Both the position numbers and the translations under genes were made by a program. A DNA stretch of 64,000 bases from Isurus oxyrinchus (taxonomy: Eukaryota), in contig JANJGN010000005.1 in NCBI GenBank assembly GCA_026770705.1, positions 44,082,001 through 44,146,000 of the forward strand, given 5' to 3'. Of this stretch, positions 1-64,000 are shown piece by piece. Position 1 is the first letter of the stretch, and the number at the start of each line of letters is the position of its first letter. The notes beneath the pieces were generated by a model. It worked only from the letters and a program-made list of their open reading frames with translations. It did no database searches and had not been told where the DNA came from.

Positions 1-444
1 CATGCCCGATAATATGTCTCCGGATGTGGGGAACGCTTTCGATTTGAGAGCATATTTTTCTGCCCTATGTCTCTATTTATAATGCACATGATCTCATATA
101 CTTTATTACTTGCTTTGTTAACCTCTTTTGCCATCTTCTAAGATTTGTGTAAAGATAGCTCCGGGTCTCTCAGTTTTTGCTCCACTTTTAAAATTGTACC
201 ATTTAAATTGTATTTTCTCATCGGATGGAATGATGAAGCAGGCTTGACGGGCCATACGGTCTACTCCTGCTCCTACTTCTTGTGTTCTCCCCTCATTTTT
301 CTTACCATCGCCTCATACTTCTTTGCGTTGAACTTTATCTGCCCTACACCCACCTTTTCCATCAGCCTATCTATTTCCACTTGAAGTCTATCACTTACTT
401 CTGTTACAGCTGAGAGTTTTATAAAATTATTATGATTTAGGACT

Positions 445-1010
445 GGTGAGCAGGACTTTTTGGATGGTGGGGGTTTCTCACTCTGCCACCTGAAGGGTTG
501 GTGAGGAATGCAACCTTGCCGATCACAGCAGCCTCAGAGCCATTTAACAGAGCACTTTAATTGACTGGAGGTGGGACTTCCATCCATCACTCAAACTGAT
601 TGGCTGGCAGCTCTGTAGTCCCAGCACTGCCAGTGACAGCAGTGCAGCGGGCAAAACTGTGACTACAGTAGTTGCCAGAAGTCCTGGGGCAGAATTTTAC
701 AATACCCCACCAGCAGGTTTGTGGGTTGGGGGGGGGAGGCTCTGTAAAGTTCCCCAAGTGGTCTTCCCACCATCCACCCACCCAACCCCAATTTGTCTCC
801 AATTTTAGGTAGGGTGGGCAAAGCATAGAGTGGCCCACCTGCCCTCACCCCAATTGAGGCCCTTAAATCACCAAAATTGGTCACTTCCCACCCTGTTCTC
901 AATTTTAAGGCTGGCAGGAGGAGCTCAGGGGCTGTGGGGAAGCCCAGAAGGTCACTCTGTTCCCTGCTCTGGCCTTAGGTGTGAAGTAAGGGATTGCCTC
1001 ACTGAAGGGC
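445..1010. mobile_element. Degraded Harbinger-type MITE fragments
   Basis: Internal segment 590-670 is the reverse complement of part of the 19693-20390 MITE; TIR-like GGGCAGAATTTTACA at about 687. Confidence 0.5.
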
Positions 1011-1108
1011 CTCATTTCCACATTGTTCAATAATTGGATGCTGGACATCCATGTTGTGAATGTAAATCAGTACAAATGAGGCTGAGAATTGAGCATATTT
1101 TTAAAAGC

Positions 1109-1475
1109 TTATTTACTCTTTCACGGAATGTGGGCATTACTGGCAAGGCCAACATTTGTTGCCCATCCCTAATTGCTCTTGAACTAAGTGGCTTACTAAG
1201 CCATTTCAGAGGCAACCATATTACTGTGGATCTGGAATCACATGCAGGCCAGACCAGGTAAGGATGGTAGATTTTTTTCCCTAAAGCGCATTAGTGGTCC
1301 AGGTGGGTTTTTATAAAAATCTATGATATCTACTGCGATAGTTTTCAATTCCAGCCTTTCTTAATTGAATTTAAATCCCATCAACTACTATGGTGGGATT
1401 TGAACCCATGACCCCAGTTCATTTAGCTAGGTCTCTGGATTACTAATTCTGTGATACTACCACTATGCCACCGTC
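1109..1475 (-). mobile_element. HE1-like tRNA-derived SINE
   Basis: tRNA-like head (B-box GGTTCAAATCC on the minus strand), central domain and a 3' tail shared with the HER1 LINE; several copies in the window. Confidence 0.85.
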
Positions 1476-1809
1476 ATTATTATACATGTGACATTATTAT
1501 ACTACTACTCTTCCTGTGCATGCATCTGCCCAAAAATGGAAGAGCACTTCTGACAGCCACTGGAAGTAACAGCATAAAATGGGTAGGCACATGCAAATGA
1601 GGTAGCAATAACACTGTATTGTCTGAAACCTATTTCCCACCGCTATTTGCCTGATTCCTGTTACAAAATCCGGCCTTCATTCACTAAGTGTGTACATGAA
1701 AAATTATCATTTTATGGGAGGCATTGAAGGGCATTCAGTGTCCATGGAATGCTACACAAGCAAGGATCTAAGCCTTCATTTCTTAAGCTAATTTAACAAC
1801 GATCAAAAA

Positions 1810-2100
1810 TAGATCATAAATCTGTCTAACTCAGCTGTGAATATATTCAATGAGCTAGTCTCCACTGCAATCTAGGGAAAAGAATGCCAAAGATTAACGA
1901 CCCTCAGAAAAGAAATCCTCCTCAATACTGTCTTAAATGGGAGACCCCTTATCTTTAAACTGTGCTCCCTAGTTCTCGATTCCCCATGAGGGATAACATC
2001 CTCTTGGCATCAGAATCCTACATGTTTCAATAAGATCACCTCTCATTCTTCTAAACTCCAATGAGTATAGGTCCAACCTGCTCAATGTTTCCTCAGTGGC
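1810..2100 (-). mobile_element. CR1 LINE 3' fragment
   Basis: Reverse complement encodes the CR1 C-terminal LEFRRMRGDLIET-like motif plus 3' UTR. Confidence 0.75.
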
Positions 2101-2376
2101 CAACTATTGATAAATTTCCCCCATCTGCTGGTCCTTTATTTTTTTTCTCTTCTCCTTTCATTTTTGGTGATATCCTGCTCTGTGAGTTTACATTTCTCAA
2201 TGTAAGAAAGAATGACGCATATGAAGAGATTGGCAAAACTATTTAAAATTGGTCCAAGATGCTTCAGAATCAGCAGCAGCTCAGTTGAACAATCCAACAG
2301 ATCTCGAACTGAACATGGCAGGCATATTCAAGTGACAAGCAGTATTCCTGCCACAATAAGTTACTGCCTCACCTAC

Positions 2377-2545
2377 CTTTATCAGGATTTTTTTCTTCAG
2401 TTGACTGGGCGATGGGAGTTCATCTGCATTGATGTCTACAGGTTTGGTCAGCAGCATGTCCCCAAAGACCTTCTTGAAATGAGATGCCATGTTTCGCTGC
2501 TGCACAACACTGCAATGGTCTTCAATAGAGAGGATTATCGGATAC
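2377..2545 (-). CDS. PLCG1: PLC-gamma exon 13-equivalent (169 bp): [56 protein letters not shown], end of X-box
   Basis: Within ORF 2281..2664; matches human [20 protein letters not shown]...LPSPNQLKRKILIK; ccttgtag acceptor, AAG|gtagg donor. Confidence 0.96.
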
Positions 2546-2699
2546 CTACAAGGTACACACTTAAAATCAGTACTACCCTGTATAATTTTGGCTGTTGTTG
2601 CAGTTCCCATACTCATCTTGATAAATATGAATGGATTACTTAAATATTTGTGATGCAGACACATTATTAAGAAAAAAATACAGATAGAGTTTATTGTCA

Positions 2700-3050
2700 G
2701 CTGGGCTCAGTGGTGACACTCTTGTCTCTGATATCAAAGATTGGCGATTCCAGCCCCACTCCAGGACTTAGGCACATAATCATTACTTTGGTGCAGCACT
2801 GGGAACATGCTAATTTGTCATAGCTCCAGAGGAACAAAGTGTTCTGTTGGTGCCCTGGTCATCATTTATCCCTCAACCAACATCACCAAAGAAAGATTAG
2901 CTGGTTATTGATTTCTTTTGCTATTTGATGGACCTTGCTGTGCACAAATGGGCTGTCATAGTTATTTACATCATAGCTTCAAAATGGATTCATTAATTAA
3001 GTACTTGGATGGCCCAAGGATGTGAGGGCAGCTATATAAATGCATTTATT
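2700..3050 (+). mobile_element. SacSINE1/DeuSINE-like SINE
   Basis: tRNA-like head (ggctcagtgg...gattccagccccactccagga), Deu-like core (atttatccctcaaccaacatcacc) and L2-type tail (gctatataaatgca). Confidence 0.7.
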
Positions 3051-3369
3051 TTATTTTGAGTTATCCTTTAGCTTGTGCAGTTAGTTAATAATATAATGTC
3101 ACCTGTGGGGAGCTCTCACAACAGTTGCACTGCCTAAAATTCTATCTGGTCTCACTTTACTGACAGAAATGGAGGTGTGGGCGTGGGGGCATTGGTGGTG
3201 GTGGAGATAAGGGAAAAAGAGACTTGCTCTTTGTTTGTGCCCCTGACCCTGGCACACTTAAATACTTTGGATCAGAATGATGCCATTTAATGCATAGCTG
3301 AGGTGCCCACTTCATGTAAGATGGGGACACTTGCTACAGAGACTTACTTGGAGCAGACTGACCAGCTAC

Positions 3370-3785
3370 ATAGGATAATATAGAATATATGGCACAGAAA
3401 TAGGCCATTCAGCTTAACATGCTGGTGTTTTAGCTCCTTTCTAGCCTCCTTCCATATTTTCTCATCTAAATCTACTGTCATAACCCTCTATTCCCTTCTC
3501 TCATATGTTTGTCTAGCTTCTCCTTAAGCCCATCAATATTATTCACTTCAACCAATACCAGTAGTAGCGAGTTCTACATTCTCAGAATTCCCTATTGGAT
3601 TCCCTTGTGGCTATCATATAATGATGGTCTCTAGTTATGCTGTTCTCCACAAGAGAAAACATGCTCTCTGTACGCAGTCTTTCAAAACCTTTCATAATTT
3701 TAAAGACCTATATTAGGTCACTCCTCAGCCTTCTTTTTTATCAAGAGAAAAGAGACCCAGCCTATCAGTCCTTTCCTGATAGATA
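3370..3785 (-). mobile_element. CR1 LINE 3' fragment
   Basis: Same 3' motif set as other CR1 copies (RRLRSDLIxVFKIMKGFER on the minus strand). Confidence 0.7.
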
Positions 3786-4607
3786 CACCCAGACATTTCT
3801 GAGATCAACCAGCTGTGCCAGACCAAAGACTTTTTAAAAATTAAAAATCCTTCTGACTTGAGAACTAACTGTTCTGAGAAAGCCCATCTCTTCAGGAGAT
3901 AAGTAAGACAAGGCTAAGTTTAATAACTTAAATGTCACATTTATTGTATTTAGAACTGATAATGAAGAATGAGACAAAACATTCTAAAATGTCTCCCAGA
4001 CATCGAGTGATGATGGGAGAAGGAAGATGGGGCAGTGATCAAAAGTGAGTCAAATCAAAGTTGATTTTCAAAGAGGTGACAGAGACAACTCGCTTTGGTA
4101 GAGATATTTGAAGAGACTTTTTCAATTTATGGAGTACATCTGTAGGAAGGTGGATAGAAAAGGAAGCAGAGTTGAGAAGAGGGTGCTGACAGGAACAGAC
4201 CTGGAACCACAATTCAAGGCTATGAAGCAACTTGTAAGATGAAGACAAGGGTTTTGAAATTAGCAGAAAGGCAGCCAATGGAGTAGTGATTGCAATAGAT
4301 AGGAGAGCAAGACTTAGAGCTAGATTTTCACCATGGACAAGGGAAGCCAGAGTCAGGAAATCTCCCAAACTGACAGGACCGTCTCCATGGAAAGGATCAC
4401 TGTATGCTAATTTTTGCTCTGGAGGTAGGGACATGATTGAATCCAGTCTGCTGACTCCTGAGGCAGATCAGAAGTGGCCATGTAGATGGACATGTGTTGG
4501 GCTGGCTGGTTAGAAGGCCTGTGTCAGTTCTCAGAGATTCGGCCCAGTTTTATAAAAGGTTGTTAGGCTGTCTAGCCTTCAGTACCCTCAACAACCAAAC
4601 CTCATAA

Positions 4608-4790
4608 ACCCCGTGGTACCTCCATGTCCCTCATACCCCCATGCCACCTCCATGCCCCCTCATAACCCCATGCCATTTCCATGCTTCCTCATACCCTCAT
4701 GCCACCTCCATGTCCCCTCATATCCTCATGCCACCTCATACCCCCATGCCCCCTCATATCCCATGCCGCCTCCATAACCTATCATCCAGT
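4608..4790. repeat. Degenerate C-rich tandem repeat (cctcatacccccatgcca-like units) inside a larger, probably DNA-transposon-derived element (~4545-5575)
   Basis: Repeated ccccatgcc/cctcata units; a similar tract lies in the opposite orientation at ~16080-16220. Confidence 0.6.
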
Positions 4791-5579
4791 ACCCACTATG
4801 GGCAGACCACAGGAGTCATGTGGCAACAAAAAAAACCTCCAACAATCTAAGGGAGTTTTCACTCATGCACAGTTGATAGTGAAAAAATCTTTCATTTGTG
4901 AAACCCATTCAAAGATTTTAAATCCCCTCAAGTGTCAGTATGTTATAAAAACAAAAAATTTCCATTTAGTAACCACATCAAAGACAGTTAATCATTTAAT
5001 AAGTTCTTAAAACTGTCAATCAGAATGTGAACTCAGCCCCCACTGAGATAAGTGGTTATGGAGCTTTTGAAACTCAGCCAAGGATTCATAATGAGCTCCG
5101 TTTTAATAACAACACCTTGGTAAATGTCAACAATGAAGTCTATTGAAACTGCAGGAACAGACGGTAATTTTTTTCTAAACCACACCGGATAGCCTGTCTA
5201 TCAATACACTCCAGCAGCTGGTGTTTGTTTTACTCTAAATGACAGCTGCAGGCTGATTTTTTCCCCCATATTTTTGGGACTGGGGATTTAACTAACATCA
5301 GATGATGAGACTTAAACAGACCTCAGCCACCTTTCAAGAGCGTTTTCATCACCTCCATCAAATCGTGACTCCCACGCTGTGGATTAAGACCCTTGGAATA
5401 GCCAAAATGATGTTTGTTTGAATTCAGCACTGATTTCAAACGGCCCTGTTGGGTTCATGTTTCCAGCCTGTGTGATTCCTGCTCCTCCCCTTCCCTCATC
5501 GGCAACAAATGGGACTTCTAGGAACAGGGGAAGGCCTTCAGCATCCAGCCCGACTCCACGGATATCCACCCCCTAGAAT

Positions 5580-6480
5580 GAGCTGGAAGTAGACATCACA
5601 GTGGCAGTGGGGGTAAGGAATAGGGTGATGTTTCAGAGGTGGATTTAGGTGATGGGGGCCAGAATGTGGAGTTTAAAAGCAAATTTAAGGTTAAACAGGA
5701 CAATAAGGCTGTACAACATCTATTTACCTGAGCAGCCAGGAGGAAGGACAGTACCTGGGCTTTCACTAAGAGCCAAACAGGATATCTTCAGTTTTGCCAA
5801 TGCTGAGGTGCTTTGTGGCAGCTAAGCAGCTGGGTATCAGAGTAGTGATCATGGCATTAAGGGTAATGGCAGAAATGTAGAACTAGCAAAGGGTTGAGAT
5901 TGACTCTATATCTACAAACGATGTTGCTGATAAACAGTATGGAGATAAGGAAAAGCAAGAGGCCAAAGATGGAGCTTTGAGACACATGTGAGGCAACTGT
6001 GTGGGGGCAGGGAAAGAAACCATAACAGGAAGACATGATTGTTTGGTTTAGCCAGGTGAGAATGGAGCTAAGATAGGCCAGTACCATGGAGGTGAACATA
6101 AAGTTGTGCCATAGTGGCTGCCTGTATGACCAGTGGACGGAGTGGCTGCCTATATGGCCAGTGGACGGAGTAGCCGCCTGTATGGCCAGTGGATGAAGTG
6201 CCTGCCTGTATGGCCAGTGGATGGAGTGGCTATCTCTATGGCTAGTGGACGGAGTGACCGCCTGTACAGCCAGTGGATGGAGTGGCCGCCTGTATGGCCA
6301 GTGCCCCAGGGATGTCAAGGAAGCCAAGCCAGGAGTAAAAAGAATTGAAAAGGGAATGATGAGAAAATGGCACAGAACTGTTTGAAAGAGGAAGGGGATG
6401 CTGAAGATAGGCCAATAGTTTACAGGACAGAGATTGAGGATGTTTTGTTTCAAGGAAACTCAAGACTGAAACAATTAGTT
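5580..6480 (-). mobile_element. Old L2-clade LINE RT fragment, interrupted by a minisatellite
   Basis: ORF 5857..6453 contains HVSQSSIFGLLLFLISIL, a decayed form of GVPQGSILGPLLFLIY. Confidence 0.6.
6113..6303. repeat. 28-bp minisatellite, about 6.8 copies (agtggctgcctgtatggccagtggacgg)
   Basis: Units start at 6113, 6141, 6169, 6197, 6225, 6253 and 6281. Confidence 0.92.
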
Positions 6481-6568
6481 TCAGGAGGCCTTTGGAGTTA
6501 ATGAACATTTGAACCATTTGGTTGCAAACCTATATAGAATGCCCTCCCAAATTGTTGGAGTAACTTAC

Positions 6569-6689
6569 TCTGAGGTGACAAAGGCATGCTCCTTTATTGT
6601 GTACAGCACATCCAGGAATTTTATTTTGGAGGTAAGAGTGTGCCCATGGTAAATAATTGGCAGATCATCTGGGCCGTCCCAACAATCCA
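6569..6689 (-). CDS. PLCG1: PLC-gamma exon 12-equivalent (121 bp): [40 protein letters not shown](E)
   Basis: X-box with second catalytic His (YHGHT); ttgttttgcag acceptor, GA|gtaag donor. Confidence 0.96.
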
Positions 6690-7059
6690 CTGCAAAACAA
6701 ATTGTCAATCAATCATAACATGGATTTATTCAAATAAGCCTTTGATACTAGTAAGGAAATTCCTCAATATTTATGCAAGAGGTGTAGATTATCCTTTTTC
6801 AAAATGCAGCAAGTTGAACCTGTCATTATGGCAGATAGGAAGAGTACAGTGGGTGACATTAAATAGACATCTAACCATAAATGAACATCTGGTGACAGGA
6901 CTAAATTATAATTGTGCATTTGTTTACCCACCCCCCTTCCTTTCATATAACATGACAACCAGCCCAGTCAACACTGCAACGTCCTCCTTACTAACATCTG
7001 TGTACTTGTGCCAAAATGGAGAGAGTTGTGCCATAGACTAGCCAAGTAACAGTTTCAGA

Positions 7060-7455
7060 CAGTTATACTTACAGAACCATACCTTTCGACCAATGTCCCA
7101 GACTTTCCATCACCGTCCCTGGGTATGTTCTGATCCACTGGCAGGAGACGCCCAACAGATATGGTGGTGCAGTGTTATACAGTCACGAGGGAGTGAACTT
7201 GGAAGTCCTTAACATTGACTCCAGACCCCATAAAGTATGTTATCAGGTCAGATCAGGCCACATATAACTCTCCCTCAGAACTTCAATCAGTGTTTCACAT
7301 GTTGAACACCACTTGGAAGAAGCACTGGGAGTGGCAAGGGTGCAGACTGTAGTCTGGATGGGGGAGCTCAATACCCAACATCATGAAGAATGGCTCAGTA
7401 TCATCACTACTAATCAAGCTGGCTGAGTCCTGAAGGAAAATACTGCCAAACTAGG
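7060..7455 (+). mobile_element. HER1-like LINE endonuclease-region fragment
   Basis: gaccaatgtcccagac...gtccttaacattgactcc...cacttggaagaagcactg resembles the HER1 5' ORF2 region. Confidence 0.6.
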
Positions 7456-8942
7456 GTGAGTTTCTGCAGTACATTTTGTAGATGGTACACATTGCAGCCA
7501 CTGTGCACCACTGGTAGAGGAAGCAGATGTTTCAAGTGGTAAACAGGATGCCAATTAAGTATGCTATTTTGTTCGAAGTTTCGAACTTTTTGAATGGTAT
7601 GGTTGCACTTATCCAGGCAAGTGGAAAGTATTTCATTGCACTCCTGACTGATATCTTTGGAGAGTCAGGAGGTGATTTACTCAGTTCAGCGTACCTAATC
7701 TTTGACCTGTTATCGTAACCATGGTATTTATGTGAATAGCCCTGTTATGTTTCTAGTTGGTGGTGACCCGAATTAAACACTGCAATCATCATGTTATGAT
7801 GGATGGAAGGTCATTGATGAAGCCACTGAAGATGGTTGGGTCTAGGATACCACCTTGAGGAACTTGTGCAGCACTGAGCTCCAGCTGAGGTGATTGATTT
7901 CCAATAACCACAGCAACTTCCTTTGTGCTAGGTATGACGCCAATCAGTGGAGAGTTTTCCCCCTGATTCCCATTGGCTCCAGTTTTGCTAGGGTGCCTTG
8001 ATGCCACACCTGGTCAAATGCTGCCTTGATGTCAAGGTCAGTCACTCTCACTTCAACTCTTGAGTTGAGCTCTTCTGCCCATGGTTGGGCCAAGGCTGTA
8101 ATGAGGTCAGGAGCTGAGTGGTCCTGACAGAACCCAAAATGAGCATGAGTGAGCAGACTATCAATATGTAAGTGCCACTTGATTGCACTGTCAATGACCC
8201 CCTCCATCACTTTGTTAATGATTGAGAGTGGACTAACTCGATAATTGACTGGATTGGATTTGTCCTGCTTTTTGTGGACAGAACATACCTGGGCAATTTT
8301 CCATGTGGTTGGTAGATACCAGTGTTGTGGATATACTGGAATAGCTTGATCAGTGGCAGGGCTCATTTTGGACCGCATGTCTTTAGTACTGTTGCCAGGA
8401 TATTGTCAGAGCCCAAAGCCTTTGCTGTATCCAGTATGCTCAGCATTTCTTGATATCATATGGAGTGAAATGAATTGCCTGAAGACCTCAGGAGGAGGCT
8501 AAGATGGATCGACCACGTTGCACTTCTGACTGAAGTTGATTGCAAAAGCCTCAGACTTGTCTCTTGCGCTCGTGAGCTGGAATCCAGTTTAATTAAGGAT
8601 GGGGAAATTCATGGAGCATCCTCCCATTAGTTGTTTAATTGCCCGCCATCATTCATGACTGGATGTGGTGGGACTAGAAAGCATGAACCTGATACATTGG
8701 TTGTGGGATTGCTTAGCTGTGTCTATGGAAAGCTGCTTAATATGTATGTAATTCTGTTTTGTAGTTTCAAGTTGGCACCTCATTTTTTGGTATGCCTGGT
8801 GTTGCTCTTGGCACGCACTTCTGTACTCCTGATTGAGCAGGGTTGACCTCTGGCTTGATGACAATGGTCAAGTGGTCAAGTGCGGAATACGCTGTGCCAC
8901 GCGGTTACAGATTGTTGTTGAATATAACACTGCTGCTGTTGA

Positions 8943-10535
8943 GGGCCACTCAGCTCCTGACCTCATTACAGCCTTAACTTCAAACCTGGACAAAACAGCT
9001 GAACTCCAGAAGTGAGGTAAGAGTGACTGCCCTTGACATCAAGACAGCATTTGACCAAGTATGACATCAAAGAGCCCTGGCAAAACTGGAGTCAATGGGA
9101 ATCAGGGAGAAATTTGGATGGCAGTTGCATACTGGTATTGTCACTGGGCTAGTAATCTAAAGACCCAGGGTAATGGTCTGGGGACCCGGGTTTGAATCCC
9201 ATCACGGTAGATGATGGAATTTGAATTCAATAAGAAAAAAATCTGGAATTAAAAGCCTAATGATGACCATGAAACCATTGTTAATTGTCATAAAAACCCA
9301 TTTGGTTCACTAATGTCTCTTAAGGAAGGAAATCTCTCGTCCTTACCTGGTCTGGCCTACATGTGACTCCAGAGCCACAGTAATGTGGTTGACTCTGAAA
9401 TAGCCTAGCAAGCCACTCAGTTATCAAAGCAATAAATGCTGGCCTAGACAGTGACACCCTGCCCCTCTGCCTCCCCACCCCTCCATGAACGAATAAAAAA
9501 AATCTCTCCGCCGGTTGGATTCATACCTAGCACAAAGGAAGATGGTTATGGTGAGTGGAAGATGGTTGGTGGTCAATCATCTCAGTTCCAGGACATCACT
9601 ACTGGTGTTCTAGGCTCAACCATCTTCAGCTGCTTCATTAATGACCTTACTTCTATCATAAGGTCAATACCATTAACAACTCCTCAGAAGCAGTCCAAAT
9701 CAAAATGCAGCAAGACCTTGACAATATCCTAGGCTTGGGCTGATAAATGGCAAGTAACATTTGCGCCACACATGTGCCAGGCAATGGCCATCTCCAACTA
9801 GAGAGAATCTAACCATTGTCCCTTGACATTCAATGGCAATACCATCGCTAAATCCCCCACTATCGACATCTTGGGGGTTACCATTGACCAGAAACTGAAC
9901 TGGACTAGCCATATAAATACTGTGGCTACAAGAGCAGGTCAGTGACTAGGAATCCTGTAGTGAGTAACTCACCTCCTGACTCCCCAAAGCCTGTCGATCA
10001 TCTACAATGCACAGTTCAGGAGTGTGATGGAATACTCTCCACTTGCCTGGATGAGTGCAGCTCCAACAACACGCAAGAAACGTGACACTATCCAGGAGCC
10101 CAGTTAATTGGGATCACATTCCCAAACATTCACTCCCTCCACCACTGACGCACAGTAGCAGCAGTGTGTACCACCTACAAGATGCACTGCAGGAACTCAC
10201 CAAGGGTCCTTAGGCAGCACCTTCCAAACCCATGACCACTACCATCTAGAAGGACAAGGGCAGCAGATGCATGGGAACACCACCACCTGGAAGTTCCAAG
10301 TCACTCTAAGTCACTCACCATCCTGTCTTGGAAATATATCGCCATTCCTTCACTGTTGCTGGGTCAAAATCCTAGAATTCCCTCTCTAACAGTACATTGG
10401 GTGTACCTACACCACATGGACTGCAGCGGTTCAAGAAGGCAGTTCACCACCACCTTCTCGAAGGCAATTAGGGATGTGCAATAAATGCTGGCCTAGCCAG
10501 CGATGCCCACATCCCGTGAATACATGTTTTAAAAA
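8943..10535 (+). mobile_element. 5'-truncated HER1-like LINE (plus) with intact 3' tail, containing an HE1 SINE
   Basis: RT C-terminus (FNGNTIAKSPTIDILGVTIDQKLNWTSHINTVATRAG) and tail ggcaattagggatgtgcaataaatgctggcctagccagcgatgcccacatcccgtgaa. Confidence 0.88.
9116..9501 (+). mobile_element. HE1-like SINE nested in HER1
   Basis: Full head-to-tail SINE ending in an A-tail; the LINE sequence continues on both sides. Confidence 0.85.
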
Positions 10536-10799
10536 GTGCCTCATGGATTCCTAGCTTTGAGTGGCCAGACATGTTCTAAACCTAGCGCAGTGGTAATGCC
10601 ACACAACACAATTGAGGCTATACTCAGTGTAAAGATGAAGCTTCATCCCCTCAAAAAATTAGTGGTGGTCACTTCTATCAATATTGTTATGGGAGGATGC
10701 ATCTGAGACAGGTAGATTGGTGAGGACGAGGTCAAGTAGATGTTTCCCCCATGTTGGTTCTCTCATCACCTGCCAGAAGACTTCTTTGACAGTACCTCT

Positions 10800-11120
10800 G
10801 AAACGTGCAACCTCTACCACCAAGAACATAGGATCAATGGACAAGGTAGAAGCACTAGAATGGCAGGCGCACTGAAATGCCACCAGCTGCAATTTCACCA
10901 ACAAGGCACACACCATTCTGCCCTGGAAAAATATATCACTGTTCCTTCATGATTGCTAAGCCAAATCCTGGAACATCCTTCCTAACAGCACTGCGAGTGT
11001 TTCTACACCACATGGACAGCAGGAGTTCAAGAGGTGGGTTAACACCAACTTCTCAAGGACAATTAGCGATGAACAATAAATACTTATATTAACAGTGCTG
11101 GTTACATCCCTTGAGTGAAT
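10800..11120 (+). mobile_element. HER1-like LINE 3' end, degraded
   Basis: Similar to 10220-10530. Confidence 0.7.
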
Positions 11121-11559
11121 AGAAGATAGACCAAATTTACTCTCCACTACTCAAACAATATGGTATAACCAATTTCTAGTCATATGTTAGTATGGACCAG
11201 TAAATATTCATGGCTAAAGTTTTGTCCCATTCCCTAATTTTCTTCCCTCTTTGGTGGGGACAGGGGAGGTGGGAAAACGCTGAACTCTTTAATTTTAATG
11301 GACATTACTGACCTCGGGCTTGTTCCCTCCCCAAGGCCAATCATTTCTTTTCCCAAAGCAAACACAGTACAAATAGCACATCTATACTATTAATATCACT
11401 TGGAACTTGTTAATTCACAATATCATTTACTATTGGAGCATGAAGTGAATTATATGAGGTTGCATAACAAGAATACTCATTCCTTTCCCCTCCTTTGTTC
11501 CTTTACATTTTATGCCAAGTCACACCAATTACTGATATGCCTTTTCTTCAATGAATAAG

Positions 11560-11815
11560 AAAACCACATGGACCAAGAAAAAGTCAGGTTCGAATACCAC
11601 TCTGTGCTGAGTCAGTTGGGGCAATGGAAGCAATGTTTGGATTTGCTTATCACCCTTAGGCTAAAGAGGAGGCAATCAGCCAATGTTTCCACTCCTGGCC
11701 ACTCTCCAGCTGGCTTGGATGTGGCTGCATTGCTATGGATGTCAGGTGACATCAGGTGATGCTGGAATCGAGCTTGGCCTGCACTGAGCCTGGCAGCTTA
11801 ACTGCCCATGAAAAA
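11560..11815 (+). mobile_element. Unassigned tRNA-like SINE (related copy at ~59180-59400)
   Basis: B-box-like aggttcgaatacc followed by a body resembling the 59180-59400 copy. Confidence 0.4.
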
Positions 11816-11903
11816 TAGCCATAGTTTAGGGGAACTGTAATACAGTGGAGCCAGTGCTGAAGGGAAAAAAAGCTAAGAGAATTGGAAAAAGGAGAGCGCT
11901 TAC

Positions 11904-11989
11904 ATTCTATGCAGCGACATCCCATCCTCAGGCATCGGGCATAGGCTTCTAATGATGACTCACTGGAAAACTGGTCTCCAGTCAGATAC
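11904..11989 (-). CDS. PLCG1: PLC-gamma exon 11-equivalent (86 bp): [28 protein letters not shown]
   Basis: Identical to the recalled human PLCG1 peptide; tctcttccag acceptor, T|gtaag donor. Confidence 0.96.
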
Positions 11990-12044
11990 CTGGAAGAGAT
12001 GAAAAGCATTTCAGATCTTCGGTCACTGTGACTTGTACAAATAA

Positions 12045-12645
12045 TGGCCCCTGATATTTACGGGGTGGGGGTGGGGATTTCTCATAAATCCCAGGAATGC
12101 TGGCATCAGGCAAATTTAATAGCAGGACCTCATTATCATTCCTTTGCTCCATATCCCACCAGGACACTGGCCAGATCAACAAGCTGGCCGTTCTCAGCGG
12201 TAGATGGCCATAGCCAGGGGCTGTTGAGGATAGTCCTGAGCAAGTGGGAAAGCTTGAGGATTGGTGGATGGTGTCAGTCTGTCAACTGGAATGGAAGGGG
12301 GAATTGAGAAAGATTCCTGGCAGAATGGAGGGATTGTGGGTGTTTAATGGCTAATTACAGAAGATACTCCTGCTCCTCCTGGCTTTCAAGTAGTGCCAGA
12401 AACAGCACTTTTGACTGCATGATCCAGCTGCTCCCATCTCCATTTTGCTGCCTGGTTTCCTGAGGCCTGGAAAATGCAGCCAGCCAGTTAAATTTAATCA
12501 GACTTCCAACTACACTTATTATAATGAGTTGCCCTACCTCTCAAGGACGGAGTAAAGACATACCATGCAACCAATGGCGACAGGTGGTAGCCTTTCCCTA
12601 AAAATCTCATGCCTCTTGTTTGGGGAAGGTTAAAATTTCCTCCAG
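12045..12645. mobile_element. Degraded MITE-like element
   Basis: GC-rich body with a TIR-like end (ggggaaggttaaaatttcct) resembling the Harbinger-type MITEs elsewhere in the window. Confidence 0.4.
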
Positions 12646-13660
12646 TGTTTCTTACTGGTTGGAACAATTGAAGTAAAATAGAATGCAATGCATCATTGCC
12701 ACATTAATTTATTACATTCCACATCAGGGTTAGCCCATCAGAGAGAGGCAGTGAGTGGAGGTACCATCACACTCACAGTTTGCAAAGGGAGAGTAAGAGA
12801 GAAGACCACCTCTGAATTGTTCTGTCATATGCTCTGGTAACTGTTTGCAGACCAACAAGGTAAATCACACACCTGCCTTGCTAGACAGTTAGAGATGTCC
12901 AAAAGATGGTGAGTAAGATTGGAAATCACAGGAAAATATACAGGAGTTGAGCAATATCACGATTGTTAAATTTACACTGTGTACTGATTGTCTTCACAGT
13001 TATTCCTGATTTCACGGACTAACATCGGGCTCAGTGGTACTTTCCCCACTGATATGAATCCACATCACCAAACAGCCTCAAATTAATGCTCACACAGTGA
13101 ATAGACTCATGTCTTTCATTCCATACATTATAACTCCCTCAAGCTTTACTTTGCGATGGACTGCAAATCAGATGAACATCCATCCTATTCCCACAATCTG
13201 GTGAATGTCTAAATCTGGCAGAGGTTCCAGGACCACTCCTTACCTACACCCACCCCTTCCCTCTGTCCTTCAATCGCATTGAGGCTAAAAACAAGATATA
13301 ACATTGAGGTTCAGTGGGATGTTCTGTGATTTCTTATCCTGTGTAGAGTTGGTTGATCTCATGGGGTGGAGTGGGTAAAGCTGAAACTCAGTATTTCAGA
13401 GAGTGAAAAATGCAGTTAAGAATCTTGCTTTTGATCACTGGGAAGCATGAGACTATAATTGAACAGCCTGCCAATACTCATCATCTAAGCTTATACACAG
13501 AGAATGCCTAACTGGTTAAGGATCAAAAAGTGGCTGTCACATCTGGCATCTTAACCCAGTGTGAGTAAGTGCCTTCAGGAGAGGAGGGGAGAAAGTTAAC
13601 GGTCATATCAAAACTGATTGTGCACACTTAACAAAAAGACTGAACAGAGCTTTACTTAAC

Positions 13661-13779
13661 GTGTTGTGTGATGAAGAGATCCAGTAATAAGAAAGGGGGT
13701 AGTTCATTTCTTCCAAAGTCACACGTTCAAACCTTGAATCCAGAATCATGTTCTCTTTAGAGAACAGATAGGCCAAGAA
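13661..13779 (-). CDS. PLCG1: PLC-gamma exon 10-equivalent (119 bp): [39 protein letters not shown](T), start of X-box with the first catalytic His
   Basis: PI-PLC motif [13 protein letters not shown]; tttgtcttttag acceptor; donor AC|gttaagta. Confidence 0.94.
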
Positions 13780-14938
13780 CTAAAAGACAAACGAAACAGA
13801 TGAATTTTCATTTGTCATCATTCTACATAAATTTGAATAATAAATTTACTATATTTTCTATTTTGAAACCGCATTTACATTTTTATTGAAACCTAGAGGA
13901 AAAGTCAAGGTCTAAAGGGCAAGACTCTGTCATGATTGAAGACAGAGGAAGAAGACAAGTCTGTAAGTAGCAGTTAGCGATGCTGAGTTTGGCTCTAAAA
14001 AAACCTGTAGATTTCAGAAGAAAGAGAAGACCTAGTGAGTTAGGGAACTCTATATGTGTGAATTCTTGAGAAAAAAATGAGCTAGATTAGGATATGATGT
14101 GATAGAACCTGATTTTAACCCAGAAGAGTAAGAGAATAGAGGACACCATATTTGAGGGAAGAATAAGGAAGAATTCTCAAACAACAAATAGTACATATGT
14201 GTATATTTTTCATCTTTCTTTTCTTAAGCCTCATAGGGCCACACATCATAACATGGGTGTCGGAGAACCACTACTATACATCAGCTAACACTTTTGGTAT
14301 GTTGGCCAGTATGTTTGAACTGGAGCTGCCTCAGTTGCTTGTCCACTCGAATTCTTCTTCATGACCTCACAAAGAATCCTCATGATTCTTCCCTTCTTCA
14401 CATCGAGAAGGTCCAAGCATCTTTTTTGTTGGAATGCCATTTGAGGAATCATAGGATTAGACCAAACTCCTACTATCCAGTGGTACGTTGAGCTAACTTA
14501 AAACCAACATCTCAAGTTGAGACTCTTCTTGTAAGTGCTATTTCTTTGATTCTTCCCTGAAGAAACTTTATAAATTAAAATTTTACATGGGACTTTCACC
14601 TATGATTTCAAAGCATTGGGCACTCTGGTCAAAGTATAAAGGATATACATTCTTCTCTGGCTTCCTCTTAGCATACCTTAGTTGCTTCAGTCAAGTTACC
14701 TGCTGGAGGGAGGGTTAAACTGTGATCTTGCCAAGTTTTCCACCTCATTTCCTCAAGTAAACAAACTTTAAATTTTAGATCAACTTTGGTTGAAGTTGAG
14801 CCATTTGACAGGTCTATATACTAGCAGGAGTGGGCCCGAGCCTTACCACAATATATTGTAATTCTGCCCAAGGCAAATTAAGACCATTTCACTTGCTGTT
14901 CACTGAGAATGAGTGTAATAAGGCAAAGATATATATAC

Positions 14939-15040
14939 CTCATCCAGTTGTAAAACAGGGTCTGATATCTCCCGCAAGGGGTCTTTAAAGTAATTAAAGA
15001 TGCACTCCCGGACTTTGTTGGTGTCATTTGCCCAGCTTTC
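14939..15040 (-). CDS. PLCG1: PLC-gamma exon 9-equivalent (102 bp): ESWANDTNKVRECIFNYFKDPLREISDPVLQLDE
   Basis: Similar to human ELWAVDRLQVQEFMLSFLRDPLREIEEPYFFLDE; ttattttcttag acceptor, GAG|gtatat donor. Confidence 0.92.
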
Positions 15041-15754
15041 CTAAGAAAATAAGAGTCACAACAATTAAGCAGATCTGATGAGCTCTCCTTACAATGGTTC
15101 CCTACAGGAAGTTAAATAAAAGTAATACATGCATAGAATTTGGATGAGTTTAATGTCTTCCCAATCACTTCCATTGCAGAGATTCTAATACACCATACGA
15201 TTTCCTGTTCAGCTTCCACAGTCCATGCTGCTAATTCTTTTCCACATTCATTTTATTGTGTTGAGTTTCAGTGGACCAAATCCCTTCTCATTTACTATCA
15301 TTAAGTAGAAATCAAAAAGTCCAAGCCACTTTGCATTCACTCCCAATTACTAAAATTTCAATAGATCAAATCTTATTCATTGTGTAGAATTAGCAAAGCA
15401 TGACCATCTGGCAACTTGCAACTGTTTCCTATACAATCCATTGGCTAACATAACTGTGGTCAGGCAATCTTTAAAATTGTCATCCTCATGTTTAAATCAC
15501 TCATGGCCTTATTGTCCCACACCACCCACACCCCTACCCTCCTTACTCCCCTGCACCCCACAACCCCTCGACCCACCAGCTCACAGCTCTAATCTCCTCC
15601 ACCAGCCATTGGAGAACTCTGCCTTCTTCCAGCTCTGTACACATGTGCATCCTCCCACTCCCTTCACTGATGTCAATGCCTTCAACAATTCCAGATCCTA
15701 AACTTTGGAATTCATTTCCTGAATCTCTTTGGTTTTCCATCTTTCCATCTTTGC

Positions 15755-16507
15755 GAAAATGGAGGAAGAGGTCCAGATCTGGAAGTCTGGCCCTTGAGCC
15801 TGGCCTCCGCCATTTTTGTGGAGTGGGGGGGGGGGAGGAAATGGGGGCAGCTTCCAATGTGTACACCTGTGGTTCACAGAGGCAACTGTACATGTTAAGG
15901 TGCAGCTGCCTCAGTCAGATTTAATTTTGACTAGTGTCAAAAACACAACTTAGGCACCTTAAAAATGATAGAAGAAGACTTAAAGCTGCCAGAGTTCTTT
16001 GGAGAGGTGGGGTACCCTTTTGGAGAGGTAAGATACCTTTTTAGATATGATTCCGGAACACCTTTGGAAGCGATCAGGAATGAGGGCCATGGAGGGGGGT
16101 TGGAGGGATATAGGTTGGCATGGAGGGTATGAGGAACCATGGAGTGTGGGTGGAGGGACATGAGGTGGTATGGGTTGGCATGAATGGGGCGTGGGTAGTG
16201 TATTGGGGTGGGTGAGGGTGATGGCTGGAAGGCTTTTTCTTTGCTTTATTCATTTTTTTGATATCTTCAACAAAGTGCTGGAGCACTGAGGCAGGTCATG
16301 TGCTCAGCCCACCTCCGCATCTGACAACCTCTGAAATACTTCTGAGATCGCCCGCCACAGCTCCCATTTTTCACCCTGCACTCTCCCCCCACCATCAGAC
16401 CCCGGACCAAAAATCAAAACGTCTGGGGCACATTTTACCGGTTGGATTTGCAGAGCTGGAAATTGTCCCGAAAGTGCACTCCTGAACCAGGTGGGAAAAT
16501 TCAAACC
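15755..16507. mobile_element. Degraded MITE/DNA-transposon-like element inserted into an L2 3' fragment
   Basis: Ends in gggaaaattcaaacc; L2 tail sequence continues on both sides (15630-15750 and 16508-16700). Confidence 0.5.
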
Positions 16508-16972
16508 TTTGTCTCTCCACCTGTCTCTCCTCTTTGAAAGCGCTGCTTATCTTTTTGAACAAAGTTTTGATCATCTGTTCTAATGTCTCCTTCTTTAGCT
16601 TGGAGTTAATCTGTAATGTGATTACACTCCTGTGAAGTGGTTTGGGATGTTTTCTCACAAAAAAGATGCTAGATAAAGTTATTGCTAATTTGTATAAAGT
16701 GTGCAAGGTGCTCAGTTTAAATTAAACTCTTTCATGAGTTTCTGGAGACATGGTTCTCATAATCATGGTGCTAGCAACCCTGAATCTGAACATTTAAAGT
16801 GACTGTAAACACTGGGACATTCCAATTACACCGAATTGTGGGATATAGTTTATAACTCAGTTCCTGCTCTTAGGCACATTGCCAAATGGAGGGAGATAAT
16901 AAAGAGCAAAAAATAAATAGAGGGAAAACAAACTGAAGAAGAGTTATCGTTAGCTACTCTACCACACTTCAT

Positions 16973-17102
16973 GGGCGGGATTTTCCACACCTGCCTGCCG
17001 CCGAGATCTTCCGGTCTTGCTGCAAGTCAGTGAATTTCTGGCTGGGGCACCACCTTGATTGTGATGGGTTCCGCCCTCAAAGGGGCTGGAAAATCCCAGC
17101 CC
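16973..17102. mobile_element. 130-bp Harbinger-type MITE
   Basis: TIRs GGGCGGGATTTTCCA / TGGAAAATCCCAGCCC; catg overlaps both ends, consistent with a short TSD. Confidence 0.8.
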
Positions 17103-17149
17103 ATGTGTGAAAATCATGTTTGACAAATTTGCTAGTGTTCTTTCAGTAT

Positions 17150-18345
17150 ATAACAAGCAGAGTTGATAATGGGATGTAGTATATTTGGATTTCCAGAAAG
17201 TATTCGATAAGCTGCCTCATAAAAGGTTATTGCACAAGATTATTATTACTATTGCTCACAATATTGGGGGTAATCTATTAACATGGATTGAGGATTGTTT
17301 AACACAGAAAACAGAGAGTTGGGATTAATGGGTCTTTTTCAGGTTGGAAAGACATAACTAGCGGAGTGCACAAGGATCATTCCTCGGGCCGAATTATTTA
17401 CTATCTATATTAATGACTTGGAGGAGGGGGCAGAATGTAATGTATCCAAATTTGCTGACGATACAAAAATAGGTGGGAGAGCATGTTGTGATGAGGACAT
17501 AAGGAATCTGCAAGGGGATATGGTTGAGTGAGTGGGCAAAAACTTGGCAGATGGAGTTTAATGTAGGAAAGTGTGAGGTCATGCACTTTGGTAGAAAGAA
17601 TTAAAAGGCAGACTATTATTTAAATGGAGAGAGACTCCAAAGATGTGCAGCACAGAGGGATCTGGGTGTTCTTGTGCATGAAACACAAAAAGTTAGCATG
17701 TACGTGCAGCCAGTAATTAAGAAAGCAAATAGAATTTTCATCTGTATTGCTAGGGGGTTAGAGTTTAAAAATAGGAAAGTCTTGTTACAACTGTATAGGG
17801 TGTTGGTGAGGCTGCACCTGAGTACTGTATATGGTTTTGGTCCCCAAATTTGAAAAAGGAAATACTGGCATTGGAAGCAGCTCAAAAGAGATTCACTAGG
17901 CTGATCCCTGGGATGAAGGGGTTGACTTATCAAGAACGGCTAAACAGGTTAGGCCTTTATTCATTACAGTTTAGAAGAATAAGGGGTGATCTTATTGAAA
18001 CGTACAAGATTCTGAGGGGGCTTGACAGGGTAGATGTTGAGAAAATGTTTCCACCAGCAGGGGAATCTCGAACTAGGGGGCATAGTTATGGAATAAGGGG
18101 ACACTCATTTAAAACTGAGATGCAAAGGAATTTCTTTTCTCAAAGGGTAGGGAATGTCTGAAATTCTCTAGATCACTGAAAGCATTTAAAGAAGAGGTAG
18201 ATAGATTTTTGAAATATTGGGGAGTTGAGGGCTATGAGGAACTGGCACAAAAGAGGAATTGAGGCCTGGGACAGAATAGCCATGATCTTTTTGAATGGCT
18301 GGAGGGGCCGGATGGCCTACTCCTGCTTCTATTTCTTATGTTCTG
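17150..18345 (+). mobile_element. CR1 LINE, RT C-terminal half plus 3' UTR
   Basis: VVYLDFQKVFDK, KFADDTKIGG and ORF 17850..18161 (LYSLQFRRIRGDLIETYKILRGLDRVDVE). Confidence 0.9.
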
Positions 18346-19069
18346 ATTGTTTGGTATGAGGCCAAGGTTCACCTGGCTGTCAGCAGAAGTTGGGGCATGA
18401 CCTGGGAAAAGCAAGTATTGGAGAGTTAATTGGATAGAGTTCAAATTTACCTTACTACAAACAAAGGGTTTTAGTTAAGAACATAAAAAAAAGGATGAAA
18501 CTAGAAAATAGCCTCCAGGTCATCAAATATGCTCCTCCCACAGATTCCATGCAATCTACTCTATAATCAACTCTACTTCTAATGTGCTTCTCAAAAATTG
18601 TCTGACTTCTAGAGTTCCTGTAGCTTTTCTATCAATCTTATGGCTGACAGGGAGGTGAACCTCCATGGGAATTCACCTCACGCAACTTTTTCTCCAGGAA
18701 AATTCATCAGCTCCACAGGGCCTCCTTTAGTAGGTCAATGCTCTCTGTTTCAAAAGATCCTTGTCTTTCTCCTCAGAATGTCTCTGATGCACCAATGTCT
18801 CTCCGAACATTGACTACCCAAAAGTGTAGGAAAGACTTCAAATGTAATCAGGCAAGAGATTTTGCAAAGCTGGCTTGGTATGATTTACAATCAATGCTGA
18901 TTTGTTGCCTCAGTAAAAGAAAGACTTGAAAACACTGCATTTGTAGAGTGCCCCTCAGGGCACCAGAACACCCCAAACCACTTTTACAGCCAATTAAGTG
19001 CTTTTGAAGTGTGATCACTGTTGTAATGTAGGAAAGATTCACTTTGGCTTATTGATTCAGCCTGCCTAC

Positions 19070-19142
19070 CTTCTGATCATATTGCAGAAACTTCTGGAAG
19101 TCATACAGCGTAACTTGACACAGCTCAGGCCTCTCCACATTC
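19070..19142 (-). CDS. PLCG1: PLC-gamma exon 8-equivalent (73 bp): (R)NVERPELCQVTLYDFQKFLQYDQK
   Basis: Matches human ERPELCRVSLPEFQQFLLDYQG; cag acceptor, AAG|gtagg donor. Confidence 0.93.
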
Positions 19143-19692
19143 CTGCATGCAACAAAATAATATTTAAATAATGGCCGGAAGTAGCAGAATTTTTCATTAT
19201 AGACATAATTATTTGATGTGCTTAGGATCTGTAAACAAATCGACAAGTGGTTTTAGTGGAAGTGCCATGAGCGTTGCTGCAGGTTAATGCACCAGTTGTG
19301 AGACCTGGGACTGAGTTCTATATTTTACCATCAGCATATGCTGTGTTAATGCACTTTACTTTAAATAGACTTGTGGAGTTGGGCACATAATCTGAACTGA
19401 TACTTCTCATATAACTAAACAACAGTTGTACCTCAAAATGACCAGAGAATCATAGAATGATAGAGCACAGAAGCAGCATTATCGTTCCTGTGTCTTTGTT
19501 ACCGATAGACTGGACTATTCCCATTGCTCTTGGCTGGCCTCCCATGTTCTACTCCAAATAAACTTGAGGTCATCCAAAATATGTTGCCTATGTCTCAACA
19601 CACACCAAATCCTGCTCACCCACATCCCTGTTCTCTCCAACGTACATTTGTTTCTAGTTAAGCAACGCCTCGATTTTAAAATTCTCATCCTT

Positions 19693-20390
19693 GGGCTGCA
19701 TTTTACAGCTCCCTGCCAGTGTGTTTTAAGGTGGAGAGCTCATAAAATGCAATGCATGGCCTGCCCATAGTCTTCCTGCCCATTCCGACTTGTCTCCCAT
19801 TTTACGATGGATAGTGGTCACTTAAGTGCCTTATCTTGCCCCTGCTGCTATTTAATCCGCAGAAGTGAGGCCTATGCCAAGCTGGTAGCCTGGTAACTTT
19901 TACTGGGTGAGCTGGTGTCGGGAAAGTGGGTGGATGGGTATCTCCTGTGCCCAATCGATGAGGTCCCAATGTCATATATAGGTCATATCCACCCTTTAAC
20001 CCTTCCGTCCTGGCCTCTCAAACCCAGCCCCTCCACTCCCTTCAACACCACCCCCCCCTCACTGGGGTCTGCTTGCCAAGTCCCCCGCTCATACCCTGGA
20101 CTTAACAGAAGGCCAGCCTCCATAACCTCCTCTTCTTTTGGAACTGGCTGTAGTCCCAGGAATGGCCAATGCTTGGACCTGGCTCTGCTGAGACTGTGGA
20201 GCTGTTGGCCAATCCAATTGGTCTCTATGGTGGGTGCTTCCTTCCTAGAAGGGGGCAGAGGTCTTGCCCTGAGCCAGTTAACGCCACGCATAAAATGGCT
20301 GCGGGGCAGCTGGCTTTTTGGTGGGCGGGCTCCCTACTGACTTTTATTTAGGGGGAGGTGGGGACTACAGCACCCTGTAAAACCCAGTCC
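19693..20390. mobile_element. 698-bp Harbinger-type MITE inserted into an L2 3' region
   Basis: Imperfect 16-bp TIRs GGGCTGCATTTTACAG / CTGTAAAACCCAGTCC; 3-bp TSD CTT; removing the element restores L2 sequence attctcatccttgttttcaaatcc. Confidence 0.85.
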
Positions 20391-20739
20391 CTTGTTTTCA
20401 AATCCTTTCATGGCCTTCCAGTTCTACAACTGAGATTCCTGCGCTCATCTAATTCTGGCATCTTGCACATCACCAATTTAAAGTGCTGCACCTTTGGTGG
20501 CTGTGCCTTCAGTTGCTAAGTTCCAAAGCTTTGGAATTCCCTCCCTAAACCATTTCACCTTTCTACCTCTTTTCTCCTTTAAGTGACTCCTTAAAAAACT
20601 TACTTCCTTGACAAAGCTTTAGATGTATCTTTCCTAATATCTCCTTACATCGTTCGGTGTCAAGATTTTGTTTGATAATCCTCATGTGACGTGTCTTGGC
20701 GGTTATGATGACACCAAAGGTGCTATAGAAATACATGCA

Positions 20740-21400
20740 GTTGTTTTTGGTCTTGCTGGATCTTTGGTAAAGCTATCCAATTAATCCTATTCTTTCCCCA
20801 TGGCCCTGTAAATATATTTCCTTCAAGTATTTATTCAATACTCTTTAGATATTGTTATTAAATTTGTTTCCAGCACCATTCCAGGCAGTGCATTGCAGAT
20901 CACAACAACCTGCTGTGTAAAAAAATGTTTTCTCATGATGCCTTCAGTTCCTTTGCTTCTGGTCACTGACCCTTCTGTCACTACAAATAGTTTCTCCTTT
21001 TTTCCCCTCTATTTATTCATTTGCACCCTCTCCAAAACCTTGACATCCTTCCTAAAATGTGATGTCAAAATTAAGCACAATACTCTAGCTGAGGTCTAAC
21101 CAGTGTTTTAGAAAGGTTCAGCATAACATCCTTACTTGTGTACTCTATGCCTCTGTTAATAAAGATCTTATGTACTTTATGGCTTTTTCAGCAGCCTTCT
21201 CAACTTGTCCCGCTATTTTCAAAGATTTGTGTACATGCACTCCCAGGCTGCTCTGTTCCAACATCCCCTTTAAAACTGTACAATTTATTTCATATTCCCT
21301 TTCCTCATTCTTCCTATCAAAATATGTCACTCCACACTTCTCTGTTTAATGTCACTTCCATGTATCTGCCGATTTCACTAGTCTGCCTGAGTTCCCCTGA
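20740..21400 (-). mobile_element. CR1 LINE fragment
   Basis: Degraded RT C-terminus (LGVHVHKSLKIAGQVEKA). Confidence 0.7.
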
Positions 21401-21529
21401 TGTCTGTTACCAATGCCATGGTCTTTAATTTTGCTAACAAGTAATACCAACAATTACAAATACTGGCAAAGAACATCGGCTGAAGAGCCATTTCAACTTT
21501 GGGAAAGAAATAACTCACATTTGTATAGA

Positions 21530-21700
21530 AACAAAATACTGCGGTGCTGGAAATCTGAAATAAAAAAAGATAATGGTAGAAAAAGTCAGCAGGTCTGACA
21601 GCCGAAGAAGAGTCATATTGGACTCGAAGTATTAACTCAATTTCTCTCTCCACAGATTCTTCCCAACCTGCTCAGTTTTTCCAGCATTGTCTGTTTTTAT
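21530..21700. repeat. Penelope-terminus-derived palindromic element
   Basis: aaaagtcagcaggtctgaca...ccgaagaagagtcatattggactcgaa...cctgctcagtttttccagcatt; same family as 33545-33995 and 57950-58126. Confidence 0.65.
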
Positions 21701-21929
21701 TTTGCATTTATATAGCCCCTTTCATGATTTGAGATATTGCAAAATGTTTTACAGTCTTCGAAGTGTAATCACAATTGTAATGTAGAAAACGCTGCAATAG
21801 CAATGAGATAATCTATTTCAGTGATGTTAGGGATAAGTCTTGTCTGAGACGCCAGGGAGAACTTACCTGCTCTTCTATCAAATACTGTTGTGGGATCTGT
21901 TATATCAATCTAGGAAATGCAAATATTGC

Positions 21930-22620
21930 TGAAAAGAGAGACACTTTGCCGAAGCTTTTCATCTTACACTCATCAGGACACACAAAAGAATGCTAAATTT
22001 CAAACACTCAAGACACTTTATGCTACAGGAGACAAAGGGTGCTGATTGGCTGATAAATCGACTCTGATTGGCCAAGGCATTGCCATGCAGAAAACAAAGA
22101 GGAACAAAAGGTTCCTCAAGCTCCCCAGTAATTCAAAAAGGGCTCAAGGCTTGAACATTTTCCTTTTGTTTGAAAAAAACAGGCCCCTGCATATGAATGT
22201 ATGTTGCTCCTAGCAAGCATTAATGAGTCACAGTGTGAGCTTGACCGATTATCTTAAATTGGCTGATAGTGTAGATATTAGCACACTTAGGATTGTTCAG
22301 CAAGTGCTGCCTAATGATGGAATCATATTTAACAGTATACATTTTGTTTTGGGTTTTGCAAGCACGGACTGGTTGAACATGGTCTGTACTCTGCTTATTA
22401 CAAACAACTGAAGGAATATGCTGTTTGATTTGATCAGCCAATCACTGGGATGTACTGCCTACGTACCTGGTATCACATCGGCGCTGAAATTCATACACAC
22501 TCAATTGTGTGGTTGGCAGAACATTTTTTGGATTGACAGCAGCATTCTGTTAGTGGTAAATACCACTTGTGTAGCCACTGCATTGTAGCAGCGTGAAACG
22601 GCTTACTTAACCTGTTTCAG
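21930..22620 (-). mobile_element. Penelope-like retroelement 3' part: GIY-YIG endonuclease remnant plus terminal region
   Basis: Minus-strand translation YEFQRRCDTRYVGSTSQ*LADQIKQH...IIRQHLLNNPKCA...FKIIGQ...LLGATYI, a typical PLE GIY-YIG domain. Confidence 0.85.
21947..21980 (-). ncRNA. Minimal type-I hammerhead ribozyme motif (Penelope-associated)
   Basis: Minus strand UGUC-CUGAUGA-GUGUAAGAU-GAAA-AGCU-UC-GGCA: intact core, 4-bp stem I, palindromic AAGCUU stem III. Confidence 0.7.
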
Positions 22621-22748
22621 CCGGGATACATTCCCCATCGTGGCGGGGCAGAAAACCTTGGGAAAATTCAGCCTATTATATTAGGTCATCAACTTTAACT
22701 GTCCCCTTATATTCTTTAGCAGATTAACCGAAAATACTAGAAGCCCGG

Positions 22749-23003
22749 TGTTGTAGGGTGGCCAAGTTGTGCTATTAATGATAGAGCTCATCTGAAGACA
22801 CTTCTTGGGTGGAAATTTTAAGTTTATTTACAATATACTAAGCAACAACTACATGTGTGCTTTCAACTCAAACTCCATCTCTATACTGACTCCTGAGGTA
22901 GCTCGAGCTACTATCCTATTGGTAACTACAGGTCATGTGATTTTGCCCAACAACTATTATTCTTAAAGTACATTGCACACTAAATAAAACCATAATTATT
23001 ACA
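22749..23003 (-). mobile_element. 3' LTR (255 bp) of the Gypsy element
   Basis: Minus strand TGTAAT...CTACAACA (TG...CA), preceded directly by polypurine tract agttaaggagggaggaa; contains AATAAA (22823-22828). Confidence 0.8.
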
Positions 23004-25092
23004 TTCCTCCCTCCTTAACTCGGCTAAACATATTATATTTACAAGTACATATTTTTCAAGACAACATTACATTTACACTGTGTAAGGAATTCACAAGTTC
23101 AGTCTTTCAGGTAGTTTCCTGGTACACTTGGACTGTCTCAGCTCCACAACTTCAGATTCTTTGTCAGAAATCTCCTTTTCCAGAGTTGCCTGAACATCAG
23201 TGCTTCAGTGGGCACTTACAGATCTGTTTCCTCAACTCTTACAGGAACATCATACATGTCAGTCTTGGGTTGACGATTCTCAACAAGAAATGCAGACCAG
23301 ACATGATCACTGGTGGAAACATATCTTGATGATTTGTCTCCCTTTTCCTTAAATGGTCCTCATGTTTATGGATGATCCAGCCTTCCACCTATCATATGGT
23401 AAGATAGAGGTCCAGTCACTGCACTTATTTTACCCGGTAACCACTTTGGTACTTCGCCAAAGTTTTTCACATATACTGGCTCACCCACGGTAAATTTTCT
23501 CTCACAATTATGCCAGTCGTGTCTAGTTTTTTTGGCTTCCCTGACTCCTTTCCACCTTCCCCTCCAAACTGAGCATTATTAAGCTCAATCTCACTCTGAA
23601 ATGGCATTTCAGCAAAAGCTCTGCAAGTGTGACACCTGCTGTTGTGTGAGGGGTAGCCCTGCAGTGAAAAAGATAGCAACCTAGCTTGGTTGCCAAGGAA
23701 TCACCAATTAACTTTCTCTTACCTGTCTTGAATGTTTGAACCGCCCTTTTGGCCAGTCCATTTGAGGAAGGGTGGTAAAGTGCAGCTTTCACATGAGTGA
23801 TACCGTTGAGGCTGATAAACCGTTGAAACTCAGTACTTGTAAATGCTGTGCCGTTATCGGAAACGACTTCTGGTAGTCCCTGAATGGCAAAACTCTGAAG
23901 TAGTTTCTCAATTGTTGCTGCTGACATTGGTGAATTCACCTCATATATGTCCAACCATTTTGAATGGACATCGACAATGAGCAGAAACATTGTTCCCGGG
24001 AAAGGTCCGACGTAGTCAATGTGTAACCACACCCAGGGTCTACCTCCAGGGTCTACCTGGCCACTCCCATTGGTAGCTGTCACTGGCAACTTTTGCAGTT
24101 GCTGACATTGCACACAGTGCTTTACTAAACCCTCTATTTCACCATCCATTCCAGGCCATCATAGAGAGCTGTGTGCTATGGTCTTCATTTGAGAAATTCT
24201 TGGATGGACACTGTGTAGTTCAATTAAAAGCAGTTCTCTTCCCTTTGGAGGAACTATCACTCATGCTCTCCACAATTAGATGGCATCCTGGCTGGTTATT
24301 TCAAGTCTTCTGTTGAAGTACGGTCTCATTTAGTCAGATACAGGCTCCTGTAACCTTGTAGCACTTGTTTCCATACCTGAGATAGGACTGGGTCCTGACT
24401 TGTCCAGTCTCTGATCTGTTGAGCATGTACCAGCGAGGAATTTAAGAAATTGAACAGTAAAACAAGTTCCTGTGGAACTGGGACATGCTCATTATTTTCT
24501 TGTAAAGGCAAACGACTAAGGGCATCAGCGTTTGCGATTTGATTGTCCGGCCTATGTATGAAATTGTATTCGTATGCTGCCAGAATTAAGGTTCATCATT
24601 GTATTCTTGCTGAGGCTATGGGGGGGTATAGCCTTGTCCTCACTAAACAATCCTAGCAATGGTTTGTGGTCTGAAATGATTGTAAAATGACGACCGTGTA
24701 AGGGCTGATGAAATTTCTTGACACCAAAGGTGATGGACAGGCTTTCTTTATCTTTCTGCGAGTATTCCTTTTCTGCTGTGGTGAGCGTTCTTGATGTCTA
24801 ACCTATTGGCCATTCCATGCCGTCATCCATCTGATGAGAGAGTGCTGCTCCCACTCCATAGGGAGATGCATCACATGTCAGCACCAATTCTTTCATCTGG
24901 TCGTAATGCACTAATAGATTGGATGAGCTCAACAATTGCTTCATTTTTATGAAAGCTTCTTTCTACATGCCTTCTTCTTTCTAGCGCAGACTTTAATCTT
25001 GGCCTGCTTTTTGACTTCACTGTTGGCCATATTTCTCTCAGATGCAGCTCAACTTGTCTGAGCTCAGTGGCTGAGTCTCCCAAAATTTCATT

Positions 25093-25775
25093 GGCCAGAA
25101 TCTTCAGGTTGGTGAGTGGGGGCGGGCCCCGTTCACTGACGCATAAAATGAAGCTCAGCAACATCAGGCGCGCGTCCCGATGTCACCGCGCATCATTCCG
25201 ATATTCAGTTCGGCAGGGGCGCACTGGAGTCGGCTTCATGCCCACCAAACTGTCAAAGGCCTATTAAGGCCATTTAAATACCAACTAAAATACTTAACTG
25301 AGCTGCCTGTCTAACCTTAACGTTTGCAGGCAGGCGAAGAGCCCAGGTGGCCTTCGCATTTATCATGAAACCTCATCCATGGGATGATGAGGTTTCATGA
25401 AGGTTTTTAAAGTTAATAATATTTTTTAATAAAAGTCATTGACATGTCCCAGCTCATGTGACACTGTCAAATGAGGGGACATGTCTTAAAATTTTTTTTC
25501 TTCTTTATTAAATTTTTTAGAAATCAGACTAATTTCCCTAAGGCAGCTCTATGCCTCGGAGATTTCTGCACTCTTTCGTGCGCAAGCACAAAAGAGCGCA
25601 GTTCCGACTCAGCCCATTCCTGCACAGGGAGCTCTCATCACGCTGGGTGGGCCTTAATTGGCTCGCTCACATAAAATGGCAGTGCACAGCCAATCATGGG
25701 CAGCGATGGGCTGCACACCTGCCCGTGCCTGTCCAACCAACGCACCCCCCCACCCCCCGATGGGGAGAAAATTCC
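25093..25775. mobile_element. ~680-bp Harbinger-type MITE nested in the Gypsy element
   Basis: Starts ggccagaatctt, ends ggggagaaaattcc; internal hairpin gaaacctcatc...gatgaggtttc; reverse-orientation relative of 47951-48641. Confidence 0.8.
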
Positions 25776-27365
25776 TTTGGCTTCATTTAGCTGATTCTTC
25801 AGCTCTTCTGTCTCTTTTTTGTATTTGTTTACTGCCTCTTTGAAAATTGAACATTGTTGTGTCTTTGCTCCCAACTCATTCTTCAGTTTGTTCAGAGAGG
25901 TGCTGAATTCTTTCTGTTTCTCTTCAAAATTTTCCAACAGTACAAACTTTGACCTGAAGGAATCTTGCAGTGTGTGAAGGTCTTTCAACAGATTTTCTTT
26001 TTCCCGGCAAAGGTTGCTCACCCTGTCTCGAACTCTGTCATCTAGCAGGGTCTCTTCGAGTTCCTTCTGCTGTTCTTCCAGGTTTTGGCTTAAGACAATC
26101 TGTATTTCTTCAGGTTGTTGAGTCCTTACACACTCCTTTTTCAAAACAGGAACACTTCCAGCTTCCTTTTGGAGTCTCAGTGGCCAATCAAGGTTGATTT
26201 CCCTGAGCCAATTTCACCCTAGAAGGCTTGGTCCTCTGCCTCTCAATATTAACACTGACAGCGTTGCCGATTGGCTTCCATAATGGACAGTTACTCTGCT
26301 TATGCCTTTTACTTGAATGGCTTCACCTGTATATGTTTTTAGCTTGGCATCTGTTTCTCCTAAACTTAATTGATGTTCATCATTATTCAAATATCTGAAG
26401 GAATGTTCCCAATTACTATGGTGGAAGCTCCCGTGTCCACTTCTGTTCTAACAGGTTTGCCATTTACTTTCACTGTGACAAATATTGGTTCTACCTTTCC
26501 AACAATGATTAAACAATGAGTAAATGCCTGAATTTGTTGTTTCAGGCTCTTCTATGTTATAGATTTCATTGGTCTTCTTTTATTTACAAGCCTGATTGAA
26601 CCTTTCCTTGCATTGCCTCGTCATATGTCCATGTCAATAGTAGCATTCGATTTTTTTAAACTGCAAATCACTAAAAGGTTGATTGTTTCCACCTCTATTA
26701 AAAATATTCTTTGATTTCGCTACTAAGTTATTTTTCTTTATTCTTTGACTAGCGGGGCCTGTTTCCAGCTTCTCGGCAGTTTCACTCTTTCATGCCTCCT
26801 TTGGCTGAGGTTTTCTGCCCAACGTGGAGGACGGTGCCATTTTGCCTTGTGTTGCTTTTGAATCTCTTACTGCGCTTTACATGGGCCAGTGCTATATCTA
26901 GCACCTTCTTGAAATTTAGATTCACTTCAGACAATAATCTTTTCTGAATAGAGTCCTCTTTCATTGCACACACTAAACAATCTCTGAGCATGTCGTTCAG
27001 AGTCGTACCAAACTCGTTCATAGTCGTTCCATTAGCTGCTTCAATTTGCCACATAGCATGTAATTGTCTCACCCGGGGCTCTATTTCGTGAATTAAACCT
27101 GAACCTCTGCATCGTGACTGAGGGCTTTGGTTGAAAATTACTCCTCGCGAGGTCCAGCAATTCATGGAAGTTCTTCAAATCTGGGACACAGTGCCGTCAA
27201 ACTTTGAATCAGACTGTAGGTTTTTCACCTACAAGTACTCAAGAGGATCGCTTGCCTTTTCTCTTCCTTGTAACCTCGTTCGCTTGAAAAAGGATCAATT
27301 CTCCCAAACTGTGGCATTTTGAGAGGGGATAATTTCTTCAATTCTAACGGAGCTTGCCACTTATA

Positions 27366-27488
27366 GGGCTGAACTTTCCCCCCATCGGTGGGGGGGGGTT
27401 GTGCGGGGGCCGGCAGGAGCGAGTGCGAACCCGATCGGCACCCCCAGTCGGGTGCGCGCCACCATTTTACGTGGGCAGGCCCATTAAG
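27366..27488. mobile_element. Truncated copy of the same MITE family at the 5' edge of gag
   Basis: gggctgaactttcccccatcggtggggggg matches the reverse complement of the 25740-25775 terminus. Confidence 0.7.
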
Positions 27489-27860
27489 ATTTGCAGCTCT
27501 CTTGGTTATCAGTCTGAAGTGGGTGTGGTTTCAGATTGTAATAGTTCTTTAAAGGTATGAAAGGCTAACTGGTTTCCTTCTGTGCTGAGCACATCCAGAT
27601 TCTACTGTTCTGAAAGCCCTGGATCATCAGCATTGACAATTCACATAACGTGTTGCACAAAGCAATTAACAAATTCAATGAATCAAAATGATGAAGTTGT
27701 CCAGACCAAAATTAATTTTATTTTTTATCTGAAAAGAGCTAGGAATTAGTCTGTCTGAGGATGATTATGTCAAAAGTTCACTTTAAAGTAGAGGAAAGGC
27801 AAGGGTCAAAGCTATAAAAAGACATTCAGAATCCAGTCCAATCAAAGAGAAACTTCTTAC

Positions 27861-27895
27861 CTCAAAGGGAAAGATAGCTCCAGCTGCTCAATTAT
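27861..27895 (-). CDS. PLCG1: PLC-gamma exon 7-equivalent (35 bp): IIEQLELSFPL(R)
   Basis: Acceptor tttttctgtgtgtag, donor AG|gtaag; the 35-nt length restores the frame between exons 6 and 8. Confidence 0.85.
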
Positions 27896-28207
27896 CTACA
27901 CACAGAAAAACAGAGGTTGTATAAACAGAGTAACCAACACTTAGGAAAGAGTTACATGTTGAATCTAATTGAGAGATTCACATGGTTTATTTATAGAGCA
28001 TTGACTGACTGGGTGTGGCTACAAGAACAGTGTAATTGATGGGGTCAGGTGCTTCTGTGTGGAAATAATGGATAGCCAGGAGTGACCTAGAGGATATAAA
28101 CCAAGTGAAAGGGGCCAGATGATGTTTTTTTAATTCATAAGCCCAACCCACCTTAAGAATATAGGAACATAGGAACAGGAGATCCTCCATCCGTTTATAT
28201 TATGAAG

Positions 28208-28450
28208 TATAACAGACCCCATATACATGGTAGATAATATAAGACCCTGACTTAATAGGGAAATTACTTACTCTGAATATATTGTAAGGAAATAGCATAC
28301 ATCATCAATATTGCAGGGAATAATGGATCCTGATGGAGAATAACAGACTCTATGTATGTTATAGAAAATAGCAGGCCCTGCTTATAATAATGGAAAATGG
28401 CAGGTCCTGTATTTACTACAGGAAGTAGCAGACCCTGTATATGGTATTGT
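28208..28450. repeat. Degenerate ~28-29-bp tandem repeat (agcagaccctgtat...gaaaat)
   Basis: Recurrent cagaccc/cagactc/caggccc/caggtcc at about 28-29 bp spacing. Confidence 0.6.
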
Positions 28451-28545
28451 GGACAGCTGATTGTGGGCACATTTTAAAGTTACAGCAAGGACAACATTAA
28501 TTTATCAGGCTTGCAGTCAATCCATTTCTCGAGGTAAATACTCAC

Positions 28546-28626
28546 CGATTTCTGTGCATCAAACAACAGGTTTCTGTAGAAAAGAATGAACTGCGCATAG
28601 TTCATATCCACCCTTGTGTCCACTTC
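28546..28626 (-). CDS. PLCG1: PLC-gamma exon 6-equivalent (81 bp): EVDTRVDMNYAQFILFYRNLLFDAQKS (EF-hand region)
   Basis: Similar to human DLEQRSGDITYGQFAQLYRSLMYSAQKT; cag acceptor, TCG|gtgag donor; phase 0/0 fits both neighbours. Confidence 0.9.
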
Positions 28627-29089
28627 CTGTCAGAAGGATGAATAAAGCACAGGTACAATTAATCCACACCCTCTGTCACACTCATCGGCAGAGGCATCTT
28701 TGTGCTTAATATTGAAAAGTACTGAACGACACTTGGTTCATCCAGTCTGCCTGCCCCTTTTCTACATGCTAAGTGCAAGTTGCCCTGCCATGTATCCTTC
28801 CAATTTATTAAATCTTCTATGAATAAAACTTTGATAAAGATTTTGCTGATCCCAGGGTTTATGCAGCAAACATTCTAGCATATCAGTGTAGCATTATAAT
28901 CCACATTATTGATCTGCAAGCAATTATGTTCTACACATGATATTCCCAAAATCCCAACTGGGCTAAGCCTATGGTGTTCCAGTGAATTTGATCTCTGCTT
29001 AGATGTGTTCTGATAACCTTCAGTCTCTTTGAGCTAACCTTTACAACAAAGAAATTAATCAACATTATCATAGCTTTAGGGCAGAATTA

Positions 29090-29625
29090 TTATGGTTTTA
29101 GCACAATGTTAACACAATATTAATTGCATTTTAGCAACAGCATCAATACTGTATTAACTTAGATTCAGCATATCATTAGGACAGTATTAACACAGCATTA
29201 ACACAGTACTGATAAGATAGTAGCACATCATTACCACAACATTAGTACTATTTTAGTACAGCATTAACACAATATAAAAACAGCACTTTAAATACTAAAT
29301 GGTATTAGCACACTTTCAGCACAGTATCAAGCAGTAATCCAGCATTTTATTTTTTTTATCTATCACAGGATGTGAGCATCACTGGCTAGGGCAGCATTTG
29401 TTATCCACCCCTAATCGACACTGTTTTAGTACAGTAGTCACATGGCATTAACAAAACATTAGCACAGTATGTAAATGCAGCACCAAAGTATAACTCACGT
29501 ATAAAGACAGTATTTGTAAAGTATCTGCGCTTTATTAACGGTCTAAGCATATTAGCACAAGAGTAACTCAAAATTAGCACACTATAAATGCAGTATCAGC
29601 ACGGCATTAACACTGTGTTAACTAA
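29090..29625. repeat. Degenerate AT-rich ~11-bp satellite (ttaacacagca/ttagcacagta) with an HE1 tail fragment at ~29345-29417
   Basis: Many ttagcaca/ttaacaca units. Confidence 0.7.
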
Positions 29626-29629
29626 ATAT

Positions 29630-31400
29630 ATCCATCCATCCATTCATTTTCACATCGCTTCTCCTGGTGAGTTTCACAGTGGCAGTAAGTTGAGCAGGGC
29701 TGACCAGACCTTCCTCAGCCACAGATTCCAGCTCCCCCTGGGGGATCCCCAGGTGTTCCCAGACCAGCCAAGACATGTAATCCCTCCAGTATGTCCTGGG
29801 TCAGCCTTGAGGTCTCCGCCCAGTGGGCCATGCTCGATACTGCTTCAGTGGGAGCCTAATATGGGGCATCATTATCAGGTACCTCAACTGGCCCCTCTCG
29901 ATCCGGAGGAGCAGCAACTCTACTCTGAGGGTCTCCTGGATTGCTGAACTCCTCACCCTGTCCCAGAGAGTACGCCCAGCAACCCTGCAGAGAAACCTCA
30001 TTTCTGTCACTTGTACTCTCAATCTTATATTTTCGGTCAATACCAACAGTTCATGACCATAGGTGAGGATGGGGACCTGGATCGACCGGTAAACAGAGAG
30101 CTTCATCCTAAAACTCAGCCCTTAGCTTCACCTCCACAGACCAGTACAGTGTCCACAGAACTGCAGCCGCCGCATTGATCCACTGGTCAATCTCAGCTCC
30201 CTCACTCGTGAACAAAATCCCAAGATACTTGAACTCCTCCACTAAGAAAAGCAGTCCCCCCTCACCTGGAGAGATCAATCCACTCTGTTCCAGGAGAGAC
30301 CATGACCTCAGATTTAGAGGTGCTGATCCGCATCACAGCCATGTCACACCTGGCAGCAAAACGAGTGTGCGCTGGAGACCACAGTCGGATGAGGCAAGAA
30401 GCACAACATCATCTGCAAACAGCAAAGATGCCACCCTCAAGCCCCGAAATTGAATATTCTCAGTACTTCGACTCTGCCTTGATATCCTGTCCATGAAAAT
30501 CATGAACAGGAGTGGAGACAAGACGCAGAGTCTAACACCCACCTTGAACAAAATCGACTTAATGCCGAGAATGCGGACACAACTCTCGCTCCGCGAACAG
30601 AGGGACCTGATAGCACACATGAGTGACACCATTGCCTCATATTCCCGCAGCACCTCCCATAAAATATCTCGAGGAACGTTTTTGTATGCCTTCTCCTGGT
30701 CTACAAAACAGAGGTAAACTGGATTAGCCAATTCCCACGAGCCCTCAAATATCTGTGAGAGGGCAAAGAGCTGGTCCACTGTTCCACAGCCATGGTGGAA
30801 TCTGGATTCTTTCTCCTGAATCTGGGGTTCGACTAATGGACAAAGTCTCCTCTCCAGCACTCTGGCATAGGCTTTCCCCGGGGAAGCTGAAGAGTGTGAT
30901 CCCTCTATTATTGGAACACACCCTCTGGTCCCCTTTCTTTAAGATTGAATCACCACCCCAGTTTGCCAATCCAGCGATACTGTCCCCGCCTTCCATGAAA
31001 TGTTGAAGAGGCACGTTAACCATGACACCCCAGCATTGTCCAGCACCTTCAACATCTCCAGGCGAATCTCTTCCATTCCTGCTGCCTTACCGCTACGGAG
31101 GCCCTTGATCACTGTAGTGACCTCAGCAACAGTAACAATTCCAGTCTCATTGGAAGGTTCTGGCACTGCCTCCTGGACATGTCTACCAGGTTGAGGAGTT
31201 CCTCAAAGCGTTCCTTTCACCTCTTGGCGATCTCCCCAGTTGTGGTCGGTGTTTCCCCACCCTTGCTGAGAACAGCTTGGGCGACATCCCACTGACCCCT
31301 CCTAAGGCGCCAAATGGTTTGTCAGAACAACGTTGATACCGTCTGATAGTCACTCTCAATGGCCTCTCCAAACTCCCCCCAAGCTCAAGCCTTCACTTCA
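29630..31400 (-). mobile_element. RTE-clade LINE of Rex3/Expander type
   Basis: RVASLLFADDVVLLASS, KLSVYRSIQVPILTYGHE, GKAAGMEEIRLEMLK; 3' (GATG)n tail at 29631-29645. Confidence 0.85.
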
Positions 31401-31519
31401 GTGACCAATCCATCTTGATCTGTCCCGCTGTTGCTTACTGTCATGCTGGTGTCATACCTGACCCCCACCCTTCACCTCGCAGGTGGTGATCGCAAGGCGA
31501 TCAAGACTGAATATATTTG

Positions 31520-31898
31520 TTTAATTTATTCTTTCATGGGATGTGGATATTGTGGGCAAGGCCAACATTTGTTGCCCACCCCTAACTGCTGTTGAATTGA
31601 GTGCTTGTTAGGTTATTTCAGAGGACAGTTAAGAGTCAACCACATTGCTGTGATTTCTGGACTCACATGTAGGCCAGACTGGATAAGAATTGCAGATTTC
31701 CTTCCCTAAAGGACATTAGTGAATCAGATGGGTTTTTACAACAATCAATGAAAGTTTTATAGCTTTCAATTCCAGATTTATTAATTGAATTTAAATTCCA
31801 CCAGCTGCCACGGTGGAATTTGAACCCGTGCTCCCAGATCATTAGCCTGAGCCTCTAGATTACTAGTCCAGCAACATTACCACTACACCACCGTCTCT
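31520..31898 (-). mobile_element. HE1-like SINE
   Basis: Full-length match to the other copies. Confidence 0.85.
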
Positions 31899-31919
31899 CT
31901 GTTGATATGATATTTCACA

Positions 31920-32450
31920 TCATAGGAACATAGAAACAGGAGTAGGTTATTAAGTCTGTTGAGCCTGCTCTGCCATTCATTTAGATTATGGCTGATCATC
32001 TACCTCAATGCCACTTTCCGACAATCTCTCTCTATCCCTTGATGTCATTGGTCTCCAGACATCTATCAATTTCTATTTTGGACATGCTCAATGATTGAGC
32101 TTCCACATCCCTCTGGGGTGGAGAATTCCAAAGATTCACCACTCTCTTAGTGAATAAATTCCTCATCAGTCTTAAATGGCCTACCCCTTATTCTGAGACT
32201 ATGTGCCCTGGTTTTAGACTCATCAGCCAGGGGAAACATCTTATCTACATCCACCCTCTCATGCCCTGTAGGAATTCTGTGAGTTTCAAAGTGATCACCC
32301 CTCATTCTTCGAAACTCTAGAGAACACAGACCCAGTCTCCTCATTCTCTTCTCATAAGATAATCTTGCCATCCCAGGGATTCATCTACTGAACCTCCATT
32401 GCACTCCCTTTATGGCATTCCCTTTATCCTTCCTTAGATACGGGGGCCAA
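31920..32450 (-). mobile_element. CR1 LINE 3' fragment
   Basis: ORF 32147..32371 (LGLCSLEFRRMRGDHFET). Confidence 0.85.
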
Positions 32451-33544
32451 AATGTTGAGAAAATCTCTTCTAAAAAATGTTCTGCCCTTTACATCTGATT
32501 ATCTATGCTGCTCAGTGCCCCTGGATAGCCCGCTACATTAAAGGGTGATTTTTCAGTACCATGGTCATGACATTAATGACCGCAAAAGATGCGAGAGTTG
32601 CCATTATGACTCTGTCATTGTCACTTCCTATAAATATTCTAATTAAGTTTTAAATAGGATCTTCTATCAAATACATTTTGCTTCCAGAAATGTGTGTCAT
32701 GTGTAAACTCAGAGTTGAGTCTCTGCTCTATCTTGTTCCTTCTAACTGTTGCACATGAATTAGCCCTCATATGGGTAACTTGAAGTCGAAACCCATGACT
32801 GTCACCTGCAATGCCTTGGTGCCCCAACAAATTGGTGTGCCAACAAACTAAGATGGTGGACTGCTGTGCCATTTGCAAGTGTAGAATCAGTTTTAAAAAA
32901 GGATGCATTTGCGGCCAATGTGGTGCATGCGCAATTGTACTGACGTGACATCATTGCCAGCGATGGAGATCATCCCTCTATTCATTCCCCAACCTCACTG
33001 TGACACTTATCCTCTTCAATTAGTTTCTCATACTTTTAAGTAAAATTCAAACTTGCAGCAATCCTAATAAGAACTGAAACTGGCTGTCTTTTTTTTTAAT
33101 ATAAAGGCTGATAAGCAGCAGCATCTTCAAGAGAGAAGGAAAACAGGGGAGAGAATTGAATAGGAATGTCTTGGCGGTGGGGAGAAAATAATTATTAGTT
33201 TTCTCTTATGATGTATGATAGGAAAACCTGTGTGAACATCTGCAGAAGGATTACAGCATTATTCCAAAACAGCAAGACTGCTCTTGGCACCTTTTTTTAA
33301 CGGAACTGAAAATCAGGCACTCTGACCTCCATACCTAATTTTCCGATCTGCACTATCATCCAACAAGACTGTGTGCCATGATAACTGGGACTCTTGTTTT
33401 TTTCAAGTGTATTCTTTTACCACATTTTTAAAAAGAGGCTTAAGAAAATTTTAACATTTTTTTTTGCACAAAATTGGTTCCTGCGCATGCGCAGATGGTT
33501 ATGGGTGGCTATCTTGTGTTGGCAGGAGACAGCATTTAAAAAAT

Positions 33545-33995
33545 AAAGAAAAATACTACGTTTGCTGTAAATCTGAAACAAAAACAGAAAATGCTGGAAA
33601 AACTCAGCAGGTCTGACAGTATCTGTGGAGAGAGAAAAACAAAGTTAACGTTTTCAGTTTGTATGACCCTTCTTCAGAGCTGAAGAAGTTATATGGACTC
33701 AAAATGCTAACTTTGTTTTTCTCTCTCCACAGATGCTGTCAGACCTGCACAACAAAAACAGAATTACCTGGAAAAACTCAGCAGATCTGGCAGCATCGGC
33801 GGAGAAGAAAAGAGTTGACGTTTCGAGTTTTGAGGACTCGAAATGTCAACTCGTTTCTTCTCCGCCAATGCTGCCAGACCTGCTGAGTTTTTCCAGGTAA
33901 TTCTGTTTTTGTTTTGGATTTCCAGCATCCGCAGTTTTTTGTTTTTATCTCTATCAGATCTGCTGAGTTTTTCCAGCATTTCTGTTTTTGTTTAA
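33545..33995. repeat. Two nested Penelope-terminus palindromes
   Basis: Inner near-perfect hairpin 33751-33913 inserted into the right arm of an outer hairpin, with cagacctgc/cagatctgc duplicated at the junctions. Confidence 0.85.
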
Positions 33996-34844
33996 AAAAA
34001 AGCAAAGGAGGAAGACAAAGTCAAACCTATTAATGTCAAATCAGCTAATGTTACCATTCTTCTAGAGTTACCTTAAGCCAAGGACATATCTCAAAAATTA
34101 GAGCCATGTAGAGCAATAGGATGGAATCTGATTCCCTTAACATTGCACTGGGGAGGTGTACAACTCACATTATTGTGCTGTTAAGGTTTCAAGGATGAGT
34201 CAGCACCCAATAGTGGTCATGATCGTTATTACCTGACCTTTTTTTCCTGGGTCTTTGACACTGTTAAATGGATCTCCCTGTTGTTAGGATCCATAAGAAG
34301 AGCTTGTAGCAGGAAGGAGACATGATACGGACAGCATTTGTTTTTTCATTAATCAACGATTATGATTGAGGGAGATATAAATGAGTTTTCCAGTCGAGGA
34401 AACCGCAGAATATTAACTTATCAGTCATTATCATCATCACAAACTGATAACAGTTGCATAAAGATTGAATGTATGAAAGAACATGTGTTTATATTTGCAT
34501 GTTATCACATCCTTTGGACATTCCAAAGCACTTTATGGGCAAAGAATTACCTTCGAAGCGTTATTATTATTGTTTAATTGGCAGATGCATCAAACAATTT
34601 GCACAGGGCAATGTCCCCATAATAAGGAAATGAATGACTGATCAATTAACCTGTTTTCTGTGATATATGTTAAAGTAGTAATAATGGCCAACGAGAACTG
34701 CATCCTATTTTTGAACAGTGCTAACGGATCTTCTATAATCCCCTAATCAGGAAGGTAAACCTTGGCATGAAGTCACTGATATCCTAATGTCCAATTATAC
34801 TCTATAATTGTGAGATTTTCAGCACACTGAGAATATAGCCCCTG

Positions 34845-35585
34845 CTAAACAGGCCAGAACTCTCTTCTCCCATCTTTAAGATCTGTCCCTGAACACAGGA
34901 TGAAGGTTCAAAGGACTAGCTTGTTCATTCATAGCCAAGCTACTGGAAGGCACAGACCAACATTGCGTTCAACAACTTCTGACCTTGAACTCTCTCTTCT
35001 ATCCACACTCATTTTTTTATCCCTTTTTTCAAAATTTATTTTTATTTTTTATCCACTTATTTTTACTTTTATTCATTTTTCTTTTCATTAATTTATTCAT
35101 TATTTTATCCCCCTTTTTATCCCCCCTTTTTATCCCATTTTCAACCCCTTGTTTTCCCCCCACCACTGCCCCCTCCCCCAACCCCGCCCCGCAAGGGCCA
35201 TCTATTAGTTGTTCATGTTGTTCTTTTCAGAGTGCTTACCCTTGTCCTGCTATTACCACATTCTGCTTTCTTACCTTAATGCCACCATCAGCAACTATTT
35301 CAGTCCTTACAACTACCATTAACATTCCCTTTGTCCTTTTGTTCATGACGTCTTTATCAATCTCTCTTTTGCCCCCACCTATCACTGGCCTTCTATCCAG
35401 CTCCACCTGCTCCACCCTCCTTAAACAGTATAAATTTCAGCACATTTCTACTTCTCTTGCTCTGAAGAAGGGTCATATGGACTCGAAACGTCAACTCTGT
35501 TTCTCTCTCCACAGATGCTGTCAGACCTGCTGAGTTTTTCCAGTATTTTCAGATTTCCAGTATCCGTAGCATTTTGCTTTTATGA
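34845..35585 (+). mobile_element. Penelope-like element 3' end (T-rich UTR and terminal motif)
   Basis: T-rich tract followed by ctgaagaagggtcatatggactcgaaacgtcaactctg...cctgctgagtttttccag. Confidence 0.65.
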
Positions 35586-36153
35586 CCAATAGCATACATC
35601 TGTTCATAACTGAACAGAAATTGAGTTTAATCTCAGGATATGTATATATATTATTGGATATTTGCTTGTAAAGAAGAAAATTAGAGGACAATACGAAATG
35701 AGCAGGGAAATGGAATCAACCAGATAGCTTTTACAAAGATCGAGCACAGGCACGATCGGCTGAATAGTCTCCTTTTGTGCTGTAAAATAAAAAACTCTAA
35801 GGGGGCCACAAGTTGTGGTTTTTGTAGGATTGAAAATCTCACAATATGGGGCCCTTTTCTGACAATATAGTTAAGGGAAACTGTTCAGATTTTCCTTGGG
35901 AGCTTCCTGATTTGTGTGGTTGGATAATTATACCAGGTCTTGCACTATCCTGACAAGTCACTGGGGTAGCTCAGTTAAGGAGTATGTGATGGTGATACTG
36001 CACTTGTTCCATTCTCAGTCATATGAACCGTCAGGAAAATATTTAAATATACTTTGTTATTTTTCTTAAAGGGCTGCATTAAGTCGGAAGCCTTTCCTAA
36101 TCTACAAAACCGTGGGAGAAACATAAGAGTTGCATGAGAATGTTTCTACTTAC

Positions 36154-36238
36154 CAATAGCCTGTCCCGCAAGAATCTCATATTTGGGACTCTGTAGTTGA
36201 CTTGAGGAAGCATAACCTTTAGATCCTTCACAGTGATA
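36154..36238 (-). CDS. PLCG1: PLC-gamma (PLCG1/PLCG1-like) coding exon, equivalent to human exon 5 (85 bp): ITVKDLKVMLPQVNYRVPNMRFLRDRLL
   Basis: Matches human PLCG1 ISAKDLKNMLSQVNYRVPNMRFLRERLT; acceptor ttatttttctag, donor TTG|gtaag. Confidence 0.93.
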
Positions 36239-36394
36239 CTAGAAAAATAAACATTCAATATAGTTTGATAGCTATACAGCAGAATCACATCATGCAGGTA
36301 AGAATAAATGAAAGTCAGAACTAGCAATGAGTGAGGAAAGAGGGAAAGTGCGGGGAAAAAAGGTATAATGAGTGAAAGACAGAGGGTAGGGATG

Positions 36395-38365
36395 AAACAT
36401 GGAAACTAGGAGCAGTAGGCCATTCGGAGCTTTGAGCCTGCTCCACTATTCATTATGATCATGGCTGATTATCCAACTCAATAGCCTGCTCCCGCTTTTT
36501 CCCCATACCCTTTGATCCCTTTCACCCCAAGAGCTACATCTAACTCCTTTTTGAAAACATACAATATTTTGGTCTCAACTACTTTCTATGGTGACGAATT
36601 CCACAGGCTCACCACTCTCTGGATGAAGAAATTTCTCCTCATCTCAGTCCTAAATGGTCTACCCCATATCCTCAGACTGTGACCCCTGGTTCTGGACACC
36701 CCCACCATCGGGAACGTCCTTCCTACATCTACCCTGTCTAGTCCTGTTAGAATTTTATAGGTTTCTATGAGATCCCCCCTCATTCTTCTGAACTCCAGCG
36801 AATATAATCCTAATCGACTCAATCTCTCCTCATAGGTCCATCCCGCCATCCCAGGAATCAATCAGGTAAACCTTCGCTGCACTCCCTCTATAGCAAGTAC
36901 ATCCTTCCTCAGATAAGGAGATCAAAACTGCATGCGATATGGCAGGTGTGGTCTCACCAAGGCCCTGTATAATTGCAGCAAGACATCCCTATTCCTGTAC
37001 TCGAATCCTCTGGCTATGAAGGCCAACATATCATTTGCCTTCTTTACTGCCTGCTGCACCTGCATGCTTACCTTCACCAACTGGTGTACAAGGACAACCA
37101 GGTCTCGGTGCACATTCCCCTCTCTCAATTTATAGCCATTCAGATAATAATCTGCCTTCCTGTTTTTGCTACCAAAATGGATAACCTCACATTTATCCAC
37201 ATTACACTGCATCTGCCATGCATTTGCCCACTCACTCAGCTTGTCCAAATCACACTGAAGCATGTCTGCATCCTCCTCACAGCTCACCCTCCCACCCAGC
37301 TTTGTGTCTTCTACAAATTTGGAGATGTTACATTTAATTCCCTCATCTAAATCATTAATATATATTGTGAATAACTGGGGTCCCAACACCAATCCCTGCG
37401 ATACCCCACTGCCTGCCATTTGGAAAAAGACCCATTTATTCCTACTCTTTGTTCCTGTCTGCCAACCAGTTTTCTATCCAACTCAGTATACTACCCCCAA
37501 CCCATGCGCTTTAATTTTACACATCAATCTCTTATGTGGGACTTTGTCTAAAGCCTTCTGAAAGTCCAAATAAACCACATTCACTGGCTCCCCCTCATCA
37601 ACTCTACTAGTTACATCCTCAAAAAATTCCAGTAGATTTGTCAAGCATGATTTCCCTTTCATAAATCCATGCTGACTCTGTCTGATTCTGCCACTGTTTT
37701 CCACTTGCTCAGCTATTAAATCTTTTATAATGGACTCTAGAATTTTCCCCACTACCGATGGCAGGCTGACTGGTATATAATTCCCTGTTTCCTCTCTGCC
37801 TCCCTTTTTAAATAGAGGGGTTACATTAGCTACCCTCCAATCTGTAGGAACTGTTCCAGAGTCTATAGAATCTTGGACGATCGCCACCAATGCATCCACT
37901 ATTTCTAGGGCCACTTCCTTAAGTACTCTGGGATGCAGATTATCAGGCCCTGGGGATTTATCGGCCTTCAATCCCATCAATTTCCTGAACACCATTTCCC
38001 TACTAATACTGATTTCTTTCAGTTCCTCCCTCACTAGACCCTGTGTTTCCCAACATTTCTGGTATATTATTTGTGTCCTCCTTTGTGAAGACAGTATGTA
38101 CTTAATTGGTCAGCCATTTCTTTGTTCCCCATTATAAATTCCCCAGTTTCTGACTGTAAGGGACCTACATTGCCTTCACCAAACTTTTTCTCTTCACGTA
38201 CCTATAGAAACTTTTATAGTCAGTTTTTATGTTTCCTGCAAGCTTACTCTCATACTCTATTTTCCCCTTCTTAATCAATCCCTTGGTCCTCCTTTGCTGA
38301 ATTCTAAACTGCTCCCAATCCTCAGGTCTGTTGTTTTTTCTGGCCAATTTGTATGCCTCTTCCTT
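36395..38365 (-). mobile_element. Relatively young CR1 LINE, ~2 kb of RT domain and 3' UTR
   Basis: ORFs 37483..38034 (KSPGPDNLHPRVLKE...QHGFMKGKSCLTNL...YLDFQKA), 36922..37419 and 36586..36861. Confidence 0.95.
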
Positions 38366-38404
38366 GTAGCTGATACTACGACTGAATGACTGCCTGAGGT
38401 CAAA

Positions 38405-39900
38405 ACAACACCAACCTGTACTTATATAGCATTTATAGCATTGTAAAATGTCCTAAGGCTCGTACAGGAATGTTATCAAACAAAATTTGAGAACAAGCCA
38501 CAAAAGGAAATATTAGGGCAGATGAAGGTGTGAGTTTTAAGGAGCACTTTAAAGGAGGAAAGACAGATAGAGAGGCGGAGAGATTTAAGAAAGGAATTGC
38601 AGAGCTTAAGGCCTTGGCATCTGAAGGCCCAGCCGCCAATGATGGGCTGATTCAATTCAGGTATATGCGCAAGAGGCCTTTTTTGGAGGAATGCAGATAG
38701 ATTTAGTAAAGGGGAGATGGTTCTGTGGTGATAATATCACTGAACTGGTAATTCAGAGGCTCAGGCTAATGCCCTGGGGATATGGTTCAAATCCCACCAA
38801 GTGTTGGTGAAATTTAAATTCAATTAATAAAAAAAAAATCTGGAATTATAAAGCTAGCCTCAATAATGACAAAACTCTGAAACCATGGTGAACCATGAAA
38901 GTATCATAGATTGTTGTAAAAAAAACCCATCTGGTTCACTAATGCCCTTTAGGGAAGGAAATCTGTGATCCTTGCCTGGTCTGGCCTGTATGTGACTCCA
39001 GACCTACAGTAATGTGGTTAACTCTTAACTGCCCTCTGAAATAGCCTAGCAAGCCACTCATTTCAAGGGCAATTAGGGATGGGCAACAAATGCCAGCCTT
39101 GCCCACATCCCATGAAAGAATTTAAAAATCTTACAGGGTTAAGAGAGATTACAGAGATTGGAAGGAGTGAGGGAATGGAGAGATTTCAAATTAAGGGTGA
39201 AAATTTTAAAATCAAGGTATTGTTTAACTGGGAGCCAGTAGATGTCCAACAATGGGTCTGACACAGGGGCACAGGGGTGATGGATGAACAGGATTTTGTG
39301 CAAGCTAAGACACAGGCAACAGAGCTTTGGATGACCACAGGTTTACAGATAGTGGAAATTTGGAGGGTAGCCAGGAATGTGTTGGAATAATAAGTCTATA
39401 GGTAACAAAGGCATGAATGAGTGTTTCAACAGCAGATGAGCTGATGCAGGGCTGGTACTGGGCAATGTTATGGAGGCTGGATGTAGGCTATCCTAATGAT
39501 CATGCAGATAAGTGGTCAGAAGCTTATTTTGGGGTCAAAAACAGCACCAAGCTTGCAAACAATCTGGTTCAGTCTCAGACAGATGTCAGAAAGAGAGTTG
39601 GAGTTAATGGCTAGGGAACAGAGTTAGTGACAGGTGATGAAGACAATGGGTTCGGGGGTTTGGAGGGCATTCCAGTATTTAGTTGGAAGAAATTTCTGCT
39701 GCTCTGGCACTGGATGTCAGAAAAACAGTCGGACAATGTGCAAACTGCTGCTGTGCTTTTGAATGATGTCATCATAGGGCAGGATATAGTTGAGAAATTG
39801 GAGGACCCAAGGATAGACACTGGGGGCAGCAGCAGAGATAGTATTGCAGGAGTGAGAAAAGAAGCCATTGCAGGTTGATTCTCTTGTTGACTCTCTGAAA
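38405..39900 (-). mobile_element. L2-clade LINE 3' part, interrupted by an HE1 SINE
   Basis: L2 tail (tatatagc...tttaaaggagg...ggaattgcagagcttaaggcc) with degraded RT upstream. Confidence 0.7.
38710..39125 (+). mobile_element. HE1-like SINE
   Basis: Head ggttcaaatcccacc, tail gggcaattagggatgggcaacaaatgcc. Confidence 0.85.
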
Positions 39901-40599
39901 TAAGTGAAACAGAGTAGGAAGGAATGAATGAAAGACAAAGAGCAGGGATGCATGACAGCCGGAGGGCAGGATTGAGTTAATAGCTTTAAGGTGCAATCGG
40001 AGAATGGTGAGTTAGGACAGGGTGAAAGGCAAAGAGCACAAGTGAGTGAAAGGCTGGAGGTAGGAATGAATGAGTGCCAACTATATCAACTGGCTATCCC
40101 TGTCATGCTACTGTATATACAGTATGCGCTCAGTCTACTTTCATATGCCCACCTGAGCCTACAAGCCATATCCATCTACTATTGGTTGAATTGTAAATCC
40201 TGGATGAGGAAAGAATTGTTGAATAGCTTATTGACCTTCACTGTCAAGCCTCATACATCAATAATCACCTCTTGGGTGGGGTATTGAAGGGTATTTCATC
40301 CTATTGGGATAATGCATCAAACTTCAGGAGAAGAATGGAGAGGAGAACCACAGTGAATACCGACAGAGTCATTCAAAATACATGCTGAGCTGGAATACTG
40401 AGTCTAATTTAATGAGGGAAAGGAGTTTGGATCGTCATGCATAAAGAGACCCAACTAAATTAACACTGGTTACTATTCCGACATTGCTAGTCTGCACCTC
40501 TGCCAAAATGTCATGCCAATCTCTCTGGCACAATTTCAGAATAGGTCTGGCAACAGGAGCCAAGGAAACATGGCACTTAGATAGATAGATGTTGTTGGC

Positions 40600-43500
40600 A
40601 TCCTTCCATCTGTGAGAGATGATGGACATGCAGCAAACAATCCATTTAGCTGGTGAGGTGCCATTATTTGGTGCATCTTTGATAATGGCTATGAAGGTCA
40701 ACTCTTGAGAGGCAAATTCTGCCACAATTGCTAAACATGCAGTTGCCATGCAATGTTGTGGGTTGTTGTTTTCAGTGTTGGCATCTCTTGCCAAGCTGTT
40801 GTAGTCACTGGTCATCATGGTGTGCCCTCCAGCCCACAGGACATGTCACCATTTTCCTCTTTCTCCAGCTAGTGTCTCCAAGTGCAATAATCAATGTTTA
40901 AGGCCTTCATGTAATCACAGAATCACACAATGCAGAAGAGGTCCTTCGGCTCATCGAGTCTGCACCGACACTTGTGAAACACCTGACCTACCTACCTACA
41001 TTATCCCATTTACCAGCACTTGGCCCTTAGCCTTGAATGTTATGACGTGCCAAGTGCTCATCAAGATGCCAACACCGAAAACAACAACCCACAACATTGC
41101 ACGGCAACTTCATGTTTAGCAATTGTGGCAGAATTTGCCTCTCAAGGGTTGACCTTCATAGCCATTACTTTTTAAAGGATGTGGGGCAACCCGCCTCCAC
41201 CACCCTTCCAGGCAGTGCATTCCAGACCATCACCACCCACTGGGTGAAAATGTTTTTCCTCACATCCCCCCTAAACCTCCTGCCCCTCACCTTGAACTTG
41301 TGTCCCCTCATGACTGAGCCTTCAACTAAGGGGAACAGCTGCTCCCTAATGCTTGCAAGTGACCTTGAAGTGGAGCTTTGGAAGCCCCACTGGTCATCTG
41401 GCTACGGCTACCTTAGGAGATCCTTGGATATGTGACTGTCTTCCATCCTGCAGACTTGCCTCATCTACCAAAGCCACCCCTGTTTGATTAGTGTCAACAC
41501 ACTTAGGAGCTTTGCCTTTGAGAGGACTGCTGCATTTGTGATTTTGTCCTGTCAGGATATACCGAGATGTGCCACAGACTGCAAAGATAGAAATTGTTAA
41601 ACTTTCTTTCCTAGTAGCTGTAAGTCGCCCATATCTCATATCCATACACGAAGGTGCTGTGAACACAGGTCCTATAAACCATCATCAACTTGTTCGTAAG
41701 GGTCAGCTTGGTGACCACGCGTGTTTCTCGAGTCAGCCAAAGGTGGCAGTTGCTTTCTCTGTGTGTGTATCAAGCTCAGCATCAGGGGACAAGTGTCAGC
41801 TACCTTGGACTCAAGGTAGCAGAATTCTGCTAACCACATCCAGCAGGGTTTTACTTGGTGCGATCAGGGGTGGAGATGCAACACCTTTCCCATGGCCACA
41901 GTTTTCTTGATGCTTATGGTCATGGAGAACAAGTTACAGAGCAGGAGAGACAGTCTTTATAGCTGAGTTATCATTTGGGCAACCAGTGCAGCATCATCAG
42001 TGCAGAGGAGATTCTTGATCAGGACACAATGTGTTTTTTGTCTTTGCTTTCAGCCTTGATAGATTGTAGAGCTTGTCGTCTGATCTAGTGCACAAGTAGA
42101 CTCCTTCCAAATCTGCAGGGAAGGCGTGGAGCATGAAGAAAAAGATCCAAACAAAGTGGGGACTAGAACATAGCCCTGTTCCACTCCATTCTTCATTCTG
42201 AAACTGTCGGACATGGAGCCATCAAACTTTACAGTGCAGTGCACATTGTCATGGAAGGAGCAGAAGAGGCAGAGGATCTTTGGTGGACAGCCAATTTTCC
42301 CCCGAGTCTTGCAGAGTCCTGCTCTGCTGAGGATGTTGAATGCCTTAGTGAGGCCTATGAAAGTAAGCTGGAGGTATACCCTGTTCCCTATGCTTTTCTT
42401 GCAGCTGGTGTATGGAGAAGATCATTTCTACAGTAGATCTGTCAGCACAGACACTGCACTCCAATTCCAGGTACACTTGGTCTGCAGGTAGATAGAGTCT
42501 TTTAAGTCTGATCTAGTGATGCTAAGGAGTAAGGTGCCCCTGTAGTTGTTGCAGTTTCCTCTGTCATCTTTGTTTTTTATAGTGTGACAACTTTGGCGAC
42601 AAGCATCCCCTGCGGAACAAAGCTTACCTTCCAGCAGAGACAGACCAGGTCATAAAGGTGTGACTATAGATAGGACTGCTTGAACAGCTCGGCTAGAATT
42701 CCATCCTTGCCAGGTGCCCTCCTGTTTGCTTGATGATCTACGGTCTTCTCGAGTTCAAGTGATGAGGGCTTCTCATCCATGGTGGAAAGCTTCCAGAAAG
42801 CATCAAGCATGGACAGGGAGATGTCTGACTCAGAGGAGTACTGTTTGGCCCAGCGGGATATCTGTTTACTCCTGTCGGTGAGTACTTCACTGTCTGTCAA
42901 TTTCAGGGGTGCAGGACCAAGCACCCTCTTGATCCCTTTGTACATAGCTGAAAGATTTCCTTGTCACACGCAGTATGGACATCTTGACTTAAATTGATCC
43001 AGTGTTTGTGCATTATCTTCCTGTCTTTTGCACAGCTGTCTTGGCTACTTTCAGGTTGTGCAGTGTTTTAGCCGTTGGGTTTATATTGTGCATCATGTAG
43101 GCTTTGTTTTCTGTATCCATGACAGATATCATTTCAGCTGAGTAGGTCTCAAATAAGTCCTTGTTGTGGGTTTCACCTCTATCAAATGATGCATCTGCTG
43201 CTTTATAGATGATTGAGCTCTGTGACTTCCACACTTCATCGATACCAGCATCAGCACTATCAAGCAAACCTTTGGTGGATAGCAATCATTCTAGCAACAG
43301 TGTGAAGTGCTGGTATTTGGCATCATTGCTTGTGCAAGAGATGTTGTTTGCAGCTGTGAAACTTTCAGGGTTGCAACTTCACTCTACTGCTGACAAGAGT
43401 GGTTGGTGTCACAATCTGAGCTGTGGTAAGTGGAGAACACTGGGCAGATCGCACCTTCGCGTGATGATCATGTCTCATTGGTGCCAATGTCTAGACCTTG

Positions 43501-44270
43501 AGTGTTGCAATGATACCCTGTGGTGATGTATGCCCTGGAAGAAGGCGTTGCTGACACACAGTTCATTCAGGGCACAAAGCTCAATAAGACGCTATCCATT
43601 ATCACTGATCTTGCCCACCACATGATGACCAAGGGATGTCGGCCGCAAATCACGATCTGCCCCAACACATGCACTGAAGTCACCCAGGGTAAATAGCCTC
43701 TTGCCATTTGGAATGCTGCTTGGAACATTACCTAGGGAGTCATAGAAATGCTCTTTGTCTGCAATGCTGGCATGCAGAGTTGGTGCGTAGGTGCATGTGG
43801 TGTTGACTGCACTCCATCAGATGACAGCTGCAGGGACATTGCATACTCCAAGGTTACTACTAGTGGCTCAGTTGACTGAGTCAGCCAATTGCTCACTACG
43901 AAGCCTACATCATGCTCATGATGGTCTTCAGTGCTCTTTCCATGCAATAGATTGTAACTAGCCTCACAAATAGAGCCTGTGTCAGCTAATCTGGTTTCTT
44001 GTCGAGTAGCAATGTCGACACCTTGTGTAGCTCATGGTCAATTAGGGCTCTCTTGTGTACAGTTGCTGTGAAGTGTGAATTCTTGTTCGTACCAGGGCAC
44101 CTGGTCCTCACATTCCAGCTTCCAAACCAAAAAGTTACCTTTCTTTGTTTGCTGTACAGCCTGGGCATGGTTTTAGGAGGTGTGGCTTGGCTAGCATCTG
44201 TATCCCCTTCTGAACCATGTAGGCTGGTATCCAGAGGAAAGACAAAAGCCTATCTGTCTGGGGTCTAGTC
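40600..44270 (-). mobile_element. Near-full-length degraded RTE-clade (BovB-like) LINE with a CR1 fragment inserted at ~40913-41348
   Basis: APE start FWFGSWNVRT; RAPGKDGILAELFK; CTVKFDGSMSDSF...GVEQGYVLVPTLF. Confidence 0.85.
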
Positions 44271-44294
44271 AGTTGCCGGAGAGAAGATGGATAG

Positions 44295-44600
44295 ATGGAT
44301 AGCACCTTCCATGACACTCCAAATTACTTAGCAGCAAATGAAGTACTTTTAAGATGTAGTCACTGTTGTAATGTAAGAAAGGTGACAACCAATTTGCGCT
44401 CAGCAAGCTCCCACACACAACATTGTGATAATGACCAGGTAATATGTTTTGTTATTGGTCATTGAGGGATAAATATTGGCCAGGATATCAGGGTTAATTC
44501 CTTTGCTGTTCTTAGAAATAGAGCCATGGGATCTTTTATGTTCACTCTGGAGAGCTGGCAGCATTTCAGTTAATTATCTCGTCTGGAAGACAGCACCTAG
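44295..44600 (-). mobile_element. SacSINE1/DeuSINE-like SINE
   Basis: gaagtactttt...gtagtcactgttgtaatgta...gagggataaatattggccagga...ccatgggatctttta. Confidence 0.75.
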
Positions 44601-45009
44601 AATCACAGAATGGTTACAGTACAGGATGAGGTCAATCAGCCTGTCATCACCATGCCAACTTTCTGCAAGAGCGAGCTGACTGGCTTCGAGTGCTCGGTTC
44701 ATCCTTACATCCTTTTTTGAACAAGGATGTAACATTTGCAATTCTCCAGTCCTCTGACACTACGCCAGTAACTAAGGAGGATTGGAAAATTACGGTCTCC
44801 GATAGTGCCGCATTCACTTAGTACTGCATTGGGCGTGTCAGCCTGGTTTTTTGCTTGCGTGAACTCAAGTAATCAGTACTTGATTCTTTATTAACTTCCC
44901 TGGAACGTCAGGTTTAATATCCTCTTACTCTACTGTGAAGACTGACACAAAATAGATAACCTACAAGTCTGCAATTTCCTTATTTTTATTGATAATATCA
45001 ATTCTCTTT

Positions 45010-47020
45010 GTATATAAAGGGTTCTTTTGCAGCAGTGGAAGCCAGTGCACCAAGAAGGTGCACAATTCACTGATCTCTGTTTTCTTTGGGCCCTCTTCTG
45101 GGCCAGCTAAGCTTTTCATTTCTGTTCACCTCTTTCAATGTCCTTCCAAACAGTTAGCCTCCAGAGGTCACAGCTGTTGGTGACTTTTTTCCCAGCTGTC
45201 AATATTAATGTCCACGATCTTCATACCTTGCTTGCAGGTGTCTTTGTAGAGAAGCTACAGAAGCCCAAAAGGATGTAACCCAGTGGCCAGTTCACAGTAC
45301 AGAAGATCTTTGAGGAGATGGCCATCATCCATCTGATGAATGTGGCTGAGCCAGTGCAAATGTTGTTGGCTTAGCAACGCGTGTAAGCTGATGGAATTGG
45401 CATGTTCCAGGATCTCTGAGTTGTTGACCTTGTCCTTCCAAGAGATGCCGAGGATACATCTGAGACAGCGAAGGTGGAAACTGTTCAGCCTTTTCTCCTA
45501 CCTGGTATATATTGTCCAGGTCGCACACTCTAAAGGAGTGTGCTGAGGACTCAGGCTTGGTAGACTCGCAGTTTGGTGTTCTCAGTCAGGTTGCTGTTGT
45601 TCCCATGCTCTCTTACTCAGCTTGGACATAACATCTGCAGTTTTTGCAATGCGCATGTTGATTTCAGCATCAAGTGACAAATTGCTAATGATTATAGAGC
45701 TTAGATATGTCAGGCAATCAACAACATCCAACGTCTCATTGTTATTGCTGATAGATGGTGATCTGGCAGCATTCTGGACCATGACATTTATGTTCCTGAT
45801 GCTGATGATCAACCAAACTCTTTACATGGATGAGAGATCCATTGTTGCTGAAGGTGTTCTGCAGTCTGGAACGCTAGTGTGGTATCATTAGCGTAAAGCA
45901 GCTCTCTGATGAGGAATTGGTGTTCCTTTGTCTTGGATCTCAGGCGAGCAAAACTGAACAGCTTTCTGTCAGTTCTGCTGTGTAAGTAGATGCCCTCTGT
46001 AAATGACCTAAAGGCATATTACAGCAGCAAAGAGAAGAATATGCCATCAAAGAGAGTGTCGGTGCCAAAACACAATCCTGTTTGGCCTCACTGCAGATCT
46101 CAAAGTATTCCTTTGTTGCCCCATCATAGCTGACCTTACCCATCCTGTTGTCACGGAAAGGGGATATCACATTGAGCAGCTTCGGCAGGCAGACAATTTT
46201 CTCTTAAATAGGCCACCTCTGCTCACATGTTTGAATGCCTCAATGAGATCGATGAAGGCAATATAAAGTGGTTTCTTTTGTTCATGGCATTTCTCTTACA
46301 GTTGCCAGACTGAGAAGATCATATCAATTGTAGATCTTCCAGTTCTGAACCCACACTGGGATTCAGGGTAGATGTGTTCAGCCAGGATCTTCAGTCTAAC
46401 GAGGGCAACACAGGTGAATATTTTCCTTTGATGCTCGAGGGGAGATGCCTCAATAGTTGTAATCATTGCGGTTGCCCTCGTTCTTGCACAGGGTCACAAT
46501 CTTTGCATCACACAAATCCTGGGGTACTACCTGCTTGCTCCAGCAGAGACAGAGAAATTTGTGCAGATGCTGCAGGAGTGCTGGTTTCCCTTCATTGATG
46601 AGATCAGGCAGTGTGACATCAGCACATGGAACTTTGCCTCTGGCAAGCGACTCAGTAGCTTTGCTAAGCTCCACCACAATGGGTTCAATATCCAACTCTG
46701 TCATGACAGGCAAGTTTTATTTGGTGTCTATAGCTTCCTTGGTGACAGTATTCTCCCTAGAGTACAACTCAAGGTAGTGTTCCCTGCATCTCTCCAACTG
46801 TTTATTCCAGCCTTTGTTTTCAATGGAGCCGTTTTCTTCGTCAATGAACCTGTTGCCTTTTTGATCCCTTCATGGCATTCCCTGTCTCGAAGGACATCTG
46901 GGAATTCTGAAAACCAGTAGTCATTGACGTATTACCTCGCAGTCTGTTGGGCTTTATGCAGCTCTTAGTGCATTCAGAGTCTTCTCGCTTGGATCTCTCG
47001 TAATTAATATGAGTGGACGT
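45010..47020 (-). mobile_element. Second degraded RTE (BovB-like) LINE
   Basis: VPQDLCDAKIVTLCKNEGNRNDYNY, KVSYDGATKEYFEI...KQDCVLAPTL, LDVVDCLTYLSS. Confidence 0.85.
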
Positions 47021-47950
47021 AGGGATACATATATTGGTCCTGAGTAAGCTAAATTTTTCTTTGACGATAAACAGAGATATTGGTCCCTCCTGCCCCTAAT
47101 TTTTTTTTAAATCTACACGCCCCCCCAAAAGTAATGTTCAGGCAGGAAATTTGTGTGAACTGCACTTTTGCAAGGCTATGCTAATGAGGAGCAGAAGGTT
47201 TTCGTGAGGGTTTTGCACAATCAGTGGGAGAGATCGAGCAAACTGGGAGGCAGCATAAAAACTGGCATGAGTTCCACTCAGATTTCTTCAATCATTTAAG
47301 TTTAAAATTGGCATGGCACAGTATTTAGGCCAATACTGTGACATGTTTCCAGGGCATTCCTGGCTGAAGACTGTTTCTAATAAGTGTTTTTATTCGGTGT
47401 GCATTTATTGCAGTGGTCAAAGTTGCACAGCAGAGGACAGCAGCAATGGTTCTGTGCTCAGCCTACAGGCCTTGTGTAATGCACTGGAACACAAACCCAG
47501 TGAACTGAGCAACAGAGTCAAACAGATTTTCCATAAATCTGACAGATGACAAAAAGCTGACCTTAAAGGGGCAATATCTGTCAGACTTGCTCTCTTACAA
47601 GGCAGATACCCCTACATACAATCCATATTCTGGAGCAAAAACAGCATCAGGAACTCAGATTTGCCAGATTTTACGATAACGAATGCACCCAACTCCCTCA
47701 CATTTGGTAGGATATATGGGAGATTTCAATCCTCTGCCCTTTTGCCTTGATCTCCTACAGGTCTGCATTGTGCTGGTAATTCCCAGAATAACTCATGCTT
47801 TCTCTCACTGATAAACAAGGGAAAATATGCGTTTGTCTGCTCTCATTTTTGCTTTGGTTCAAATATGTAAGGCTTTCGTGTATCTCATTCTTAATTCTAT
47901 ATCTACAACTCCATAAAACGGTTTGTAATTCTCTTTTCTATTGATTCTAA

Positions 47951-48641
47951 GTGCAGGACTTTGAGGTAGAAAGGCGGGTGAGGTAGGCGGGCCCGGGAGC
48001 GGCTGGGAAACAGCCTGCCACCTGCGATTGACCCCTGAACGCGATTTCACGCTGGCTGGCCAATTAATGACCAGCCAGCATGAAATGCGGGCAGAAAGGT
48101 TCAGCATTGCCACAGTGGGGGCGGGAGGAGGGCAAGTGCTGAAGTCAGCACAAACGGGGGGGAACGAGCAATGAAAGCTCCCTGATGGCAGAGAGCTGCA
48201 TCAGGGAGCTGAAGAATTTTAAACTCTTAAATAAAGATTTGGAAATGCAGGGAAAAATGTCCACACTCCAGACTCCCTCACATGAACATATGGGTTATAA
48301 AAATTCTGTCAAAATATTTTTATTTTTTAAAATTAATATCAGAAACCTCATCCCGCCCGTGGATGAGGTTTCTTCAAAACTCCAAAGGCTGCCTGGCCAA
48401 TTTGCCCGCCCGCCAACTGCACAGTTGGATGGGCAGTGAAAAATCGCACTTAATTAATACATTAATAGCCTTAATAGGCCTTTTGTCAGTGGACGCGCTG
48501 CAGACTCTTGCATGTGCCCACTGACCGAAATATTGCGCGGGTGCATGATAACAGTGCAACGGTCACCCGACTTCATCATGTGCTATTTTAAGCCCAATTG
48601 GGTTGGGGGTGTGCCCACCCACGGGAGGTAAAATTCTGCCC
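47951..48641. mobile_element. 691-bp PIF/Harbinger-type MITE
   Basis: Ends gtgcaggacttt / aaaattctgccc with a TAA target-site duplication on both sides; internal hairpin agaaacctcatcc...ggatgaggtttct. Confidence 0.85.
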
Positions 48642-49140
48642 TAAGTTTCTTCAGTCTTAACTCTTAATTGTTTTCTGACCCTGACAGTTACCATGGTTTA
48701 TTGGGACATTGAAAATATGAAGGCAATTTTGATTCTGTACAATAATTCCAAATGGGTGATAGAAAATCAGCAGCCAGTTTTACACCTCTCCCCATTTTAT
48801 TTATATTAAAGCCAGTGACTACTTTTACTGTTTCACACCATAGCATAAAGTCAAAATTACACCAAAAATCCTGTATTATTAATAGAGTTTTCACTGCCAG
48901 TCTTCATGCTGGGGATCCCTGCATCCATCTGAAACAGTTACTTTCTCTTGCTCCCTAACACATTATTCTCATGCGCAGGTGAACTGAGAAGAAAAATTCA
49001 GAGCTGGGGGAACAGAGAAGAAGTCTTTGAATCACTGTAACTGCCTTTGTGCTATTCATGAAATACCAGGGAATTTACTCTATCCCCATTGTTACCTTTC
49101 TGTTTCTTCCTTTGTCAATTCTGTGGTCTATTCTTTCTAT

Positions 49141-49169
49141 CTCTCCCTCTCTCTCTCTCTCTCTCTCTC
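49141..49169. repeat. (CT)n microsatellite
   Basis: ctctccctctctctctctctctctctctc. Confidence 0.9.
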
Positions 49170-49184
49170 AATCCATCCCCATCT

Positions 49185-49470
49185 CTCACATGTCAGTGGT
49201 AGCATTCTTGCCAACAACTTGCGCACAAAACCTAGGCTGAGGTAATACTGAGGGCGTGCTTTACTGTAGGGGGTGTCATCTTTTGGATGCAATTTTAAGC
49301 TGAGGTCCCATCTGCCCTCTTGAGTGGACGTTAAAGTTGGCACTATTCAAAGGAGAGCAGGGAGTCCTGGGCAGTACTTAACCCCCCCAAAAATTGAATA
49401 TCTGATTATTTATTTCATCAGTGCTTGTGGGAACTTGCTATGAGTGTAAAAATTGGCTGCCATGTTTCCT
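49185..49470 (+). mobile_element. SacSINE1/DeuSINE-like SINE
   Basis: gcacaaaacctaggctga...gtactga...catctgccctcttgagtggacgttaaag...aaattggctgccatgtttcct. Confidence 0.7.
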
Positions 49471-49474
49471 ATTG

Positions 49475-49910
49475 GGTTGATGAATATAGTGCAGCAGATG
49501 TATATACAGACTTTCAAAAGGCATTTGATAAAGTAACTCATAGCAGACTTATTCAGAAATTGACGTAAATGGTAACTTGGGCACATAATTGGTTAAGGTA
49601 TAGGAAACAGAGAGTAGTGGCGAGTGGATATTTTATGGACTGGAGAGAATTATACAGTGAGGTACCCCAGGAGTGGGTATTAGGACCATTTCTTTTCTTG
49701 TTTTAAATGTCAATAACCTGACTTGGGCATAAGGAGTACAATGTGGAATACAAAACTTAGCAATGTAGTAAATAGTGATCAGGAGAGGAGCAGACTTCAG
49801 AAGCATATAGATAAACTGACAGATGCAACTTATGTGGATAAGTATGAAATGGTGCTCTGAGAGGAGGAACAAAATGGAGAGGCAGTGTAATCTAAATAGC
49901 ATTATTTTGA
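49475..49910 (+). mobile_element. Old CR1 RT fragment
   Basis: VYTDFQKAFDKVTH and degraded VPQ..VLGP motifs. Confidence 0.7.
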
Positions 49911-50339
49911 GAGAATGGGAAAGGTTCTATATAAATTAAATTACTTTATTTGTGACAGGAGGATTCCCTGTCTTTCCCTCTCCTCATTTTCCCTGTATAT
50001 GTTTCTGGCTCCTCTAGCCTTTTCATTTGGCTTCTCTATCTGTGGCACCCACAATCTTTCAGATTCTCATCCTTGGCATTGTTTCCTTCTCACCAGCCAT
50101 CTCCACTTTGCCTCTGGCGTCAAGAACACCAACCCACTCTCACAATTCTCTACTTTCAGAATCATACTATCCACACATCTATGTACTTCAGTATTGAATT
50201 AAATGTAGCATCTTTAGTAGTGGAGTAGAAAGCAGCAAAGAGAGGAAAATTGGATGGGTTCCATTATGGGTATGTGAACGTCCATGCCCAATTTTCCTCT
50301 CCCAGCACAGTGCGGTGTAGGGGATGGCGGCATGTCACA

Positions 50340-50790
50340 GTATTTATGTAGCTGGTCCAGTTAAATTTCTGGTCAATGGTAACCCCCAGGATGTTGATAG
50401 TTTGATTGATTGATTGAGTGATGTAATGCCATTGAATGTCAAGGGGAGATGGTCAGATGGTGCTGAACATTGTGCAATTTTTCTTTATTCTTTCATGGGA
50501 TGTGAGCATTGCTGGCAAGGCCAACCTTTGTTGCCCATCCCTAATTGAACTGAGTGGTTTGTTCAGCCATTTCAGAGGGCAGTTAAGAGTCAACCATATT
50601 TCTATGGGTGAACATACCCACATAACATCATTAGTGAACATACCCATTTCTGACCTCATGATGGAGGGAAGGTCATTGATGAAGCAGCTGAAGATGGTTG
50701 GGCCAAGGACACTACCCTGAGGAACTCCTGCAGTGATGTCCTGGGACTGAGATGATTGACCTGCAACAACCACAACCATCTTCCTTTATG
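50340..50790 (-). mobile_element. HER1-like RT fragment with an HE1 tail fragment inside
   Basis: ORF 50453..50779 (GVPQGSVLGPTIFSCFINDLPSI). Confidence 0.8.
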
Positions 50791-50934
50791 CTTTATTGCG
50801 CCATCCCAGTTAGGGGTGGCAGGTAGGAGGAAAAGACGGAAGCTGGAAGTTAAGCAGCCAAGTTATAGGGCACCTGCCATTCATGACTTTGGCTGCATGG
50901 AAGACTAATTGTGCTGACTGTGAAGAAACAGAGG

Positions 50935-51190
50935 ATCAGAATGGAGATATGGCATGTAGGGGCAGCCGCAGGTTTCAATGACTCCACCCTAGAGATCATG
51001 TTGAAGGTGGTGAGGGCCTACAGGCATATACTGTTTACTGACACCAGGAGGTGGAGGCCATTAGCACACCCAAAGCAGGCATGGCTGGAGATGATGCAGG
51101 ACGTCTCCATCAGCAGTGTTGTAGCAAGGACCTGGATTCATTGCTGGAAGTGATTGCAGGCAATTGGTTGACCTCCTGATGTCTGAGAAG
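50935..51190 (+). pseudogene. Myb/SANT-like DNA-binding ORF remnant of a Harbinger transposon
   Basis: AAAGFNDSTLEIMLKVVRAYRHILF...KQAWLEMMQDVS...RTWIHCWK fits the Myb_DNA-bind_5/MSANTD pattern F.....L.......LF...W......RT..QC.. Confidence 0.75.
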
Positions 51191-51244
51191 GTGTTAACTC
51201 AACACCTTGCATGTGTAAAGGAGTGGTGAGCACAGCTGGCTTCT

Positions 51245-52097
51245 GCACAAGAACACGCAAGAATTAGGGGTAGGAGTAAGCCATTCAGCTCCTTGAGCCT
51301 ACTCTGCCAATAGGATTAAGGTTGATATGATTTTGGCCTCAACTCCACTTTCCTGTTTGCCCCACATAACCTTTGACTCCCTTGCTGATCAAAAATCTAA
51401 TTAACTCAGGCATGAAGACATTCACTGGCCCAGCCTCCACAGCTCTCTGGGGAAGAGAATTTCAGAGACCAATGGCCCTCTGAGAGAAATAATTTCTCCT
51501 TGCCTCTCAGCATCCACCTTGTCGAATCTTATTCAGGGTCTTATATGGTTCAATCAGGTCACCACTCATTCTTCTATACTCCAATAGCTCTAGCTCCACC
51601 ATGCTCAATCGTTCCTCATAAGATAACCCCTTCATTCCAGGAATCAGCTGAGTGAACTGCTTCAAATGCAATTATATTTTTTCTTAAGTAAGGAAACCAA
51701 GACTACATAGATGTGATCTCCCAATGCCTTGTACACCTGTCCATAACATTCCTACATTTAACTCAATTCCCCTTGCAATAAAAGCCAACATTCCATTTAC
51801 CTTACTAATCACTTGCTGCAACTGCATACCAACTTCTTGTGATTCATGTACCTGGATATCTAGATCCCTCTGTACTGTAGAGTTCTGCAGTCTCTCTCTA
51901 CTCAAATAATTTACTGCTTTTCTATTCTTTCTGATAAAAGTGGACAGGTTCACATTTTCCCATATTCTACTCCATCTGCCAATTTTTGCCCACACACTTA
52001 ACCTATTTAAACCCCTCTGCAGTCTCTTTATGTCCTTTTGCCAAATTACTTTACACACATCTTTCTGTCATTAGCAAATTTAGCTACCATACATTCA
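51245..52097 (-). mobile_element. CR1 LINE 3' part (minus)
   Basis: ORF 51684..52058 (STVQRDLDIQVHESQ...NGMLAFIARGIE). Confidence 0.85.
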
Positions 52098-52550
52098 GTG
52101 AGTTTGAGAGATTGCAGAGCTCCGAGGTGCAGATGGATCTGGTTGTCCTAGAGTATTAATCGCAAAAAGTTAGTATGCAGGTACAGCAAATAATTAGCAA
52201 AGCTAATAGAATATTATTGTTCATTGTGAGCGGAATTGAATACAAGAGTAGGGAGGTATGTTTCAGTTGTACAGGGCATTGGTGAGACCACATTTGGAGT
52301 ACTGTGTACAGTATTCCTTATTTAAGGAAGGATGTAAATGCATTGGAAGCAGTTCAGAGAAGGTTTACTAAACTAATACCTGCAATGGGCAGGTTGTCTT
52401 ATGAGGAAAGGTTGGATGGGCTAAGCTTGAAGAATAAGAGTTTAGAAGAGTTTAGAGGAATAATAGGTGACATGGTTGAAACATATAAGATCCTGAGGGA
52501 TCTTGACAGGGTGGATGTGGAATGGATGTTTCCTCTTGTAGGAGATACTG
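52098..52550 (+). mobile_element. CR1 LINE fragment (plus), head-to-head with the previous copy
   Basis: ORF 52304..52570 (PYLRKDVNALEAVQRRFTKLIP). Confidence 0.85.
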
Positions 52551-53667
52551 GCACCTTGATGGGTCCTTGATTGCATGTAGAATGTTTGGCAAAAAGTGAG
52601 GAGCATATCACATAGGAACAGATGATGGAGGTAGTAAAAGCTCTCCCATTGGAGAGCAGAGAACAGCAACAGCCGTACTCAACCCATCAGAAATGCTGAG
52701 CCTTAGGGGCTCAGGCACAAAATTTGTGCTGGTGGAGCAGCAAAGACAGATCTGCCAGAGATTTCTGAGGCAATGTGTGCCCTTGGGCAGAAAATACAGG
52801 AGTCCATTCATGCTATGAATGGTACCATCTCTCAGTCAATTGAGCACGAGTTCCTCCATTGAAAGGGAGGCCATCCTCATGGAAACTTATATACACCAGG
52901 ATATAGGAGCAGTGAATTGGCCTCAATTATGTGGCTGCAATGCCACATGATTCTGTTGCAGCAATGGCATACTGAGGCATGGAAGAAACTAGATATTCTC
53001 CCTCTCCTGGATAGCAGCCAAGTTTTTTTAAATTCTTTCATGGGATGTGGGCTTCACTGACTAGACCAGCATTTATTGCCCATCCCTAATTGCCCTCAAG
53101 AAGGTGGTGGTGAGCTGCCTTCTTGAACCACTGCAGTTCATGTGGTGTAGCACACCCACAGTGCTGTTAGGAAGGGAGTTCCAGGATTTTGACCCAGTGA
53201 CAGCGAAGGAATGGCAATATATTTCTAAGTAATGGTGTGGCCTGAAAGGGCTAAGCTAGGTTGGCCTGTAAGCAATGGGGTGCATCTTCATGGCACCCTG
53301 TGTCATTGGCTGGCTGGCCGCTGCATCCTGCCCACATGACCCAGGCTGCCCACTGCATAGGAGGCAGCAGCCATTGGCACCTCCAGAGCAAGGACGATAG
53401 TGGATTGCCGCTACATCGCCTCATTCACAGGAGGAGCACCTTGTGAAAGCGTACGGAAAAGATCACAGAAATTGCTTTAGAATCACTCTAGGGTCACTTG
53501 GATGGCATCACGTACTGACATGTAAATATTATATCCAAATGAATGAAGATTCCTTTCTTCTCAACCTCACAAGTGCCATGCGTTTCTTTGTTATGCAATT
53601 ATAATGTTATAATGTGGGGCTCTAGGCACTCAGATTTCATTGATAGCAGTTTTGAAGACACAGTCTG

Positions 53668-54000
53668 AGTTTTTTTTTTATTCGTTCATGGGATGTGGGA
53701 AGCGCTGGCTAGGCCAGCATTTATTGCCCAATGCTGTTGTGAAGAGGGCATTTAAGAGCCGACCACATTGCTATGAGTCTGGAGTCACATGTAGGCAAGA
53801 CCAGGTAAGGATAGCAGATTTCCTTCCTTAAAGGACATTAGTGACAATTGGCAATGGTTTCGTGTCCATCATCAGACTTTTAATTCCAGATTTTATCAAA
53901 TTCAAATTTCAACATCTACCATGGTGGGATTCCAACCCGAGCATTATCTTGGGTCTATGGAATACTAGTCTAGTGACAATAACATTATGCCACCACCTCC
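53668..54000 (-). mobile_element. HE1-like SINE
   Basis: Match to the other copies. Confidence 0.8.
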
Positions 54001-54149
54001 ATGTGTGAGTGGCATGGGTGATGTTTATGTGAAAGGCATGATGGGGAGAAGTACTGTTGATAAAGGAATGATGGTTACCTATGGTAGGGATGTCAAACGT
54101 GGCAGGATGGGAACCCTCCAACGCAAGAGTGGCTCTTCTCATGTGAATC

Positions 54150-54850
54150 TGACATGGCTAAGGGTCTCCCTTGCATGCTGCTATGCAGGTACCCCTGCTG
54201 ATGCCTCAGTAGCACCGGAGCATGGACTGGCTGCTCTGCCTGCTCACCTCCTTCATCCTCCACCTCCTCTGAGGATGGCTGTGGCTCATGTCCTTCATAT
54301 GAATTCAGTTCCTTGCCTCTCTGCATTGCCAAAGTGCAGTAGACCACCACAATGCATAATGCCCATATTGCAAGGCTCCTCCAGGCCAATCAAGGCAGGG
54401 AAGCACATCTTTAGGAGCCCTAATGCCTGATCAATGGTTGCCTCCAGGGCATGGCAGAAGTTGTACTTTTCCTCTGCTTCTATCGATGGGCTATGTACTG
54501 GTGTCAAGAGATATTTCTTGAAGGGATATTCCCCAGGGTCCACCCACAAAGGTTGGGGTTGGGGGGGGGGGGGGGGGGGGGGGGGGTGGGGCGGGGTGGG
54601 GGGGGGGGGGGGGGTTGCAGGGGGCTGGGGTGGTTGTGGAGGTGTTAGGGGTGGGCTGTGAAAAGTTGAGGAGCCTGAAACTGCCTCAAGGTGAGAAAAT
54701 CATGGCAACAGCCAAGGAATTTTTCACATACTTGGATGATTCGCTTGCGGTGGTCTCAAATGAGCTGAATGTTCAAGGAATGGATATCCTTCCTATTGAC
54801 GAATTCCCCTGTTTGCTCTGACAGTATCTTAATGGCCACATGGGTACATA
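54150..54850 (-). pseudogene. Harbinger/PIF DDE transposase remnant (DDE_Tnp_4 type)
   Basis: [35 protein letters not shown] and YPFKKYLLTPVHSPSIEAEEKYNFCH...ATIDQALGLLKMCF, similar to the Harbinger NRKGFHSLNVQ...GSxHD...GDxGYP...EERYNxxH...IEQAIGLLKMRF motifs. Confidence 0.85.
54551..54655 (+). repeat. Poly-G / G-rich tract (26-G and 17-G runs)
   Basis: Seen directly in the sequence. Confidence 0.9.
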
Positions 54851-55214
54851 ATATGAGTGACTGCTCTTCAAACTGCAATTCATTGGTTGTGAAGATCTTT
54901 GGGAAGTCTCGAGGACATGATAAGGCATCATATAAATGGAAAGTTCTTACTTCTTTCTTCCCTTCATCATGTCTGATTGAAGTGCCTTAAAATGTTAAGG
55001 GGACATTTCTGAACTCTGGGTTAGCTTCTGCTGTTCTGCATCATTTCCTATTGCAGGGATGTCACATCCTATCAGATGCTATGTTTGAACACTGCTGGCA
55101 GAAAGATAGTGATACCAAACACCAGAATCTTTTACATTGGAAATCTCAATCAGGATTGGTAGACAGGGTTCATTACCACTGGACGTCTCAAAGCACTTTA
55201 TAGCCGATGAAGTA

Positions 55215-55855
55215 CTTATGAACATACAAAATAGAAGTAGAAGGAGACCATTCAGCCCCTTGAGCCCACTCTGCCATTCAATAAGATCATGGCTGATCTG
55301 ATTGCGTTTTAAATTCCACATTCCCATTTACCCCTGATAACCTTTGATTCCCTTGCCGAACAAGAATCTATCTACCTCTGCCTTAAAAATATTCAATGAC
55401 CACCCCCTTCACCACCTTCTGAGGCAGAGAGTTCCAAAGTCAAACAACCCACTGAGAGAAAAAAATTCTCATCTCTGTCCTAAAAGGGCGACTCCTAATT
55501 TTAAAACAATGCTGGACTCACCCACAGCAGGAAACATCCTTTCCACATCCACCTCATAAAGATCGTTCAAGATCTTATCAAGTCACCCCTCATTCTTCTA
55601 AACTCCAGTGGAAACAAGCCCAGTCTGTCCAACTTTTCCTCATAAGACAACCTGGTCATTCCAGGTATCAATCTAGTAAACCTCCTCTGAACCGCCTCCA
55701 ACGCATTTATATCCTTCCTTAAATAAGACCAAAACTGCACACAGTATTTGAGATGTGGTCTCACCAATCCCCTGTATAACTGAAGCATAACATCCTTACT
55801 TTTATGTTCAATCCCTCTTGTAATAAAGGATAGCATTCCATTAGCCTTTTTATGT
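55215..55855 (-). mobile_element. CR1 3' fragment inserted into a SacSINE1-like SINE (55185-55215 and 55875-56180)
   Basis: ORF 55567..55866 (LVRPHLKYCVQFWS...EFRRMRGDLI); SINE halves on either side. Confidence 0.85.
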
Positions 55856-56789
55856 GTAGGCTGCAATACTGATGTATTGTAGGAAACATGGTAGTTAATT
55901 TGTACTCAACAAACTCCCACAAACAGCAATGAGATAATATTTTTGTGACGTTGGTTGAGGGATGAATCTTGGTCAGAACACCAGAGATAACTCCCCTGCT
56001 CTTCTTTGAAATAGTTCCCTGAGATCTGTTACCCAAGCAGGCAGATGGGGCCTCAATTTAACATCTCATTTGAAAGACGGCATCTCTGACAGTGCAGTGC
56101 TCCCTCAGTATTGCAGTGTCAACCTTGATTTTTGTGCTAAAGTCCTGGAGTGGGATTTGAACCCGGAATCTTGAGATAAGACTGGCAAGGAGGGAAGGGA
56201 AAGAAGAAAGAAGGGAAAGGGGAAAGGAAGGGAGCAAGGAAGGAAAGTAATTAAGTAGGTGCTGCACCTGATGACCAGGACACCGGGGATAACTTCCCTA
56301 TTCTTCGCAGAATAGTGCTGTGGGTTCTCTTCGGCCCACCTGAGAGGGCCGATAGGAGCCTCAGTTTGTTAGGATTTTTTTTCCTTGTGTAGCAGCGTGA
56401 GGTCTAGAGCATGATGGCTGGAATATGTCAGTTGGGGTGTAATGTATGCAGTGTGACATCTTGAATGAGATGTGTGCAGCAGGATATCAGTACTGCGATG
56501 TATATGTGATAGACACATAAATGGATATAGGAACTTCATTCACTTCTATGAATAAGTAACTGCACATCCTCTATGTAAAATGTACTCCTGTTACATAAAC
56601 AAATGGTTAAATGGGGAGGGGTGAAATTCCTCTTGATATTCCATGATGCTAAGCTGATATATGGGAAGCAGATTATATTTCAGCACTTTCCTTCACTTTG
56701 TACCTTAGAAAATCCAGTGTTTTTCTTCTGGATGAGTGAGGAATTGTTCACTAGTTGTCAGTATTTTCAACATGGCATGGGGAGCAGGG

Positions 56790-57165
56790 CGGGGAGGCAG
56801 GGCCAGTGAGGTGTTACATTCATACCTCTGGGTCAGAAGGTCTAGGTTCAAGTCTTGCTTCAGGACTTGATGGCCATGGTAGGTACCTTCATAAGATGGC
56901 CAAACATGTTGATTATCAGCCTGTAAATCCTTCTAATGAACCTGATGGCATGTCTTAAGAGTGGGAGAGTTTCCTATTCAGTCATACTGCAGAAGGCAAT
57001 AGCAAACCACTGCAGTGCTTTATTTTATTCATTAATGGGAGATGGGCATCGTTGGCTAGACCAGCATTTATTGCCCATGTCTTTGCCAAGCATAATCATG
57101 GACCAATCCAATGGAAGTCCCTGGCTGCCAATGTCCTCTGAGAGTATGGCACCTGAAGGAGGAGG
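56790..57165 (+). mobile_element. tRNA-derived SINE with an RTE-type 3' tail
   Basis: Head with aggttcaagtc B-box; tail gaaggcaatagcaaaccactgcagt resembles RTE/BovB 3' ends; HE1 tail fragment inserted at ~57025-57080. Confidence 0.55.
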
Positions 57166-57949
57166 GGGATTATATAGCGGAGGGAAAATGGTTAATGAAT
57201 GCAAAAAGTAATCTGAACTTTGTATATGGAGAAATCATTGTGAAAGATCAAAGCGCAGGAGCACTGACCAAGCTGAAAGACAGAGAAGCTGAATGTGTTA
57301 AGAGAACGTGACCAGATGCACATCCTGACTCACCTTGTCTAATTAAGAGTAAGTAACTCGAGGGTATTCTGCTTGTTTCAAAATGACCATTAAAATGCAA
57401 AGCAACCTTTAGTTCGTGCTAATGATAGAGTTCATTGATAACAGCCAACCTTGTACGAACCAATCGACTGTTTTCAGGGTTATAAGAGATTCCCTGAAAG
57501 GAGGTTTATGAGTGAGGATGCAATCCTTTGAAGAAGAGGTCTCAGGGGTCTGATATATTTCCGACTCTCATCACAAGAGACTGTCTTTACTGCTGCTGAG
57601 AGCTCCATTAAGGCCCTTTCAAAGATTGATGCTGGTAACTAGATATCCAATTTTGTGGCATCTTCCTAGACTGGGAGGCAGTGGAAACGGATCAGCTGAG
57701 TTAGCAACATCCTCAACCCCCTGTTAAACCTGATACCCAATGCTCCAGCCCCCTCTGTCTTACTACAGGTGGATGGCTCCAGCCTGTATTGATTTTGACA
57801 TCTGGTAAAACATTAAAGGATATATCTGTTTCTTTATAAACATTTGTAACATTGGTAAAGGGCTGTGTGTCAGTGTAAGTGATTAGAGATCATCACTCAC
57901 TTCGCTCAAAACATTCCTGCAGCTGAACAGACTGAACAGCACACTGCGT

Positions 57950-58126
57950 TAACAAAAACAGAAAATGCTGGAAAAACTCAGCAGGTCTAACAGCATCTGT
58001 GAAATCATACAGACTTGAAACGTTAATTCTGCTTTTCTCTCCACAGATACTGTTAGACCTGCTGAGTTTTTCCAGCATTTTCTGTTTTTGTTTCAGATTT
58101 CCAGCATCTGCAGTATTTTGCTTTTA
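57950..58126. repeat. Penelope-terminus palindrome
   Basis: aacaaaaacagaaaatgctggaaaaactcagcaggtctaacagcatctgtg / cacagatactgttagacctgctgagtttttccagcattttctgtttttgtt, about 50-bp arms. Confidence 0.8.
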
Positions 58127-58239
58127 ATACACTGAGTTACTTCATATGTCTGTGAGGAGGTGCTAAATGGAAGCAAAACACTTTGCCATTTAAGTAAGGG
58201 AAATTATAATATTTTAGTAATTAATACTACATTTGGAAC

Positions 58240-58968
58240 TCCTCAGATACTGAAGCAGCCCATGTCCATATGCAGCATAACCTAGACAATATTCAGGCTT
58301 GGGCTGATAAGTGGCAAGTAACATTTGCGCCATACAAGTGCCAGGCAATGACCATCTCCAACAAGGGAGAATCTAACCATTCAATGGCATTACCATTGCT
58401 GAATCCCCCAGCACTAACATTCTGGGGATTACTATTGACCAGAAACTGAACTAAACTAAATATCTAAATGCTGTTGCTATAAGAGCAGGTCAGAGGCTGG
58501 GAATTCTGCTGAGAGTAACTAATGCTCTGACTCCCCAAACCCTGTCCACCATCCACAAGGCACAAGTCAGGAGTGTGATAAAATATCTCCACCTGGCTGG
58601 GTGAATGCAGATCTAACAATGCTCAAGAAGCTCGACAACATCCAGGACAAAGCAGCGTTCTTGATTAGCATGCCATCCATAAGCCTGCGACCTCTACCAC
58701 TTAAAAGGTCAATGGCAGCAGATGCATGGAACACAACCACCGCTAAGTTCCCTCCAAGTTACGCACCATCCTGACTTGAAACCAAATCATCATTCCTTCA
58801 ATCACTGGATCAAAATCCTGGAACTCACTTCCTAACAACGCTATGGGTGATCCTAATCATATGGACTGCAGCGGTTCACCACCTTCTCACAGGCAATTAG
58901 GGATGGGCAATAAATGCTGGCCTAACCAGGGATGCTGAAACTCCATGAATGAATGAATGATAAAAAAA
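58240..58968 (+). mobile_element. HER1-like LINE 3' part
   Basis: AWADKWQVTFAPYKCQAMTISNK through the shared 3' tail. Confidence 0.85.
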
Positions 58969-59579
58969 ACCTGACAACTTTCTGGTTAAAAAGTACCCTT
59001 TTTAAAAGCTTCTTTCATGGGGTGTGGGCATCATTGGCAAAGCCAGCATTTGTTGCCTATCTCTAATTTCTCTTGAACTGAATGGCATGCAAGGCCATTT
59101 CAGAGAGGTCCTCCTGATGAAATATTGAGTAGATGAATCGTGTATTGGGACATGGATCATGCAGTCTTTGAAATCGAAGTTCATGGTTAGCTGATCTCAG
59201 TCAGGTGTGCTACAATTGGCCTCAGCATACCTGTGTCAATGAGGAGGTGTCAACCAGGGTGCCCTCTCCTGATTATCAGTGTACCACACTGGAAGGTGGA
59301 CAAATGTGCATGTTGGATGAAAATGGAACAGCCTCGGCTGATCTGTAAGCCATTGTTATACATTCCCACACATTTGTACCATGTACCACAGAAGCTGGCA
59401 CATGGTGCTAACTAGAATCCAACCCCAGTCACTCCAACTGATGTACAGGGAGCTGGAGTCAAATTGCTTTTGTTTTACAAATTAGTGATTCCTATCTAGT
59501 GCTAACTTGATTGGAAAGGGCACAGAAGGATTGAACTCAGATGTGATATTCCCCCTCCTCAACCGCCACCCCCAAAAAC

Positions 59580-60135
59580 CACCGTACAGAAACAGAAAAT
59601 TTATGGCACTGAAGGAGGCCATTTGGTCCATTGAGTCCATGCCAGCTGCAATAGAGCTATCCAGCTTAAACCCACCTTCCAGATTTTGGTCCATAGTCCT
59701 GTAAGTTACAGCACTTCAAGCGCTTATTCAAGCTTTTTTTATAATGCAATGAGGGTTCCTGCATCTCGTACCCTTTTAGGCAGCAAGTTCCAGACCCTCA
59801 GCACCTTGAGCGAAGAACAAGTCTCCTTGACTCCCCTCTAATCCTTCTGCCAATTATTTCAAATCTATGACCTTTGGTATTGACCTCTTTGCTAATGGAA
59901 ATAGATCCTTCCTAACCGCTCTGTCTAGATATCTCATAATTTTATTCACCTTAATTAAATCTCCCCTCAGCCATCTCTGTTCCAAAGAAAATAATCCCAG
60001 CCTATGAAATCTTCCTTTGTGGTTAAAATTCTCCATACTTGGTACATCTTTGCATTTTATGGTGTTTTATACAGTTCTAACACAACCTCTCTGCTCTTAT
60101 ATTCTATGCCTTCACTAATAAAGGAAAGTATGCCT
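59580..60135 (-). mobile_element. CR1 3' fragment
   Basis: ORF 59854..60036 (LGLFSLEQRWLRGDLIKV). Confidence 0.8.
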
Positions 60136-60399
60136 TCGTCAACTCTACTCTGTCCCTCTCTACCATAAAAGAACTTTGTGAGGCTCACTTGAAGAACAGG
60201 ATTACATAGGGTCATTGGCTTCTGTGGAACCATATCTCAGCTGGACTCAGAAGGAGTTACAAACCACACAGCACTCCTCTGTAAACTAAAGCCAAAGCAA
60301 TATCGTGGTGCTGGAATAAAGAGAGAGCAAGAAAGACGTAACAATAATGTAAGAAACCCGAATTGTCTACATGGCACTCAAGAGGAAATGGATACAAAT

Positions 60400-62660
60400 G
60401 TATGAACATACGAATTAGGAGCAGGAATAGGCCACTTGGCCCCTTTAGCCTGCTCTGCCATTCAATAAGATCATGGCTCATCTAATTTTAACCTCAACTC
60501 CATATTCCTGCCTACCGCTGATTCCCTTTCACCCACCTTACTTATCAAGAATTTATCTACCTCTGCCTTAAAGAATTTCAAAGACTCTGCCTCAACCACC
60601 TTTTGAAGAAGAGAAATCCAAAGTCTCACAACTCTGAGAGAAAACATTTTTCCTCATCTCTATCTTAAATGGGTGACCCCAAGTTCTAGATTCTCCCACA
60701 AAGAAAAACATCCTCTCCACATCCACACTGTCAAGACCCCTCAGGATCTTAAAGGTTTCAATCAAGTCACTTCTTACTCTTCCAAACTCCAGCGGATACA
60801 AACCTAGCCTGTCCAGCCTTTCTTCATAAGATAACCCATCCATTCCAGGTATTAATCTAGTAAACCTTCTCTGAACTGCTTCTAATGCATTTACATCTTT
60901 CCTTAAATAAGGAGACCAGTACTGTACACAGTGCTCCAGATGTGGTCTCACCAGTGCCCTGTACAGCTGAAGCATAACTTCCCTACTCTTGTACTCAATT
61001 CCCCTTGCAATAAACAATAACATTCTATTATCTTTGCTCATTACCTGCTGTACCTGCTAACTAACCTTTTGTGATTCATGCACCAAGACACCCAGATCCC
61101 TCTGCATCGCAGAGCTCTGCAATCTCTCACCATTTCGATAATATGCTTATCTTTTATTTGTCCTGCCGAAATGGACAACCTCACATTTTCCCATATTATA
61201 ATCTATTTGCCAACCTTTGCCCACTCACCACATCTATCTATATACATTTGTAGCCTCCTTATGTCCTCTTGACAACTTACCTTCCTACCTATCTTTGTGT
61301 CATTAGCAAATTTAGCAACCATACCATCGATCTCTTAATCCAAATCACTTATATAAATTATAAGGAGTTGAGGCCCAGCACTGATCCCTGTGGCACGCCA
61401 CTTGTCACATTCTGCCAACCAGAAAATGACAGATTTATGCCTACTCTGTTGCCTGTTAGCTAACCAATCTTCTATCCATGCCAATATGTTACCCCCTACA
61501 TCATGAACTTTTATTTTTCACAATAACCTTTGATGAGGTGCCTTATCAAATGCCTTCTGAAAATCTAAGTACAGCCCATCCACTGATTCTCCTTAATCCA
61601 CATCACATGTTACTTCTTTAAAGAACTCCAATAAATTGGTTAAACATGATTTCCCTTTCACAAAACCATGTTGATTCTGCCTGATTACCTTGAATCTATC
61701 CAAGTGCCTTGCTATAACTTTTAATAATAGCTGCTAATATTTTCTAATATATGACAGATGTGAAGCTAACTGGCCTATACTTGCCTGCTTTCTATCCCTC
61801 CTTTTTTGAATAAAGGGCTACATTAGCTATTTTGTAATCAAATGGAACCTTCCCCAAATCTAGTGATTTTTTGGAAAATTAGTGGGATGCATCAACCATC
61901 CCACTAGCCACTTATTTTAAGGCCCTAGGGTGAAATCCATCAGGACCCAGGGACTTGTCAACCAGCAGTCCCAACAATTTGCTAAATACCACTTTCCTGG
62001 CGATTGTAATTTTTTTGAGTTCCTCCCTCTCTTCCAATTCCTGATTTATAGCTATTTCTGGGATGTTACTTGGATCCTCTATAGTGAACATCGATGCAAA
62101 AAACCTATTCAATTCATACAGCATCTCCTTGTTTCCTGACAAGCTCTCTTTTCTTTGATACCCCATCCCGCTGTGTGATTACTGTTAGGAGGCCTGTACA
62201 CCATTCCCACAAGTGACTGCTTACCTTTATCATTCCTCATCTTTACCCAAACCACATCTACATCCTGGTTTCCAGAAGTTAGGTCATCCTTCTCTCTTGT
62301 GCTAATGTCATCTTTAATTAACAGAACCACCCCTCCATTTTTTCCTAACTTCCTATCCTTCCTAAATGTCACTTTGTGACAATATTCAATATTCATGTCC
62401 CAATCTATGCCATTCTGCCAAGTCTCTTTAATAGCTATTAGATCATGCTTATTTATCTCTATTTGCACCATCAGTTCATTCAGATACGTTGCCCAGTTCA
62501 TTGCCTTATGTTTTGTCCTTTTATTATTTTTGTAAGCTCTAGCCTTATCTGTTGATTTACTCTTAGATTTTTACACTGTACTCTCTGCCCCTTCCTGTCA
62601 TGGTCTGTTTATCATTTCCCTTGTTAATACCTTTCTCTCCTACCTTGTCTCTACTCTTTG
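60400..62660 (-). mobile_element. CR1 LINE with endonuclease and RT remnants (internal deletion)
   Basis: ORFs 62109..62501 (DLIAIKETW...FRKDRK...GGV...GMVYRPPN), 61912..62166 and 60592..61041. Confidence 0.9.
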
Positions 62661-62669
62661 ATATACACA

Positions 62670-64000
62670 TCTGGTGGACAGGCTTTGTGGAGTCAGGTGG
62701 TGAGTTACTCGTCGCAGGTTTCTTAGCCTCTGACCTGCTATTGTAGCCACAATATTTATATGGCTAATCCAGTTCAGTTTCTGGTCAATGGTAACCTCCA
62801 GGATGTTGATAGTTGGGGATTCAACGATGGTAATCCCATTGAATGTCAAGGGGCAATGGTTAAATTCTCACTTGTTGGAGATGGGCATTGCCTGGGACTT
62901 GTGTGTCGTGAGTGTTACTTGCCACTTGTCAGCCCAAGACTGGATGTTGTCCAAGTCTTGCTGCATTTGGACACGGACGGCTTCAGTGTCTGAGGAGTCG
63001 CGAATGGTGCTGAACATTGTGCAAACATCAATGAACATCCCCACTTTTGACCTTATGATGGAAGAAAGGTCATTGATGAAGCAGTTGAAGAAGGTTGGGC
63101 CGAGGACACTACCCTGAGGAACTCCTGCAGTGATGTCCTGGAACTGAGATGATTGACTTCCAAAAACCACAACCATCTTCCTTGGTGCAGGTATGACTCC
63201 AACGAGCAGAGAGTTTTCCCCCTGATTTCCATTGTCTCCAGTTTTCTAGGGCTCCTTGATGCCACACTCAGTCAAATGCTGCCTTGATGTCAAGGACAGT
63301 CACTCACCTCACCTATGAAGTTGAGCTCTTTTGTCCATGTTTGAACCAAGGTTGTAATGAGGTCAGAAGCTGAGTGACCCTGGTGGAACCCATATTGTGC
63401 TTCACTGAGCAGGTTGTTGCTAAGGAAGTGCTGTTGATGACCCCTTCCATCACTTTACTCATGATCAAGAATAGATTGATGGGGTAGTAATTGGCCGAGT
63501 TGGATTTGTCCCACTTTATTGTGTCTAGAACATAACCGGGCAATTTTCCACATAGCTGGGTAAATGCCAGTGTTGTGGCTGTACTGAAACAGCTTGGCTA
63601 GGGGCGTGGCAAGTTCTGGAGCACAAGTCTTCAGTTCCAGAATATTGTCCATAGGGTCCAAAGCCTTTGCAGTATCCGGTGCCTTCAGCTGTTTCTTGAT
63701 ATCATGTGGAGTGAATCGAATTAGCTGAAGATAGGCATCTGTGATACTGAGGACCTCCAGAGGAGGCTGAGATAGATCACCCACTCAGCACTCCTGGCTG
63801 AAGATTGTTGCAAATATTTCAGTTTTATCTTTTGCACTGATGTGCTGAGCTCCCCCATCATTTAGGATAGGGATATTTGTGGAGCCTCCTCCTTCAGTGA
63901 GTTGTTTACTTGTCCACTACTATTCATGACTGGATGTGGCAGGACAGCAGAGAGTCATATCTGATCCTTTGCTTGTGGAATTGCTTAGCTCTGTCTACCA
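62670..64000 (-). mobile_element. HER1-like LINE RT region, running off the window
   Basis: ORFs 63455..63784 (LKTCAPELATPLAKLFQYS), 62868..63176 and 62640..62849. Confidence 0.9.

Follow-up and report, generated by a model that had tools for sequence, protein, structure and literature searches.

What is the reading frame that stands where reverse transcriptase (RT) should be in a decayed Gypsy element of the shark Isurus oxyrinchus, where did it come from, and what did it do for the element? A preliminary description of the window (the whole stretch of 64,000 nucleotides analyzed here) proposed that the RT had been swapped for a captured host mRNA fragment, giving a non-autonomous family that encodes a Gag-protease-coiled-coil fusion. 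We followed this proposal through the genome, from the single copy in the window to its family, its relatives, and the source of the foreign segment.

Structure of the Window Element

The element runs on the minus strand from about 27363 to 22749 in the order gag, protease, insert, RT connection, RNase H, integrase, and 3' LTR. It is a Ty3/Gypsy LTR retrotransposon by its LTR, polypurine tract, and domain order, together with the primer site of other copies. Gag (26481 to 27317; capsid region and zinc knuckle) is decayed, and the element is truncated near 27363. The aspartic protease core (26281 to 26480) is frameshifted and has the DTG motif in the window copy, and its C-terminus with a linker (26139 to 26280) travels together with the insert. 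A stop just before the insert (26216 to 26214) marks a hot spot of decay: 57% of the family copies that align there have it.

In frame behind the protease lies a 137-codon stop-free stretch rich in E, K, Q, and L (26186 to 25776, minus strand), in agreement with the roughly 135 heptad-like codons first described; homology to the host gene UACA starts near 26140, however, and the approximately 50 nt ahead of it are diverged Gypsy linker rather than insert. A nested MITE-like repeat with imperfect inverted ends (25093 to 25775) took the place of 47 nt of the insert and is private to the window copy, being present at the same site in none of 29 other fetched family loci; relatives of it occur in 11 of 76 10-kb loci. 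Protein comparison, one of the checks proposed, did identify the insert, and no clean target duplication was found at the repeat itself.

As had been described, Gypsy sequence picks up again in the RT connection, at 24964 to 24956 (3' of the nested repeat on the minus strand). It continues on the same strand through the decayed RT connection and RNase H (24552 to 24955; translations and Pfam RT_RNaseH, E 1.9e-14), where the fusion frame is not kept, to a decayed integrase with approximate limits of 23100 to 24250 (open core 23523 to 24158; Pfam rve, E 9.6e-11, and Integrase_H2C2). The polypurine tract (23004 to 23020), recognized by its sequence, has the same location in other copies, and the 3' LTR (22749 to 23003; 255 nt, TG...CA) matches both ends of other copies at approximately 76-87%. 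An RT core is absent from the window element.

The whole element lies in sense orientation within an 8.7-kb intron (19142 to 27860, minus strand) of an expressed host gene, and this intron is spliced out (CT..AC) in contigs of three of four putative RNA runs. Two exons match phospholipase C gamma chains weakly (E 0.63 and 0.01), and the gene is likely to encode a protein of this type. Short contigs from the putative RNA runs cover the insert and show neither strand nor start site. The window copy is dead: its 5' LTR is lost, gag and pol contain stops and frameshifts, and the 3' part of the insert is frameshifted. A domesticated host gene was considered and rejected, as the chimera is multicopy and decays near-neutrally after insertion (dN/dS 0.93) and the window copy is disrupted and removed from the host transcript by splicing.

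A Multicopy Family without RT and Its RT-Bearing Parent

Searching the DNA with the insert yielded 3,559 first-look candidates, 40 of which were scored; apart from the window copy, these 39 loci matched at 89-91%. The protease is joined to the same insert in all 29 other loci fetched, bearing out the replacement of the RT core by an unrelated in-frame reading frame. A 25-nt junction motif has at least 1,276 matches in the genome (control 0), so that a one-off rearrangement, the case that would have reduced the chimera to a curiosity of this locus, is excluded. We refer to these copies as family A. Other family A copies have LTR pairs, TG...CA ends, and a primer site starting with TGG, and are bounded by LTRs on many contigs.

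The corresponding motif of an RT-bearing family, R, has 1,318 matches (control 2), a ratio of A to R that is to be read as roughly one-to-one only, because the two motifs differ. When 30 loci were picked by an RT domain-7 motif, RT was present in 22, which belong to family R, and the remaining 8, members of family A, had the insert instead. Family R has the full order of protease, RT, RNase H, and integrase, an RT core with YxDD is absent from family A, and the two families have their LTR in common. Judged from these comparisons, R is the parent of the RT-less family.

The modal frame of family A is open from the gag ATG through the protease into the insert and ends within approximately 20 codons of linker in both main junction classes, in each of which the fusion tail is basic. 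In these two classes, respectively, 12 of 14 and 12 of 13 copies have RNase H and integrase outside this frame. The frame shared by the family, as reconstructed from its copies, is thus that of a Gag-protease-coiled-coil, and the non-autonomous family that had been postulated is real. At one RT-thumb codon, close to a hot spot of indels, every aligned A copy reads as a stop when scored against a single-copy reference. A single-sequence fold of the protease end plus insert is all helix at low confidence (pTM 0.29), and a two-copy complex prediction of the insert gave a score of 0.30 (mark 0.32).

Most A LTR pairs are only 81-92% identical, indicating that the burst is old. Among the copies examined no young or intact one was seen, and there is hence no direct sign of expression of the fusion.

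The Insert Is a Fragment of UACA

Searched as protein, the insert matches shark UACA-like proteins (46% over 117 amino acids, E 8e-22), and the host UACA gene lies on contig 25 (C25:4.88 Mb), where two parts of one 2.7-kb exon match the insert at approximately 70%. From this homology, the insert is a piece of UACA. Pfam gives only sub-threshold coiled-coil matches on it, and the absence of an RT match, together with the clear UACA homology, leads us to reject its reading as a diverged RT. The lack of introns, taken in the preliminary description as a sign of mRNA capture, is uninformative, since the piece lies inside a single exon.

On the minus strand, the first UACA segment (26138 to 25804) corresponds to amino acids ~907-1023 of the shark UACA-like protein, at approximately 70% nucleotide identity to the host exon. 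It ends at an internal deletion (25803 to 25795) on the host microhomology GCTGAAGAA, which joins C25:4883047 to C25:4883489. The second segment takes up host sequence from C25:4883489 onward (25794 to 25776), is interrupted by the nested repeat, and ends (25092 to 25057) where host homology stops at C25:4883600. A linker follows (25056 to 24965), by alignment a homolog of the 92-nt linker of an older LTR family, B, described below, with a one-base frameshift near 25045, owing to which the earlier reading of this 3' part as "...LHLRE" was off frame. At 24964 to 24956 the linker meets the RT connection on a 9-nt microhomology, AGAAAGAAG.

A Probable Second-Hand Cargo from an Older LTR Family

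The same insert search uncovered an older LTR family, B, without backbone homology to A. Its cargo comprises a stretch of the UACA exon as long as 1.55 kb, the 92-nt linker, a 271-nt piece of ninein that matches shark ninein at 69%, and a piece of TPR, a protein of more than 2,000 residues, recognized by Pfam PF25481 above cut-off and confirmed by host exons. In the TPR part six consecutive exons are joined with five GT-AG introns gone, showing capture from spliced RNA. One database gene model begins with such a host-fragment mosaic.

Family A exits UACA at the same base as B (C25:4883600) and then enters a homolog of the B linker; A copies of class 2 reach the join of linker and ninein, and the commonest A class ends there. 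No host source was found for the linker, whose 30 best loci are all family B, and it was not seen as an alternative UACA exon in the host region compared. Of 30 B loci retrieved through similarity to the linker, 25 (subfamily B2) have the internal UACA deletion of A, although a deletion on a microhomology could have recurred. A and B share states against the host at 22 sites, compared with 7 at which A and host agree against B. In an insert tree of 73 rows, from which copies under a coverage cut-off and five B loci (rearrangements or duplicates) were left out, all A copies group in one clade (100/100), whose long stem joins the tree next to B2 copies. Exit base, linker, deletion, shared states, and tree together indicate that the UACA piece of A was most likely taken from the cargo of B and not directly from the host gene. 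The proposed capture of a host mRNA by template switching therefore stands as to the host coding sequence and not as to the donor, which was most likely another LTR family.

Probable Re-grafting onto the Parent Backbone

Three classes of 3' junction occur in family A, all at A/G-rich microhomologies: at the end of RNase H (20 of 29), in RT domain 7 (9 of 29), and in the RT connection (class 3, the window copy and two more, L086 and L087). The 5' switch point of the window copy lies near 26139. Net divergence between A and R does not exceed noise in gag, RT thumb, RNase H, and integrase; in the protease it amounts to 0.025 dS. In 30-nt steps it stays at 0.00-0.01 until 140 nt before the insert junction and then climbs through 0.07, 0.11, and 0.15 to 0.28, the alignment being poorer in these last steps; this diverged stretch is that of the protease C-terminus and linker. 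In gag and NC-protease trees, A and R labels are not clustered (133 and 431 of 500 shuffles were as low) and both occur inside one supported divergent subclade, the integrase tree being weakly informative. Copies below coverage cut-offs were left out of the divergence and tree samples. By these measures the backbone of A is indistinguishable from R apart from the last ~140 nt before the insert.

A backbone practically identical to that of R, combined with three different 3' junctions, makes it likely that the cassette was re-grafted repeatedly onto R backbones. An old cassette on a helper-identical backbone is the pattern expected from repeated recombination of co-packaged RNAs. The neighboring loci L160 (A) and L155 (R) share private changes, so some of the mosaicism arose in the chromosome and not in particles.

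Probable Selection on the Insert

The stem leading to family A was estimated from three-point distances over 151 codons (Li93, transition-corrected), leaving out a sixth B locus and one near-duplicate A locus. It has a dS of 0.48 and a dN of 0.20, a ratio of 0.43 (0.26-0.68), compared with 0.93 among the inserted copies at the tips; part of the A-host distance belongs to the host branch. Nei-Gojobori ratios (0.25 vs 0.56) were set aside because transitions bias them in K/E/Q-rich sequence. The stem ratio falls below the first percentile of neutral simulations (0.53-0.59), of which just 1-7% gave zero new stops. Among 32 copies there is only one shared indel relative to the host, in frame, and neither a frameshift on the family stem nor a stop is shared within the insert, no codon being a stop in more than 28% of copies. 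The host branch (0.14) equals the B tips (0.15), from which the rate on the stem works out at five to eight times that of the host clock, as would be expected of a replicating RNA and not of a host gene.

Suppressed amino-acid change on the stem suggests that the fusion was translated and important to the element, and selection appears to have preserved the insert as a component of the protein that the element itself encodes. The suggested analysis of dN/dS and frame integrity across the family thus found constraint on the stem and near-neutral decay after insertion. The stop-free insert of the window copy, which had been contrasted with decayed pol as a sign of preservation, is not evidence of selection: after insertion the insert has 0.0095 stops per codon, compared with 0.006-0.016 in gag and pol regions, and it is the family stem that carries the signal. 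No intermediate lineage that would break the long stem was seen, and where along it selection acted is consequently not seen either.

It is possible, if rather doubtful, that the insert was translatable filler: the element may need a long open frame behind the protease (for RNA stability, cis-packaging, or spacing), for which any benign soluble sequence would serve, and the recurrence of coiled-coil exons would follow from their length, their richness in purines, and their many A-rich microhomologies. In keeping with this, every junction is an A/G-rich microhomology, stem dN is still 0.20, and the TPR piece of a further family, C, has no purifying signal on its stem (dN 0.068, dS 0.029). Hydrophobic residues are not kept above chance (0.75 vs 0.70, P about 0.22), a weak result for a dimer interface. 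Against it, in addition to the low stem ratio, a model in which only stops are forbidden fails on the codon-position pattern (differences of 0.28/0.23/0.43, with the third position in excess), on the Pro plus Gly count (4.2 vs ~12 in the model, P at most 0.002), and on the charged fraction, although the Pro/Gly and charge results of these simulations could in part be due to base-composition bias. A softer form, in which any soluble helix would serve, may hold and overlaps with our preferred explanation. The data support a soluble helical tail, whereas a dimer interface is not evident from residue conservation.

Proposed Mechanism and Remaining Alternatives

In the history that we consider probable, the cargo was captured second-hand, the chimera depended on a helper and was re-grafted onto it, and selection at the level of the element acted on a fusion of Gag, protease, and helix. 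First, family B captured its cargo of UACA, linker, ninein, and intron-free TPR at the RNA level. A template switch may then have placed deleted B cargo into a Gypsy element of the R lineage at the protease/RT boundary. The resulting RT-less chimera, for whose movement the parent family likely supplied the RT, would have relied on proteins of R and recombined time and again with RNA of R, with 5' crossovers in the protease and 3' landings at A-rich microhomologies, so that the backbone was renewed while the cassette aged. Finally, the suppressed amino-acid change of the stem would reflect a translated fusion that mattered to the element.

Two extensions of this history are speculative, and we hold each to be clearly less likely than not to be correct. 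By analogy, the helix may stand in for RT as an oligomerizing part that activates the protease or aids co-assembly with helper particles. More broadly, captured host coiled-coil pieces might form a cargo economy of shark Gypsy elements, passed between unrelated LTR lineages and kept, through selection at the level of the element, as an RT-replacing protein module at the protease C-terminus. If this were true, RT-less parasites would build and mature particles for their own RNA and equal their helpers in copy number.

An unlikely alternative is that the insert acts on the host and not in particle assembly, shielding the element from silencing or offering a host-binding surface. A copy number equal to that of the parent family and a fusion tail that is basic in both main classes could be read this way, but small-RNA mimicry would hardly last with only 70% of nucleotides identical to UACA. 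Still less probable is host domestication, in which a B copy became a gene, was selected there, and had its mRNA recaptured by R. This would yield a long stem with low dN/dS, but the host clock allows approximately 0.09 dS for a stem whose dS is 0.48, the neighboring end of the Gypsy protease diverged along with the insert, and no single-copy intact chimera occurs among 30 linker loci or 40 insert matches. That the R lineage took the piece straight from UACA mRNA, without B, agrees with the identity of the insert and with a deletion on a 9-nt microhomology that could recur, but is highly improbable because it leaves the shared non-UACA linker, the shared exit base, and the 22 versus 7 shared states unexplained.

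Comparison with Known Systems

Transducing retroviruses are replication-defective and helper-dependent and encode Gag-onc fusions in which pol is replaced in frame by spliced host sequence. Family A differs from them in being a germ-line retrotransposon without env and with no sign of a signaling domain. LTR swapping in soybean is reportedly the topic of one study. According to the excerpted text of PMC6894440, recombination between defective LTR members and the autonomous members packaged with them takes place in reverse transcription; compared with the autonomous and non-autonomous partners treated there, the persisting unit here is a host-derived coding cassette with a divergence gradient at the crossover zone. 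The shark case would thereby demonstrate, in a vertebrate, survival of a non-autonomous cassette through re-grafting onto a helper.

HIV-1 offers an analogy for the role of the helix. Excerpts of two studies report that HIV-1 RT promotes Gag-Pol dimerization and protease activation (PMC11998509) and that an adjacent leucine zipper enhances protease activation and reduces particle yield (PMC5899837). That zipper is engineered, retroviral, and upstream of the protease, whereas the coiled coil of family A replaces RT (PMC5899837). Being analogy only, a comparable action of the coiled coil in protease activation is conceivable at best, and we would sooner bet against it.

The closest precedents are LTR-mediated retrocopies, which, as far as the excerpted text of Tan 2016 (PMC5131818) goes, have a partial host coding piece between discontinuous LTR-element parts and microsimilarity at the switch points, include multigene chimeras, and undergo secondary retroposition as non-autonomous elements. 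Family A appears to share this capture route and the associated features (PMC5131818). It has partial host coding sequence flanked by LTR-element parts, with gag, protease, RNase H, and integrase sequence retained. Microsimilarity amounts to 9 nt at the 3' junction of the window copy and to ~4 nt, diverged, at the 5' junction. The 1,276 junction matches and LTR-bounded copies across many contigs reflect secondary retroposition of the chimera, which joins UACA and linker. Several host genes in one element (UACA, ninein, and TPR) and removed introns (in TPR) are found in family B, the window piece itself lying within one exon. Maize Bs1, an LTR element with pieces of three host genes, partly in frame, is a close analog of family B in its multigene mosaic (excerpts of PMC13317346 and PMC5131818). 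According to the same excerpts, the copy number of Bs1 is one to five and the element is interpreted as a new host gene, whereas family A is a high-copy parasite (PMC13317346, PMC5131818). The cases in the excerpted text of Tan 2016 are single or few loci, in contrast to the more than 1,000 copies of family A, its cargo spread across unrelated backbones, and its stem selection (PMC5131818). We found no literature on shark Gypsy elements carrying UACA, ninein, or TPR in a search that covered few subscription journals.

Host fragments captured by LTR elements are commonly regarded as passengers, or else as material from which new host genes can arise. Purifying selection on cargo within an element unable to copy itself makes parasite-adaptive gene capture testable, the more so as one genome retains the donor gene, the first carrier, the second carrier, and the helper family as a fossil record. 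Thousands of UACA, ninein, and TPR fragments can also mislead shark gene annotation. LTR-mediated retroposition as such is a known route; what this case adds is its scale, the transfer of cargo from one backbone to an unrelated one, the gradient of divergence, and selection acting on the stem.

LTR families B and C

Family B, the likely donor of the cargo of family A (the RT-less Gypsy family to which the dead window copy belongs), is an LTR family older than A, its elements being 4-5 kb in length and carrying a gag-like remnant together with a cargo of UACA, a 92-nt linker, ninein and spliced TPR (loci L063-L084, L141-L144 and L165-L194; for example, L076:2428-7472). The search for this family gave 1,928 first-look candidates, 150 of which were scored. 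Copies have numerous nested deletions, and in some the order of the pieces is permuted. Nucleotide homology to family B is absent from the backbone of A and of family R, the RT-bearing parent of A. A helical-looking extra stretch lies upstream of the UACA piece in family B, after the gag remnant (for example, L076:3700-3875), and is possibly an additional captured fragment.

A third LTR family, C (loci L132-L137; for example, L092:769-1803), has a different gag-protease, whose reading frame continues into three spliced TPR exons at the position expected for RT. At silent sites this TPR piece is nearer to that of family B than to the shark's own gene, and the cargo of family C was therefore probably passed on as well.

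Possible occurrence in other genomes, and the window locus

Residues 1-103 of a Cetorhinus maximus protein model (P0021, "CLCA1-like, low quality") form a linker/ninein/TPR-like mosaic, suggesting both an annotation artefact and the presence of family B in a second shark. Family A, including the protease-insert junction (window 24700-28000), is present in sequencing runs of two organisms, with a contig from the second covering the unique flank (27460-28000).

The window element sits inside intron 19142-27860 of an expressed minus-strand host gene, likely phospholipase C gamma (exons 14939-15039, 19069-19141, 27861-27895 and 28546-28627), and is removed by splicing. A degenerate 11-nt tandem repeat occupies window 29069-29630, its largest family comprising 16 copies.

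Possible recombination or duplication, and a possible Penelope-type element

An A copy (L160) and an R copy (L155), 1.1 Mb apart on G000:C2 (233.1 and 234.2 Mb), have private changes in the RT thumb and integrase in common, which suggests that sequence was recombined or duplicated once the copies were in place.

Locus L158 (G000:C13:8815100-8825000) contains an open frame of 926 codons (913-3690) with RT-like and C-terminal nuclease-like motifs, flanked by 858-nt direct repeats of 99.9% identity; we take this element to resemble a young Penelope-type element.
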